Virus record (IMG/VR): IMGVR_UViG_3300011339_001230
Coordinates: 1 to 40,310 of that record
Length of the DNA stretch: 40,310 nt
Direction: 5' to 3' (one strand)
Source: a virus
Lineage: Duplodnaviria; Caudoviricetes
The stretch's first letter is position 1. Every line of letters begins with the position of its first letter. The notes below the pieces were generated by a model. The model was not told where the DNA came from. It ran no database searches and was given only the letters and a program-made list of their open reading frames with translations. Below are positions 1 through 40,310 of the stretch, one piece after another. A program made the position numbers and the translations under genes.

Positions 1-1
1 A

Positions 2-508
2 AATAAAACTAAAAGTAAAAAAGGAGTTGACTCGTTCTCTGATAATTGTCTTATTAGAATTAATAGTAATCAGTTGGTTAATGATTTAATTAATCAAGGA
101 TGTATACCTAAGAAAACATTTACAATAGAAAGACCAAATATTGATGAAAAATATTATAGACATTTTTTAAGAGGATTTTATGATGGGGATGGAAATTTTT
201 TCTATAGTGAAAAAACTAAATTATCGGTTGTTACGATAGTTTGTGCCTCTAAAAATTTCAGAGATTTTATTATTGAAGTGATTTCTAAAATACCAAATAT
301 TGGTAATATACATGAAGATGACAAGAAATACACAATCAAAATAACTAATATTTTTGGAATAATTGAGTTTTTATCCTACATTTATGATGATTCAAAAATC
401 GAATTAACAAGAAAAAAAGAATATTATGAAAAATATAGAGAATATAGAAGAAGTGTTGAGTCAAATTATTGTGGGAAATTGCGTGGAGGTTATGTCAAAA
501 CTTCCTGA
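2..508 (+). CDS. LAGLIDADG homing endonuclease, C-terminal part (5' end outside window)
   Basis: Motif RHFLRGFYDGDG; the frame is open from base 2; overlaps the start of the methyltransferase by 83 nt. Confidence 0.8.
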   Translation, partial: NKTKSKKGVDSFSDNCLIRINSNQLVNDLINQGCIPKKTFTIERPNIDEKYYRHFLRGFYDGDGNFFYSEKTKLSVVTIVCASKNFRDFIIEVISKIPNIGNIHEDDKKYTIKITNIFGIIEFLSYIYDDSKIELTRKKEYYEKYREYRRSVESNYCGKLRGGYVKTS

Positions 509-1310
509 AAAATCAATAGATTTGATATGTACGTCACCTCCATACTCAGTTGGTATAAATTATGACACTTATGATGATAATACAACAATCAATCAATATT
601 TAGATTTTTCAGAAAAATGGTTATCATCCGCTTACAGAATATTAAGAGATGATGGTAGAATATGTGTAAATGTGCCATATGAGATAAATCTAAAAGACAG
701 AGGAGGTAGAATTTTTATTGTATCTGAAATTTGGAATGTTATGAAAAAAATAGGATACAATTGGTTTGGAATAATTGACCTTGAAGAAGATAGCCCTCAT
801 CGTAGTAAAACAACGGCTTGGGGTAGCTGGATGAGTCCAAGTCAACCATATTTGTATAATCCTAAAGAATGTCTGATAATTGCATATAAAAATTCACCAA
901 AAAAATTAGAAAAAGGTGAACCACAATGGAAGGGAGTTCCAACACAGATTGAGCAAGAGGACGGAACATTCAAGAATAAAATTGTATATCAAGAAGAAGA
1001 TAAGAAAGAGTTTATGGAGTTAGTATTTGGTCAGTGGAAATATCTTAATGATAGTAGACCAATGACTAAGGCAACATTCTCAATGGATATTCCAACCAAG
1101 GCAATTAAGATTCTAACCTATAAGAATGATATTGTTCTTGACCCATTTAATGGAAGTGGAACAAGTTGTGTGGCGGCTGAAATATTAGACCGAAGATGGA
1201 TTGGAATAGAACTCAGTCCTAATTATACGGAGATTGCAAGGGAAAGGATTCAAGCGTTCATCGATAAAAAACGACAACAACAGTTGGAGTTTGAAAATGG
1301 GGGTCAATGA
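426..1310 (+). CDS. Beta-class DNA methyltransferase (N4-cytosine/N6-adenine)
   Basis: TSPPY motif IV near the N-terminus, VLDPFNGSGT motif I and IGIELS near the C-terminus. Confidence 0.92.
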   Translation: MKNIENIEEVLSQIIVGNCVEVMSKLPEKSIDLICTSPPYSVGINYDTYDDNTTINQYLDFSEKWLSSAYRILRDDGRICVNVPYEINLKDRGGRIFIVSEIWNVMKKIGYNWFGIIDLEEDSPHRSKTTAWGSWMSPSQPYLYNPKECLIIAYKNSPKKLEKGEPQWKGVPTQIEQEDGTFKNKIVYQEEDKKEFMELVFGQWKYLNDSRPMTKATFSMDIPTKAIKILTYKNDIVLDPFNGSGTSCVAAEILDRRWIGIELSPNYTEIARERIQAFIDKKRQQQLEFENGGQ

Positions 1311-1324
1311 CCTCCATTTTTTTT
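1294..1324 (+). terminator. Intrinsic terminator
   Basis: AAAATGGGGGTC-AAT-GACCTCCATTTT hairpin followed by a T-run. Confidence 0.7.
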
Positions 1325-1357
1325 AATTTAAGATGTATTTATAGAAAAATAGTTCTC

Positions 1358-1729
1358 ATGGATAATTCAGAAATAATTAAAAAACTTATCGAGGCACAGA
1401 TACAATTAAAATTTCTACATTGGCAGACTAAGTCTTATGCAAAACACCAAGCATATGGAAACCTTTATGGAGATTTGGATGAACTTGTTGACGACTTCGT
1501 TGAAGCTTGTATGGGTAAACACGGAAGGCCATCCTATCAAGGGGGATACACAATTCAGGGGCAAGATATATCTGAAATATCAGTTCAAAATTTTGTTGAT
1601 GGTGTTTGTATTTTTTTAATTGAGTTAACTGAAGTTTTCGACCCTCAGTTAGATTCTGACCTTCTAAACTTGAGAGATGAAATGTTACATGGTTTTAATA
1701 AACTCAAATATCTTCTAACATTAGAATGA
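1358..1729 (+). CDS. Dps/ferritin-like phage protein (DUF5856-like)
   Basis: LHWQTKSYAKHQAYGNLYGDLDELVDDFVE resembles the Dps ferroxidase helices; ATG 1358 follows TATTTATA at 1336. Confidence 0.7.
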   Translation: MDNSEIIKKLIEAQIQLKFLHWQTKSYAKHQAYGNLYGDLDELVDDFVEACMGKHGRPSYQGGYTIQGQDISEISVQNFVDGVCIFLIELTEVFDPQLDSDLLNLRDEMLHGFNKLKYLLTLE

Positions 1730-3135
1730 GAAAATTAATATCTGAATCTGGTATTAGAAATATTAGAGAACTTTCTGATAGATACCAAAAGGCTAAAATT
1801 TATTTCCACCAAGATTTGGATGGTGTTACAACAGCAATTGCTATGAGGGATTACCTCCAAGCAAATGATATTGAAGTTGTTGATACTGAAGTAATTCAGT
1901 ATGGTGATAAAGAGTGGTCGGTAAAGAAAGCCGATGCGAGGGGTGATGTAATGCCAGTTCTTGTAGATTTTGCTCACGGTAAACCGATGTTTGTAATACA
2001 TACAGACCACCACGATAGACAAGCTGGAGCTGAAGAAACCGGCTCAAAATCATTTAGACAATCAAGGTCAAATGTTGAAACACTTTCTCAAATTATACCA
2101 AAATCAGATTTATTTCCACCACAAGATGTTGCAACCATATCTATGGTAGATTCGGCGGACTATGCAAAGAAGGACATAACTCCTGAAATAGTTATGAATT
2201 ATGTTTACAAGTTTGATAAAGATAAGTCCGCCGCTGACAATAGAATGCTTTTAGGGCTTGTTACAAACAAATTACTTCTTGCATTTAAAAACAAACCTGA
2301 GTTTTTAGAGAAGTTAGTTATGGTTAGTCAACCTTCTTTAATTGACTTGTTTAGGAATATTAAAGAAATTATGAACCTTAAAGGTTATCCTGGAGAAGAA
2401 ACTTTAGAGAAAAATAAAGCGGACTATATTGAAAAAATGAAAGACTACCCTGAAGTTAAGGGTAATATCATAGTTCAGTATGGTGGAGGTAGTATGATGA
2501 AGCCAGGTTCCTACGATAGATATACACCTTTCAAAAATAACCCTGAGGCTGACTTTTTGGTAATTGCGTGGCCACTCGGACTTCTTCAGGCATCTTGTAA
2601 TCCATTTAAGAAAGAGAGAGAACTAAAAGGTGTTAATCTTGGAGAAATTGCCCAAGAAGTTTTGGGTAAGTGGGAAGATAGGTTGAAAGATAAAACAGTG
2701 ACACTTTCAACAATTAAATGGATTTCTGAAAGTGCTAAAGGATTTGGAGCCGAGTCAGTTGGATTTACATTTAAAGATTTTGCGGCAATTTATGGAGATA
2801 AGTTTTTAAATAAAGACGAAGGTGTAAAGGACTTAATGAATATTAGAGAACTTATGAGTAAACCATCATCTGAGTTAACTGAGGATGAATGGAAAACACT
2901 TGATAGTATTGAGGTTAATGCTTGGGACATTATACAAGCTAATTCAGGAGGACATAAATGTATTACTAATATATCTGGTTTGAACTTCTTAGGTAGAAGT
3001 AAAAGACCACCACAAGGAAAATACAAATATGACCCTGAAAAAGACGATTCTCCTTATATTAAGTTTCTTAAAATGTTACAGAACGAATTTGTTAGGGTAC
3101 TCCAACAAAAAATTGAGGACGCAAAGAATCAGTAG
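1726..3135 (+). CDS. DHH-superfamily phosphoesterase-like protein
   Basis: HQDLDG, VDFA, TDHH and a late GGH motif. Confidence 0.7.
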   Translation: MRKLISESGIRNIRELSDRYQKAKIYFHQDLDGVTTAIAMRDYLQANDIEVVDTEVIQYGDKEWSVKKADARGDVMPVLVDFAHGKPMFVIHTDHHDRQAGAEETGSKSFRQSRSNVETLSQIIPKSDLFPPQDVATISMVDSADYAKKDITPEIVMNYVYKFDKDKSAADNRMLLGLVTNKLLLAFKNKPEFLEKLVMVSQPSLIDLFRNIKEIMNLKGYPGEETLEKNKADYIEKMKDYPEVKGNIIVQYGGGSMMKPGSYDRYTPFKNNPEADFLVIAWPLGLLQASCNPFKKERELKGVNLGEIAQEVLGKWEDRLKDKTVTLSTIKWISESAKGFGAESVGFTFKDFAAIYGDKFLNKDEGVKDLMNIRELMSKPSSELTEDEWKTLDSIEVNAWDIIQANSGGHKCITNISGLNFLGRSKRPPQGKYKYDPEKDDSPYIKFLKMLQNEFVRVLQQKIEDAKNQ

Positions 3136-3658
3136 CCAACCATTGTTTAGTAAAATCTTTGTTTTTTTCACAATATTTAGCATATCCATTTAGGATTGGT
3201 TTACCTGTATTATACGCCCCACAAGCTAAAGCCCAATCTTTATATTTTTTATAATGTTGGGATAGTATCTTCATCGACAACCATACATTAAGTTCTAAAT
3301 CACGCATAACTTGATTTTTTGTAACTTTGAATCCGGCAAAATATGATGCGTATTTTGGCATAATTTGCATAGCCCCAACGGCTCCAGCCCCAGAAGTTTG
3401 ATACGGGTTATAAAGACTATCTAAAGGTCCTCGATATCGGGTTTCTTTATATGCTACATTATATGCTACATATTTTGGAATATTAAAACTATCTGAATAG
3501 GTTTCTATTAAGTAAAACATTCGATGACTTGGAAGAGCATCCTCCCTTGACCCCAGTTCATAGTAATATTCTCTAACATTTTGTTTATTATTAGAGTTAC
3601 ACAATACTGTTGATAGTAAAATAATAAAAAATCCGAAAATTATCAGTTTTAGTTTCAT
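3092..3658 (-). CDS. Lytic transglycosylase (SLT domain) with N-terminal membrane anchor/signal
   Basis: KET catalytic Glu, GAVGAMQIMP, AYNTG motifs; hydrophobic N-terminus. Confidence 0.85.
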   Translation of the reverse strand: MKLKLIIFGFFIILLSTVLCNSNNKQNVREYYYELGSREDALPSHRMFYLIETYSDSFNIPKYVAYNVAYKETRYRGPLDSLYNPYQTSGAGAVGAMQIMPKYASYFAGFKVTKNQVMRDLELNVWLSMKILSQHYKKYKDWALACGAYNTGKPILNGYAKYCEKNKDFTKQWLATDSLRPQFFVGVP

Positions 3659-3675
3659 TTGGCTAAATTAAGAAA

Positions 3676-4038
3676 TTATTTTGAAATATCAAAAGTAAAA
3701 ATACATCTATCACCGATTGAGATATTCTTTTCTTTACAATATCCACCATCAATTTCTAAGACATACTTCCCAAATCCACAATAATTTTCACAATCTTCTT
3801 CATTCCCACAAGGGAGACAGTTATGTGATATTGATGAAATTGTTAAATCTTCGTCAATAAAGATTATATCTAAAGGTATGATACAATTTTTCATATAGAA
3901 ACAATGCATATCATGACCCATTAAGAATAACATTCCACTAAAGTCAGTAAATTTTTTTTTCATCATACCCTCAGATTTTTCTTTTTCTGAGTTACATACT
4001 TTGACTTTAAAAACGGAATCATTTATAGTTATAAACAT
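3676..4038 (-). CDS. DUF192-family protein
   Basis: GMLF, FYMKNCIIPLDIIFID, YVLEIDGG motifs. Confidence 0.85.
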   Translation of the reverse strand: MFITINDSVFKVKVCNSEKEKSEGMMKKKFTDFSGMLFLMGHDMHCFYMKNCIIPLDIIFIDEDLTISSISHNCLPCGNEEDCENYCGFGKYVLEIDGGYCKEKNISIGDRCIFTFDISK

Positions 4039-4055
4039 ATTTATAAATACTTAAA

Positions 4056-4460
4056 ATGAAAGAAAGTTCAGGTATTATTGTCAAAGTTAAGGACAAATGT
4101 CTTCTGTGTAAGAGAGCTAAGGAGAATGAAGACCCAGGTAAATGGGCAATCCCGATGGGAGGGATTGAAGAAGGAGAAGACCCTAAAGAGGCAGCATATA
4201 GAGAATTCATCGAAGAGATGGGGGCTGAAATTGATGGAGATATTAAATCAATCGGTGCAATTAATAGGTATAACAAAACTGGTGGGGTGAAAAGCATTCT
4301 TCACTTATTTGTGTACGAAACTAACAAAAAAATAATACCTGACCTTGAAAATGCGGTTGATGGATTTGAGCATTCAGAATGTGGATACTTCAACAGGGAA
4401 GAGATGGAGGAGCTATATATGAGTGGAAGTTTAAAAGATGTCCTTTTAAAGTTTTTTTAA
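4056..4460 (+). CDS. NUDIX hydrolase
   Basis: Nudix box GGIEEGEDPKEAAYREFIEEMG. Confidence 0.92.
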   Translation: MKESSGIIVKVKDKCLLCKRAKENEDPGKWAIPMGGIEEGEDPKEAAYREFIEEMGAEIDGDIKSIGAINRYNKTGGVKSILHLFVYETNKKIIPDLENAVDGFEHSECGYFNREEMEELYMSGSLKDVLLKFF

Positions 4461-4469
4461 AAAAATAAG

Positions 4470-4712
4470 ATTTCACTTGTTCAATTAAATATTTATCCTT
4501 ACATTTGTAAAAGATTTGACACCTACAGGTGATGAAAGATACTCGGAAAGTTAAATCTAAAAAAAAATACAAATAAATTTGGTAGATTGAAAAAGTCACC
4601 ATATATTTGTAAAAGATTTGAGACGGACAACGATTAAGATACAAGTCTCGAATCTTTAAAAAAAAGTTTAAGAAAAATTTGACAGTTTGAAAATTTTGAC
4701 TTAAATTTGTAA
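4470..4712 (+). promoter_or_regulatory. Three tandem Bacteroidota-type promoters about 100 nt apart
   Basis: TAnnTTTG at 4500, 4602 and 4702, each followed by TAAAA; short hairpins lie between them. Confidence 0.7.
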
Positions 4713-4735
4713 AACAATTCGGAAATGACCGAAGA

Positions 4736-4747
4736 AGTTCTTTGAAA
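4736..4747 (+). promoter_or_regulatory. boxA-like antitermination site
   Basis: AGTTCTTTGAAA immediately before the large ncRNA; the same motif precedes four other RNA units. Confidence 0.65.
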
Positions 4748-4751
4748 ATTA

Positions 4752-5600
4752 GATTATCCATCAGGAAGTTGATGATGAGACCTTAGGGTTGATTCTGAGA
4801 CAACTGTAAATGATAATGGGCCGTGTATGGTCCTTAAATAAACTACGAAAGTAGGATAAAGTGACCTCCCCCGTGTTGAGGAGGTTGCGGTTTCGAAAGG
4901 AACTCGAGTACACAAGTGGGATATCACAAGACCTTTAGTACCGAGGGTAACACTGTAGGGAAAGTGGTCAGGTGACTTGGCAAAGTGGATTGTCAAGTTG
5001 AGGTGGGAACACCAACAAGAATAACCCATAGGAATCAAGTAAGAAATGTAGCCTCCAACTACAATATTGCGGGTTCCATTACCGAAGGGTACTTAAAACC
5101 GAAAGGTAAGGTAGAGAACGAGTGGTGTCGCTACTACCCCTAAGGAAGACCTACCAAGGTCTCTTTATGAAGTAATCTGAAAGTATGGAGATAGGGATAT
5201 CTCACGGAGTAGTTTAGTATTCTGTCGCTCAAAAGGAGACGGAACTTACGGTGGACCACTACTCTGACACATCCACGACACAATCTAAAATTATTAAAAA
5301 TAATTTAAGGAAAAGTGTCCATCAGGTTTAAGTGAAAGGTCACTACCTAATCACTGGCTGTCAGTGGTACAGAAAGACCCCAAGTCTGACTGTAGTTTTA
5401 CGAAAAACCTTTAATCCCGCAAGGATGAACTGGGGTGGCAACCTCGGAAAGAGTTAAGTAATAAGAGAGTAACTTAAACCTCAAGGAGTGGTAAACCTAA
5501 AAGACCGTGACTGAGAAATACTTCTCAAAAGGAAGTGGATAAGAAGGGAAACAATAATCCTTCAAAAGGTTCTCACAGAAAGCTGTAATCTCAGGCTTAG
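4752..5600 (+). ncRNA. Large structured ncRNA, GOLLD-like (boundaries approximate)
   Basis: ~850 nt without a credible ORF, GC above flanks, GNRA-capped hairpins (CTAC-GAAA-GTAG, ACC-GAAA-GGT, TCC-CGCAA-GGA), directly upstream of a tRNA in a phage; family assignment is from size and context. Confidence 0.65.
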
Positions 5601-5614
5601 TTTAACTCTTATAT

Positions 5615-5687
5615 CGCAACTTAGAGCAGAGGCCAGCTCGTCAGGCTCATAACCTGAAGGTCGGAGGTTCGAATCCTTCAGTTGCAA
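5615..5687 (+). tRNA. tRNA-Met(CAT), initiator-like
   Basis: Cloverleaf; TCAGG-CTCATAA-CCTGA; C1:A72 mismatch. Confidence 0.92.
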
Positions 5688-5695
5688 CAACTTAC

Positions 5696-5720
5696 AGGTG
5701 GAGAAATCCACCTTTTTTAT
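5696..5720 (+). terminator. Intrinsic terminator
   Basis: AGGTGGA-GAAA-TCCACCT followed by a T-run. Confidence 0.85.
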
Positions 5721-5791
5721 TTCTTAACACACACTTTAATATTTTATATTCATCATTATCTTATTTTTAAAATATTTATAGATAACAAAAT

Positions 5792-6061
5792 ATGGATATG
5801 GAAATTAAAATTGGCGTGGTAGAATCGCACTACTACAAGGGAGTTAGAGAACTTCAAAAGATTGACCTAGAGAAGTTTCCACTTATCAAGCAGTTTCTTG
5901 AGGTAAATCCTGATGCGACGGAACAGGACCTACTCAAGTATATGAAAAAAATTAAAGATAAAGATTTTCAAAATTTCTTAAATGAACTTACTTGGAATGA
6001 AATAATGGAAGAAGATTTTTCAAAAAGTAAGACAAATTTTATTATTAAGGTGGAGAAATAA
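5792..6061 (+). CDS. Hypothetical protein
   Basis: 89-aa ORF preceded by TATTTATA. Confidence 0.7.
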   Translation: MDMEIKIGVVESHYYKGVRELQKIDLEKFPLIKQFLEVNPDATEQDLLKYMKKIKDKDFQNFLNELTWNEIMEEDFSKSKTNFIIKVEK

Positions 6062-6097
6062 TTTGGTGGATTGAGATTTTTACCGTATATTTGTATT

Positions 6098-6355
6098 ATG
6101 AAAGTAACAGTTCTAAATATAATACATCCTGAATACGGTAAAATAGTTTCTGAAACATTTACTGATGCAACACAACTCAAACTCTTTTTGAACATGGTTC
6201 AAACTGACATTGACTCAAACCGAAAGTTCCATCATTTCAATGTTACGGACACTTTGATTCAGATTCCATCAAACATTTTGAAGGAATGTTTAATTTTTAC
6301 TACCTCAAACAAGGTAACTCACACTGAACAAGTTCTTGCAAAACTTTCAGTTTAA
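6098..6355 (+). CDS. Hypothetical protein
   Basis: ATG 4 nt after the TATATTTG promoter element; start moved from 6071. Confidence 0.7.
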   Translation: MKVTVLNIIHPEYGKIVSETFTDATQLKLFLNMVQTDIDSNRKFHHFNVTDTLIQIPSNILKECLIFTTSNKVTHTEQVLAKLSV

Positions 6356-6400
6356 AATCTTTGTATAACAAAGTGGTGGACCAATCCGGTGGTTGGGCTC

Positions 6401-6428
6401 AAAAATAGGGTGAAAGCCCTATTTTTTT
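6401..6428 (+). terminator. Intrinsic terminator
   Basis: AAAATAGGG-TGAAAG-CCCTATTTT followed by Ts. Confidence 0.8.
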
Positions 6429-6459
6429 GTTTTCTAAAGGTATTTATAATAAAAAAACT

Positions 6460-6771
6460 ATGGCTAAAGTTATATTAACAGAAACTCAGTTAAAAAAATT
6501 GGAATCCCAATTAAAGGAATCTGAAGTTATCGAAGGTAAGGATGGAAATTATATGGCTAAGCAACAACTTTTCATTATTGCAACTCTTGCTCAAAAGATG
6601 TGGGAAATAATGGAAGAGAATGAAGAACTTGATGATTGGATGGAATCTAAAATCGCTCAAGCCGAGCAGTCAATTACAAGTGTGGTTAAAGCATATATGT
6701 ATGATGAGATTGCCGACAATATGAAGGGTATGGAAACTCTTAATTATAACGAGATTGTTATTGGAAAATGA
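6460..6771 (+). CDS. Hypothetical phage protein with MAKVILTETQ N-terminus
   Basis: ATG 6460 after TATTTATA at 6441. Confidence 0.75.
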   Translation: MAKVILTETQLKKLESQLKESEVIEGKDGNYMAKQQLFIIATLAQKMWEIMEENEELDDWMESKIAQAEQSITSVVKAYMYDEIADNMKGMETLNYNEIVIGK

Positions 6772-7631
6772 GAAAAGTAATTAAAGAAGATAAAAATAAG
6801 TTTTATTTATATAACCCAATTCCGATTGTCAAACAAGAGGCCTCAGAGGTTATTCAAAGGATTTTAAGAACGCATGACTTATCATTTGAGTTTGGTAAAG
6901 ATACCGACTTAAATCAACTCGATACGGTCAACAAGATGAGAATGAAAGATTACATTAACAGGATTGTTAAGTATAAGGAAATTAGAGGTCATGCAATTGA
7001 AGGGTTAATGTGTGGTTTATATAATGGTAATTTAAATTCCAGCCAAGCAGGTAGTTGGGATTACTCAGTCGCTCCAGGAACAGTAGAGCAAAAGTATGTT
7101 GAGGATGAAGGTGAAAGTCCAGTGATTGGTGGATACAAGCAAGTATTGACTGCACTTGGTCTTGAGGTGAATGACATTGTTAAAAACATAACAGAAAAGT
7201 ATGGTGAATCTAATATATTTTTAATTAATGATGATGAACTTATTGAGATTAAGAAAAATGTTTTAGCTGGAATGACGGCAGATATTGTTTGCATATCAAC
7301 AAAGATAGTTGACAGAATAAGAAGTTATTATTTCACAAAAGAAAATTTCATCAACATATTCTCAGATGCAAATAATTGTTCGGCTCCAAAACAAAAGGGA
7401 GGAAATCAACTGAGAATAAAAAGCTCGGCGGTTAGAAGTGAAGGTATTACTTTTGACATTATGATTCCCAAAATCTCTCAAAAAGAATATGATGATTTTT
7501 TAAATATCGACCAAGAGGAGTTATCGGTTGCTCAAATATTCGGACCATTCTCAAACAAAATTCGTCCTGATATTTTAAAGTGGATTAAGAACAACAAAGA
7601 GCAGTTCAAAGATTTGGTTAATTCACTTTAA
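6768..7631 (+). CDS. Hypothetical protein, possibly PD-(D/E)XK nuclease-like
   Basis: 287-aa ORF; RGHAIE...WDY...VEQK spacing is only suggestive of the fold. Confidence 0.6.
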   Translation: MRKVIKEDKNKFYLYNPIPIVKQEASEVIQRILRTHDLSFEFGKDTDLNQLDTVNKMRMKDYINRIVKYKEIRGHAIEGLMCGLYNGNLNSSQAGSWDYSVAPGTVEQKYVEDEGESPVIGGYKQVLTALGLEVNDIVKNITEKYGESNIFLINDDELIEIKKNVLAGMTADIVCISTKIVDRIRSYYFTKENFINIFSDANNCSAPKQKGGNQLRIKSSAVRSEGITFDIMIPKISQKEYDDFLNIDQEELSVAQIFGPFSNKIRPDILKWIKNNKEQFKDLVNSL

Positions 7632-7648
7632 TTTTCTATATTTGTGGT

Positions 7649-8338
7649 ATGAAAATCACTTTCATATCAGATACACACAATAAACACAAACAGATTACAC
7701 AGGACTTGCCTGGAGGTGACTTACTTATCCACGCTGGTGACATATCAAGCATGGGTTACAAACACGAGATTCAACAATTCTGTAAGTGGATTAACGGTTT
7801 GGATAACTATACTTCAGTTGTCTTCATCGCTGGTAATCACGACTTTGGTTTTGAGAAACGACCCGAGGAAACTATGGAAATTCTAAATTCATACAATTGG
7901 ATTAACTACCTCCAAGATAATCATCTGTTATTTGGTGCTGATACGGAAAACCTTGTTAAAATTTATGGTAGTCCATGGCAACCTGAGTTTCATAATTGGG
8001 CGTTTAACCTACCAAAGAATGGATGGGAATTAGAACAGAAGTGGAACGACATTCCTGAAGATACGGACATATTGATTACTCACGGACCGGCTTTTGGTTA
8101 CTTGGATATGGTAAAAGGTCAATATGAAAATCTTGGATGTCAGTTACTTACCAATCGGATTAAGAAAATTAAACCCAAAATTCACATCTGCGGACATATA
8201 CATTCAGGGTATGGTTATGTTTTTGATGGAGATACTCACTTCATAAATGCTTCAGTGTTGGATGAACAGTATCAATATACCCAAAAACCTCTAACGGTAG
8301 AATGGGACCCTGTAACGAATAACTTGGAGTTTATTTAA
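7649..8338 (+). CDS. Calcineurin-like metallophosphoesterase
   Basis: SDTH, HAGD, GNHD, THGP, GHIH motifs. Confidence 0.93.
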   Translation: MKITFISDTHNKHKQITQDLPGGDLLIHAGDISSMGYKHEIQQFCKWINGLDNYTSVVFIAGNHDFGFEKRPEETMEILNSYNWINYLQDNHLLFGADTENLVKIYGSPWQPEFHNWAFNLPKNGWELEQKWNDIPEDTDILITHGPAFGYLDMVKGQYENLGCQLLTNRIKKIKPKIHICGHIHSGYGYVFDGDTHFINASVLDEQYQYTQKPLTVEWDPVTNNLEFI

Positions 8339-8342
8339 TTTG

Positions 8343-8370
8343 AAAACCCGTCGATATCGACGGGTTTTTT
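8343..8370 (+). terminator. Intrinsic terminator
   Basis: AAAACCCGTCG-ATAT-CGACGGGTTTTTT. Confidence 0.85.
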
Positions 8371-8393
8371 GATATTTATACTTAAACCTAACT

Positions 8394-8705
8394 ATGTTCA
8401 GCTCTGAAAATCCTGTTGTTATGATTGGTGCCGTTATAATGGCAATGTTGTTTATTTGCTTAGGAGTTTTCTATGTAAATAAATTATTCTCCAACTCCAC
8501 CCAAGATATACTTGTAAGATTCATTCTTATGGTGTTTGCTTCACTTGTTGGGGTCTTTATCGTTGATAAAGTAATTGCATTCAAAATTTCCCTATTAAGT
8601 GAAGAACAAAATGGTGAATTGTTTGATTTGATTAAAACCCTAACCCTTATGATATTCTCGTATTACTTTGGGTCTCAGAAAGGACAGAAAGAAGAAAGTT
8701 GTTAA
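8394..8705 (+). CDS. Small multi-pass membrane protein (holin-like)
   Basis: Three hydrophobic segments; SYYFGS followed by a charged tail. Confidence 0.6.
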   Translation: MFSSENPVVMIGAVIMAMLFICLGVFYVNKLFSNSTQDILVRFILMVFASLVGVFIVDKVIAFKISLLSEEQNGELFDLIKTLTLMIFSYYFGSQKGQKEESC

Positions 8706-8706
8706 A

Positions 8707-9057
8707 CTATTCGTTGGTTATGTAATCCTGAAAAATTCTCTTCTCAACAAGATTACCTTCCATATTATACATCCACCCTTCGTATTTTTTACCTTTAAAA
8801 TATTTTACCTGTGATATTTTAATTCCGTATGGTGAATATGTAGTCCAGATTCCATCCTTTCTACCTTCATCATAATGGCCTACAGAAAATACACTACCAT
8901 TTTCATAATAAGCGGTCCACTCACCGGTCTTTAGATTATTAATTAAATGACCTTTTTGTTCGATTTGACCTTTTTCATTTTTAAACACAACTTCCTCCAC
9001 TTGTGAACGTCCTACAACCTGTAAGAACATAAACATTAAAAAAATAATCTGTTTCAT
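8707..9057 (-). CDS. Exported MORN-variant repeat protein (YwqK-like)
   Basis: Signal peptide; GEWTAYYENG and DGIWTTYSPYG repeats. Confidence 0.75.
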   Translation of the reverse strand: MKQIIFLMFMFLQVVGRSQVEEVVFKNEKGQIEQKGHLINNLKTGEWTAYYENGSVFSVGHYDEGRKDGIWTTYSPYGIKISQVKYFKGKKYEGWMYNMEGNLVEKRIFQDYITNE

Positions 9058-9148
9058 AATATTAAGGATATATTATAAATAGATTAAGGAAATGTTAAGT
9101 AATATTATCAATTGGAATTATTAAAAAATTTAACATAGATATTATTGT

Positions 9149-9397
9149 ATGAAAACAATTTTAATCACTGTATTTTTTAGAATACTATTTTTAGATTCAC
9201 AAACAGATGAAACTTTGACTGGGGTTAAAGTTGAAACTAATCAGGGTGTATACTTTTCTAATTTGGACGGAGAAGTTTTTATATCGACAGAGGAAGAAGT
9301 TCTATCTGTAAGTTACGTTTCATACGAAACAAAAAATGGTGTCACCCTTTCGAATGACACCATTATGTCTTTGAATCAGATTGGTACTTATAAATGA
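9149..9397 (+). CDS. Short carboxypeptidase-regulatory-like domain protein
   Basis: DSQTDETLTGVKV...SNLDGE...VSYVSYET resembles the N-domain of Bacteroidota TonB-dependent receptors. Confidence 0.55.
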   Translation: MKTILITVFFRILFLDSQTDETLTGVKVETNQGVYFSNLDGEVFISTEEEVLSVSYVSYETKNGVTLSNDTIMSLNQIGTYK

Positions 9398-9996
9398 GAG
9401 ATTAAAACATCTCTTCCATAATCAACAATTTCAGGATATTCGGCAAGAACTTCTTTATTTAAGAATAAAGAACCGCTAAACCTTTCTTCACTTATAAGTT
9501 CGTGAGTTGAACCAAATTCTTTGTTAAGCATTTCATTATAGATTCTAACTCTTTTCGTGTTGAATAAGTCAGCATCACCCATTTGTTTAAAATCCGCCGC
9601 ACCAAAGTAACCAAAAGATGCATTAGGTTTATCTACAAGAATTTGTTTAATGTAATTTTGTAATAAACCAAAAATCTTTAGAGGAATCTTTTCTTTTGTT
9701 TGGAAACTATATTCGTCATAATGTTTTTGACCCGCACTTGCAAGCTTTTGTTGTCTGGCAAAAAAATCATCCTGTAATTTTGGAAAGAACGAGATTATAA
9801 AGAGTTGGTAATCGTATTCGTCCGAATACACCACATACTTAAACTTAGGAGTTTTAAATGTATAGATGTGTCTCTTAGTAAATTTCTCAGAAGATTTGGG
9901 GTCTCTTGACTGAACGTATCTCCAATCAAATTCCTCAGGATTTGCTGAAAAATCAATCTCTCTTAAAATCTGTTTTATTCTATCTCTTAATTGCAT
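9388..9996 (-). CDS. Hypothetical protein
   Basis: 202-aa ORF with IKQILRE N-terminal motif. Confidence 0.75.
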   Translation of the reverse strand: MQLRDRIKQILREIDFSANPEEFDWRYVQSRDPKSSEKFTKRHIYTFKTPKFKYVVYSDEYDYQLFIISFFPKLQDDFFARQQKLASAGQKHYDEYSFQTKEKIPLKIFGLLQNYIKQILVDKPNASFGYFGAADFKQMGDADLFNTKRVRIYNEMLNKEFGSTHELISEERFSGSLFLNKEVLAEYPEIVDYGRDVLISHL

Positions 9997-10163
9997 TTCT
10001 TACTGAAGGCTGTTTTGTATTCCTCAGTGCCAAACTTCTTCCAATTCCAATTACCTAAGAAGTCAGGGTTCTCAACAGAACACTTGCCAGAAGATTTGTA
10101 TTCAGACAAGAATTGTTCTGACATCTCTTTGGTGTATCTATTTTTGACTGTGAAGTTTACCAT
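9987..10163 (-). CDS. Small hypothetical protein (58 aa, not in ORF track)
   Basis: MVNFTVKNRYTKEM...KKCN*; CGTATATTTGT promoter upstream on the minus strand; overlaps the next start. Confidence 0.55.
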   Translation of the reverse strand: MVNFTVKNRYTKEMSEQFLSEYKSSGKCSVENPDFLGNWNWKKFGTEEYKTAFSKKCN

Positions 10164-10233
10164 ATCCGTTTTTATTGTAATACAAATATACGATAAATAT
10201 CTTGACCGGCCAAATAATATTAGTTATAATTAT

Positions 10234-10320
10234 TGTCAGTATTTGAAAAAAAATACTGACATTTTGTCATATTCTTGTGTTTGGCATATTTTTTAACTTT
10301 TTGGCACACGGAACTTGATT
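10234..10320 (+). promoter_or_regulatory. Putative dnaK regulatory region
   Basis: Inverted repeat TGTCAGTATTT/AAATACTGACA, palindrome TGACA-TTT-TGTCA, two TTGGCA boxes. Confidence 0.4.
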
Positions 10321-10364
10321 CCATTAAAATAAACTTTTATATTTAAAAAAATTATTTAAAATTT

Positions 10365-12251
10365 ATGGGAAAAATTATAGGCATAGATTTAGGCACAACA
10401 AATTCGTGTGTGGCAATCATGGAAAATGGAGAACCAATCGTTATTACAAACAGCGAGGGTAAGAGAACAACACCATCAATCATCGGATTTACAAATGATG
10501 GAGACAGAAAAATTGGAGACCCGGCAAAGCGTCAGGCGGTTACAAACCCCGACAAAACCGTACACTCCATAAAGCGTTTCATGGGAAGTACTTACGATGA
10601 AACAAAGAAAGAAGGAAAGCGAGTTCCTTACAAAGTTGTGAAGGGTGACGGTGGAACACCAAGAGTTCAAATCAATGATAAAAAGTATTCACCGCAAGAA
10701 ATTTCTGCGATGGTACTTCAGAAGATGAAACAAACCGCAGAGGACTATCTCGGACAAGAGGTAACAGAAGCGGTAATTACAGTACCAGCATACTTCAACG
10801 ATGCTCAGCGTCAAGCAACAAAAGAAGCAGGTGAAATTGCAGGTCTTACTGTAAAGCGTATCATTAACGAACCAACCGCTGCGGCACTTGCCTACGGTCT
10901 TGATAAGAAGACTCAGAATATGAAGATTGTAGTGTTTGACTGTGGTGGTGGTACTCACGATGTATCAGTACTTGAACTCGGTGACGGTGTATTTGAAGTA
11001 TTGTCAACTGACGGTGACACTCACCTTGGTGGTGACGACTTCGACCAAGCAATCATCGACTGGCTTGTAAGTGAGTTTAAAGATGAAAATGGTTTGGATT
11101 TAACTCAAGACCCTATGGCTCTTCAGCGTCTTCGTGAAGGGGCTGAGAAGGCTAAAATTGAGTTGTCATCTTCACCATCAACTGAGATTAACCTCCCTTA
11201 CATTATGCCAGTGGACGGCATTCCAAAACACTTGGTTCGTAACTTGACTAAGGCTAAGTTCGAACAACTTGTTGACAGTCTTGTACAAAGAACAATTGCT
11301 CCTTGTAAGACGGCTCTTAAAAATGCTGGACTCAACACCTCTGACATTGACGAAGTAATCTTGGTTGGAGGTTCAACACGAATTCCGGCAATTCAAGAAG
11401 CAGTTAAGAAGTTCTTTGGTAAGGAACCATCAAAAGGTGTAAACCCTGATGAAGTTGTTGCTCTCGGAGCAGCGATTCAAGGTGGAGTTCTTGGTGGTGA
11501 TGTGAAAGATGTTCTCCTTTTGGATGTAACACCACTTTCACTTGGTATTGAAACAATGGGAGGAGTATTCACAAAACTCATCAATGCAAATACTACAATT
11601 CCAACCAAGCAGTCACAAGTGTTCTCAACCGCGGTTGACAACCAACCAACAGTTGAAATCCATGTACTCCAAGGAGAACGTGCAATGGCGAAAGACAACC
11701 GTTCAATTGGTAAGTTCATGTTGGATGGACTTCCACCGGCAATGAGAGGTGTCCCACAGATTGAAGTTACTTTTGACATCGATGCGAACGGCATCATTAA
11801 TGTATCGGCAAAAGACAAAGCAACTGACAAACAACAATCAATTCGTATTGAATCTTCTTCAGGACTTTCAAAAGAAGAGATTGAGCGTATGAAGCAAGAG
11901 GCTGAGGCGAATGCCGACTCTGACAAGAAAGCAAAAGAAGATGCTGAAACAATCAATCAGGCCGATTCAACAATCTTTAACATTGAGAAATCAATGAAAG
12001 ACATGGAAGAGAAAATGACTGAGGAGGAAAAGACCAAAATCTCTTCTGAACTTGAGGAACTTAAAACCGCGCATGATTCTCGTGAAGTAGAAACAATCAA
12101 AGAGAAAATGGAACAGGTTAACCAAAGTTTCCAAGAAGTATCTGTTAGATTGTATACTGAGGCACAATCTCAATCATCAGCTCAAACTGAAGAAGTAACA
12201 GAAGACCGTGAGGTTACAGATGTTGACTTTGAAGAAGTTGAAGTAAAGTAA
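10365..12251 (+). CDS. dnaK: Chaperone DnaK (Hsp70)
   Basis: [33 protein letters not shown]; full length 628 aa. Confidence 0.98.
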
Positions 12252-12272
12252 TTAACAAGTTATTAACAATTT

Positions 12273-12299
12273 AAAGACCCCCTTAATTGGGGGTTTTTT
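12273..12299 (+). terminator. Intrinsic terminator
   Basis: AAAGACCCCC-TTAATT-GGGGGTTTTTT. Confidence 0.85.
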
Positions 12300-12375
12300 A
12301 TTAACAATCAAAAAATAAATTTGGAGGATTGGGATTTCGCCGTATATTTGTACTCACAAATAAACAATACCCCAT

Positions 12376-13125
12376 ATGATAACAATCCAAGAACTCCAAT
12401 CAGTAGCTCCATCAGTATTCAACACCAAAAAGGCTCAGAAACTTTCTGACCGTTACACAGTCGTCCCAACCATTGATGTGGTAAACCAGTTTATGAACGC
12501 TGGATGGGAAGTGGCAAGTGCTAAGCAAGTAGGTTCAGGTGTTTACGGTAAACACTCAGTTCGTCTCCGTAACTCAGAACTCCCAAAGGTGGGTGACTCA
12601 TTGCTCGAGGCAATCATCACTAACTCTCACGATGGTCGTACCAAACTTCAAGTTGGAGCAGGTCTATACCGACTCGTATGTTCTAACGGTCTTGTGGTAC
12701 CAATGCAAGAACTGGTAAACATTAACCAACGTCACATGAACATTCAGATGGACGAGGTTAACCAAATCACCGAGAAGTTCATTGAAATTTCACCGATGAT
12801 TGAGCGTTCAGTAAACCGAATGATGGATGTTAAAATGGACACTGAGAAGAAGATTGACTTCGCAAGTAAGGCTCTCGGTATCCGTTGGAAAAACACAGAG
12901 GACATCTCAACTCTAACACTTGAGACAATCATCAACCCTCTTCGTGATGGCGATGTTGAAAGTAACCTGTGGACAACCTTCAATGTAGTTCAAGAGAAAC
13001 TTATCCGTGGAGGGTTTGTTAAAGAGCAAGGTCGTAATGTCCGTACAGTGAAACCAATTACTTCACTCAACATGGACACCATGATTAACCAAAAGTTGTG
13101 GGAACTTGCTGAAACATTCATCTAA
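12376..13125 (+). CDS. DUF932/DUF945-family protein
   Basis: SDRY..VPT, NSHDG, GLYRLVCSNGLV, LWTTFNVVQEKLIRGG. Confidence 0.85.
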   Translation: MITIQELQSVAPSVFNTKKAQKLSDRYTVVPTIDVVNQFMNAGWEVASAKQVGSGVYGKHSVRLRNSELPKVGDSLLEAIITNSHDGRTKLQVGAGLYRLVCSNGLVVPMQELVNINQRHMNIQMDEVNQITEKFIEISPMIERSVNRMMDVKMDTEKKIDFASKALGIRWKNTEDISTLTLETIINPLRDGDVESNLWTTFNVVQEKLIRGGFVKEQGRNVRTVKPITSLNMDTMINQKLWELAETFI

Positions 13126-13135
13126 TCAAAACAAA

Positions 13136-13165
13136 GTGGGGTGTCGATACGGACACCCCACCTTT
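13136..13165. terminator. Hairpin between convergent genes
   Basis: GTGGGGTGTC-GATACG-GACACCCCAC. Confidence 0.75.
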
Positions 13166-13185
13166 AAAATTAGGTTAAGCCGTAA

Positions 13186-13353
13186 TTAAACTTTTTTTGA
13201 GATTACAGACCAGATTGTTCCGATAAAGGTTAAAATCGTACCAGTTATATCCATAATCTGACCCTCTGTTGCTAAACCTTTAGCAACTAAAATACCACCA
13301 ACGAAAGTTAAGAAGTGCCTCAAAAGACCTTTAACTTGTTCTGTTTGTACCAT
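13186..13353 (-). CDS. Small two-TM holin-like protein (55 aa, not in ORF track)
   Basis: MVQTEQVKGLLRHFLTFVGGILVAKG...TIWSVISKKV*; TATTTATA upstream on the minus strand. Confidence 0.7.
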   Translation of the reverse strand: MVQTEQVKGLLRHFLTFVGGILVAKGLATEGQIMDITGTILTFIGTIWSVISKKV

Positions 13354-13397
13354 TTGACTTTATTTAAAGATTTATTTATCATTATAAATATCATATT

Positions 13398-13574
13398 ATG
13401 GAAGAGAATACAGAGATGAATAAAGTACATACAATCAGATTTGGTGAGTGGATTGCTCAAAATTACGAACCCTGTGGTGATAAGAGTTGGAAGAAAAGGT
13501 TCCCTAAGACATCAGAGGAAATGATGGAATGTTTTTTTACAGAGGAAATTTATAAAGAGTTTTTGAAATCATAG
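13398..13574 (+). CDS. Small hypothetical protein (58 aa, not in ORF track)
   Basis: MEENTEMNKVHTIRFGEWIAQNY...; stop codon overlaps the following tRNA-like element. Confidence 0.5.
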   Translation: MEENTEMNKVHTIRFGEWIAQNYEPCGDKSWKKRFPKTSEEMMECFFTEEIYKEFLKS

Positions 13575-13706
13575 TCAAGTGGCGGAAATGGAAGAGTACT
13601 CTCCAGGCAGACGTGACGCATGGTTATAGCAGCGTGGGTAATAAAGGTCAATGCGACTGGCTAACTATAATGGCACCCCGTGAAGGTTCGAACCCTTCCT
13701 TGACTA
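13573..13706 (+). ncRNA. Expanded tRNA-like RNA, copy 1
   Basis: AGTCAAG/CTTGACT-A acceptor, TGGCGGAAATGG D-arm start, GAAGG-TTCGAAC-CCTTC T-arm; 134 nt, no 7-nt anticodon loop. Confidence 0.75.
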
Positions 13707-13790
13707 CTTAAAAAAAATCACTTGAGGTATAAGTACAGCTTCTTGTGAAATAAATAATTGTACTAAAATTTAAACACGTTTTTCTTTTTT

Positions 13791-14906
13791 ATGAAAAAAA
13801 TTTTATTTTCTTTTATCCTGACCGTGTTGAGCTTGGTTTCCTTTGCTCAAATTTCGGTAGTTGATGTTATCGTCAACAGTCCTGACCATGACACATTGGA
13901 AGCCGCGGTAATTTATGCTGGTCTCGACGACGACTTATCTGGACCTGGTCCATTCACAGTTTTTGCACCAACTGACGCAGCTTTTGCGGCTCTTCCTGAT
14001 GGTACAATCTCTTACCTCCTTAACAACATCAGTGAACTACAAAGTATTTTGAGTTATCACGTTGCCTCGGGTAGTGTTTTATCTAGTAATTTGACAAACG
14101 GTCAAACAATCACAACATTGCAAGGTGAAGACATTACAGTTACAATAGGAATGAACGGTGTAATGATTAACAACGCCCTTGTCACAGTTGCTGACATTGT
14201 TTGCAGTAACGGTGTTGTACACGTAATTGATGTGGTTCTGTCTCAGCCAGTCTTTACGTCAAATGTTGTGGATGTAATTGTTAATAGCGATGTTCACACT
14301 ACACTTGAAGCGGCAGTTGTTGCCGCAGGTTTAGTAGAAACACTTAGTGGTGTTGGACCATTCACAGTATTTGCCCCTACAGATGCTGCTTTTGCAGCAC
14401 TTCCAGCTGGAACAATTGAGACTTTACTAGCTGACCCAACGGGTGACCTTACACAGATTCTTCTCTATCACGTAGTGGGAGCTCAAGCTCTTTCAACTGA
14501 CTTGACTGATGGACAGACTGTTGAGACACTACAAGGTCAAACTGTAACAGTTACTATTAACACACAGGGAGTATTCATCAATAATGCTCAAGTGATGGTT
14601 GCTGACTTCGTAACTGATAACGGTGTAGTTCACGTAATTGATGCGGTCCTTGTCCCACAAACACCAAACTCTGTATCAAACACTGAAACTGTTAGTTTGA
14701 ATATTCCGAACCCTGTAATGGAAAACATCAACATTCCTTCAACAGGTAATTCAAATGTTCAGATTTTCACAACTTCAGGTCAAGTTGTATATTCTCAAAA
14801 CTTCAATGGTTCAATTGACATTGATACCCGTAATCTCTCATCAGGTGTTTATCTTCTCCAAGTAGAAGCTGAAAACTTTAATGGAGTTACAAAAATCGTT
14901 AAGTAA
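13791..14906 (+). CDS. Secreted double-fasciclin (FAS1) protein with T9SS type-A C-terminal sorting domain
   Basis: Signal peptide; two copies of FTVFAPTDAAF...NGVVHVID; C-terminal PNPV...TTSGQVV...LSSGVYLLQV...KIVK. Confidence 0.9.
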   Translation: MKKILFSFILTVLSLVSFAQISVVDVIVNSPDHDTLEAAVIYAGLDDDLSGPGPFTVFAPTDAAFAALPDGTISYLLNNISELQSILSYHVASGSVLSSNLTNGQTITTLQGEDITVTIGMNGVMINNALVTVADIVCSNGVVHVIDVVLSQPVFTSNVVDVIVNSDVHTTLEAAVVAAGLVETLSGVGPFTVFAPTDAAFAALPAGTIETLLADPTGDLTQILLYHVVGAQALSTDLTDGQTVETLQGQTVTVTINTQGVFINNAQVMVADFVTDNGVVHVIDAVLVPQTPNSVSNTETVSLNIPNPVMENINIPSTGNSNVQIFTTSGQVVYSQNFNGSIDIDTRNLSSGVYLLQVEAENFNGVTKIVK

Positions 14907-14913
14907 AAAAATA

Positions 14914-14945
14914 AAATGGGAAGAGGGGAAACCTTCTTCCCATTT
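14914..14945 (+). terminator. Stem-loop, probable terminator
   Basis: AAATGGGAAGAGG-GGAAA-CCTTCTTCCCATTT. Confidence 0.7.
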
Positions 14946-15006
14946 GAAAATAAATTTGGTAGGAAGGATAATTTGACTTATCTTTGTAATCACAAATCAA
15001 TTAAAA

Positions 15007-15123
15007 ATGAAATACAACAACAATACACCTTTTGAAGAATTTATGTACCGTTTTGCGGTGGCTTTCGGAGTAACCGTAATCTTTTTAAATCTAATTATTT
15101 TGTGTTTTAAGTTGATTGGTTAA
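15007..15123 (+). CDS. Small single-TM protein (38 aa)
   Basis: ORF after a TATCTTTG promoter; hydrophobic C-terminal half. Confidence 0.45.
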   Translation: MKYNNNTPFEEFMYRFAVAFGVTVIFLNLIILCFKLIG

Positions 15124-15159
15124 GGTTTTAGCCTTATATTTGTAGAAGTTATTTGAAAT

Positions 15160-15184
15160 GCTGGGATGATGGAATCGGTAGACA
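15160..15184 (+). pseudogene. 5' fragment of a tRNA-Leu-like gene
   Basis: GCTGGGA-TG-ATGGAATCGGTAGACA after a promoter and boxA (15147); no matching 3' half. Confidence 0.6.
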
Positions 15185-15212
15185 GAAATGGGTAGACGAT
15201 ATATTTATACAT

Positions 15213-15857
15213 ATGAGACCATATGTATATAAATTAGAAAATTTGGACGGAGAGTTTTATTATGGGGTTAGATGGGATTATGAAGGAGAACCCGAAAATG
15301 ACTTACTTAAAGAATATTTTAGTTCATCCGTGACTGTTAAAAAAATGATTTCTGAAAATGGAATTAATTATTTTAAAGGTACAATACTTAAATTGTTTGA
15401 AACAAAAGAACAAGCTCTTGATTATGAATACACTCTAATAAAGGAATCTATTAATAATGATAAGTGTTTGAATAGAGCAATGGGTAAATGTACTATTTGG
15501 AATGATGAGTTGAAGAAAAAAGTTTCAGAAAGTGTAAAGGAATTATGGAAAAATCCTGAATTTAGGGAAAACCACCTTAAAAGTCGGTCAAATATTATAA
15601 ATCATAATTTTGGACTTAAACCTTGGAGAAATGTTTGTTCAGATTTGGAAAGTTGGAAAAAAGCTATTATAATTTATAACGATTATAAGACTGAAAAGTG
15701 GAACTTACACAAATATGGTTTTGGGAGATTTTTTCTAATAAAAAGATATGGAATCAAACAAGGCTCGGCTAGAAGGTTAGTTGATTTGTTAAGAGAAGGT
15801 TGGAACCCATATGATGATTTGGATTATTTGAATTTCATAGATATGCCCGGATGCTGA
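15213..15857 (+). CDS. GIY-YIG homing endonuclease (Seg-like)
   Basis: PYVYKLE...FYYGVR, YFSSS, ALDYE, CLN motifs; TATTTATA at 15202; 3' end overlaps tRNA-Leu. Confidence 0.75.
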   Translation: MRPYVYKLENLDGEFYYGVRWDYEGEPENDLLKEYFSSSVTVKKMISENGINYFKGTILKLFETKEQALDYEYTLIKESINNDKCLNRAMGKCTIWNDELKKKVSESVKELWKNPEFRENHLKSRSNIINHNFGLKPWRNVCSDLESWKKAIIIYNDYKTEKWNLHKYGFGRFFLIKRYGIKQGSARRLVDLLREGWNPYDDLDYLNFIDMPGC

Positions 15858-15927
15858 AATGGTATACAGTGCAGACTTAAAATCTGCTGAGCAATTGCTC
15901 GTGAGGGTTCGAGTCCCTCTCCGGGTA
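15845..15927 (+). tRNA. tRNA-Leu(TAA)
   Basis: GCCCGGA/TCCGGGT; GCAGA-CTTAAAA-TCTGC; long variable arm. Confidence 0.95.
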
Positions 15928-15963
15928 CCGAAGACTTTTTTGTACCTAATGATGAAAATTTTT

Positions 15964-15991
15964 AAATCCTGGAATATGTCAGGATTTTTTT
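15964..15991 (+). terminator. Intrinsic terminator
   Basis: AAATCCTG-GAATATGT-CAGGATTT followed by Ts. Confidence 0.75.
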
Positions 15992-16126
15992 ACCTAAACT
16001 TATTTAATGACAAAAAGTGAAAATTCATATCTTGATTTAGCAATTATAGGTTTTTACGTATATTTGTTCATAGTTTTAGTAATAACAATCAAAACCGAAA
16101 AAAATAAATTTTAAAATTATAATATC

Positions 16127-16405
16127 ATGCCAACAGTATACACTTATGTTGAAACAGATGTCGATGTGGACATCGAAGTTAATGAATTTGTTAGTTCCTG
16201 TAACCCAAGAGAAATAAAAGAATTGGTACAGGCTTTAATTGAAGATGGACATATTAAAACATCTGCAATTGCACCATCTCCTGACCGAATGACCGCTCAA
16301 GAGATTGAATTTGGTAAAATGTTATCATTGTTATCAGAAAAATATCATCAGATGGATATTTCTGAGATTAATGTGATTGAAGAATTATACAAAAAATATC
16401 GGTAA
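16127..16405 (+). CDS. Hypothetical protein
   Basis: 92-aa ORF. Confidence 0.75.
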   Translation: MPTVYTYVETDVDVDIEVNEFVSSCNPREIKELVQALIEDGHIKTSAIAPSPDRMTAQEIEFGKMLSLLSEKYHQMDISEINVIEELYKKYR

Positions 16406-16406
16406 T

Positions 16407-16613
16407 ATGGATGAAATTTTAGATGAAAAACTACCGTTAAGCTCGCACTGGGAAAAAAATCTCAATGAATTTAATTTGTCTGAGGAAATAATTGATAGAA
16501 TCGAACGTCTTCGTTATAACGATGGAGTTATGATGAAGAAGTATATGGATGAGGCAAATGAATGGAGAGTAAAATACTTTACACTTCAGAGACAATTGAG
16601 GGATTTACTATGA
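16407..16613 (+). CDS. Hypothetical protein
   Basis: ATG directly after the previous stop. Confidence 0.65.
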   Translation: MDEILDEKLPLSSHWEKNLNEFNLSEEIIDRIERLRYNDGVMMKKYMDEANEWRVKYFTLQRQLRDLL

Positions 16614-16754
16614 TATTTACTATTAAAAATTTAGAGCTTTTATTAATTGCCATTTGGGTTATAATAGCTCTTGGATACCTAATAACCGATTTTTACAAAA
16701 ATAATGTTGATAACTAGATTTTGTAGTTAAGGTTGTTCGTCGTATATTTGTGGT

Positions 16755-17237
16755 ATGAATAACGAACTAAAATACATTTCTACCAAAGATGCAATTATCG
16801 GTTACAGTGATTCTTTAATTGCCAAAAGTGAAACCAACGATTGTGTAGTCAGAGCAATCTCATCGGCATTTGAAATGCACTATGATGAGGCTCATCAGTT
16901 TGTTAAAGTAAAGTTTGGTCGCAAGGACCGTAAAGGCACCGCATTCTTCGTTGGTGGAATGCGTCGTATGGTTGATGATAAAGTTAAAATCAACGGTAAG
17001 TCATTCCAAACAATGGGTAATGAATACGGTCACGTTAGTTACGAAGTTAAAGTAAAAGGTCAGATTGTTAAACGTAATATGACAACTGGTACGTTCATCA
17101 AGAAATACCCTACCGGTAAATACCTTGTTGTTGTTCGTGGTCACGCATTTTCAATCATCGATGGCGCTGTTGTTGGAAACACTTCTGATGCAACGATGAA
17201 GAAACGAGTTATTAACAACGCATTTAAGATTTGTTAA
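16755..17237 (+). CDS. Hypothetical protein with NDCVVRA...H motif (possible papain-like fold)
   Basis: Cys and His motifs; ATG 4 nt after TATATTTG. Confidence 0.7.
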   Translation: MNNELKYISTKDAIIGYSDSLIAKSETNDCVVRAISSAFEMHYDEAHQFVKVKFGRKDRKGTAFFVGGMRRMVDDKVKINGKSFQTMGNEYGHVSYEVKVKGQIVKRNMTTGTFIKKYPTGKYLVVVRGHAFSIIDGAVVGNTSDATMKKRVINNAFKIC

Positions 17238-17289
17238 TATTGGGATAATATAATTTGTTGTATATTTGTCTACTTAAAAAATAAAAACT

Positions 17290-17430
17290 ATGGAATTTAT
17301 CGGAGTATACAAGAAAAGCAAAATGATTGGTATGATTGACCTTGATGAAATCACTGTCGAGCTACTTGATAGAATGTTTCACGAAGGTTACGAATTTAGT
17401 AAAATCACAAAAAAAGATTTGGTCAGTTAG
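17290..17430 (+). CDS. Small hypothetical protein (46 aa)
   Basis: ORF after TATATTTG and an A-rich leader. Confidence 0.5.
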   Translation: MEFIGVYKKSKMIGMIDLDEITVELLDRMFHEGYEFSKITKKDLVS

Positions 17431-17453
17431 AAAAGTCACCATATATTTGTCAA

Positions 17454-17762
17454 ATGAAAGAACAAGAATTTGAAGCAATAGGTAAGGTTATGGACTACTT
17501 TGACTTCGGTCGGGTTCATAAGGTAATGGAAGCTCTTGATTGGAAATGGTCAACTCTTGATGACGGCCCAAGGGTTCCCGATGAATGTGAAATCCGTACC
17601 GAGGCGAGAAGATTATTGACACAAGCTGTTAAGGAAAAAATGTCAATTGCAATAGGTGGATTTTATGCCACATACCGGAACGATGATGATATTGAATGGG
17701 TTGATTTGAAGTTTGTTGTTGAGCAGTGGGATGAAATAATTGAAAAAGATTTGGCAGAATAA
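17454..17762 (+). CDS. Hypothetical phage protein
   Basis: FDFGRVHKVMEALDWKW; ATG 4 nt after TATATTTG. Confidence 0.75.
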   Translation: MKEQEFEAIGKVMDYFDFGRVHKVMEALDWKWSTLDDGPRVPDECEIRTEARRLLTQAVKEKMSIAIGGFYATYRNDDDIEWVDLKFVVEQWDEIIEKDLAE

Positions 17763-17797
17763 AAGATTCTCCGTATATTTGTAGAAGTTCTTTGACA
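17751..17797 (+). promoter_or_regulatory. Promoter plus boxA heading the ncRNA array
   Basis: TTGG...CGTATATTTGT followed by AGTTCTTTGACA (17786-17797). Confidence 0.7.
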
Positions 17798-17803
17798 TTA
17801 ACA

Positions 17804-17925
17804 GGTGGGGTGACAGACGAAAGTTAGATTATCCAAGTCAATCGTAGCTACGGTGTTTTAAAACACGATGGATATGCAACAAGTAGAGTTATAGGAAATG
17901 AGTCGCTATCATTTCTCCCCCACCG
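17804..17925 (+). ncRNA. Structured RNA with tRNA-like ends
   Basis: GGTGGGG/CCCCACC closing stem; GAAATGA-GTCGCTA-TCATTTC hairpin in the T-arm position. Confidence 0.55.
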
Positions 17926-17934
17926 CATATTAAA

Positions 17935-18022
17935 AGGTTGATTGGGATTTTGGGGCTAGCACAATAGCGAGAAACGCCAATCGTAAAAGTAGATGTCCAC
18001 TCCCCCATCTTCTACTTATCCT
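17935..18022 (+). ncRNA. Structured RNA module with possible pseudoknot
   Basis: GATTGG/CCAATC stem; AAGTAGA/TCTACTT hairpin whose loop CCCCA can pair with TGGGG. Confidence 0.45.
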
Positions 18023-18029
18023 ATACTTG

Positions 18030-18112
18030 TGTGTTGTTCCCTTGAGAAAGGAAAGGAGTAGAGCTTAGTGACACTAGAGTCATCACTACAACACAGAGGG
18101 ATTCTCATCCTC
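18030..18112 (+). ncRNA. Kissing-loop RNA motif, copy A
   Basis: TGTGTTGT/ACAACACA, TTCC/GGAA with loop TGAGAA, GAGGG/TCCTC with loop TTCTCA. Confidence 0.7.
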
Positions 18113-18117
18113 AATAT

Positions 18118-18199
18118 AGTCAGGTGGCGCAAGGGTAGCGCGATGGTGGACCGAAAGGAAGCAAACCATAGGTTACAAGTTCAAATCTTGTCCTGACTA
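18118..18199 (+). ncRNA. Expanded tRNA-like RNA, copy 2
   Basis: AGTCAGG/CCTGACT-A; D and T arms present; ATGGT/ACCAT stem closes a 17-nt loop containing CC-GAAA-GG. Confidence 0.75.
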
Positions 18200-18203
18200 C
18201 AAA

Positions 18204-18279
18204 TGTGTTGTTCCCTTGAGAAAGGAATTAGTTGGTAGGTCATCCAGTTATGACACAACACAGAGGACTTCTCATCCTC
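18204..18279 (+). ncRNA. Kissing-loop RNA motif, copy B
   Basis: Same conserved blocks as 18030-18112 with a different middle hairpin. Confidence 0.7.
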
Positions 18280-18285
18280 AAATGA

Positions 18286-18365
18286 TACAACCGAGATTTT
18301 TAAATCTCCTACTTACTTACGAAAGGAAGGGTGTTGTAACAGATAGCATATAGTAGTGATGCTAT
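18286..18365 (+). ncRNA. Structured RNA module with possible pseudoknot
   Basis: TACAAC/GTTGTA, GAGATTT/AAATCTC, ATAGCAT/ATGCTAT; loop AGTAG pairs with CTACT. Confidence 0.5.
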
Positions 18366-18372
18366 TAAACAT

Positions 18373-18482
18373 AGTCAGGTGGCGGAATGGTAGACGCTAC
18401 ACGTAAGTCCAACGATGACCAAAGGCATGATGACCTGCGGAGTTACTGGTTGGTAATACACGTTCGATTCGTGTCCTGACTA
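18373..18482 (+). ncRNA. Expanded tRNA-like RNA, copy 3
   Basis: AGTCAGG/CCTGACT-A; Leu-type D arm GGCGGAATGGTAGACGC; ACACG-TTCGATT-CGTGT; 110 nt. Confidence 0.78.
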
Positions 18483-18497
18483 CAAAAATAAAAAGTT

Positions 18498-18680
18498 ATG
18501 TTAGAGAAAATTTACTTTACTGTGGTAATCGTATTAGTTTTAGTAATTTTTGGTAGTTGGATTTTAATGAATGTAGATGAAGAACGTGAAGATATGTGGT
18601 ATAAAATCACTCTAACAACTTCAATGTTAGAGATGATGTTTATCTTTGGGGGTATGATTGCATCTATATGGTTAAACTAA
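18498..18680 (+). CDS. Small two-TM membrane protein
   Basis: 60 aa, two hydrophobic segments. Confidence 0.65.
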   Translation: MLEKIYFTVVIVLVLVIFGSWILMNVDEEREDMWYKITLTTSMLEMMFIFGGMIASIWLN

Positions 18681-18684
18681 AAAT

Positions 18685-18999
18685 AGTCAGGTTAAAGAAA
18701 TACAGAGTGGCGCAGGTTGATACTACTTCGCAAGTAGATTGATACAGAGTAAAAAGAGGTGGGGGAAACCACTCATTAACCCACCCAATTTTGTACCACG
18801 AAGCTTACCATAAGAACAGCTCACTTCAGTGGTCATTTCAAAACTATGAATAGCCCAAGGCATAAGTAGTGGAGGTCGGTCAGGTAATGCGTAATGTGGA
18901 AACGGCTATCACATCCTTAAAAACACCACGGTCCATAACCATTTGGACGCGAGAAGTTATAGGGTTGCATCGTTGTGGGTTCAAGTCCCACCCTGGCCA
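18685..18999 (+). ncRNA. Expanded tRNA-like RNA, copy 4 (5' end at 18685 or 18878)
   Basis: GTGGG-TTCAAGT-CCCAC-CCTGGCC-A 3' end pairs with GGTCAGG (18878) or, less well, AGTCAGG (18685); several internal hairpins. Confidence 0.55.
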
Positions 19000-19075
19000 C
19001 AAAAATTTAACAAATTGGATTTGGTAGATTAGAAAAACGAATGTATATTTGTCAAATCAATAACAGAAACAATAT

Positions 19076-19198
19076 ATGAAGACACTTAAAAAATTTCATC
19101 AAGAGCTTGAAAAAGGATGTCATCCGTTTGACCCTATGATTATTTACATTTTTGGTGTTATTATTGTTGGTTATTCATTGATACAGATAATTTTTTGA
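19076..19198 (+). CDS. Small single-TM protein (40 aa)
   Basis: ORF after a TATATTTG promoter. Confidence 0.45.
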   Translation: MKTLKKFHQELEKGCHPFDPMIIYIFGVIIVGYSLIQIIF

Positions 19199-19214
19199 TA
19201 ACTAAAAATAATAT

Positions 19215-19326
19215 AGTCAGGTGGCGGAATTGGTAACGCACATACAACGAGAGCTAGGCCGGCTCGCCTGTAAAACCAGTAAGTTGTATGGTGGTATAAA
19301 TAGGGGTTCGAATCCTCTCTTGACTA
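19215..19326 (+). ncRNA. Expanded tRNA-like RNA, copy 5
   Basis: AGTCAGG/CTTGACT-A; 8-bp CATACAAC/GTTGTATG stem enclosing 34 nt instead of an anticodon loop. Confidence 0.78.
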
Positions 19327-19414
19327 CAAAAAATAAGGTGACGCTACGGTCGTAAGGTTCGCGAGCCGAGAAGACAAAAAGCCTAAGTATGCAGATGAGC
19401 TCGCATAGCCTTAA

Positions 19415-19508
19415 AGTCAGATGGCGAAATTGGTAGACGCAGCCTCAAGAAAGGTTGGACTAATAGGAAGAATAAATCCACTTGCAGGTTCAAGTCCTGT
19501 TCTGACTA
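19415..19508 (+). ncRNA. Expanded tRNA-like RNA, copy 6
   Basis: AGTCAGA/TCTGACT-A; Leu-type D arm; AGCCT/AGGTT stem with a 6-nt loop; enlarged variable arm. Confidence 0.75.
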
Positions 19509-19590
19509 CAAAAAATTGTTGATAAAAAAATCATCAATATTTTTTTACTTTGAAAAATCGTAGTATCTTTGTTCTCTAAATAATAATACA

Positions 19591-20109
19591 ATGATGAGCA
19601 TACTAATTATAATCGGAGCGGCAATCACAGTTTTTGGAATTGTAATTCTTTCGGCAAATCACAGTTATACAAAACGTGAAAAGATGCTGAAGACTTGGCA
19701 AGTTGGAGATAAGTTATATCCACGTCCTTGTTTTTATAGAGATAGTCCTTCAGCAAGTAGTGCGTTTACTAAATCAGGTAAGAATTTTCTCACACTTGCT
19801 GGATTTGATATGTATTACGTATTTGTTAAAATAAGTGGAGTGACACACAAATTGTCATTCAATGAGATTGATTACAATAAATCGGCAATGTGGAGAAAAA
19901 ATTACGAATCTTGCAAGGAATTTATGGGAACCGAGCCTGATTTTAATCCAGTTATTTTGGATAGTAATACCTCAAAAGATACAATTGAAGGTAAACCCGT
20001 TGAATTATTGACCGAGGTTGAATGTCAAATTTATTTGAAACAAGCGCTTGAGGAAGAGAACTTTGAGTTGGCCGAAAAGATTAGACAACAAATGCAAAAA
20101 TATAGATAA
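19591..20109 (+). CDS. Membrane-anchored protein with C-terminal UVR-like coiled coil
   Basis: N-terminal TM; LKQALEEENFELAEKIRQQM. Confidence 0.75.
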   Translation: MMSILIIIGAAITVFGIVILSANHSYTKREKMLKTWQVGDKLYPRPCFYRDSPSASSAFTKSGKNFLTLAGFDMYYVFVKISGVTHKLSFNEIDYNKSAMWRKNYESCKEFMGTEPDFNPVILDSNTSKDTIEGKPVELLTEVECQIYLKQALEEENFELAEKIRQQMQKYR

Positions 20110-20110
20110 T

Positions 20111-20326
20111 ATGAAAAACAAATATAATTTTTACACTCCCAATGACTCATTTGGAACGGCGATATCCTACACCATAATTGATGAGGATGGTAAAATGTGG
20201 GTTGGTAATGGTGAGTATGAGTCCCAAGTAAATTTTTGTCCGATGACCGGCAAAAAAGCCCCTACGCAACTTAAAGTGGCGGAAGTTTGGGAAAATGGAA
20301 CTGAAAAATATGAAAATGAAATTTAA
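20111..20326 (+). CDS. Hypothetical protein
   Basis: ATG after the previous stop; NFCPMTG motif. Confidence 0.65.
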   Translation: MKNKYNFYTPNDSFGTAISYTIIDEDGKMWVGNGEYESQVNFCPMTGKKAPTQLKVAEVWENGTEKYENEI

Positions 20327-20329
20327 ATT

Positions 20330-20737
20330 ATGATAAGATTTATTGATAAAAAAATTGGAGATGAATATTATTCATGCCGCGATAATTCAACCTCATTTAA
20401 AACTCATATAATTGACAATATCTCAAAACATAAAATGGATACCGATGTATCAATAAACTCAAAACGGGCATCTTTAAACGCCGATGATGTTCTCAAAACA
20501 AGAGTTAGAGTTTCAGGATATTATCACGAACATGCAATAATATTTGCAAACAAATCTGAAGCAATTAGATTTACAAGAGCACAAGCCCTTCGCGAGTTTA
20601 AAACACTTAAAGAAGAAGCTCACAAATCAATTGAGAAGGTTAAAAATTTTAGAAAACAATATTGGGAACAACTCAATAAAGAATGGATTGATAAACATAT
20701 TGAAGAAATTGAACGAATTGAGCGAGAATCACTTTAA
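20330..20737 (+). CDS. Hypothetical protein
   Basis: 135-aa ORF in an operon-like run. Confidence 0.7.
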   Translation: MIRFIDKKIGDEYYSCRDNSTSFKTHIIDNISKHKMDTDVSINSKRASLNADDVLKTRVRVSGYYHEHAIIFANKSEAIRFTRAQALREFKTLKEEAHKSIEKVKNFRKQYWEQLNKEWIDKHIEEIERIERESL

Positions 20738-20741
20738 AACT

Positions 20742-20969
20742 ATGGAAAATAATCACATACCACTTGAAGAAATGTTGAGCGATTTGGAAATCACCAACAG
20801 AGAAATTGCCCAATACGAAGCCGAAAATGAGGTTTTGATGAAGGACTTCCAACGAAACAGGGTTGCAATTTACCTAAATGATGGTAGAATTGGTCAAAGG
20901 AGGACTTTTGTTGCCAAACTAGAAAAAATAATCAAGGAGACCTACCCTGAACATAAAATTGAAGAATAA
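20742..20969 (+). CDS. Hypothetical protein
   Basis: Start moved to the ATG after the previous stop. Confidence 0.65.
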   Translation: MENNHIPLEEMLSDLEITNREIAQYEAENEVLMKDFQRNRVAIYLNDGRIGQRRTFVAKLEKIIKETYPEHKIEE

Positions 20970-20981
20970 AATAGAAAAAAC

Positions 20982-21012
20982 TTGACAAACATATAAGTTT
21001 GTTGTACTTTTG
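20982..21012 (+). promoter_or_regulatory. Promoter of the tRNA array
   Basis: TTGACA-17 nt-TACTTT; the same site also fits TAnnTTTG (TACTTTTG). Confidence 0.65.
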
Positions 21013-21040
21013 TAAAACAATTGATATTTAATATAAAACA

Positions 21041-21145
21041 ATGAAACAAATTTTCGCACATACTAATCTTCTTTCAGTGGCCGGCCCGTATAACATCGAG
21101 TCAACGCAGAAGGATATTACCTTGTTCGGGGTTTGTGAGAGCTAG
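21041..21145 (+). CDS. Putative leader peptide (34 aa)
   Basis: MKQIFAHTNLLSVAGPYNIESTQKDITLFGVCES*; A-rich initiation context; the last codons contain the antiterminator strand. Confidence 0.7.
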   Translation: MKQIFAHTNLLSVAGPYNIESTQKDITLFGVCES

Positions 21146-21205
21146 AAAGTGTATCATCAAATATATAACAAACCCTGAACAACAAAAAGTTCGGGGTTTT
21201 TTTTT
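21122..21205 (+). promoter_or_regulatory. Terminator/antiterminator switch (attenuator)
   Basis: Terminator AAACCCTGAAC/GTTCGGGGTTT plus T-run (21170-21205); alternative 15-bp pairing of 21122-21136 with 21168-21182. Confidence 0.8.
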
Positions 21206-21217
21206 GTTGATACATTT

Positions 21218-21229
21218 AGTTCTTTGACA
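21218..21229 (+). promoter_or_regulatory. boxA-like site
   Basis: AGTTCTTTGACA 11 nt before the first tRNA. Confidence 0.65.
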
Positions 21230-21240
21230 TATTGGAAAAT

Positions 21241-21312
21241 GGTGGTGTAGCTCAGAGGCAGAGCATCTGACTGTTAATCAGAGGGTCGGGATATCGTAAT
21301 TCCCCACTACCG
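21241..21312 (+). tRNA. tRNA-Asn(GTT), atypical T-loop
   Basis: GGTGGTG/CACTACC; TCTGA-CTGTTAA-TCAGA; T-loop ATCGTAA. Confidence 0.85.
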
Positions 21313-21322
21313 CAAAAAAAAC

Positions 21323-21399
21323 GCTCGGTTCGTCTAATTGGTTAGGACATCTCCCTTTCACGGAGAAGCTTACGGGTTCGAGTCCCGTACCGAGTACCA
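21323..21399 (+). tRNA. tRNA-Glu(TTC)
   Basis: TCTCC-CTTTCAC-GGAGA; encoded CCA. Confidence 0.95.
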
Positions 21400-21402
21400 T
21401 AT

Positions 21403-21483
21403 GGGAGTGTCGTATAGTGGCAATTACATCTGACTGTAAATCAGACGCTTTAGGCTTCAGAGGTTCGAGTCCTCTCACTCCCA
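21403..21483 (+). tRNA. tRNA-Tyr(GTA)
   Basis: TCTGA-CTGTAAA-TCAGA; variable arm. Confidence 0.95.
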
Positions 21484-21489
21484 CTTATT

Positions 21490-21564
21490 GACTTCGTAGC
21501 TCAGTTGGTTTAGAGCAATACACTTTTAATGTATGGGTCCTGGGTTCGAATCCCAGCGGGGTCA
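21490..21564 (+). tRNA. tRNA-Lys(TTT)
   Basis: ATACA-CTTTTAA-TGTAT. Confidence 0.95.
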
Positions 21565-21571
21565 CTTATAC

Positions 21572-21646
21572 ACATTTGTGGTGAAATTGGTTTTATCACG
21601 CTAGTCTCCAAAACTAGTATTTTTGGTTCGAGTCCAAACAAATGTG
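21572..21646 (+). tRNA. tRNA-Trp(CCA)
   Basis: CTAGT-CTCCAAA-ACTAG. Confidence 0.92.
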
Positions 21647-21652
21647 CGACAA

Positions 21653-21723
21653 GCCTCTATAGTTAAAAGGTATAACGATTGATTTGTAATCAATTGTTCT
21701 TGGTTCGATTCCGAGTAGAGGCT
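21653..21723 (+). tRNA. tRNA-Thr(TGT)
   Basis: ATTGA-TTTGTAA-TCAAT. Confidence 0.93.
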
Positions 21724-21730
21724 CAAATAT

Positions 21731-21805
21731 TCTCGCGTAGCTCAGGTGGTTTAGAGCATTTGACTGATATTCAAAAGGTCGCTGGTTCGAGTCCAGCCGT
21801 GAGAA
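21731..21805 (+). tRNA. tRNA-Ile(GAT)
   Basis: TTTGA-CTGATAT-TCAAA. Confidence 0.93.
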
Positions 21806-21811
21806 CTATTA

Positions 21812-21886
21812 CGAGATGTAGCTCAGTTGGTTTAGAGTACTTGGTTTGGGACCAAGGGGCCGCTGGTTCGAGTCCAGCCATCTCGA
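21812..21886 (+). tRNA. tRNA-Pro(TGG)
   Basis: CTTGG-TTTGGGA-CCAAG. Confidence 0.95.
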
Positions 21887-21897
21887 CAATTTAAAAT

Positions 21898-21972
21898 GGG
21901 GGCGCATGTACCAAGGCTTGGCGAGAAACACTTGCAATGTTTCTGTGGTCGTTTCGATTACGACCGTCTCCA
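21898..21972 (+). tRNA. tRNA-Ala(TGC), atypical D arm
   Basis: AAACA-CTTGCAA-TGTTT; G3:U70; A73. Confidence 0.85.
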
Positions 21973-21983
21973 CAATATAATAT

Positions 21984-22056
21984 GGTACCATAGCTCAGTT
22001 GGTAGAGCACTTGCCTGAAGAGCAAGGTGTCGGTGGTTCGAATCCACCTGGTACCA
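21984..22056 (+). tRNA. tRNA-Phe(GAA)
   Basis: CTTGC-CTGAAGA-GCAAG. Confidence 0.95.
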
Positions 22057-22066
22057 CTTTTTATAA

Positions 22067-22139
22067 GCGGGTATAGTATAAAGGCTTATTATGTCGGTCT
22101 TCCAAACCGAGGATGTGAGTTCGATTCTCACTACCCGCT
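22067..22139 (+). tRNA. tRNA-Gly(TCC)
   Basis: TCGGT-CTTCCAA-ACCGA. Confidence 0.95.
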
Positions 22140-22146
22140 CTTATAT

Positions 22147-22218
22147 GGTCTATTCGTTCATCGGCTAGGATGCTACCCTGTCACGGTAGTGAGGCGGGTT
22201 CGATTCCCGCATAGACCG
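22147..22218 (+). tRNA. tRNA-Asp(GTC)
   Basis: CTACC-CTGTCAC-GGTAG. Confidence 0.95.
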
Positions 22219-22225
22219 CTTAAAT

Positions 22226-22297
22226 TGCCCTGTAGTGAAATGGCTATCACACAACACTTTGACTGTTGTATTTCTGGTTCGAGTCCAGACGGGGTAA
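22226..22297 (+). tRNA. tRNA-Gln(TTG)
   Basis: CAACA-CTTTGAC-TGTTG. Confidence 0.93.
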
Positions 22298-22304
22298 CTA
22301 AATT

Positions 22305-22389
22305 AGAGGAGTCGCATAGTGGTTTAGTGCACCGGTCTTGAAAACCGGAGTACCTTCGGGTTCCGTGAGTTCGAATCTCACCTCCTCTG
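22305..22389 (+). tRNA. tRNA-Ser(TGA)
   Basis: CCGGT-CTTGAAA-ACCGG; long variable arm. Confidence 0.95.
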
Positions 22390-22395
22390 CAAATT

Positions 22396-22476
22396 GCCCT
22401 CTTGGTGGAATGGTAGACACGTATGCCTTAGGAGCATATGTCTTATGACGTGTAGGTTCGAGTCCTACAGGGGGTA
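22396..22476 (+). tRNA. tRNA-Leu(TAG)
   Basis: TATGC-CTTAGGA-GCATA; variable arm. Confidence 0.95.
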
Positions 22477-22485
22477 CTATTATAT

Positions 22486-22560
22486 GGTGTCTATAGTGTC
22501 AGCGGTTTAGCACGATGGGTTGTGGTTCCATTAGCACCAGTTCGAATCTGGTTAGACACA
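22486..22560 (+). tRNA. tRNA-His(GTG)
   Basis: ATGGG-TTGTGGT-TCCAT; encoded G-1. Confidence 0.92.
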
Positions 22561-22563
22561 CTA

Positions 22564-22611
22564 TTTGTTTTATTGGAATTTTAGCCGTATATTTGTAAAA
22601 GTTATTTGAAA
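22564..22611 (+). promoter_or_regulatory. Promoter plus boxA-like site
   Basis: TTTG...GCCGTATATTTGT followed by AGTTATTTGAAA (22600-22611). Confidence 0.65.
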
Positions 22612-22616
22612 TATAT

Positions 22617-22690
22617 AGTCGGATAGCTTAGGTGGTGAGAGCGGCACGCTTATACCGTGATGGTCGTGGGTTCAACTCCCACTCCGACTA
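22617..22690 (+). tRNA. tRNA-Ile(TAT)
   Basis: AGTCGGA/TCCGACT-A; CACG-CTTATAC-CGTG. Confidence 0.85.
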
Positions 22691-22756
22691 CAACTGAAAA
22701 ATTATAGTCTATCTTAACTCATAGTTTGTTTAAGATATTTACTATAAAACCTAACA

Positions 22757-23257
22757 ATGAAACACTTTTTTTTATTACTATTAACCATAGTAACGCTTAA
22801 CACATTCTCACAAACTTATAAAGACCCAGTGTCTTTTAAATCAGATTTGTGGGTAGTTCAAACTTTTGAGGAAGGGACATTTATCCCACCTGACACCATT
22901 TCCATAAATTGGGAACAGAAGAAAGTTAAGGCGGGAAAACACGCCGTTTATGTTGATATTTCAAGTAAGGGAACCTTGATTGGTATCAAATATCCATCTA
23001 AACTTACATTGAGTTCAGAGGGATTACCTAACAATGGGTTTATGGGTGAGAAATGGTTTAGTAAGTATTCCATGTATATCCAAAGTAAGGTAAAGGATGA
23101 GGAAGGTAACATTTGGTGGGTGACAGTTGGTAAAGATGGTGTTATTGAGAATGAGAAAGCCATAGAGGATGGTAGAATATATGTGGTAATACAGGACCCA
23201 AACCGTATTAAACCTAGTTTATATTTTACAATCAAATCTTTTGGTGGAAAGAAATAA
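22757..23257 (+). CDS. Exported hypothetical protein
   Basis: Signal peptide ending TFS|Q. Confidence 0.75.
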   Translation: MKHFFLLLLTIVTLNTFSQTYKDPVSFKSDLWVVQTFEEGTFIPPDTISINWEQKKVKAGKHAVYVDISSKGTLIGIKYPSKLTLSSEGLPNNGFMGEKWFSKYSMYIQSKVKDEEGNIWWVTVGKDGVIENEKAIEDGRIYVVIQDPNRIKPSLYFTIKSFGGKK

Positions 23258-23328
23258 GGTCGGATGTCCGAGCGGCAAGGTAGATACTCGCAAAGTATTT
23301 TAGGGTGGTTCGACTCCATCGCCGACCT
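23258..23328 (+). tRNA. tRNA-Cys(GCA), slightly degenerate
   Basis: GGTCGG/CCGACC; GATAC-TCGCAAA-GTATT; U73. Confidence 0.8.
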
Positions 23329-23581
23329 CTTATATTTATTGATATGGAAAAGAAACCCTTTGTTGATGGTGGGAAATTATTTATTGCGTCAGTAGTGTTA
23401 TTCATAATTCTGATGGTTGTAATGTTCTTTCTTTAATTTATTATTATGAAAGATATTCTATCAGGATATACTCAGCAGGAACTTGAGAAGATAATAACTC
23501 ATACTGATTTAACTATGAATGAAGTTATTAGGGAAAAATTAGGTTTACCTAAAAACAAAGATTAGATGATATTTATTAATC

Positions 23582-23989
23582 ATGAAAATCATCTTGAAAG
23601 AATCGCAGTTGAAGAAAGTTGTAAGTAAACTTTTATCAGAACAACTAACACTTCCAACCTCTAAAGAAGATTTAAAACCAATTGAGGATTTTATAACTAA
23701 AAATCGAATAGAAAAAATAATGATAACAGGTGAAATTCCTGATGAGATTAAACCTGTTGAGATACCAGAATTATCGGCGCAAATTACACCAATCGAGTTT
23801 TTAGATTACCTCGCAAAGGCCAAAGTTAAGGCAAAGACATTCCATATTACTGATTCTGGGTATAAGTTCCCTATATACCCTGTAAGTTATTCGGAGGGGT
23901 TTAAAGGGAATAAATTTACAATTAGTTTTGAACCATTTGCCCCAAAAAACCTAAAGATGATGATGGTTTCTTTTGATAAAAGTTTTTAG
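23582..23989 (+). CDS. Hypothetical protein with MKIILKESQ N-terminus
   Basis: 135-aa ORF after TATTTAT. Confidence 0.75.
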   Translation: MKIILKESQLKKVVSKLLSEQLTLPTSKEDLKPIEDFITKNRIEKIMITGEIPDEIKPVEIPELSAQITPIEFLDYLAKAKVKAKTFHITDSGYKFPIYPVSYSEGFKGNKFTISFEPFAPKNLKMMMVSFDKSF

Positions 23990-24018
23990 GTTTGAAATTT
24001 TTTTCGTATATTTGTTCT

Positions 24019-24162
24019 ATGAATAAAATAACAAGAAAATACGAAAACGAGGACACAATTTCAATTTGGACTTACGACCTGGATAAGTTCAAGAATGGTC
24101 CAATCTCAGTTGAAACAATTGATAAGAAGCCTGAACCACAGGCCAAAAAGAAAAGGAAATAA
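24019..24162 (+). CDS. Small basic protein (47 aa)
   Basis: ATG 4 nt after TATATTTG; terminator downstream. Confidence 0.6.
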   Translation: MNKITRKYENEDTISIWTYDLDKFKNGPISVETIDKKPEPQAKKKRK

Positions 24163-24182
24163 TAGACAAAACAAAAAAATAG

Positions 24183-24212
24183 TCCGACAAATTTTACTTG
24201 TCGGATTTTTTT
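24183..24212 (+). terminator. Intrinsic terminator
   Basis: TCCGACAA/TTGTCGGA followed by a T-run. Confidence 0.8.
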
Positions 24213-24241
24213 ATTTACTATTTATTATTAAAACTTAAAAC

Positions 24242-25240
24242 ATGAAAAATATAACTCTAACTTTATTTGCTTTATTTATTTCCCTAACTTCATTCTCTCA
24301 ATGTGAGAATGATTCTATTAATCCTTATTTTGTCAATTTTGAACCTGAGATTACTGTTTCTTGTGACATTGACCTCGGTGTTATATTTCCAGTTGTATTA
24401 GATGAATGTGATGACAGCGTGGAAATTGCATGGTATCAGGAAATAACTTCAGGTATATGTGAAAACAATTATGATATTTTTAGAGTATACAGAGCTTTTG
24501 ATAATTTTGGAAATCAGTCAGTTGAGAGTCAAATAATTCACATTGTTGATGAGACTTCACCACTTTTTATTCCCTTCAATAGTATTACAGTAGAATGTGG
24601 CGATACAATTGTATTTGACAACCCCCAAGTTACAGATAATTGTAGTGATTTTGTTTTGATGAGTTATGACATTATATCTCAAATTGATAGTTGCACGACA
24701 AATTATATAAGAGTATGGGAAGCAACTGATTTTTGTGGTAACACCTCAATGTCATCACAAACAATTACATCTATTGATATGACTCCACCTTCGATTATGG
24801 GACCAATATATCTCGAAGTTAATAGTATGAGTGAACTCGATAGTATTTTTGTAAACACTTCTGATAATTGTTCCCAAGTCAGTTTAACATATTATGACAC
24901 GGAAGTTTCTGGTAATTCTTATATTAGAATGTATACTGCGACTGACAATTGTGGAAACTACTCAACTTTTGAACAGATTATCCATGTTAACTCTCCACCT
25001 GATGAAGAAGAAGAGGATGATAACCGAGTTGCAATTTGTCACAGAGAAGGAAATGGTTCATATCACACAATTTATGTAAATCAAAATGCGGTTCAAGCTC
25101 ATCTAAATCACGGAGATTATCTTGGACCTTGTACTGAAATGATTATGGATTGGAATCAGATTTTACCAAATAGTGATTTACAGATGATGATTATCAAAGG
25201 AAAAGATAAGAAGTTTATGAAATTCGTTAGAGTTAGATAA
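24242..25240 (+). CDS. Secreted Cys-rich HYR/Ig-like repeat protein
   Basis: Signal peptide; three repeats D.C...R.Y.A.D..GN; C-terminal VAICH...AHLNHGDYLGPC module. Confidence 0.75.
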   Translation: MKNITLTLFALFISLTSFSQCENDSINPYFVNFEPEITVSCDIDLGVIFPVVLDECDDSVEIAWYQEITSGICENNYDIFRVYRAFDNFGNQSVESQIIHIVDETSPLFIPFNSITVECGDTIVFDNPQVTDNCSDFVLMSYDIISQIDSCTTNYIRVWEATDFCGNTSMSSQTITSIDMTPPSIMGPIYLEVNSMSELDSIFVNTSDNCSQVSLTYYDTEVSGNSYIRMYTATDNCGNYSTFEQIIHVNSPPDEEEEDDNRVAICHREGNGSYHTIYVNQNAVQAHLNHGDYLGPCTEMIMDWNQILPNSDLQMMIIKGKDKKFMKFVRVR

Positions 25241-25262
25241 AATTTGTTAAGTATTTATTAAG

Positions 25263-25877
25263 ATGAAAAGTATTATAAAAGAAATTTTAACCGAAATAGT
25301 TGAAGAAGGTCAACAAATACAATCATGTAAATCCAACCAATCGACTAATGAATTTCTTAGAGGTTTTAGTTTATGGAGAACCGGTATGTGTAATCAAGAT
25401 ACTTTTAAAACTCCTAAAAAAATAAATCAATTGGTCACCAAAAATTTCAAAAATAATATAAAATCTATTAAACTTGACAACGGAACAACAATTACTAAAG
25501 AAGAATACATAAAAAGATTAAATGATGAATATCAAGATAGAATTGTAATGTGCATAACCCCCTACCAAGGGGAAAGATTAAAATCTGAGAATGTTTGTGA
25601 CACAATAATTGCTGAATACAATAAACCTGATATAAGAGAGGCATTTAACAGATACATGAAATTTCCAAGTGGTTGTTATGTGTTTAATATAGAAACTTGC
25701 GATGAAGCTCAACAAATTAGGGCAAAATCTATAACTCAAATACCTTCTAATGTTGAAAAAGATATAGTAAAATCTAACACAACAGTCAGTCCAACCGAAC
25801 CAAATCAAGAAAAAAACAGAGCTCAAGAAATTATTAATAAGGTCATCAAACAAATAAAAAATAGATTTGGTAATTAA
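25263..25877 (+). CDS. Hypothetical protein
   Basis: 204-aa ORF after TATTTAT; IIKEILTE N-terminus. Confidence 0.75.
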   Translation: MKSIIKEILTEIVEEGQQIQSCKSNQSTNEFLRGFSLWRTGMCNQDTFKTPKKINQLVTKNFKNNIKSIKLDNGTTITKEEYIKRLNDEYQDRIVMCITPYQGERLKSENVCDTIIAEYNKPDIREAFNRYMKFPSGCYVFNIETCDEAQQIRAKSITQIPSNVEKDIVKSNTTVSPTEPNQEKNRAQEIINKVIKQIKNRFGN

Positions 25878-25901
25878 TTTTTTTCTACTTATCTTTGTCG
25901 T

Positions 25902-26294
25902 ATGAAAAAAACACTAATAACCTTCATTTTTGTGATTTGCACATTGTTTGCGTTTTCACAAGAAATATCAGTTGCAACTTCTAACAAAGTTTCTTTTGCG
26001 GAAAAGAATGTACGGACTAGTAAATTTGACTTTTCAGAGTTTAAATCAATTCCTCAAGTTGTAATTTTAATTGATGGTGATAAGATTACTGTGGATTCTA
26101 AAGTTCGACAGGAGTACTACATTGAAGGGGAAAATTATGGACTTGAAAATGCTAAAGGTTCATATTGGTACGCATACGATATTGCGGGTACAAAATGCAG
26201 GGTATATCTTTATATGGATGAATATAGTGACCTTTTCTTCGCTGTAGAGTATGATGACTATTCATGGATTTACTCAATTACTCCAGTGAAATAA
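25902..26294 (+). CDS. Exported hypothetical protein
   Basis: Signal peptide AFS|Q; ATG 4 nt after TATCTTTG. Confidence 0.75.
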   Translation: MKKTLITFIFVICTLFAFSQEISVATSNKVSFAEKNVRTSKFDFSEFKSIPQVVILIDGDKITVDSKVRQEYYIEGENYGLENAKGSYWYAYDIAGTKCRVYLYMDEYSDLFFAVEYDDYSWIYSITPVK

Positions 26295-26366
26295 TTGATT
26301 AATAATCAAATTAGGATATATCATTCTTTCACCTTAAATTTGTATTCACAATTAAAAAATAAAAAT

Positions 26367-26753
26367 ATGTCAGTAGAAACTACATCAAAAAAATTAGACC
26401 AGTTATTGGAGCAAGTTGAAAAGATTAATGCCGAAGTTAAAAGTTTGAAAGGTAAAGTTATGGACGAAAAGGTTTATAAATTGACCGAAAAACAAATGAA
26501 GGAATTTGTATCAGGTTTGTATTTTGCCTTTTCAGAGTGGAACCAAGATGAAATTTCTAATGTAGAATTTTCAGATTCGGCTGTTAATATAGAAGTTGAT
26601 AGTTTTGTAATTATACCGACAATTGATTCTAGTGTAATTGCCGATGAGATTGAGAATTACACTGAAGTTCCAACTGAAATTCAAATGATGAATATAGCTT
26701 CTGAAGTTATGGAAGATTTGGGTATTGAACTTGTCGATGGTAATTGTGAATAA
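26367..26753 (+). CDS. Hypothetical acidic protein
   Basis: Start moved to the ATG after TAAATTTG and an A-rich leader. Confidence 0.7.
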   Translation: MSVETTSKKLDQLLEQVEKINAEVKSLKGKVMDEKVYKLTEKQMKEFVSGLYFAFSEWNQDEISNVEFSDSAVNIEVDSFVIIPTIDSSVIADEIENYTEVPTEIQMMNIASEVMEDLGIELVDGNCE

Positions 26754-26778
26754 ATAGATTGTATTGGGTTGATTTAAG

Positions 26779-26808
26779 AAGAGTCGGGAAACCGGCTCTT
26801 TTTATTTT
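26779..26808 (+). terminator. Intrinsic terminator
   Basis: AAGAGTCGG-GAAA-CCGGCTCTT followed by Ts. Confidence 0.85.
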
Positions 26809-26826
26809 ACAAACTATTTATGACAT

Positions 26827-27225
26827 ATGAGATACATTATCACACAGAGTCAACTACACAAAATTGTTTACAAATACTTGGATAATATGTTTGCCGGTGT
26901 CGAGGCTAAAAAAGAAGTGAATATTCATAATGAAAACGCATATCGAATATCTTTAACTGCGCCTAAAACTAATGATGAAATTACATACTATTTTTACGGG
27001 ACTGGTGAATACGACGACTGGCGTCTAGGTGGTGAAGGGACAAAACATTTTGGTATAGGGCATTTACATATTAATCCTGACATTGTCGACTCTTTAAGAG
27101 TCATGGTAAGGGTTAGGGAAACAAAGATTGTTGATATAATATCAGATTGGTTTAGTGAAAAATATCAAGTAGACATTGACGAAGTGGCATTATATCCTAA
27201 AAGAAAAAAACCGCCAGTGTATTAA
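26827..27225 (+). CDS. Hypothetical protein, MRYIITQSQ N-terminus
   Basis: First of three tandem genes with a similar N-terminus. Confidence 0.78.
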   Translation: MRYIITQSQLHKIVYKYLDNMFAGVEAKKEVNIHNENAYRISLTAPKTNDEITYYFYGTGEYDDWRLGGEGTKHFGIGHLHINPDIVDSLRVMVRVRETKIVDIISDWFSEKYQVDIDEVALYPKRKKPPVY

Positions 27226-27226
27226 T

Positions 27227-27577
27227 ATGAAATACATTATTACTGAGAATCAAAAAGATAAGATATCTAAGTTAGTTCAAAACTTTATTGATTCTGAGCT
27301 TGCTACTTTAAAAAAAACAGCAGAATCCGAAGATAGTGAAATGAGTTTTGAAGAAACAATACAGGTTGAGAAAATCGAAAGTATTAAAATTCATAGTATT
27401 GATAAGAAAGATAAGTGGATAATATATGTTGATGTATATACTTCAAGACCATTGTATTATTATGATGAGGTTCTTTTCCACATATCTTATCAGTTAAAAA
27501 AACATATCGGGCCAAATGTGGTTAGAGAAAATAAAATGGTAATTACACAAAATTTCGGACCGGGAATTGACTACTAA
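27227..27577 (+). CDS. Hypothetical protein, MKYIITENQ N-terminus
   Basis: Start moved to 27227. Confidence 0.78.
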   Translation: MKYIITENQKDKISKLVQNFIDSELATLKKTAESEDSEMSFEETIQVEKIESIKIHSIDKKDKWIIYVDVYTSRPLYYYDEVLFHISYQLKKHIGPNVVRENKMVITQNFGPGIDY

Positions 27578-27943
27578 ATGAAATATATAATTTCAAATAG
27601 ACAACATCTTAAACTCTTTAATATGATTACAAATTATATTGAAGATATGATTGATTTGGACCAGGTCCATATGCATAAAGGAGAACTTACTGGAGAAGAG
27701 GATGTATGGATTTTAATGACTCATGATTACGATAATGTATTTTTTATATACTTTGAAAATTATTGGAATCCAGATATTACACAAGGACAAAAAAAAATAT
27801 CAGAAAGCCCAATTCTTAGATTAGAAATAGATTATGAAAAAGAATTGAACAATATGTTCGGTAATAAGTGGCATGAACCGATGAAAACATTTATTAAAAG
27901 AAACTTCGGAGTAGATATTAAAACAATAGATTTGGAGGATTAG
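27578..27943 (+). CDS. Hypothetical protein, MKYIISNRQ N-terminus
   Basis: Abuts the previous gene. Confidence 0.78.
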   Translation: MKYIISNRQHLKLFNMITNYIEDMIDLDQVHMHKGELTGEEDVWILMTHDYDNVFFIYFENYWNPDITQGQKKISESPILRLEIDYEKELNNMFGNKWHEPMKTFIKRNFGVDIKTIDLED

Positions 27944-27966
27944 GGACTTTGCCGTATATTTGTCCC

Positions 27967-28323
27967 ATGAAAATTAAAGGATTTATTATTGAAAACGACC
28001 GAACCATTTTACGTAATGGTGGATTTGCTAATGGATATGTTGTAATTCCTGAAGGGCACCCACTTTGGGGTCTTGATTATAACTCACAAGAAATTGAAGG
28101 GCTCAATGTTCACGGAGGAATTACATTCTCTCAAAAGGCTGATGAAAAGATGGTTAACCATGTTCTGTGGGGTAAGGACCTTGATGAAGAAGATTTGGGA
28201 AGTTGGGTTATTGGTTTTGATACCCGTCATACTGGTGATACACTTGAAAGGTGGCCGAGAGCTAAAGTCGAAAAAGAAGTTGTTAAATTAATGAAACAAG
28301 TTGAAAATTTAATAGTTGTTTAA
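27967..28323 (+). CDS. Conserved phage hypothetical protein
   Basis: NGYV.IP..HP...VHGGITF...WVIGFD..H.GD motif. Confidence 0.75.
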   Translation: MKIKGFIIENDRTILRNGGFANGYVVIPEGHPLWGLDYNSQEIEGLNVHGGITFSQKADEKMVNHVLWGKDLDEEDLGSWVIGFDTRHTGDTLERWPRAKVEKEVVKLMKQVENLIVV

Positions 28324-28350
28324 TTCAAAAAGTTGCCGTATCATTGTCAA

Positions 28351-28809
28351 ATGAAACAGAAGATATATTTGGATGATGTAAGAACACCTGTTAATCCTGA
28401 TTGGGTTGTGGTTCGTTCATACGATGAGTTTGTTGAAAAAGTGAGAGAACTTGGTTTTGAGAACATTGATGTAATTTCTTTGGACCACGACCTTGGAGAT
28501 ACAGCAATGAACGAGTATTTCAACAATGTCAGTCCCAACTATACTTTAGATTATTCTCATATAACTGAAAAGACTGGTATGGATTGTGCTAAATGGCTTG
28601 TCGATTATTACTATGACAATTATAATTTGTCAGAGGACTTAATCTCAAGGAAAAGTAAAAAATTAATTGGAATTACCTTTCCAAAGGTTTATACTCATTC
28701 GGCTAATCCAATAGGTTCGGCAAACATAATGGGATACATTAATAATTTTTTGATGAATGAAGCCCAACAACAAGATTGTGTAAGAGTAAACATAGAACAT
28801 ACAGTATGA
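28351..28809 (+). CDS. Cyclic-phosphate-processing receiver-like domain (cREC)
   Basis: IYLDDVR, ISLDHDLG, TGMDCAKWL, HSANPIG motifs. Confidence 0.78.
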   Translation: MKQKIYLDDVRTPVNPDWVVVRSYDEFVEKVRELGFENIDVISLDHDLGDTAMNEYFNNVSPNYTLDYSHITEKTGMDCAKWLVDYYYDNYNLSEDLISRKSKKLIGITFPKVYTHSANPIGSANIMGYINNFLMNEAQQQDCVRVNIEHTV

Positions 28810-29045
28810 AAGCAAAATTAGAATTTGATTTGGATGACTTTGATGATAAGATGGCTCACGACCGATGTGTTAGGGCTACGGATATGGCACTTGTCCTGTG
28901 GGAACTCACAACCAACTCTTATCGTGGTCTAACGACTGGATACGATGAAGATGACTCTTATCACAAAGGAGTTGATTCTGTATATGAAAAACTACGAGAA
29001 TTACTTGAAGAACACAATATTAACCCTCATAATTTAATACGATGA
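28806..29045 (+). CDS. Hypothetical protein
   Basis: MKAKLEFDL start overlapping the previous stop (ATGA). Confidence 0.72.
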   Translation: MKAKLEFDLDDFDDKMAHDRCVRATDMALVLWELTTNSYRGLTTGYDEDDSYHKGVDSVYEKLRELLEEHNINPHNLIR

Positions 29046-29554
29046 AATTTTTAACAAATATCACATATCCTGTAAGAAGGTTCTTCAGGAAAATTAAGAA
29101 TGTCTTCCGATGGCTTCCCACAATATGGAAGGACGAGGACTATGATTATAATTTCATCAATGAGATTTTAATCAAAAAACTTGAACATACAAGGGACTTC
29201 TTCTTGTCAGATAGAACTCATATTATGGAAGCGGATAAAGTCGCCGCTGAAATTCAAGAAGCAATTGACCGACTTCATATGACCCGAGATAGTTGGGAAT
29301 TTTATGAAGAACCGGCTCACGATGCAATTGAAAAGAAGTGGGGTAAGAGTAAGTTTAACTTTATTCCAACTAACGATGGAACAGGTTCTTCATATATGGA
29401 GGTTGAGCATGAAAATGTCAAGACCGATGAGGACAAAGAACAATATTCAAAAGAGTTCCGTGAAGCTATGAAACAAGCTCGCAAGGACTATATGAAAGAT
29501 AAAAAAGAAGCATATAAATTCATCGCCAAACACATTGACGGTTGGTGGGACTAA
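29042..29554 (+). CDS. Hypothetical phage protein
   Basis: W.PTIWKD.D.DY...WWD pattern. Confidence 0.75.
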   Translation: MKFLTNITYPVRRFFRKIKNVFRWLPTIWKDEDYDYNFINEILIKKLEHTRDFFLSDRTHIMEADKVAAEIQEAIDRLHMTRDSWEFYEEPAHDAIEKKWGKSKFNFIPTNDGTGSSYMEVEHENVKTDEDKEQYSKEFREAMKQARKDYMKDKKEAYKFIAKHIDGWWD

Positions 29555-29567
29555 AATAATTTAAACT

Positions 29568-30089
29568 ATGGAATGGTATATTGTAAGAGCGCAAGCAAAT
29601 CGTGAACGAAAAGTTTCTGAACGAATTCTAAAAGAAGCTGACAAAGGAGAACTCAATGGAGTTATCGGACGAGTAATTGTTCCACTTGAAAAAGTATTTG
29701 GGACAAAGGAAGGTAAGAAAGTACAACGAGAGAAGGTAATGTTTCCTGGATATGTATTCGTTGAAACATCTGCAATTGGTGAACTTAAGCAAGTTGTTAA
29801 AAAGATTGACGGAGCGACAGGACTTTTAACGGACAGAGCAGGTAATGTCCAAGTTGTAAAAGAAGCTGAAGTAAAAAGAATGATTGGGCTCCACGAAGAG
29901 AATAAAGAAAAGAGCTTCAGTGATATTTTTGGAATTGGAGATGAGGTAACTGTAACTGAAGGACCATTTGCCTCCTTCAAAGGGAACATCGAATTTATCG
30001 ATAAAGAAAAAGGTAAACTCAAAGTTAATATTCTTATCTTCGGTAGACCAACTACCGTGGAACTTGATGAAACTCAAATTAGAAAGTAA
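29568..30089 (+). CDS. nusG: Transcription termination/antitermination factor NusG
   Basis: WYIV, FPGYVFVE (NGN domain); GDEVTVTEGPFASFKG (KOW); IFGRPTTVEL. Confidence 0.93.
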   Translation: MEWYIVRAQANRERKVSERILKEADKGELNGVIGRVIVPLEKVFGTKEGKKVQREKVMFPGYVFVETSAIGELKQVVKKIDGATGLLTDRAGNVQVVKEAEVKRMIGLHEENKEKSFSDIFGIGDEVTVTEGPFASFKGNIEFIDKEKGKLKVNILIFGRPTTVELDETQIRK

Positions 30090-30427
30090 TGCATAAAGTA
30101 AACGGAAATATAATACTTGAAGACCCACTCCCAAACACAACTCACATCAGTGACCTTGTATTCTATCAGGGGCCATTAATTACACTTAAAGAATCTGGCG
30201 GTGAAAAGTATGTTTGGGTGTGGGTGGATGTGAACGATGTTTGTAATCGCTGGGGGGTTTTTAAAACTACAGATGATAAGGTAAGTGGTTGGAGAGAAAA
30301 GGAATTTGTATTTGACTATATTAATGATGCAGTTGAAGATGGTCCTGTGTATTTTGTGAATACTGATTTGGATGGAAACTTTGTGGCGGCTTGGGATGCT
30401 ACATTACAAGAACTTTTAGAATATTAA
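30089..30427 (+). CDS. Hypothetical protein
   Basis: 112-aa ORF coupled to nusG. Confidence 0.72.
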   Translation: MHKVNGNIILEDPLPNTTHISDLVFYQGPLITLKESGGEKYVWVWVDVNDVCNRWGVFKTTDDKVSGWREKEFVFDYINDAVEDGPVYFVNTDLDGNFVAAWDATLQELLEY

Positions 30428-30439
30428 TACTTATAAAAT

Positions 30440-30673
30440 ATGATGGTTATTGATAAAACTCTAAAAATAATTTTAGCAACTATTTTAGCATTTGGTTTTT
30501 GGTATTTGATTTTTTGGTTTGTAACCGCTGAATCTAATCCATTACTTTGGAGTGGACTTTCCAAAACTGTTTATTTATTTTTTGGACTTATGATGTTTGC
30601 GAAACTTGAAGATGAGTTCGGTCAAATTAACACATCTAATAAATTAAAAGAAACTGAAGAAAATGAAAACTGA
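30440..30673 (+). CDS. Small two-TM membrane protein
   Basis: Two hydrophobic segments. Confidence 0.7.
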   Translation: MMVIDKTLKIILATILAFGFWYLIFWFVTAESNPLLWSGLSKTVYLFFGLMMFAKLEDEFGQINTSNKLKETEENEN

Positions 30674-30941
30674 TTGGAACTTACTTTTTACTGTGATTTG
30701 GAAAACTTACAAATATCATATGGGGATGTGCTTACTCATATTCATAGGATATTTGATGAACGAATTTGGTGTTTTTAAAGATGAAGGAAGTTTATGGTGG
30801 GCGTATGGTCCCGTATCATTAATATTTCCGGCACTTGTTGTAATACCTATGATTCTTATGGTTAGAGATTCATATAAGCATTATCTAACTGTTAGAAAAT
30901 ACTACCCAAACGGATATAAAAAAAAGATAAAAAATAAATAA
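30663..30941 (+). CDS. Small two-TM membrane protein
   Basis: Two hydrophobic segments, basic tail. Confidence 0.7.
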   Translation: MKTDWNLLFTVIWKTYKYHMGMCLLIFIGYLMNEFGVFKDEGSLWWAYGPVSLIFPALVVIPMILMVRDSYKHYLTVRKYYPNGYKKKIKNK

Positions 30942-30944
30942 AAA

Positions 30945-31286
30945 ATGAAAAAGTTACTATTAATTTTTGCAATAACTTTAAGCTTGGCGGCTTGTAAAGG
31001 AAAAGGTTCATCCACCGAATTAAAGGATAACAGTAGCATCTCAATTGACACAAATAGTACTTGCTATTTACAAAGTTTCTTCTATGATGTCCAATTTACA
31101 TTTAATAATGGAAAAGTTGACACACTTACTCACGTATCGAAATTGCCAAATTTTAATCAATGCCAAGGTGCAAAATGGTGCTTAATTGACGCAACTACAA
31201 GTAATGTTATTGCAACTGATATTAAGTCTTTCAAATCCATCGGAAGATATTTGGATACCACCTCTTATATTAAGTGCTCAAAATAA
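30945..31286 (+). CDS. Lipoprotein
   Basis: MKK-hydrophobic-LAAC lipobox. Confidence 0.78.
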   Translation: MKKLLLIFAITLSLAACKGKGSSTELKDNSSISIDTNSTCYLQSFFYDVQFTFNNGKVDTLTHVSKLPNFNQCQGAKWCLIDATTSNVIATDIKSFKSIGRYLDTTSYIKCSK

Positions 31287-31290
31287 AACT

Positions 31291-31824
31291 ATGATTACAT
31301 TTATTTTTATTGCGGTATGTCTCGTTCTTGCGGGACTTTTCAAGGGGAGACTTGATGCCACAGCAGACACGGGAAAAAAGACTGACAGTTGGAAAAACAA
31401 GTATGAAGTAGGTTCTGACGGAATACCAGTACCAACGGAGTCAAAAAACCACTGGTGGTATTATGGGCTCTACAAACCAAACTACGCCGAGAGATTCCCA
31501 TTGAGCTCAACTGCCTTGGTATTCTTGACCGATGACTGGCATAAGTATCAGTTCATTATGTATCGTTTCCTATATATGGCAATATCGTTCGGAATGGGTA
31601 AAGGTATTTTTATGGTATTGCTTCTATCTTTTGTTGTGTTTCCTATTCTTATGGGAATTAGTTTCGAGTTGTCTTATACCAAGACTATGACCGAAATTAA
31701 ACCCAAGATGACGGCAAGCAGTAAGAAGATTACTCACATAAATGAGGAGGTGATTGATTATTCAGAAGCTCCAAGTAACGAACAAGTAACAAGCGTACCA
31801 GAAAAACAAATTGGAGATGAATAA
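31291..31824 (+). CDS. Membrane protein
   Basis: SWKNKY...FLTDDWH motif; start moved to 31291. Confidence 0.72.
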   Translation: MITFIFIAVCLVLAGLFKGRLDATADTGKKTDSWKNKYEVGSDGIPVPTESKNHWWYYGLYKPNYAERFPLSSTALVFLTDDWHKYQFIMYRFLYMAISFGMGKGIFMVLLLSFVVFPILMGISFELSYTKTMTEIKPKMTASSKKITHINEEVIDYSEAPSNEQVTSVPEKQIGDE

Positions 31825-32332
31825 GGTATTAAGTAAATTTAAGAACATACATTTTTTATGGTTGGTTGGTGTAATTTGTTTTCTATCATTTTATGTCCCT
31901 GTCGCGTGTTTTACAACATATACGGACTATGTTCCCGAGTGGACCCTACCAATATTTGTATTCTCAACTATGGTCCCACTTTGGTTCCACGAGTTGTTAT
32001 GGAGGACGGCAAGTTTTGCAAGTAATTCTTATATTGCTTTTCACGAATTACATTTTGATGATAGAGAGTGGAAAAAGAAAATTTGTAATCCTTTTTATTT
32101 CCTAATAAACTACATTTGGTGGCTTAGAAAGAAACCATTATTTTGGATTATGAGTTTAGTTCTAATTGTAACACTAATATATGGGTATAACGCACCTTAT
32201 GACGAAAATGATATACATCCATTTACACCGTTCTATGGAGTTAATTCAATTTGGTGGCTCGGAATAATAAAAGATTTTGTTATATTCAGAAACGATGCAA
32301 AAGAAGGTCGTTTAAGACATTATAAAAGTTAA
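31817..32332 (+). CDS. Multi-pass membrane protein
   Basis: Several hydrophobic segments. Confidence 0.7.
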   Translation: MNKVLSKFKNIHFLWLVGVICFLSFYVPVACFTTYTDYVPEWTLPIFVFSTMVPLWFHELLWRTASFASNSYIAFHELHFDDREWKKKICNPFYFLINYIWWLRKKPLFWIMSLVLIVTLIYGYNAPYDENDIHPFTPFYGVNSIWWLGIIKDFVIFRNDAKEGRLRHYKS

Positions 32333-32336
32333 ATTT

Positions 32337-34145
32337 ATGAAACAGTTAATTCTAATATTTTTTATTTTATTTACTTATACTTCACAATATTCACAGTGTG
32401 GTGGAGATATGACATTCGATTTGAGTGTTCCACCAGCCGCTGACGGAACATATCCACCCAATACAACGGTAGAACTTTGTGTTACTATGACAAATTGGAA
32501 TGGTAACATCCAAGGGTCAAATTGGTTAGAGGGTTTTGGATTAACTTTGGGAGCCGGATGGATTACAACAACTCCTACACTACCCCCAAACGATGCTGAT
32601 GGTGATGCAAGTGGAACTTGGATATGGGTAGAGAGTGTTACTTCAGACGCAACGGGATTGACTGCCGGTCCTGGTTACTTCTTCGAGGGTCCCACAGGTC
32701 CTATTGACGGTAACCCTGGAAATGATTGGGGTGACTATTGTATGAATGGTGATTGTGTTTGGACTTTTTGTGTTGAATTAACATCTTCAGGAACTAGCGG
32801 TGAGTCATTAGATATTGGGGTCACACCTTATGCTGATGGTAGTATGGGAAGTTGGGGAACTGAAATGTGTTTTGATGAGGTTGTAGATATTATTGATAGT
32901 GAGGTGGGTTGTAACACTTATGGATGCACTGATGCTTCCGCTTGTAACTTTGACCCACTTGCAGCTTGCGATGATGGTAGTTGTGAACAACCAGGTTGTA
33001 TTGACCCCGTCGCCTGTAATTACGACGCAAATGCGGATTGTGATGATGGAAGTTGTACTTATGGAGGTTGTATAGACCCATTCGCCTGTAACTTTAACCC
33101 ACTAGCAGGTTGTGATGATGGAAGTTGTGGATATTTTTCTATGGGTAATATAACCCATAATTTTATTCCTTGTCCTGACACAACTTGTATTGGTTCAGAA
33201 GTAACTTATTCTGTTACAGGAAATGTAAGTTCTACATATGATTGGAATGTTACTGGTGGAGGACTTGTGATTACTGACCTTACAAAAGACTGTGAAATAA
33301 TTTGGGGGGAGATTCCCGGAACTTATACAATTACAGTTCAAGAAACAACCGAAGAAGGATGTGTTGGGGAAATAAAAACCTGTGATGTTGAATTGATTAT
33401 ACCTGACATTACATTTGACACCAACAAATATTCAATGTGTTTAAATGCTTCAGAACAATTAATTGCATATCCCCAAGGAGGAACTTGGAGTTCTGAATTT
33501 ATGAATGGAAATACATTTGTTGGAACAAAACCTGGAACTTATTACCCTTCATATTTAACGAACATTCACGGGTGTGATATTCAAGAGGAAGTTGAGGTTG
33601 TTGTTAAAAGGAAATATGAAGCACCGGCAATTATATATAGTTCCGAGATTATTGATTTTTGTGTTGATTCATATAGTCAAATCTATGTTGCCGATGATAC
33701 AATTGGTATTACTTATAGTTGGTTTATTGATGAATCTAAACAACCGACAAATGACAATGTGTTAAATATGGAGTGGTATGATACTACTCGAACTTACATT
33801 GTAAAAGTAATTGCTTATGATGAGATTGGATGTGAGAGTGAACCAAAACTCATATCAGTTAAAACTGAAACTTGTCAGAGATTTTTCGCCCCCAACACAT
33901 TTACACCAAACGGGGATGGGACTAATGATATATTCAAAATTAGTGGACTATCCGTTTATCAGCCGACACTTAAAATATTCAATAGATGGGGAGTAATAGT
34001 ATATACATCTAGTAATCTTTGGTGGACTGGAGATAGTGGGGGTGGTTACTATTGTGATAATGGGGTTTATAATTGGATAATTGAATATAAAGATAAATTC
34101 GGGCAGAATAAAGAAGAGTCCGGTTATGTAACACTTGTAAGATAA
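32337..34145 (+). CDS. Secreted Cys-rich protein with T9SS type-B (gliding-motility-associated) C-terminal domain
   Basis: Signal peptide; three GC.D..ACN....A.CDDGSC repeats; PNTFTPNGDGTND...IFNRWG...GVY...GYVTLVR. Confidence 0.88.
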   Translation: MKQLILIFFILFTYTSQYSQCGGDMTFDLSVPPAADGTYPPNTTVELCVTMTNWNGNIQGSNWLEGFGLTLGAGWITTTPTLPPNDADGDASGTWIWVESVTSDATGLTAGPGYFFEGPTGPIDGNPGNDWGDYCMNGDCVWTFCVELTSSGTSGESLDIGVTPYADGSMGSWGTEMCFDEVVDIIDSEVGCNTYGCTDASACNFDPLAACDDGSCEQPGCIDPVACNYDANADCDDGSCTYGGCIDPFACNFNPLAGCDDGSCGYFSMGNITHNFIPCPDTTCIGSEVTYSVTGNVSSTYDWNVTGGGLVITDLTKDCEIIWGEIPGTYTITVQETTEEGCVGEIKTCDVELIIPDITFDTNKYSMCLNASEQLIAYPQGGTWSSEFMNGNTFVGTKPGTYYPSYLTNIHGCDIQEEVEVVVKRKYEAPAIIYSSEIIDFCVDSYSQIYVADDTIGITYSWFIDESKQPTNDNVLNMEWYDTTRTYIVKVIAYDEIGCESEPKLISVKTETCQRFFAPNTFTPNGDGTNDIFKISGLSVYQPTLKIFNRWGVIVYTSSNLWWTGDSGGGYYCDNGVYNWIIEYKDKFGQNKEESGYVTLVR

Positions 34146-34405
34146 TGCACGATAGAAAAATTATGTTTAGATTATTTTGGGCGATAATTGTAATTGCTTC
34201 GTTGTCGATAATGACATTGATGGTTGGTTGTTCTGAAAGACAAAAACAAAAAGAAGTTGGTGTATATAATGTGGACACTTTATCACATACCAATTACTCC
34301 ATTTATATCATAGATAGTTGTGAGTATATAATTTTCTATGGAGGTAGTTCGACTTGGGGAAGTCATAAAGGAAATTGTAATAACCCAATTCATGCGAATC
34401 ATTGA
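34145..34405 (+). CDS. Small lipoprotein/membrane protein
   Basis: Hydrophobic N-terminus with VGC; IDSCEYI...HKGNCNNPIH. Confidence 0.72.
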   Translation: MHDRKIMFRLFWAIIVIASLSIMTLMVGCSERQKQKEVGVYNVDTLSHTNYSIYIIDSCEYIIFYGGSSTWGSHKGNCNNPIHANH

Positions 34406-35117
34406 AAGATTTGTAAAAAATGATACACCATATTTGGGGAGATTAGTGTTAAGATTGGAGAGAAATTCAAATTATAGAAGTATAAAAAAAGGTTATTTGA
34501 ATAAAATCCATCTAAAATTTTTATTTTTCAAATTAGTTACGAGATTAATCCCTGAGATTAATGATAATAAATTAATCCCTGACCCTGATAAGGTTGCCCT
34601 TATTGAAAAATATACCGGCGGAATAATTGTGGAAAGAAGAGTAAAGGAAAAAGAATTAAATGATGCTTTAATAACTAAGCATAATTTCTTAACTAAAGAT
34701 AAAAGAATGGTTGGGGATATTTTTACGGCGTGGGATTACTTTAAAAATCAAATGGTTATTGTGGAAGAAAATCCAAAAGGGGTTGCTTTAGTTTATAAAG
34801 ATAGAAAACCATATGAATATTTGGTAATTACTGATAACGAAAAAATATCAGTTAAAATAGGGGATAGAATTTTTAACGAGAATTATATGTCCAGTATGGC
34901 TAACTATAAAAAAGAAGATTGGAAAAAATGGTATAAAAAATATATTAGGGATTATCATAGGGCTGATGAAAAAAATAAAAAAAGGATTAAGTCGGGAGGT
35001 GTTATAAAATATATCCCCTATAATATGAGAGGAATACAAAAAATTAAAACTCTAGAAGAAGCTAAAATAACCGCAATAAATATAATTAAACAAATTAGTA
35101 AAGATGATAAAAAATAG
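34392..35117 (+). CDS. Hypothetical protein, paralog of the next gene
   Basis: Shares TPY.GR..L..E, LNK.HL, KYTGG, KIGDRIF with 35104-35859. Confidence 0.75.
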   Translation: MRIIERFVKNDTPYLGRLVLRLERNSNYRSIKKGYLNKIHLKFLFFKLVTRLIPEINDNKLIPDPDKVALIEKYTGGIIVERRVKEKELNDALITKHNFLTKDKRMVGDIFTAWDYFKNQMVIVEENPKGVALVYKDRKPYEYLVITDNEKISVKIGDRIFNENYMSSMANYKKEDWKKWYKKYIRDYHRADEKNKKRIKSGGVIKYIPYNMRGIQKIKTLEEAKITAINIIKQISKDDKK

Positions 35118-35859
35118 AACACCATATGTCGGAAGAGTTAGATTAAAATTTGAAAAAAACCCTCACTATACCGGCGGTAAAAGTGGAGTATTAAATAAAG
35201 TTCATTTAAATCTTGGATTTACAAAACTTGTTAGCCGAATGATTCCATATCGCAACGAAGGTGCTTGGGTTGTTAATAGTGAGTGTACAAAACTTATAAC
35301 GAAATATACTGGCGGTAAGATTGGTACTCACACATTTCATGATGGGGAACACCAACTTCCAAATTCTTTTATGACAAATGACGGAACTTATATTGGTAAT
35401 ATTGAAACGGCTTGGTGGTTTTATAATAACAATCTATATGTTTGTCGCGACTATCCTAGTGGTGTTGCAATCAAATTGAAATCTTATAATCCAAAAATAA
35501 CTTTGGTGAATTACATTGAGGATAACTATGAAAATTTCATAACAGAACAAATAGAAAATGATAACATTGAAGGTTATTATGGGTATAGTCATCGAGGAGG
35601 TTCCTTATTCAAAATAGGTGATAGAATTTTTGACAATTACTACCTACCAACAAGAAGTGATTACACCCAAGAAGAATGGGATGGGTATTATAAAAAATAT
35701 CAAGATAGTTTAAGTAAAGCAGATGAGTTTGACAAAAAGTGGATTGTTTCAGATGGAATTGCATCAGTAATTCCATTTAACAAAAGAGGAAAAAAAGTTA
35801 TTGAAAATTGGAAAGAAGCGAGAGAAGCTGCTATTATTTTATCAAAATATTTAGGATAG
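35104..35859 (+). CDS. Hypothetical protein, paralog of the previous gene
   Basis: YYGYSHRG...FKIGDRIF motif. Confidence 0.78.
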   Translation: MIKNRTPYVGRVRLKFEKNPHYTGGKSGVLNKVHLNLGFTKLVSRMIPYRNEGAWVVNSECTKLITKYTGGKIGTHTFHDGEHQLPNSFMTNDGTYIGNIETAWWFYNNNLYVCRDYPSGVAIKLKSYNPKITLVNYIEDNYENFITEQIENDNIEGYYGYSHRGGSLFKIGDRIFDNYYLPTRSDYTQEEWDGYYKKYQDSLSKADEFDKKWIVSDGIASVIPFNKRGKKVIENWKEAREAAIILSKYLG

Positions 35860-35887
35860 TTCCTATATATTTTGTATTTTTGTATTC

Positions 35888-36949
35888 ATGAACGAGGTTT
35901 TGAATAGATATTATGAGAAAGGATTGGTGTATAAACAAGTACATCCAACCCTTCCTTTAACTATTTGGAATTACTCTGAAAAGGTTCAATACGAAGGTCT
36001 ATTCGATGGTGTTACCCTGAATGCTAGAGGACTTGTTACCGATAACGATGGTAAAATAGCTGCACGACCATTTAAAAAGTTCTTCAATGTAGAGGAGAAC
36101 AAGCATACCCCAACTGAAGAATTTGATGTTTATGAAAAGATGGACGGGTCTTTAGGTATCCTATTTAATTATCAAGGTGAATGGGTAATGGCGACTCGCG
36201 GGTCCTTCACATCAGAACAAGCCGTCAAAGGACTTGAAATACTTCAAAATTATGACTATCAGAAACTTCATAAGGGATATACTTATTTGTTTGAAATCAT
36301 ATACAAAGAGAACAGAATAGTGGTTCAATATGACTACGATGACTTGATACTTCTTGGAATGATAGAAACCAAAACTGGCTATGAAGTTGATTTGTATGGT
36401 GAAGGAAACGATGTTAGATTGAAAAATTTGATATCTAATCTCGGGCTCAAAGTCGTTAAAAAATATGATGGTATAAACGACTATTCTGTCCTCAAAGGAA
36501 TGATAAAGGATAACGAAGAAGGATATGTTGTAAGGTTCTCCAATGGTGACAGAATAAAAATCAAAGGGGAAGAATATTTAAAATTACATAAACTTATGAC
36601 AAATGTATCTACCACCGCAATATGGGAAATGTTAAGTGAGGGTCGTGATGTGTTGGAAATACTGAAAGATGTTCCTGATGAGTTCTATAACAAGATAAAG
36701 ATGTATGTTAGAGATTTAAAATACACTTATTTTTCTTTGAGTGAATATGCCGGAAAAACTCACGATGGGTTCCGATATGGAAAGTTTGGTGATAAGGACC
36801 CCGAGCCAACCAAAAAAGAGTTTGCCGAGTTTTTATCGATGAATAAATATAATCCGGTAATAAGAGCCATATGCTTTGCCATTTGGGACAAAAAGGATTA
36901 TGATAAAATAATATGGAAACATATAAAACCTGAATTTAAAAAATTATGA
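35888..36949 (+). CDS. T4 Rnl1-like RNA ligase
   Basis: RGLV, PFKKFFN, EKMDGSL (motif I), FE, EGYVV, KIK. Confidence 0.9.
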   Translation: MNEVLNRYYEKGLVYKQVHPTLPLTIWNYSEKVQYEGLFDGVTLNARGLVTDNDGKIAARPFKKFFNVEENKHTPTEEFDVYEKMDGSLGILFNYQGEWVMATRGSFTSEQAVKGLEILQNYDYQKLHKGYTYLFEIIYKENRIVVQYDYDDLILLGMIETKTGYEVDLYGEGNDVRLKNLISNLGLKVVKKYDGINDYSVLKGMIKDNEEGYVVRFSNGDRIKIKGEEYLKLHKLMTNVSTTAIWEMLSEGRDVLEILKDVPDEFYNKIKMYVRDLKYTYFSLSEYAGKTHDGFRYGKFGDKDPEPTKKEFAEFLSMNKYNPVIRAICFAIWDKKDYDKIIWKHIKPEFKKL

Positions 36950-37653
36950 AAGTTATTGTGTTAGGAAAAGGGAAGTTGGGAAGTGAAATTGTTAAACAAA
37001 CTGGTTGGGATTATTTAAGTAGAGCTGAACATGAAATTACAATAGATAATTTTGACGATTGGAAAAGTAGAATGGATGAGTATGATGTGGTAGTTAATTG
37101 CATTGCAAACACCGACACATATTCAGATGATAAAGAAAAACATTGGAAGGCCAATTACGAATTAGTTACTTATTTGGCTGAGTATTGTGACGATAACGGA
37201 AAGAAGTTAGTTCATATCTCAACTGATTATCTGTATCAAAATTCAATATCTGAGGCTAAAGAAACAGATGAATGTGAATTTGAGCATACTTGGTATATGT
37301 TTACAAAATTAATGGCTGATGAATACTTGAAGGAACACGCAAAGAATTATTTGATTTGTAGATTATCACATAAACCATATCCATTTCCTTATGAAAGTGC
37401 TTGGGTTGATGTGGTAACTAATGCTGATTATACACCAGTAATTGCCGAACTTGTTATTAAGTTAATTGACGGAGATGCTGATGGTTTATATAATGTTGGA
37501 ACTGAGAGGAAAACAATTTATGAACTAGCTCAAAGGTCAAATAAGGAAGTTAAAAAAAGTATTTCACCACCTCACATTCCAAAAGATATTTCTATGAATA
37601 TTTCAAAAATGGAAAATTTTTTACTAAATTTACATCATGACGCACAAATTTGA
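36946..37653 (+). CDS. RmlD-like NAD(P)-dependent sugar-nucleotide reductase
   Basis: GKGKLG, HISTDY, YMFTK motifs. Confidence 0.85.
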   Translation: MKVIVLGKGKLGSEIVKQTGWDYLSRAEHEITIDNFDDWKSRMDEYDVVVNCIANTDTYSDDKEKHWKANYELVTYLAEYCDDNGKKLVHISTDYLYQNSISEAKETDECEFEHTWYMFTKLMADEYLKEHAKNYLICRLSHKPYPFPYESAWVDVVTNADYTPVIAELVIKLIDGDADGLYNVGTERKTIYELAQRSNKEVKKSISPPHIPKDISMNISKMENFLLNLHHDAQI

Positions 37654-38644
37654 TTTTAAAGACATAACTTTAGTACCCGAAACCCTATCATCCATTTCAT
37701 CTCGTAGTGAAATTGATATCTATACTGATGAAGGTTATTTGCCACTTATGGTATCTCCTATGGATACCGTAATTGATTTGGCAAATTCTAATTTGTTTAA
37801 ACATGAAGGATACGCAATGTGTTATCCAAGAGGATTGGCTCCTTATTACCAAGGGTTTCAATCAATATCTTTGGGAGAGTTTGAAAAAATGATTAATGAC
37901 AAACTCAATCTTAGGGTAAATATTTTGGTGGATATTGCCAACGGACATATGGAAAAACTTTATAATTTATCTAAAAAATTTATAGAGTTTTACCCTAACT
38001 CAAAACTAATGATTGGTAACATTGCAAACCCAAAAACTTATGAGAAGTTTGCCGAAATTGGAGTTCATTATGTTCGTGTTGGTATTGGTGGTGGTAGTGG
38101 ATGTTTGACATCGGCAAATACCGGAGTTCATTATCCGATGGCTTCTTTAATTAAAGAATGTAGTGATATTAAAAAGCAATTTGGATATGAAACCAAAATT
38201 GTTGCAGATGGAGGATTTAGAAATTATGATGATATTATTAAAGCTCTTGCTTTGGGCGCTGATTATGTGATGCTTGGAGGAGTTTTGAATAAAACTTTAG
38301 AATCATGTTCAGATACTCTCTTGTTTGGTAAAATAAAACTTTCAAAAGTAAGAGCAAAAAAACTTTGGAACAAATACCCATTCATGAGAAAGTATCTCTA
38401 TAAAAAGTTTAGGGGTATGAGTACCAAAGAGGTTCAAAAGAAATGGGGAAGAGGAAAAATAAAAACCTCAGAAGGTGTCCATAGGATGAATAAAGTGGAA
38501 TATACTTTATCAGGGTGGACTGAGAACTTTAAAGATTATTTGAAGTCGGCCATGTCATACACCAACTCTAAAAATCTTGAATCATTCAAATATTCCGATT
38601 TTGTTTTTATAACTGAAAATGCTTTGAATAGATTTAATAAATAA
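37637..38644 (+). CDS. GMP reductase / IMP dehydrogenase family
   Basis: SPMDTV, DIANGH, RVGIGGGSGCLT, ADGG, MLGG, FRGMS. Confidence 0.9.
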   Translation: MTHKFDFKDITLVPETLSSISSRSEIDIYTDEGYLPLMVSPMDTVIDLANSNLFKHEGYAMCYPRGLAPYYQGFQSISLGEFEKMINDKLNLRVNILVDIANGHMEKLYNLSKKFIEFYPNSKLMIGNIANPKTYEKFAEIGVHYVRVGIGGGSGCLTSANTGVHYPMASLIKECSDIKKQFGYETKIVADGGFRNYDDIIKALALGADYVMLGGVLNKTLESCSDTLLFGKIKLSKVRAKKLWNKYPFMRKYLYKKFRGMSTKEVQKKWGRGKIKTSEGVHRMNKVEYTLSGWTENFKDYLKSAMSYTNSKNLESFKYSDFVFITENALNRFNK

Positions 38645-38681
38645 ATTTGTTTGAACAGAATATTTGATATATATTTGCCAA

Positions 38682-38969
38682 ATGGATATAGAAGTTAATA
38701 AAGATTTTGTATCAGAAGAATTGAAAATCAGACTTATTGAATATGGGTTTGATGAGCCTGATGTTGAAGATATTTTATATCAACAGGCATTTCGTTGGTT
38801 TAGAGATAAAAAAGAGTTATTTGGATTTGTCGAGCAGATAACCAAAAACACATTCAAATTCTTCATTAAGGACTACAGAGAAAACAAGGGATTAGTTTTT
38901 GCAAGCTATGTTTATGATAATTACGAAGAGGCTGAGTTAGAATGTTTAAAAAAACTTTTCGAAATTTGA
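38682..38969 (+). CDS. Hypothetical protein
   Basis: YQQAFRWFR...YEEAELECLKKL; ATG 4 nt after TATATTTG. Confidence 0.72.
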   Translation: MDIEVNKDFVSEELKIRLIEYGFDEPDVEDILYQQAFRWFRDKKELFGFVEQITKNTFKFFIKDYRENKGLVFASYVYDNYEEAELECLKKLFEI

Positions 38970-38972
38970 TAT

Positions 38973-39137
38973 ATGAGTGATTCAGAAAAGAGTGAAATAA
39001 TAAGTCAAATAATCCAACTTGAATCTATTGTAACTGGAGCTTTCCTTAAAGGACATCGGCCTCACAATCAGGACCAATACCAAACATTAAGAGAAGAATT
39101 AAAAATACTAAGAAAAAAAATAGGTTTAATAAAATGA
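38973..39137 (+). CDS. Small hypothetical protein (54 aa)
   Basis: Fills the gap; stop overlaps the next start (ATGA). Confidence 0.55.
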   Translation: MSDSEKSEIISQIIQLESIVTGAFLKGHRPHNQDQYQTLREELKILRKKIGLIK

Positions 39138-39376
39138 CAAGATTAGAAAGAAAAATTACTTTAAAAGATTATGATTTTGAAGTTACTCGTGGAGTTTTTG
39201 GACTTATGGATGCTGTGATGCTCAAAACATATCGAATAACAGAAGAAGAACTCGATAAGATTTGTGAAATTGCTACAGATGACGAATTAGAGTTATTTAC
39301 TAAAGAAGAAAGAACACTCAGTGAATCTAGACAGATTCTCAAATTTTTGAATGAAAAAATATATAGTCAAAGATGA
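39134..39376 (+). CDS. Hypothetical protein
   Basis: 80-aa coupled ORF. Confidence 0.7.
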   Translation: MTRLERKITLKDYDFEVTRGVFGLMDAVMLKTYRITEEELDKICEIATDDELELFTKEERTLSESRQILKFLNEKIYSQR

Positions 39377-39912
39377 AACCTGATTTGTTAGATAATAAAG
39401 GAATAAAGTTTAAATTCTATTTTAGAAAAAAATTCTACTTTATACCTAAGATGACTGTTAAGTCAGTTGATTTCTATAAGAATTCGTGTTTTATTGACAC
39501 TAAGGTGAAATATGAAATTATATATTTAAAAACATTTTATTGGTTTTGGTTCAGACTTGCGGTTTATTTGGAAAGTATTGATACAACTTTGGTTGACAAT
39601 ACACCACAGGTCGAGAAGTATTTTGATATGTTACCAAACTCAATTCACATTGTTGGTGAAGTTTATTATTTGAACATAACAAAAGACAATGATGATGTTG
39701 TTTTGTTTTATAAGAAGAAAGATGATGAAAAATATTTGGGGGATGGAATTGTAAAAGGTAAAAGTTTAAGAGTCGTATTGTATGATATGATTATGATGTT
39801 AAAAAAAACCGATAACCTTAAACATTTTAGACACAAGTATAAAGTAAAATTCGAGAAGTTTTTTAATACTGAAGTTCCACACGAAAGAAAATTTGAATCA
39901 TACTATGAGTAA
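39373..39912 (+). CDS. Hypothetical protein
   Basis: 179-aa coupled ORF. Confidence 0.7.
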   Translation: MKPDLLDNKGIKFKFYFRKKFYFIPKMTVKSVDFYKNSCFIDTKVKYEIIYLKTFYWFWFRLAVYLESIDTTLVDNTPQVEKYFDMLPNSIHIVGEVYYLNITKDNDDVVLFYKKKDDEKYLGDGIVKGKSLRVVLYDMIMMLKKTDNLKHFRHKYKVKFEKFFNTEVPHERKFESYYE

Positions 39913-40310
39913 AGATATGAGCCCAAGATTAAAAAAATTAATAGCAAAATATCTTCTTAGAGACCTTCATCGGGTTGAGATAATCTATTATCGCGACTCT
40001 ATTTGGTTCATCGACAGGGAGAATCGGTATTGGTATTTTGAATACCATAAAGTTGATAAGCACCTGTGGTGGAGGTGGTCGCACTTCACGCAAGCTCTGA
40101 AGATATTTTCAATGGATGCTGAGAAAGAGCAGACTATTTTTGGTGAACTTGTTAATATGATTTTAACCAAGAAGCAAAACCTTGAGTCAAAGTATCCGAA
40201 CAAGATATTCAAGACCGTTGGAAGTGTTATGAATTTTGAGGATAAGGTGGATGAAGAATCAAATTTTCAGATGGAAAAAACTTTATCGGGTGGAGCTAGA
40301 AAAACTATGG
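39905..40310 (+). CDS. Hypothetical protein, runs off the window
   Basis: MSKDMSPRLKKLIAKYL... open to the end of the window. Confidence 0.7.
   Translation, partial: MSKDMSPRLKKLIAKYLLRDLHRVEIIYYRDSIWFIDRENRYWYFEYHKVDKHLWWRWSHFTQALKIFSMDAEKEQTIFGELVNMILTKKQNLESKYPNKIFKTVGSVMNFEDKVDEESNFQMEKTLSGGARKTM

What the first reader, a model, noticed from the sequence alone, without database searches (positions are those of the whole stretch)
13573..19508. Family of six tRNA-shelled RNAs with a constant acceptor stem and unrelated, expanded anticodon domains
Seen: elements at 13573-13706, 18118-18199, 18373-18482, 18685/18878-18999, 19215-19326 and 19415-19508. All have an (A/G)GTCA(G/A)(G/A) acceptor strand with a matching 3' strand, discriminator A and a normal T-arm. 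Five also have a TGGCG... D-arm, mostly Leu-type (GGCGGAATGGTAGACGC). Acceptor changes are compensatory (AGTCAAG/CTTGACT, AGTCAGG/CCTGACT, AGTCAGA/TCTGACT). None has a 7-nt anticodon loop: the interiors include a 17-nt loop with a GAAA hairpin, a 34-nt insert in an 8-bp stem, a 6-nt loop, and inserts in the D-loop and variable arm. Known: RNase P, RNase Z and CCA-adding enzyme read the acceptor/T domain, and bacterial LeuRS relies on A73 and elbow shape rather than the anticodon. Inference: a conserved shell with variable cargo suggests selection rather than decay. They may be processed, possibly aminoacylated, non-decoding RNAs acting as decoys for tRNA-targeting defence nucleases, sRNA scaffolds, or processing punctuation that releases neighbouring RNAs.
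Basis: partly seen in the sequence, partly recalled or inferred. Interest (0 to 1): 0.88.

Follow-up and report, generated by a model that had tools for sequence, protein, structure and literature searches.

The report
Phage tRNA frames with swappable interiors
A freshwater phage carries six small RNA genes that keep the outer frame of a leucine tRNA but have no code-reading arm; they belong to a large, almost phage-only family with hundreds of different conserved interiors, and the frame likely serves as a handle that lets the host cut out and stabilise these RNAs, whose job is untested.

Summary
Confirmed. All six elements are in the window and none can be spliced into an ordinary tRNA. They belong to a large phage family: about 600 IMG/VR stretches (estimate), against 8 stretches on six short MAG contigs in GTDB. 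The frame comes from tRNA-Leu and is selected as a fold: T-stem, D-stem and the 15:48 pair covary. The 'constant' acceptor is only the majority form: in an acceptor-blind scan 18 of 111 members have a different but paired stem, some around the same interiors, which argues against it being an identity code. Interiors are not decay: 219 families among 299 sequences, with compensatory stems, and invariant loops in the E1 family (12 sequences). Close relatives gain and lose whole modules. Neighbouring RNAs include a second, non-tRNA frame with variable interiors. Best reading (0.5): natural tRNA scaffolds, matured by host enzymes, that display a diverse set of structured RNA domains, probably host-protein ligands. 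T5 RNA1/RNA2 and T4 RnaC have the same layout and no known function, so the kind is old; I found the family in neither Rfam nor ten paper searches. Discrete transcripts, charging and targets are not shown.

The parts
13573..13706 (+). E1: tRNA-Leu-type frame with a D-loop insertion; interior = 4-bp helix with a 12-nt loop, a second branched helix, predicted 7-bp loop-loop pairing
   Evidence: 12 distinct sequences; 9 of 24 pairs change on both sides; loop-loop pairs invariant
17750..17781 (+). Bacteroidota-type promoter-like site at the head of the RNA cluster
   Evidence: 21 such sites in the window against 3.8 expected; function inferred
17803..17927 (+). Module A: structured RNA without tRNA frame, not in Rfam
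   Evidence: homologues in 2 loci
17935..18022 (+). Module B: constant-ends, variable-interior RNA (frame B)
   Evidence: 6 distinct full matches
18028..18114 (+). Frame C copy 1: closing stem, internal hairpin, variable interior, 3' hairpin; the two hairpin loops are complementary
18118..18199 (+). E2: tRNA frame, 5-bp stem with a 17-nt loop; no orthologue in my sample
18204..18279 (+). Frame C copy 2, different interior
18284..18366 (+). Module D: two hairpins, no tRNA frame
   Evidence: homologue in 1 locus
18373..18482 (+). E3: tRNA frame with a 59-nt interior, conserved in other phages
   Evidence: 4 distinct sequences including the window
18685..18692 (+). Lone 5' acceptor strand, likely remnant of a lost frame
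   Evidence: absent at the matching place in the closest relative
18700..18794 (+). Module E: conserved structured RNA without tRNA frame
   Evidence: 11 loci
18795..18876 (+). Module F: RNA module without tRNA frame
   Evidence: 1 locus
18878..18999 (+). E4: tRNA frame with atypical D-arm; its interior also occurs in a differently built frame (L197)
19020..19051 (+). Second promoter-like site, ahead of E5 and E6
   Evidence: kept in the closest relative
19215..19326 (+). E5: tRNA frame, 8-bp stem with forked 34-nt insert; same interior inside a different acceptor stem in a 61-kb phage record
19334..19412 (+). Module G: hairpin-rich spacer RNA; no homologue among my loci
19415..19508 (+). E6: tRNA frame, short stem with 6-nt loop and enlarged variable arm; no orthologue in my sample

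Best explanation
These are six members of a phage RNA family that keeps the fold of a leucine tRNA's outer frame around unrelated, separately conserved interior domains; the frame likely acts as a natural scaffold that host tRNA-maturation enzymes would cut out of a long transcript and stabilise, and the interior is probably the working part, likely a ligand for host proteins. Shown: the frame's origin and covariation, absence of an anticodon arm, conserved structured interiors, modular gain and loss. Inferred: transcription from the upstream promoters, RNase P and 3' processing with CCA addition, stability. Conjectured: the interiors bind and neutralise or redirect host factors (defence proteins are the most likely class, given the arms-race pattern of diversity), and new combinations arise by recombination in the constant arms.
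For: Frame selected as a 3D fold: A15 goes with U48 in 159 of 170 and G15 with C48 in 4 of 7; D-loop GG in 194 of 207; T- and D-stems covary. Acceptor pairing kept while its sequence changes: 18 of 18 divergent stems pair at 6 or 7 of 7. Same 3' signature as the phages' decoding tRNAs: C after the discriminator in 198 of 200 members and 224 of 225 ordinary tRNAs, CCA rarely encoded. Interiors under their own selection: E1 family has 9 of 24 pairs changed on both sides, 0 of 500 shuffles, with invariant loops while the D-loop, T-stem and acceptor vary; 20 of 46 multi-member families show a compensatory stem. One interior occurs without a tRNA frame (L186) and others inside different acceptors. 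A second, non-tRNA frame in the same cluster also carries variable interiors. Engineered tRNA scaffolds built from the same three arms are processed and stable in E. coli (PMC3753655, passages).
Against: No discrete transcript, end or CCA was shown; RNA runs were contigs only and can contain DNA. No target or partner: the commonest neighbouring protein family is in only 20 of about 290 loci. 167 of 219 interior families are singletons in my sample, so selection on them is untested, and E2 and E6 are among them. Interiors fold only modestly better than shuffles (median z -0.6, n=205). Most frames keep the elements that LeuRS reads, so the frame itself could be the active part.
Confidence: 0.5

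Rival explanations
1. The frame is the working part: a non-decoding tRNA mimic, possibly leucylated, that soaks up enzymes which read the tRNA elbow or 3' end (toxins, nucleotidyltransferases, EF-Tu competitors); the interior only has to fold and to hide any cleavable anticodon loop.
For: A73 in 93 of 111, U48 in 102 of 111; A14 in 184 of 207; a helix ending next to position 48, as in a long variable arm, in 104 of 183 against 54 expected. A. aeolicus LeuRS needs A73, the core contacts and variable-arm orientation but not the anticodon arm (PMC2377443, abstract). Charged but non-decoding irregular tRNAs near toxin-antitoxin loci have precedent (PMC5389517 section 16).
Against: 18 of 111 lack A73. 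Host tRNA-Leu acceptors start with G-C, the family's majority with A-G-U. Invariant unpaired interior bases in the E1 family and non-redundant interiors within a genome (0 of 237 pairs share a family) are not needed by a frame-only decoy.
Confidence: 0.2
2. The frames are processing punctuation that release neighbouring RNAs or mRNAs from a long transcript, as tRNA-like elements do in organelles.
For: All 513 neighbouring frames and tRNAs within 1 kb are on the same strand; 14 of 25 frame-C RNAs are followed within 14 nt by a tRNA frame; no terminator-like site with a T run on the + strand within 17781-19510 (one listed hairpin at 18610 lies inside an ORF).
Against: Does not explain hundreds of conserved interiors; ordinary tRNAs would do; 52 of 189 have no other frame or tRNA within 1 kb. 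Likely a side benefit.
Confidence: 0.12
3. The elements are selfish or nearly neutral mobile modules that spread by recombination in their constant arms and survive because a tRNA-like fold is harmless.
For: Whole-module gain and loss between close relatives; same interiors in phages of very different size; majority acceptor looks like a founder effect.
Against: Compensatory changes and tertiary covariation need selection on the RNA; no mobilising enzyme is linked.
Confidence: 0.12
4. They are decaying tRNA-Leu pseudogenes.
For: Frame derives from tRNA-Leu; broken copies exist (18685 remnant; unpaired acceptors in 4 of 111).
Against: Covariation in frame and interiors; family size.
Confidence: 0.04
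5. They are intron-containing tRNAs that splice to ordinary tRNAs (the window has an Rnl1-type ligase).
For: RNA ligase at 35888-36949; one family-type acceptor surrounds a canonical Leu(UAG) arm in L015.
Against: No single excision from the loop gives a canonical anticodon arm in any of the six, while 4 of 4 control tRNAs with a 30-nt insert were recovered; no conserved exon halves beside the frame; interiors of 37-55 nt (quartiles) are too short for self-splicing introns.
Confidence: 0.02

Closest known systems
Phage T5 RNA1 and RNA2 (AY543070, annotated 'tRNA-like stable RNA with unknown functions')
   Same: In a phage tRNA cluster among other unexplained stable RNAs; acceptor stem and T-arm around an enlarged interior; RNA1 has a Leu-type D-arm, RNA2 a T-arm like the family's.
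   Different: No interior similarity to any of 299 family interiors; different acceptors; two genes in one coliphage against hundreds of interior families in freshwater phages.
Phage T4 RnaC / RnaD (species 1 and 2 RNA, AF158101)
   Same: RnaC has a T-arm and acceptor-like ends around a long interior and lies in the tRNA cluster; late RNAs of unknown function, RnaC probed by Northern (PMC9697503, passages).
   Different: No Leu-type D-arm; no sequence similarity; no T-arm found in RnaD by my pattern.
Engineered tRNA scaffold (Ponchon and Dardel; PMC3753655)
   Same: Acceptor, T- and D-arms kept, anticodon arm replaced by another RNA so that host enzymes process and protect it (passages).
   Different: Natural; interiors replace both anticodon and variable arms and are not closed by one simple stem (15 of 183 against 12 expected).
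Allo-tRNAs and polycistronic irregular tRNAs (PMC5389517)
   Same: Arrays of irregular tRNAs, some charged but not used in translation, near toxin-antitoxin genes (section 16).
   Different: Those have 8/4 or 9/3 acceptor branches and keep an anticodon arm; these are 7/5 and have none.
tmRNA tRNA-like domain; YrlA Y RNAs
   Same: tRNA-like frame without anticodon, attached to another domain (own knowledge).
   Different: No G3:U70 in 111 members, too short for a tag frame; no Rfam tmRNA or YrlA match at cut-off.

Membership tests
Decoding tRNA-Leu | Leu-type D-arm and T-arm | tested here: met
   The D-arm motif marks tRNA-Leu in 27 of 27 tRNAs called in 29 Bacteroidota loci
Decoding tRNA-Leu | 5-bp anticodon stem with 7-nt loop, U33 and purine 37 | tested here: not met
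   0 of 6
Decoding tRNA-Leu | Leucylation by LeuRS | not testable with these tools
   A73 and core contacts mostly kept
Intron-containing tRNA | One excision restores a canonical anticodon arm | tested here: not met
   0 of 6; controls 4 of 4; none in parsed orthologues
T5 RNA1/RNA2, T4 RnaC type stable RNAs | Acceptor stem and T-arm around an enlarged interior without anticodon arm | tested here: met
T5 RNA1/RNA2, T4 RnaC type stable RNAs | Lies in or near a phage tRNA cluster | tested here: met
   Array at 21241-22691; across the family 97 of 189 within 1 kb of a tRNA
T5 RNA1/RNA2, T4 RnaC type stable RNAs | Homologous interior sequence | tested here: not met
   No BLAST match of the three RNAs to family interiors at E 0.5
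T5 RNA1/RNA2, T4 RnaC type stable RNAs | Accumulates as a discrete stable RNA | tested here: inconclusive
   Only contigs of RNA runs, no ends or strand
tmRNA | G3:U70 acceptor and tag reading frame | tested here: not met
   0 of 111 with G3:U70; no ARAGORN tmRNA in the window
Allo-tRNA | 8/4 or 9/3 acceptor/T-stem | tested here: not met
   All six are 7/5
YrlA Y RNA | Rfam RF02553 match | tested here: not met
   No match on the six elements

The most novel reading that the evidence does not exclude
Freshwater Bacteroidota phages run a modular RNA-display system: a few constant, self-closing frames (the tRNA-Leu frame, frame C, frame B) into which hundreds of structured RNA domains are swapped by recombination, giving each phage a non-redundant arsenal of RNA sponges against host defence proteins, an RNA counterpart of anti-defence protein islands.
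Probability: 0.25. Interest if true: 0.9.

Novelty: new variant of a known kind. Interest (0 to 1): 0.64.

Why it matters
T4 RnaC/RnaD and the T5 tRNA-like stable RNAs have stood in annotations without a function for decades, as isolated cases. This family supplies hundreds of natural variants, separates what is selected in the frame (fold, not acceptor sequence) from what is selected in the interior, and so makes frame-versus-interior swap experiments possible. If the interiors are protein ligands it is a large, unexplored class of phage RNA effectors and a natural precedent for the engineered tRNA scaffold. It also matters for annotation: ARAGORN gave an isotype or undetermined call to many family members (67 calls among 226 candidates, a few of them true tRNAs), which would mislead phage tRNA and genetic-code surveys.

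Tried and rejected
1. Interiors are generally pseudoknots: many looked so and terminal pseudoknots were 84 of 183 against 37 in shuffles, but given a terminal helix, crossing was no commoner than in shuffles (0.45 against 0.41); kept only for single families such as E1, where the pairing is invariant and so not proved by covariation. 2. Interiors are captured spacers or guides: of 294 interiors, 29 hit DNA outside recognised frames and nearly all were unmasked or truncated frames; one real unframed copy, five weak hits. Host genomes were not searched with interiors. 3. Interiors mimic or target 23S rRNA: 9- to 11-mers at background in both senses; sense 12-mers 14 against 6 (max 10 of 20 shuffles), scattered; inconclusive. 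4. A dedicated partner enzyme: none found. 5. Acceptor as a synthetase code: rejected as a family-wide rule. 6. Cultured phage with a member: best BLAST rows in 50,697 phage records were short T-arm or D-arm matches for a typical member (40 of 651 rows seen) and chance-level for frame C; only one uncultured record matched E5. 7. A strain-level read comparison of the cluster could not be obtained, so substitution rates in frame against interior among near-identical strains are open. 8. Parts of the window without RNA-contig cover are no evidence of silence.
Full report
Setting. The window is a 40-kb virus record. It holds a GOLLD RNA at 5205-5597, 19 ARAGORN tRNAs, proteins with type IX secretion tails, DnaK and an Rnl1-type ligase, and 21 TTTG..TAnnTTTG sites against 3.8 expected. 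The secretion tails and this promoter form point to a Bacteroidota host (own knowledge; inference). Runs that hold half or more of the region's words are riverine, freshwater and sediment metagenomes and one coded organism; the best may be the source sample.

Observation. The six elements are present as described. None is called by ARAGORN, and three score on the Rfam tRNA model. Five lie in a 1.7-kb, nearly gene-free cluster behind a promoter-like site at 17750-17781; E1 stands alone between two ORFs.

Family. A pattern for the frame matched 125 stretches in 13 of 64 parts of IMG/VR, about 600 estimated. In GTDB genomes it matched 8 stretches on six contigs of 1-7.5 kb in MAGs labelled as unrelated taxa; in the five MAGs checked all matches lie on one contig, and 1 of 401 genomes of the phylum of the Chitinophagaceae-labelled MAG matched, that MAG itself. 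I read these as binned phage contigs. Five large phage records of 233-476 kb hold 1 to 5 copies each.

The frame. Its D-arm motif marks tRNA-Leu in 27 of 27 tRNAs called in 29 host-phylum loci, and some share the T-arm. Among 207 members, D-loop GG is present in 194; of 184 with A14, A15 goes with U48 in 159 of 170 and G15 with C48 in 4 of 7 (Fisher p 1e-4, sequences not independent); T- and D-stems show compensatory pairs. The first pattern fixed the acceptor, so I repeated the scan without it: of 111 distinct matches, 61 have the exact majority acceptor and discriminator, 93 are within one change on the 5' strand, 18 differ by two or more and all 18 still pair at 6 or 7 of 7; 4 of 111 pair at 5 or fewer; the discriminator is A 93, G 9, U 7, C 2; none has G3:U70. 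Several divergent acceptors enclose interiors of the same families as majority members (E5's interior in record MW202828). So the fold is selected and the majority acceptor is most simply a founder sequence. The base after the discriminator is C in 198 of 200 members and 224 of 225 ordinary tRNAs of the same loci, with CCA encoded in 5 and 25, consistent with a shared maturation route.

The interiors. After dropping canonical tRNAs and one mis-parsed element, 299 non-canonical members fall into 219 interior clusters, 167 of them singletons (Chao1 about 600). No position next to the frame is conserved above 47%. Interiors fold somewhat better than shuffles (median z -0.6, n=205). Among 183 representatives of 30-80 nt, a helix ending within 2 nt of position 48 occurs in 104 against 54 +/- 6, the geometry of a long variable arm. 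A general pseudoknot rule failed its control. For E1, 19 IMG/VR stretches gave 12 distinct sequences with the window; 9 of 24 pairs change on both sides, 0 of 500 shuffles reach this and slid controls give 0-3. All four pairs of the helix at the anticodon position covary, while its 12-nt loop and a complementary 3' segment are invariant; the search pattern fixed the loop but not the 3' segment. E3 has 4 distinct sequences, E4 3 and E5 4; E2 and E6 have none in my sample. No excision from the loop yields a canonical anticodon arm in any of the six, whereas 4 of 4 control tRNAs were recovered.

Modularity. The closest relative found (85% identity in the adjacent ORF) keeps modules B, C1, E and E4 at 90-99% identity in the same order, lacks A, E2, C2, D, E3, F, E5 and E6 at that place, and has three other framed RNAs instead; breaks fall in short A/U-rich linkers. 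Within loci, 0 of 237 pairs share an interior family; random drawing would give under one, so this only says that copies are not recent local duplicates, and one duplicated pair visible in L076 did not enter the count. One interior occurs in a tRNA array without a tRNA frame (L186). The unframed modules of the cluster include a second system: frame C (two copies here) has constant ends, 25 distinct copies and 17 interior clusters, with complementary hairpin loops (95% of cells paired, one two-sided change; weak covariation because it hardly varies), and 14 of 25 are followed at once by a tRNA frame. Frame B behaves alike in 6 copies. None matches Rfam. No protein family accompanies the elements: the top one, DUF932-like, is in 20 of about 290 loci.

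Expression. Four RNA runs from three studies hold contigs over the cluster, including near-identical pieces of modules A, B, C and E, and joints at module borders, one with depth 2288 joining a frame-C end to a tRNA-frame start on a 20-letter side. Contigs also cover two ORFs and the tRNA array. They show neither strand, ends nor level, may hold DNA and mostly come from relatives, so this is a weak hint.

Mechanism. Shown: Leu-derived frame selected as a fold; no decoding arm; interiors selected separately; whole-module turnover. Inferred: co-transcription (513 of 513 neighbours on the same strand), release by RNase P and 3' trimming with CCA addition, stability as in engineered scaffolds (PMC3753655, passages). 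Conjectured: the interiors bind host proteins, defence factors being the likeliest. I put this at 0.5. The main rival (0.2) is a frame-only, possibly leucylated decoy, since LeuRS of A. aeolicus needs A73, the core contacts and variable-arm orientation but not the anticodon arm (PMC2377443, abstract). Punctuation is probably a side benefit: 52 of 189 elements have no frame or tRNA within 1 kb.

Known relatives. T5 RNA1 and RNA2 and T4 RnaC have the same layout but unrelated interiors. T4 RnaC and RnaD are late RNAs of unknown function (PMC9697503, passages); a 1978 catalogue of tRNA-like RNAs of T-even phages appears in the reference list of PMC11143913 (passages; the 1978 paper itself not read). 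Allo-tRNAs differ in architecture (PMC5389517, passages and section 16). The main text of the 224-motif survey mentions tRNA only for GOLLD and ROOL (PMC5737381, passages); its supplements were not read and may bear on novelty. Ten searches (listings only unless cited above) found no description of this family; the library lacks most subscription papers. Earlier notes of this scan describe the same family in other genomes; they are not independent evidence, and I reached the T4/T5 comparison before reading those that name it.

Verdict. Real, selected, non-decoding RNAs; a new, very large variant of a kind known only from single unexplained T4 and T5 genes. Function untested. Interest 0.64.

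Noticed in passing
window 18028-18114 and 18204-18279: Frame C: a non-tRNA constant frame with variable interior and complementary hairpin loops; 25 distinct copies, hits in about 50 loci, not in Rfam. Deserves its own study.
   Followed up: partly
window 17803-18022, 18284-18366, 18700-18876: Further conserved RNA modules (A, B, D, E, F) without Rfam match; B also has constant ends and a variable interior.
   Followed up: partly
window 15160-15929: A 5' half of a tRNA-Leu, then a 234-aa ORF with a weak GIY-YIG match, then a complete tRNA-Leu(UAA): looks like a homing endonuclease inserted at a tRNA gene.
   Followed up: no
window 21897-21972: tRNA-Ala(UGC)-like gene with an odd D-arm inside the tRNA array, missed by ARAGORN and Rfam.
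   Followed up: no
window 22617-22691: tRNA-Ile(UAU), a rare anticodon in bacteria, whose acceptor resembles the family's majority acceptor.
   Followed up: no
window 34338-36949: Two ORFs matching the Thoeris inhibitor Tad6 profile (one over, one under the cut-off) followed by an Rnl1-type RNA ligase.
   Followed up: no
window 4900-5597: About 300 nt of ORF-poor, structured-looking sequence directly upstream of the GOLLD RNA, with no Rfam match.
   Followed up: no
L015 2501-2582: A family-type acceptor around a canonical Leu(UAG) anticodon arm and variable arm: possible ancestor-like or reverted member.
   Followed up: no
L069 807-1041; L039 4208-4702: A degenerate RNase P-like match (50 bits, under the cut-off) inside a phage tRNA array, and a phage tmRNA beside framed RNAs.
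   Followed up: no
L186 about 5455-5530 (minus strand): An interior known from a tRNA frame sits between tRNA genes inside a different short closing stem with no T-arm.
   Followed up: partly

Follow-up and report, generated by a model that had tools for sequence, protein, structure and literature searches.

Since T4 and T5, phage tRNA islands have been known to hold stable RNAs that lack an explanation, and the locus considered here raises the same question in miniature. In a stretch of viral DNA of 40,310 nucleotides (positions 1 to 40,310 of IMG/VR record IMGVR_UViG_3300011339_001230; Duplodnaviria, Caudoviricetes), hereafter called the window, two copies of one putative structured RNA lie among tRNA genes. 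Which fold do these copies share, do they belong to a wider family, and what might such an RNA do for the phage? As a test case the family is very small: its unit of 76 nt is inexpensive to transcribe, natural variants number in the hundreds, and one cultured phage with published infection RNA-seq contains a relative.

The virus record is linear and 14% complete, and ARAGORN makes 19 tRNA calls in the window. The pattern TTTG-N17-22-TANNTTTG, the Bacteroidota-type promoter consensus, is matched 20 times in the window, where 2.97 matches would be expected. Because of these promoter-like sites, together with type IX secretion signals in the window, we infer that the host belongs to the phylum Bacteroidota. 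The stretch of RNA genes that contains both motif copies begins after one such site and is devoid of called genes.

Position and fold of the two copies

The features on which the argument turns all lie on the + strand; bit scores of the copies are those of model R1, whose seed contains both.

17750..17781, +, putative Bacteroidota-type promoter-like site at the head of the RNA-gene array (pattern match)
18030..18112, +, motif copy 1 (class I, free-standing form), 83 nt, 75.8 bits
18030..18036, +, copy 1, 5' strand of P1, partner 18089-18095 (from the alignment)
18037..18053, +, copy 1, P2 hairpin of 4 bp; loop L2 at 18041-18049, with TGAGAA at 18043-18048; all four P2 pairs covary in alignment A1 (see below)
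18054..18088, +, copy 1, variable middle (linker and P3 arm), 35 nt; identical middle in loci L015, L041 and L055
18096..18112, +, copy 1, P4 hairpin; loop L4 with TTCTCA at 18102-18107 (from the alignment)
18118..18199, +, tRNA-shaped frame with no anticodon loop or encoded CCA, an array neighbour outside the motif (Rfam tRNA, 54.4 bits)
18204..18279, +, motif copy 2 (class I), 76 nt, 81.8 bits
18211..18227, +, copy 2, P2 hairpin; loop L2 at 18215-18223, with TGAGAA at 18217-18222
18228..18255, +, copy 2, variable middle: 11-nt linker, 5-bp P3 arm and a single A, followed by the 3' strand of P1 at 18256-18262
18263..18279, +, copy 2, P4 hairpin of 5 bp with a 7-nt loop, TTCTCA at 18269-18274

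The elements follow one another in a constant order, from P1 (7 bp) and P2 (4 bp, with the 9-nt L2) through a linker, the variable P3 and one A to the 3' strand of P1 and finally P4 with L4. The two copies have 24 identical bases at the 5' end and 23 of 26 at the 3' end, separated by unrelated middles of 35 and 28 nt, and a shared 22-mer occurs twice in the window and in none of 100 shuffles, in agreement with a first-pass annotation that had described two copies with common ends and different middles. The fold proposed in that annotation is largely recovered: the stems, the variable hairpin and the 3' hairpin (5 bp, 7-nt loop) are borne out, but the outer stem has 7 bp instead of 8, and the TTCC/GGAA hairpin, correct in its 4-bp stem, encloses not TGAGAA but a 9-nt loop (C-TTGAGAA-A). 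The complementarity claimed for the two loops is exact in both copies, TGAGAA in L2 matching TTCTCA in L4 over 6 bases.

Folding energy by itself lends this fold no support (z of -0.34 and -0.86 for the two copies), unlike covariation among homologues, which does. Alignment A1 comprises 85 of the 110 class I copies (the class of both window copies, defined below), with middles of up to 55 nt and near-duplicates thinned. In A1, 97.0% of cells are paired and 8 of 21 pairs are changed on both sides, with 0 of 500 shuffles as high, the shuffle controls ignoring the kinship of the sequences and their counts not being probabilities; slid controls reach 42-54% paired. P4 is 99.1% paired, and the terminal P1 pair is open in 27 of the 85 copies. 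In alignment A2, which holds 104 of the 133 class II copies, 94.5% of cells are paired, 20 of 24 pairs have changes on both sides, and every P0, P1 and P2 pair covaries. A scan anchored on the tail leaves P1 and P2 free in sequence, and a P3 of at least 5 bp forms in 64% of middles versus 38% of shuffles.

Covariation of the loop-loop pair had been proposed as a check on the fold, and its outcome differs between classes. Five of the six loop-loop pairs in A1 vary on one side only, with G-U kept, and none has a double change; in A2, a single double change is seen in each of three pairs out of seven. Compensatory loop changes are seen by eye in L151, L205/L545, L546, L550 and L137, all outside class I proper, and loop pairs are broken without compensation in L101/L192, L510, L559 and L453. 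When both loops were left free in a metagenome scan, 92 of 96 distinct copies had at least five contiguous L2-L4 pairs, and P4 formed in 94 of the 96. Pairing is thus supported by this complementarity and by a few double changes, but by none from class I in A1, and less strongly than the stems are. Near-invariant bases (240-243 of 243 members) fall in the loop-loop helix, the unpaired loop bases being kept in 204-221 of 243, and no invariant unpaired C occurs among the members. The class II linker AA-T-GAG is invariant or nearly so; at the junction, only a U (69%) and an A (83%) recur among 129 middles, with no other conserved organising sequence. Mimicry of an anticodon loop, suggested by two 7-nt loops that are U-rich on the 5' side, was dropped as an explanation because the loops covary with each other.

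No family of Rfam 15 covers either copy, at the gathering score or at E up to 10, and the motifs of 20 related loci are likewise free of Rfam matches, which there comprise nearby tRNAs and one freshwater-1 RNA only. The novelty of the motif with respect to Rfam, left conditional in the first-pass annotation, therefore stands.

The RNA family and its long form

The motif defines an uncatalogued RNA of lake phages, found between tRNA genes. An estimated 380 or so stretches of the viral collection contain the 17-base P2 hairpin. Six viral scans were each anchored on a different part of the motif, every part being free in at least one, and 248 distinct candidates were parsed, 5 of which were judged by eye to be chance and removed. 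The remaining 243 distinct members, almost all viral, have 228 different middles of 23-121 nt, and of 47 carrier records, 46 contain one to three copies each by model R1. In cellular genomes, two of the 120 pattern matches are family members by eye, and an extra match (G049) sits amid phage-type genes. Model R2 matched 0 of 151 Bacteroidota genomes in a run without positive control, both known members being recovered in a separate R2 run, and BLAST of the window stretch against cultured phages returned only three short chance matches.

Two classes can be distinguished. Class I (n = 110, including both window copies) ends in a terminal Watson-Crick P4. In class II (n = 133), a strict test places a GNRA hairpin 5' of P1 in 97 members, versus 2 of 110 in class I, and of the P4 region only the G-C pair closing L4 is kept (131/133), followed by A-A and G-A oppositions. 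Of the class II members with enough flanking sequence, 85 of 114 have both the 5' element and the 3' hairpin domain of a longer RNA, and 112 have at least one. Class I flanks contain both elements in 0 of 95 cases and neither in 90, and the 3' motif of the long form is absent from the window. The long form spans 158-513 nt, as an RNA of about 320 nt, and RNAalifold recovers little structure from it. Each model also recognizes the other class: R2 gives the window copies 41.1 and 34.4 bits, and R1 gives 50.6 bits to a class II member of Cellulophaga phage phi14:2 that is not in the R1 seed. Together, cross-scores and flank counts identify the window unit, on sequence comparison, as the middle domain of a long phi14:2-type phage RNA standing alone.

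Several variants lie at the margins of this scheme. L213 and L773 are hybrids that combine the 5' GNRA hairpin of class II with the P4 of class I, and L013:1422-1579 (- strand) is a minimal long RNA of 158 nt with both flanking elements. In L148, L773, L779 and L829, which are class I and outside the parsed set, the L2 region is swapped for a longer insert before TGAGA. Three Prevotella matches to a loose pattern (L262, L271, L318) have a different common loop with its own downstream complement and may be coding sequence.

The phi14:2 member, at about 3103-3210, was found by BLAST with a class II query and scores 89.8 bits with R2, whose seed contains the same sequence as L607. A rightward 'long non-coding RNA', above most genes in abundance and persistent, has been reported at the g004-g005 junction of this phage, with no structure or boundaries given in the accessible parts of the report (bioRxiv 10.1101/2020.03.07.982082). 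The motif is absent from the GenBank gp004-gp005 gap, so GenBank numbering is the wrong key to that junction. Since g066 (2,180 residues) corresponds to GenBank gp077, the numbering is offset, and we infer that g004-g005 lies at 2905-3589; the GenBank gp005-gp006 gap is only 18 nt. The phi14:2 motif is thus placed, probably, within the reported abundant transcript. The long RNA of this phage has the P1/P2/L2/L4 core in common with the window copies, whereas the window has only the free-standing domain with a true P4. There is no annotated tRNA gene in phi14:2.

For the window itself, ten runs recorded as RNA contain part of the stretch, and contigs of 8 of 23 listed runs were compared. Contigs of all eight RNA-library runs touch the array, these being contigs of relatives in libraries where DNA may be present. 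All seven runs with pieces listed there cover one motif copy or more (copy 1 in X10 and X14, copy 2 in X11), and the flanking ORFs have none to little RNA-contig cover, their uncovered parts being uninformative.

The tRNA array as a setting

The frame at 18118-18199, between the two copies, has a 17-nt loop where a 7-nt anticodon loop would be expected and is followed by CAA, not CCA; ARAGORN makes no call on it. The first-pass annotation had taken the position of the copies on either side of this element as a layout of the motif, which does not hold across relatives: in the close relatives G009 and G013 the slot is empty of the frame, and copy 1 is kept and runs straight to the element at 18702, with neither tRNA-like frame nor copy 2. 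RNA-library contigs join the upstream flank of copy 1 to the copy 1 middle (X6) or to the copy 2 middle (X11), with a third middle, of 61 nt, in the same scaffold (X6), and identical middles occur across both classes (L080 = L089; L845/L750 = L504/L242). The tRNA-flanking layout is incidental, one state of a shuffled RNA-gene array in which different arms occupy one slot.

A tRNA or tRNA-shaped frame begins within 15 nt 3' of 57 of the 110 class I copies, a tandem motif copy follows five, and 61 of 62 detected downstream units (the five tandem copies included) begin 4-6 nt after the motif. An upstream T-arm lies 25-31 nt before the start of 20 of the 110, copy 2 among them, and all 147 ARAGORN matches within 400 nt of a motif are on its strand. 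In the window, 13 of 14 gaps between tRNA genes measure 3-9 nt, mostly 5-6; a gap of 4-6 nt is ordinary tRNA spacing here and therefore reflects array packing. No neighbour protein family recurs, the top one being present in 7 of 117 loci.

These surroundings bear on four readings of the motif, all of which we consider improbable. As a cis element, it would aid formation of the 5' end of the next tRNA or shield the array transcript from exonucleases in the manner of an xrRNA. The tRNAs close downstream and the regular 4-6-nt gap fit such a role, an 11-bp stem closed by the loop pair would be mechanically tight, and phi14:2 transcripts are still present late in infection. Against this, the gap is that of ordinary tRNA genes, motif copies also sit before other RNAs or one another, and phi14:2 has the long form with no annotated tRNA gene; the nuclease resistance suggested in the first-pass annotation, read as a block to 5' exonucleases, is further disfavoured by the distribution of RNase J (TIGR00649), for which none of 201 Bacteroidota genomes scores above the cut-off, versus 8 of 14 controls, Bacteroidota being the presumed host phylum and other enzymes being possible. 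Similarly unlikely in our judgement is that the motif is what is left of the long RNA, without function or selfish, and propagates by using its constant ends as recombination anchors. The middles shared between classes, the different middles in one slot among relatives, and the gain and loss of blocks are what this would produce; however, free-standing members possess a conserved P4 of their own that the long form lacks as such, changes that keep G-U favour the RNA strand, and the neighbouring tRNAs are all on the same strand.

A new self-cleaving ribozyme that cuts the array in the manner of theta ribozymes, a function also proposed in the first-pass annotation, is still less credible. Its place among tRNA genes would suit it, as would the 20 class I copies that start just beyond a tRNA 3' end, but such an upstream T-arm is lacking in most copies (90 of 110 in class I, 131 of 132 in class II), and the near-invariant bases fall in the loop-loop helix. 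RNA-library contigs run across both motif ends, a weak argument against cleavage where DNA may be present. The hammerhead core consists of CUGANGA and GAAA. It occurs in 0 of 243 members, and the HDV topology is absent too, in line with the earlier remark that the motif resembles neither hammerhead nor HDV-like/theta ribozymes. As described in the accessible parts of PMC10879173, theta ribozymes are, like the motif, small structured RNAs beside phage tRNA genes, built however as a nested double pseudoknot with the 3' strand of P2 after P4 and a catalytic C in J4/2, where the motif has its partner strand in the P4 loop; their 5' end lies within 5 nt of a tRNA 3' end, whereas the motif is mostly 5', not 3', of tRNAs (T-arm upstream in 20/110 class I and 1/132 class II). 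We give least credence to a template or guide scaffold whose arm is copied by a UG27-like reverse transcriptase or pairs with a target. A constant pseudoknotted frame around a variable hairpin, modular arrangement in tandem copies, gain and loss of units, and occurrence in Bacteroidota phages all match the outline of UG27 ncRNA arrays, as far as these are described in the accessible parts of bioRxiv 10.64898/2026.09.22.753630; the motif units are shorter, in one to three copies versus about six, and their carriers lack both the reverse transcriptase and the UG27 motif. A UG27 locus comprises a reverse transcriptase and two accessory ORFs, and its RNA has AUC-N7-UANAG and UUYA motifs on either side of the central hairpin. 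Reverse transcriptase PF00078 is found in 0 of 48 carrier records, 28 of them near-complete, with controls detected, AUC-N7-UANAG occurs in 3 of 243 members and UUYA in 22, and the 228 middles match only other motif copies in the DNA compared, which held no host genomes, bar four matches of 16-23 nt.

Other elements of the array are also structured. Six tRNA-shaped frames (13571-13708, 18118-18199, 18373-18482, 18879-18999, 19215-19326 and 19415-19508), of 82-138 nt with similar ends, have the anticodon arm replaced by different inserts and no CCA after them, and form a second family with a constant frame and a variable insert. Modules at 17804-17926, 17928-18025 and 18702-18794 have no Rfam match, are covered by RNA-library contigs, and are gained, lost or rejoined in relatives. 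The freshwater-1 RNA detected by Rfam lies at L052:2064-2125 (- strand), in the same kind of tRNA array as two motif copies.

Pairing of the end loops

Covariation supports the compact structured RNA with loop-loop pairing that the first-pass annotation proposed, but the pairing need not be within one molecule. The reading that we prefer, with a probability of roughly 0.4, is that the motif is a free-standing small RNA gene whose product would be a short rod with end loops that pair between molecules into head-to-tail rings. Host tRNA-processing nucleases would release each copy from the array transcript. P2, P1 and P4 would then stack into a rod of 15-16 bp with L2 and L4 at opposite ends, and these loops would pair with neighbouring molecules and not with each other, giving rings with the variable P3 arms pointing outward. 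Such a ring would act in trans, as a stable and multivalent structural RNA that sequesters, during infection, a host protein that binds or cuts RNA.

The argument for pairing in trans is geometric. There is no linker between P2 and P1, and 0-1 nt separate P4 from P1. Stems of 6-7 bp are known to allow a short crossing, which was used to choose the groove assignment. On idealised A-form coordinates, the gap over the 11 stacked bp of P1 and P2 is 43.6 Å by the assignment that fits this crossing and 31.5 Å by the other. Four or five helical steps amount to 19-22 Å, and a free base adds about 6.5 Å. The short P4 with a 7-nt loop, present in 29 of the 110 class I copies, reaches about 26-29 Å, and the P4 with a 9-nt loop (72 class I copies) about 39-42 Å at best. 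Short-P4 copies would thus be unable to close in cis while stacked, leaving a bent junction or loop pairing in trans as the two options. Bending usually calls for a conserved junction. We favour pairing in trans because junction conservation is limited to the U and the A, and because of the precedent of GOLLD, ROOL, manA, nanorings and pRNA.

The accessible parts of the relevant reports describe these precedents as follows. Pairs of GOLLD and ROOL that were first seen by covariation proved by cryo-EM to be bridges between chains (10.1101/2024.12.08.627333), and manA variants form pentamers and cages through loop pairs, also by cryo-EM (10.64898/2026.07.01.735769). Monomers of engineered nanorings are nicked 15-bp dumbbells with two 7-nt loops that kiss at about 120 degrees (PMC11637918), and pRNA joins head to tail (PMC7357161).

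Against the preferred reading, covariation is equal for pairing within and between molecules, two loops on one chain are at high local concentration, and the 120-degree angle may not hold for the window loops, whose pairing covers 6 bases instead of 7. The lack of double changes in the A1 loop pairs and the uncompensated breaks in L101/L192, L510, L559 and L453 also count against it. P1 could instead stack on P3, with P2 swinging back and the terminal P1 pair as a possible hinge. The resulting compact monomer, in which P2 and P4 bend and kiss in cis and the triangle serves as a decoy in trans for a host RNA-binding or RNA-cutting protein, is a distinct possibility, although we favour head-to-tail pairing over it. 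Stem and loop covariation fits it equally, the terminal P1 pair is weak, the near-invariant class II linker is what docking on the same molecule would lead one to expect, and the GNRA hairpin 5' of P1 in class II may serve instead as a brace within the molecule; as a precedent for a decoy, phage RNA is known to mimic an antitoxin (PMC3475682, accessible parts). The monomer would, however, need two junctions of 0-1 base to be unstacked, with a linker free in sequence and length; P1 covaries freely, and the identity of the GNRA loop is independent of the P2 sequence.

If the head-to-tail reading is right, one may speculate more doubtfully about a natural RNA nanoring, assembled in bulk from 76-100-nt dumbbells that match the engineered 15-bp RNAI/II ring monomer, with an exchangeable hairpin on each subunit; tandem copies whose loops agree and whose arms differ might co-assemble into mixed rings, and the same unit might be the assembly domain of the long phi14:2-type RNA. 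A decoy role towards a host RNA-targeting defence, akin to the protein decoy that was the third function offered in the first-pass annotation, would fit an abundant, stable and partnerless RNA near tRNA frames without anticodons, by analogy with pseudo-ToxI, in which phage RNA mimics an antitoxin (PMC3475682), and with phage tRNAs able to escape host nucleases (PMC10264068), both as given in the accessible parts of those papers. If rings do form, few natural self-assembling RNAs would be smaller, and a nanotechnology design would have a counterpart in nature, complete with an integral arm for cargo. Whether or not they form, the family marks a stand-alone domain of the long phi14:2-type RNA.

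The family belongs with the structured RNAs of phage tRNA islands. GOLLD (RF02032), ROOL and manA (RF01745) are, in the accessible parts of the literature, likewise phage RNAs without known role, the first two near tRNA islands, and loop pairs in them join separate chains; the motif, too, has covarying complementary loops. They have 600-800 nt or several interfaces, in contrast to 76-83 nt and one loop pair in the motif, which has no Rfam match and whose assembly is predicted from geometry. RNAI/RNAII nanoring dumbbells share with it a nicked rod of 15-16 bp, two complementary 7-nt loops and a side arm, an analogy of shape only (PMC11637918). Phi29 pRNA, which occurs naturally in a phage, assembles head to tail through two complementary loops (PMC7357161), whereas no link to a packaging motor is seen for the motif; compared with both systems, the motif uses one self-complementary loop pair over 6-7 bases. 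RnaC and RnaD of T4 and RNA1, 2, 3, I, III, IV and 2H of T5 are, like the motif, small stable RNAs packed between phage tRNA genes, some of them tRNA-like, and R1 with filters off finds no homologue in these regions (best E 3.5 in T5, no match listed for T4). A literature search, with subscription papers and bioRxiv supplements outside its scope, yielded no published description of the motif, and the 10,006 viral RNA candidates of Fremin et al. (2023), compared in their accessible part without both alignment archives and one table, gave 0 matches. The family may be among those candidates (PMC10690425). New here are the two-class split, the stand-alone domain, the exchange of arms at one slot and the ring hypothesis.

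Elsewhere in the window, a GOLLD RNA lies at 5205-5597 (318 bits, full model), directly followed by tRNA-Met (5615-5688). A tRNA-like gene of the main cluster, at 21899-21975, seems to have a TGC (Ala) anticodon loop; its T-arm is atypical, and it was missed by both ARAGORN and Rfam. A GIY-YIG-type homing endonuclease ORF (15153-15929) overlaps tRNA-Leu(TAA) at its end, and other ORFs resemble DnaK (10365-12251, from the translation), a NusG-like antiterminator (29568-30089) and T4 Rnl1-type RNA ligase (35888-36949). Two phage ORFs have C-terminal type IX secretion signals (13791-14906 and 32337-34145), one of them with two fasciclin domains, and two adjacent ORFs at 34338-35859 match Tad6, the type I Thoeris inhibitor, the Pfam cut-off being exceeded by one (61.7 bits) but not by the other.

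Follow-up and report, generated by a model that had tools for sequence, protein, structure and literature searches.

Among the closest described systems to the locus analysed here are the attenuators of the trp, his and ilv operons, which combine a promoter, a short ORF, an antiterminator that excludes an intrinsic terminator, and codons tied to the product. These elements are shared by the phage locus, in which the regulatory codons also lie before segment 2 and the product is tRNA. The known leaders carry runs of one codon, whereas here up to about 20 tRNA classes are represented, once or twice each; and amino-acid attenuators control amino-acid synthesis or synthetase genes, whereas here an array of phage tRNA genes stands downstream. 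Furthermore, unlike in trp, his and ilv, the match between leader and product follows the isoacceptor class, and the products would feed back directly on decoding of the leader. Because single-codon runs and an amino-acid target are absent, we have not filed the locus as a member of this group. Multivalent attenuators are known from ilv and thr, and the pheST leader is a further example of a leader-peptide attenuator.

The sensitivity of attenuators has been reported to fall as regulatory codons become a smaller fraction (PMC1183508, accessible part). In the available text on toiL-topAI of E. coli (PMC12121999) and vmlR of B. subtilis (PMC9226507), an upstream ORF reports stalling and controls premature termination, as proposed here; these leaders are drug-responsive and control protein genes, whereas what the phage leader contains varies with the tRNA genes behind it. 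By function the nearest case is the trn operon of Anabaena PCC 7120, a reserve tRNA array that, as the phage array would, stays silent until translation is impaired; it is induced 100- to 1000-fold by ribosome-targeting drugs (PMC8421152, accessible part). Unlike the phage leader, this operon is controlled at the promoter, via direct repeats and the repressor TrcR (PMC8421152 and PMC10272220, accessible parts), and without codon specificity; neither 'attenuat' nor 'leader' occurs in the available text of PMC8421152.

What tRNA genes do for phages has long been asked, the main answers being support of codon usage and replacement of destroyed host tRNAs. From the accessible parts of three papers, translation under attack by anticodon nucleases is rescued by phage tRNAs, and tRNA-Lys, -Thr and -Asn of T5 rescue cells from PARIS (PMC12409363, PMC10264068, PMC7824862). 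All three of these classes are present in the array studied here, which suggests its likely purpose. No transcription control is described in the available text of these counter-defence papers, and 'attenuat' occurs 0 times in that of PMC10264068 and PMC7824862.

In this study we focus on a leader in front of a tRNA array in a 40-kb virus record, referred to below as the window (40,310 nucleotides), which looks like part of a large Bacteroidota phage. The contig encodes an Hsp70, a NusG-family protein (29568-30089), a T4-type RNA ligase and two Tad6-like proteins, and type IX secretion tails are found on two of its encoded proteins. A TTG-N18-22-TAnnTTTG motif stands upstream of many window genes; we take this TTG-N-TAnnTTTG consensus to be the Bacteroidota sigma-70 type promoter.

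The leader locus lies on the plus strand, as do the tRNA array and the Ile(TAT) unit behind it. It begins with a promoter-like motif, TTG-N20-TAnnTTTG, at 20982-21012, the sole plus-strand copy within 19543-22564; since the interval between terminator and array holds no such motif, the array would, judged by this motif, have to be transcribed through the terminator. The motif is followed by a leader ORF of 34 codons with an A-rich start context (21041-21145), of which codons 2-27 form the predicted sensing zone (21044-21121) and codons 28-32 the antiterminator arm, or segment 2 (21122-21136, from pairing and covariation). The shared arm, or segment 3 (21168-21182), pairs either with 21122-21136 or with the 3' arm of the intrinsic terminator (21170-21205), which has an 11-bp stem (21170-21199), an 8-nt loop and a U-tract. 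Promoter, ORF and terminator were thus all found where the sequence-only reading had placed them. Its 15-bp helix between codons 28-32 and 21168-21182, said to exclude the terminator, also stood: it comprises 14 Watson-Crick pairs and one G-U, and is the stronger duplex (-23.6 vs -17.1 kcal/mol for the terminator arms). The leader region folds with a z of -5.28, and 0/200 shuffles fold equally well. The ORF uses 29 distinct codons in its 34 positions, none more than twice, and 18 amino acids, without Arg or Trp, as had been counted; the leader peptide has no Pfam match. No T-box riboswitch was matched by Rfam in the window, the only matches being GOLLD RNA and tRNAs.

The array occupies 21241-22561 and contains, by ARAGORN and Rfam, 16 tRNA genes in the order Asn, Glu, Tyr, Lys, Trp, Thr, Ile(GAT), Pro, Ala, Phe, Gly, Asp, Gln, Ser(TGA), Leu(TAG) and His. 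ARAGORN at default finds 15 of them; the previously claimed total of 16 is reached at a relaxed threshold with an atypical tRNA-Ala(TGC) at 21900-21973, which has a cloverleaf fold, recurs at 93% identity in two other contigs and is without an Rfam match. A separate unit with its own promoter, boxA-like site and tRNA-Ile(TAT) follows at 22565-22691 and is not behind the leader. Array limits across loci are heuristic; in the window, tRNA-Ile(TAT) and tRNA-Cys were left out manually, on account of the further promoter motif that begins at 22565. The codon ATA of the separate tRNA-Ile(TAT) is missing from the leader, and the four window classes whose tRNAs lie elsewhere than in the array (Ile-TAT, Leu-TAA, Met and Cys) have no codon among leader codons 2-27; TTG and TGT are confined to the antiterminator arm.

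The behaviour of the switch was modelled by folding with a ribosome mask on the leader, using transcripts ended at 21195, inside the terminator, or after the full terminator. In the transcript to 21195 the antiterminator has a probability of 0.93-0.95 when the RNA is naked or the mask is placed at codons 5, 15 or 22, of about 0.5 with the mask at codon 24, and of 0 from codon 26 onward, where the terminator reaches 0.95. Once the whole terminator is transcribed, the equilibrium lies with termination in all states (terminator probability 0.74-0.97), and therefore read-through would have to be won kinetically, with the 2:3 pairing forming first. The same dependence on ribosome position is seen in relatives, grouped into 36 families defined below 70% identity: in 'half' transcripts the terminator 5' arm is captured in 31-33 of them when the ribosome sits within the first ten codons, compared with 6-9 when it is 8 to 4 codons before the stop. 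The earlier proposal that a stall at any upstream codon opens the switch consequently reaches too far: by folding, antitermination is predicted for stalls no later than about codon 23-25.

A protector hairpin (1:2) is favoured at family level (-14.1 vs -9.8 with swapped segments, 0/10,000 permutations); 17/36 families beat base shuffles in this respect and only 4/36 beat synonymous recoding. Such a hairpin is unsupported in the window leader (p 0.5), and the untranslated window leader is therefore predicted to read through, its antiterminator probability being 0.94 at 21195.

Relatives were collected from viral contigs with terminator-tail and boxA patterns that are blind to the ORF, and with one extra leader-start pattern. 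A first set combined these patterns, the leader-start pattern and the window, with 1 of 90 sites dropped for short upstream sequence; all 89 usable distinct sites carry an ATG ORF that is 21-49 codons long and stops close to the terminator, a rule satisfied by 27.9% of shuffles. In the second set, built from the ORF-blind patterns and the window only, an ATG leader is present at 98 of 101 distinct sites and a GTG leader at 2 more, while the remaining site is a chance match without tRNAs; tRNA genes lie downstream of 95 of the 98 ATG-leader sites. Relatives that keep the hairpin without the ORF, the case named beforehand as speaking against a leader peptide, were thus not found among these sites.

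Moreover, the two arms have changed together. The antiterminator pairs with the arm of its own family at -15.8 kcal/mol and with those of other families at -9.1 kcal/mol (36 families, 0/10,000 permutations), and this pairing beats its own shuffles (p<=0.05) in 28 families and not in the other eight. The search of relatives proposed in the sequence-only reading, for a conserved short ORF and covarying arms upstream of their arrays, therefore returned both. The distance from stop to arm is 19-37 nt in 35/36 families vs 8.9% in shuffles, a range chosen post hoc. Within families, variable columns fall most often on third codon positions (79, vs 58 on first and 56 on second). Between families the leader peptides are, by inspection, dissimilar and follow the array, with ORF position, arm pairing and codon match kept, and no arrest-peptide motif is conserved across families in the peptides inspected. 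A terminator controlled by a protein, either the phage NusG or a boxA complex, with the ORF incidental or its peptide acting in trans, would fit the NusG-family gene and the boxA-like sites on this contig, but we regard it as very improbable, since the boxA-like site stands downstream of the terminator and conservation between families extends to ORF position, arm pairing and codon match but not to the peptides.

The signal in the leader's codons lies in their match to its own array. We compared leader and array in 32 of 35 families, two having been dropped for fewer than 5 tRNAs and one for a mis-called ORF. Codons before the antiterminator are served by the leader's own array in 558 of 733 cases (0.76), vs 0.50 when arrays are swapped, and the share of array classes present in the leader is 0.91 vs 0.62; in both comparisons 0/20,000 permutations did as well. 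The match holds when one leader per lineage is retained (28, 24, 22 or 16 groups), with 0/500 permutations in each of 200 draws. It is restricted in position: counted back from the arm, the served share is 0.84-0.97 at distances of 13 to 4 codons and 0.69 at distances of 3 and 2; from 1 codon onward it stays at chance level, as it does at codons 2-3. Within the arm and beyond it the match is absent (108/223 codons served, 0.48 vs 0.48 expected). The match thus ends about where a stalled ribosome would start to cover the arm, and a pairing constraint could contribute to this limit. Not every codon conforms, as 175 of the 733 zone codons are unserved and two leaders match poorly (6/20 and 8/22).

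A same-genome control was available in 18 leaders with at least 3 classes found only in neighbouring tRNA genes. Classes found only in the leader's own array are present in the leader in 180 of 189 cases vs 26 of 129 for neighbour-only classes, and the own-class share exceeds the neighbour-class share in 18/18 leaders. On one contig (L235), two leaders 1.6 kb apart are complementary, the first with 10/10 of its own classes vs 1/8 of the other's, the second with 8/8 vs 2/10. These comparisons bear on the possibility that the leader is a sensor of general translation slowdown, answering to antibiotics, elongation-factor damage or energy stress, with codon content of little weight. The window leader does span most of the code, the accessible texts on known uORF attenuators describe responses to ribosome-targeting drugs (PMC12121999, PMC9226507), and in the folding model the switch would open upon a stall anywhere in the zone, so that general slowdown would work as a side input anyway. 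However, such a sensor would have no need to mirror its own array, and the mirroring is strong within single genomes and limited to the codons ahead of the arm; we consider this explanation unlikely, albeit the best placed of the alternatives.

For the amino acids with several classes, Leu, Ser, Arg and Ile, the leader's choice among synonym classes goes with the tRNA of the array (62:17 vs 6:21, p 3e-7 pooled and uncorrected for kinship). This argues against a multivalent attenuator of the ilv/thr kind that would sense amino-acid starvation and not tRNA molecules. Such a sensor would explain why the match is equally strong at amino-acid level (581/733), and uncharged tRNA stalls ribosomes equally; but the match reaches the isoacceptor class, and each class is given 1.36 codons where the tRNA is single-copy (332 classes) and 1.88 where it is multi-copy (40 classes), about 1.4 on average, few regulatory codons meaning low sensitivity to mild shortage (PMC1183508, accessible part). 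In addition, extra tRNA could not be expected to cure a lack of amino acid. We therefore hold starvation sensing to be decidedly unlikely.

The leaders prefer wobble-read codons: in NNY classes 181 codons are U-ending vs 36 C-ending, in four-codon boxes 48/162 are G-ending, and TCG makes up 29/117 of the Ser codons in leaders vs 5% in the phage's genes. This preference, together with the predicted read-through of the untranslated window leader and its lack of a supported protector hairpin, would suit a developmental shut-off, in which the switch is open by default early in infection, while host tRNAs read the codons slowly, and closes as phage tRNAs accumulate. The G-ending codons, however, may come from RNA structure. 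Sequence alone cannot separate such a shut-off from the explanation that we prefer, because the circuit is identical; we give it about the same low standing as starvation sensing.

In the window itself, 25 of the 26 codons from 2 to 27 are served and 15 of 16 classes are present when the Ala tRNA is counted (joint base-shuffle p 0.0001), vs 23/26 and 14/15 without it (p 0.001). The mismatches are a GTG (Val) codon without a tRNA and a Trp tRNA without a TGG codon. The near-pangram of the window leader thus reflects a near-complete array. There is a sister family, with promoter, spacer and terminator nearly letter-for-letter identical to those of the window, in which 0/16 leaders have Glu or Tyr codons in the zone and 0/16 arrays have Glu or Tyr tRNAs; in the window both tRNAs and both codons are present, a contrast that counts as a single event. 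Sister arrays at untruncated loci range from 5 to 15 tRNAs behind a nearly constant leader. The rule, as read from these sequences, is one of inclusion of the array in the leader, and not of equality between the two. The sequence-only reading had the leader sample codons so as to sense the tRNA supply: the sensing is supported by the match between leader and own array, and the sampling stands for the codon classes of that array, not for the whole code.

Codon diversity as such was given up as a design principle. The 29 distinct codons exceed the mean of 22.3 for the phage's own genes (p 0.003) but not composition-matched expectations, namely base shuffles of the ORF (26.3, p 0.13) and recodings that keep the peptide and draw synonyms by phage usage (26.7, p 0.16) or uniformly (28.2, p 0.45). 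Across the 36 families the mean z is +0.07 against same-peptide recoding, -0.41 against base shuffles, -0.83 against the third of these nulls and +0.51 against genes. The earlier suggestion that diversity is maximised by switching synonyms is therefore not borne out, and the comparison with shuffled ORFs that had been proposed for it, like that with recoded peptides, gave no excess in the window (p 0.13-0.45) or in the families. A conserved His codon near codon 7 proved weak as a specific signal (counts of CAY by reading frame are 26, 18 and 18), and a tendency of codon order to track tRNA order was unsupported (mean rank correlation 0.09 +/- 0.05, 30 leaders).

Promoter motif, ORF, mutually exclusive helices, boxA-like site, conservation, covariation and codon match can all be read directly from the DNA. 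Taken together they make it likely that the locus is a ribosome-mediated transcription attenuator reporting the decoding of its array's own codon classes. The translated-leader attenuator first proposed as gating the array is thereby retained in its promoter, ORF, exclusive helices, conservation and covariation, and not as a device based on diversity. In this reading, translation of the leader would follow RNA polymerase closely. A ribosome that has reached codon 26 or beyond would, in the folding model, cover the antiterminator arm and let the terminator form; one held at codons up to about 23-25 would leave the arm free to capture the emerging terminator 5' arm. Slow decoding of any listed codon would thus allow transcription to pass the terminator into the tRNA array, and the new phage tRNAs would speed decoding of the leader and close the switch, as negative feedback. 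Since each class has only one or two codons, the device should respond to severe tRNA loss, through cleavage, degradation or lost charging or modification, and be insensitive to mild amino-acid shortage. Anticodon-nuclease defence is a plausible trigger.

The sequence-only reading knew of no phage tRNA operon controlled in this way, and we found no paper on a leader-peptide attenuator of tRNA genes in the literature searched, outside which most subscription papers lie; as far as these searches reach, such control appears undescribed. With it, attenuation would reach beyond amino-acid operons to tRNA genes. A leader that gates an array by the array's own codon classes implies tRNAs supplied on demand, which favours replacement of host tRNAs as the reason for carrying them. 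We further propose, tentatively and at slightly under even confidence, that Bacteroidota phages may possess a programmable surveillance of the tRNA pool, in which the leader lists isoacceptors, is rewritten upon tRNA gain and releases just its own array when an anticodon nuclease or another tRNA-directed defence of the host takes away a listed class, an inducible, self-limiting and RNA-only counter-defence. Leader sequences would then predict the tRNA classes attacked in a host group, and leaders could double as compact reporters of tRNA damage.

Among 31 viral matches to a pattern fitting the window there was no close kin of the window leader, the newly examined ones all belonging to the sister family, and 8 metagenome matches considered as kin were not tRNA leaders. 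No cultured phage with this leader appeared at E<=10 among the 30 matches listed, of 61 and of 204 records, and another search matched tRNA genes only. In a sample of 300 further genomes, no such leader was found upstream of 31 GC-rich-looking rtcB loci, a result that carries no information on where the leader occurs. In RNA runs, shares were at most 0.19, and the contigs contained only pieces of other organisms' tRNAs and of relatives, none spanning the leader, which speaks neither for nor against its expression. Cellular genome contigs gave 6 matches with a pattern that requires a boxA-like site and would miss leaders lacking one; one is a leader with tRNAs on a 3-kb contig, one is an rRNA spacer, and the remaining four are without the leader-tRNA layout.

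The boxA-like site of the window, recognised as a motif, lies 3' of the terminator at 21219-21230, one base from the start at 21218 given earlier. Because it is placed downstream of the terminator, its probable role is to help transcription through the array, and not to control this switch. Further boxA-like copies are found in the window at 15148, 17787 and 22601, each directly after the promoter of an RNA gene, and in a Bacteroidales contig (L183) a boxA-like motif is located in the 16S-23S spacer, immediately 5' of the 23S gene.

NCG codons are abundant in the leader families, the short reading frames in front of the tRNA arrays, and rare in the phage's own genes. Across these families TCG makes up 29 of the 117 serine codons and CCG 15 of the 26 proline codons, and 49 of the 64 leader NCG codons lie outside the antiterminator, the end of the leader that pairs with a terminator arm.

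Among the contigs retrieved by terminator and boxA pattern scans, L283 and L293 carry second leaders on the minus strand, which start with GTG rather than ATG and are followed by tRNAs for Asp, Met, Ala and Gly. The promoter-leader-terminator-boxA layout of the window also occurs in L182, a 3-kb contig from a genome titled Saccharibacteria, with tRNAs for Trp, Ser, Gln and His behind the leader; this contig is probably a misbinned phage fragment.

The window encodes an atypical tRNA with a TGC anticodon (21900-21973), for which default ARAGORN gave no call and Rfam no match, and which is kept at 73-93% identity in other phages (loci L246, L265, L365, L258, L270 and L286). The 20-tRNA array of locus L243 includes a tRNA whose anticodon, TTA, would read the stop codon TAA.

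A cluster of tRNA-like elements occupies 13570-13680 and 17787-19510; the elements of the second stretch lie behind a promoter of their own, which comes with a boxA-like site, at 17787. The elements of the cluster have in common an acceptor-type stem of the form GTCAG(G)...C(C/T)TGAC, together with a tRNA-like T arm, but their middles are variable and often long; they lie at about 18118, 18370, 19215 and 19415, with weaker examples at 13570 and 18684. Three were scored as tRNA by Rfam, and none was called by ARAGORN at default settings. At 15148-15929, a promoter and boxA-like site precede a stretch that starts like a tRNA, continues with a GIY-YIG-like ORF (15153-15857) and ends in tRNA-Leu(TAA), an order that may reflect an endonuclease inserted at a tRNA gene. 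A GOLLD RNA (5205-5597, 318 bits) is preceded by repeated promoter motifs (4477-4679) and directly followed by a tRNA-Met.

As for protein genes, the phage encodes a NusG-family protein with a KOW domain (29568-30089), which could be relevant to pausing, coupling or boxA-dependent elongation. Two Tad6-like (anti-Thoeris) genes and then a T4-type RNA ligase form a block at 34338-36949 that likely serves counter-defence and RNA repair.
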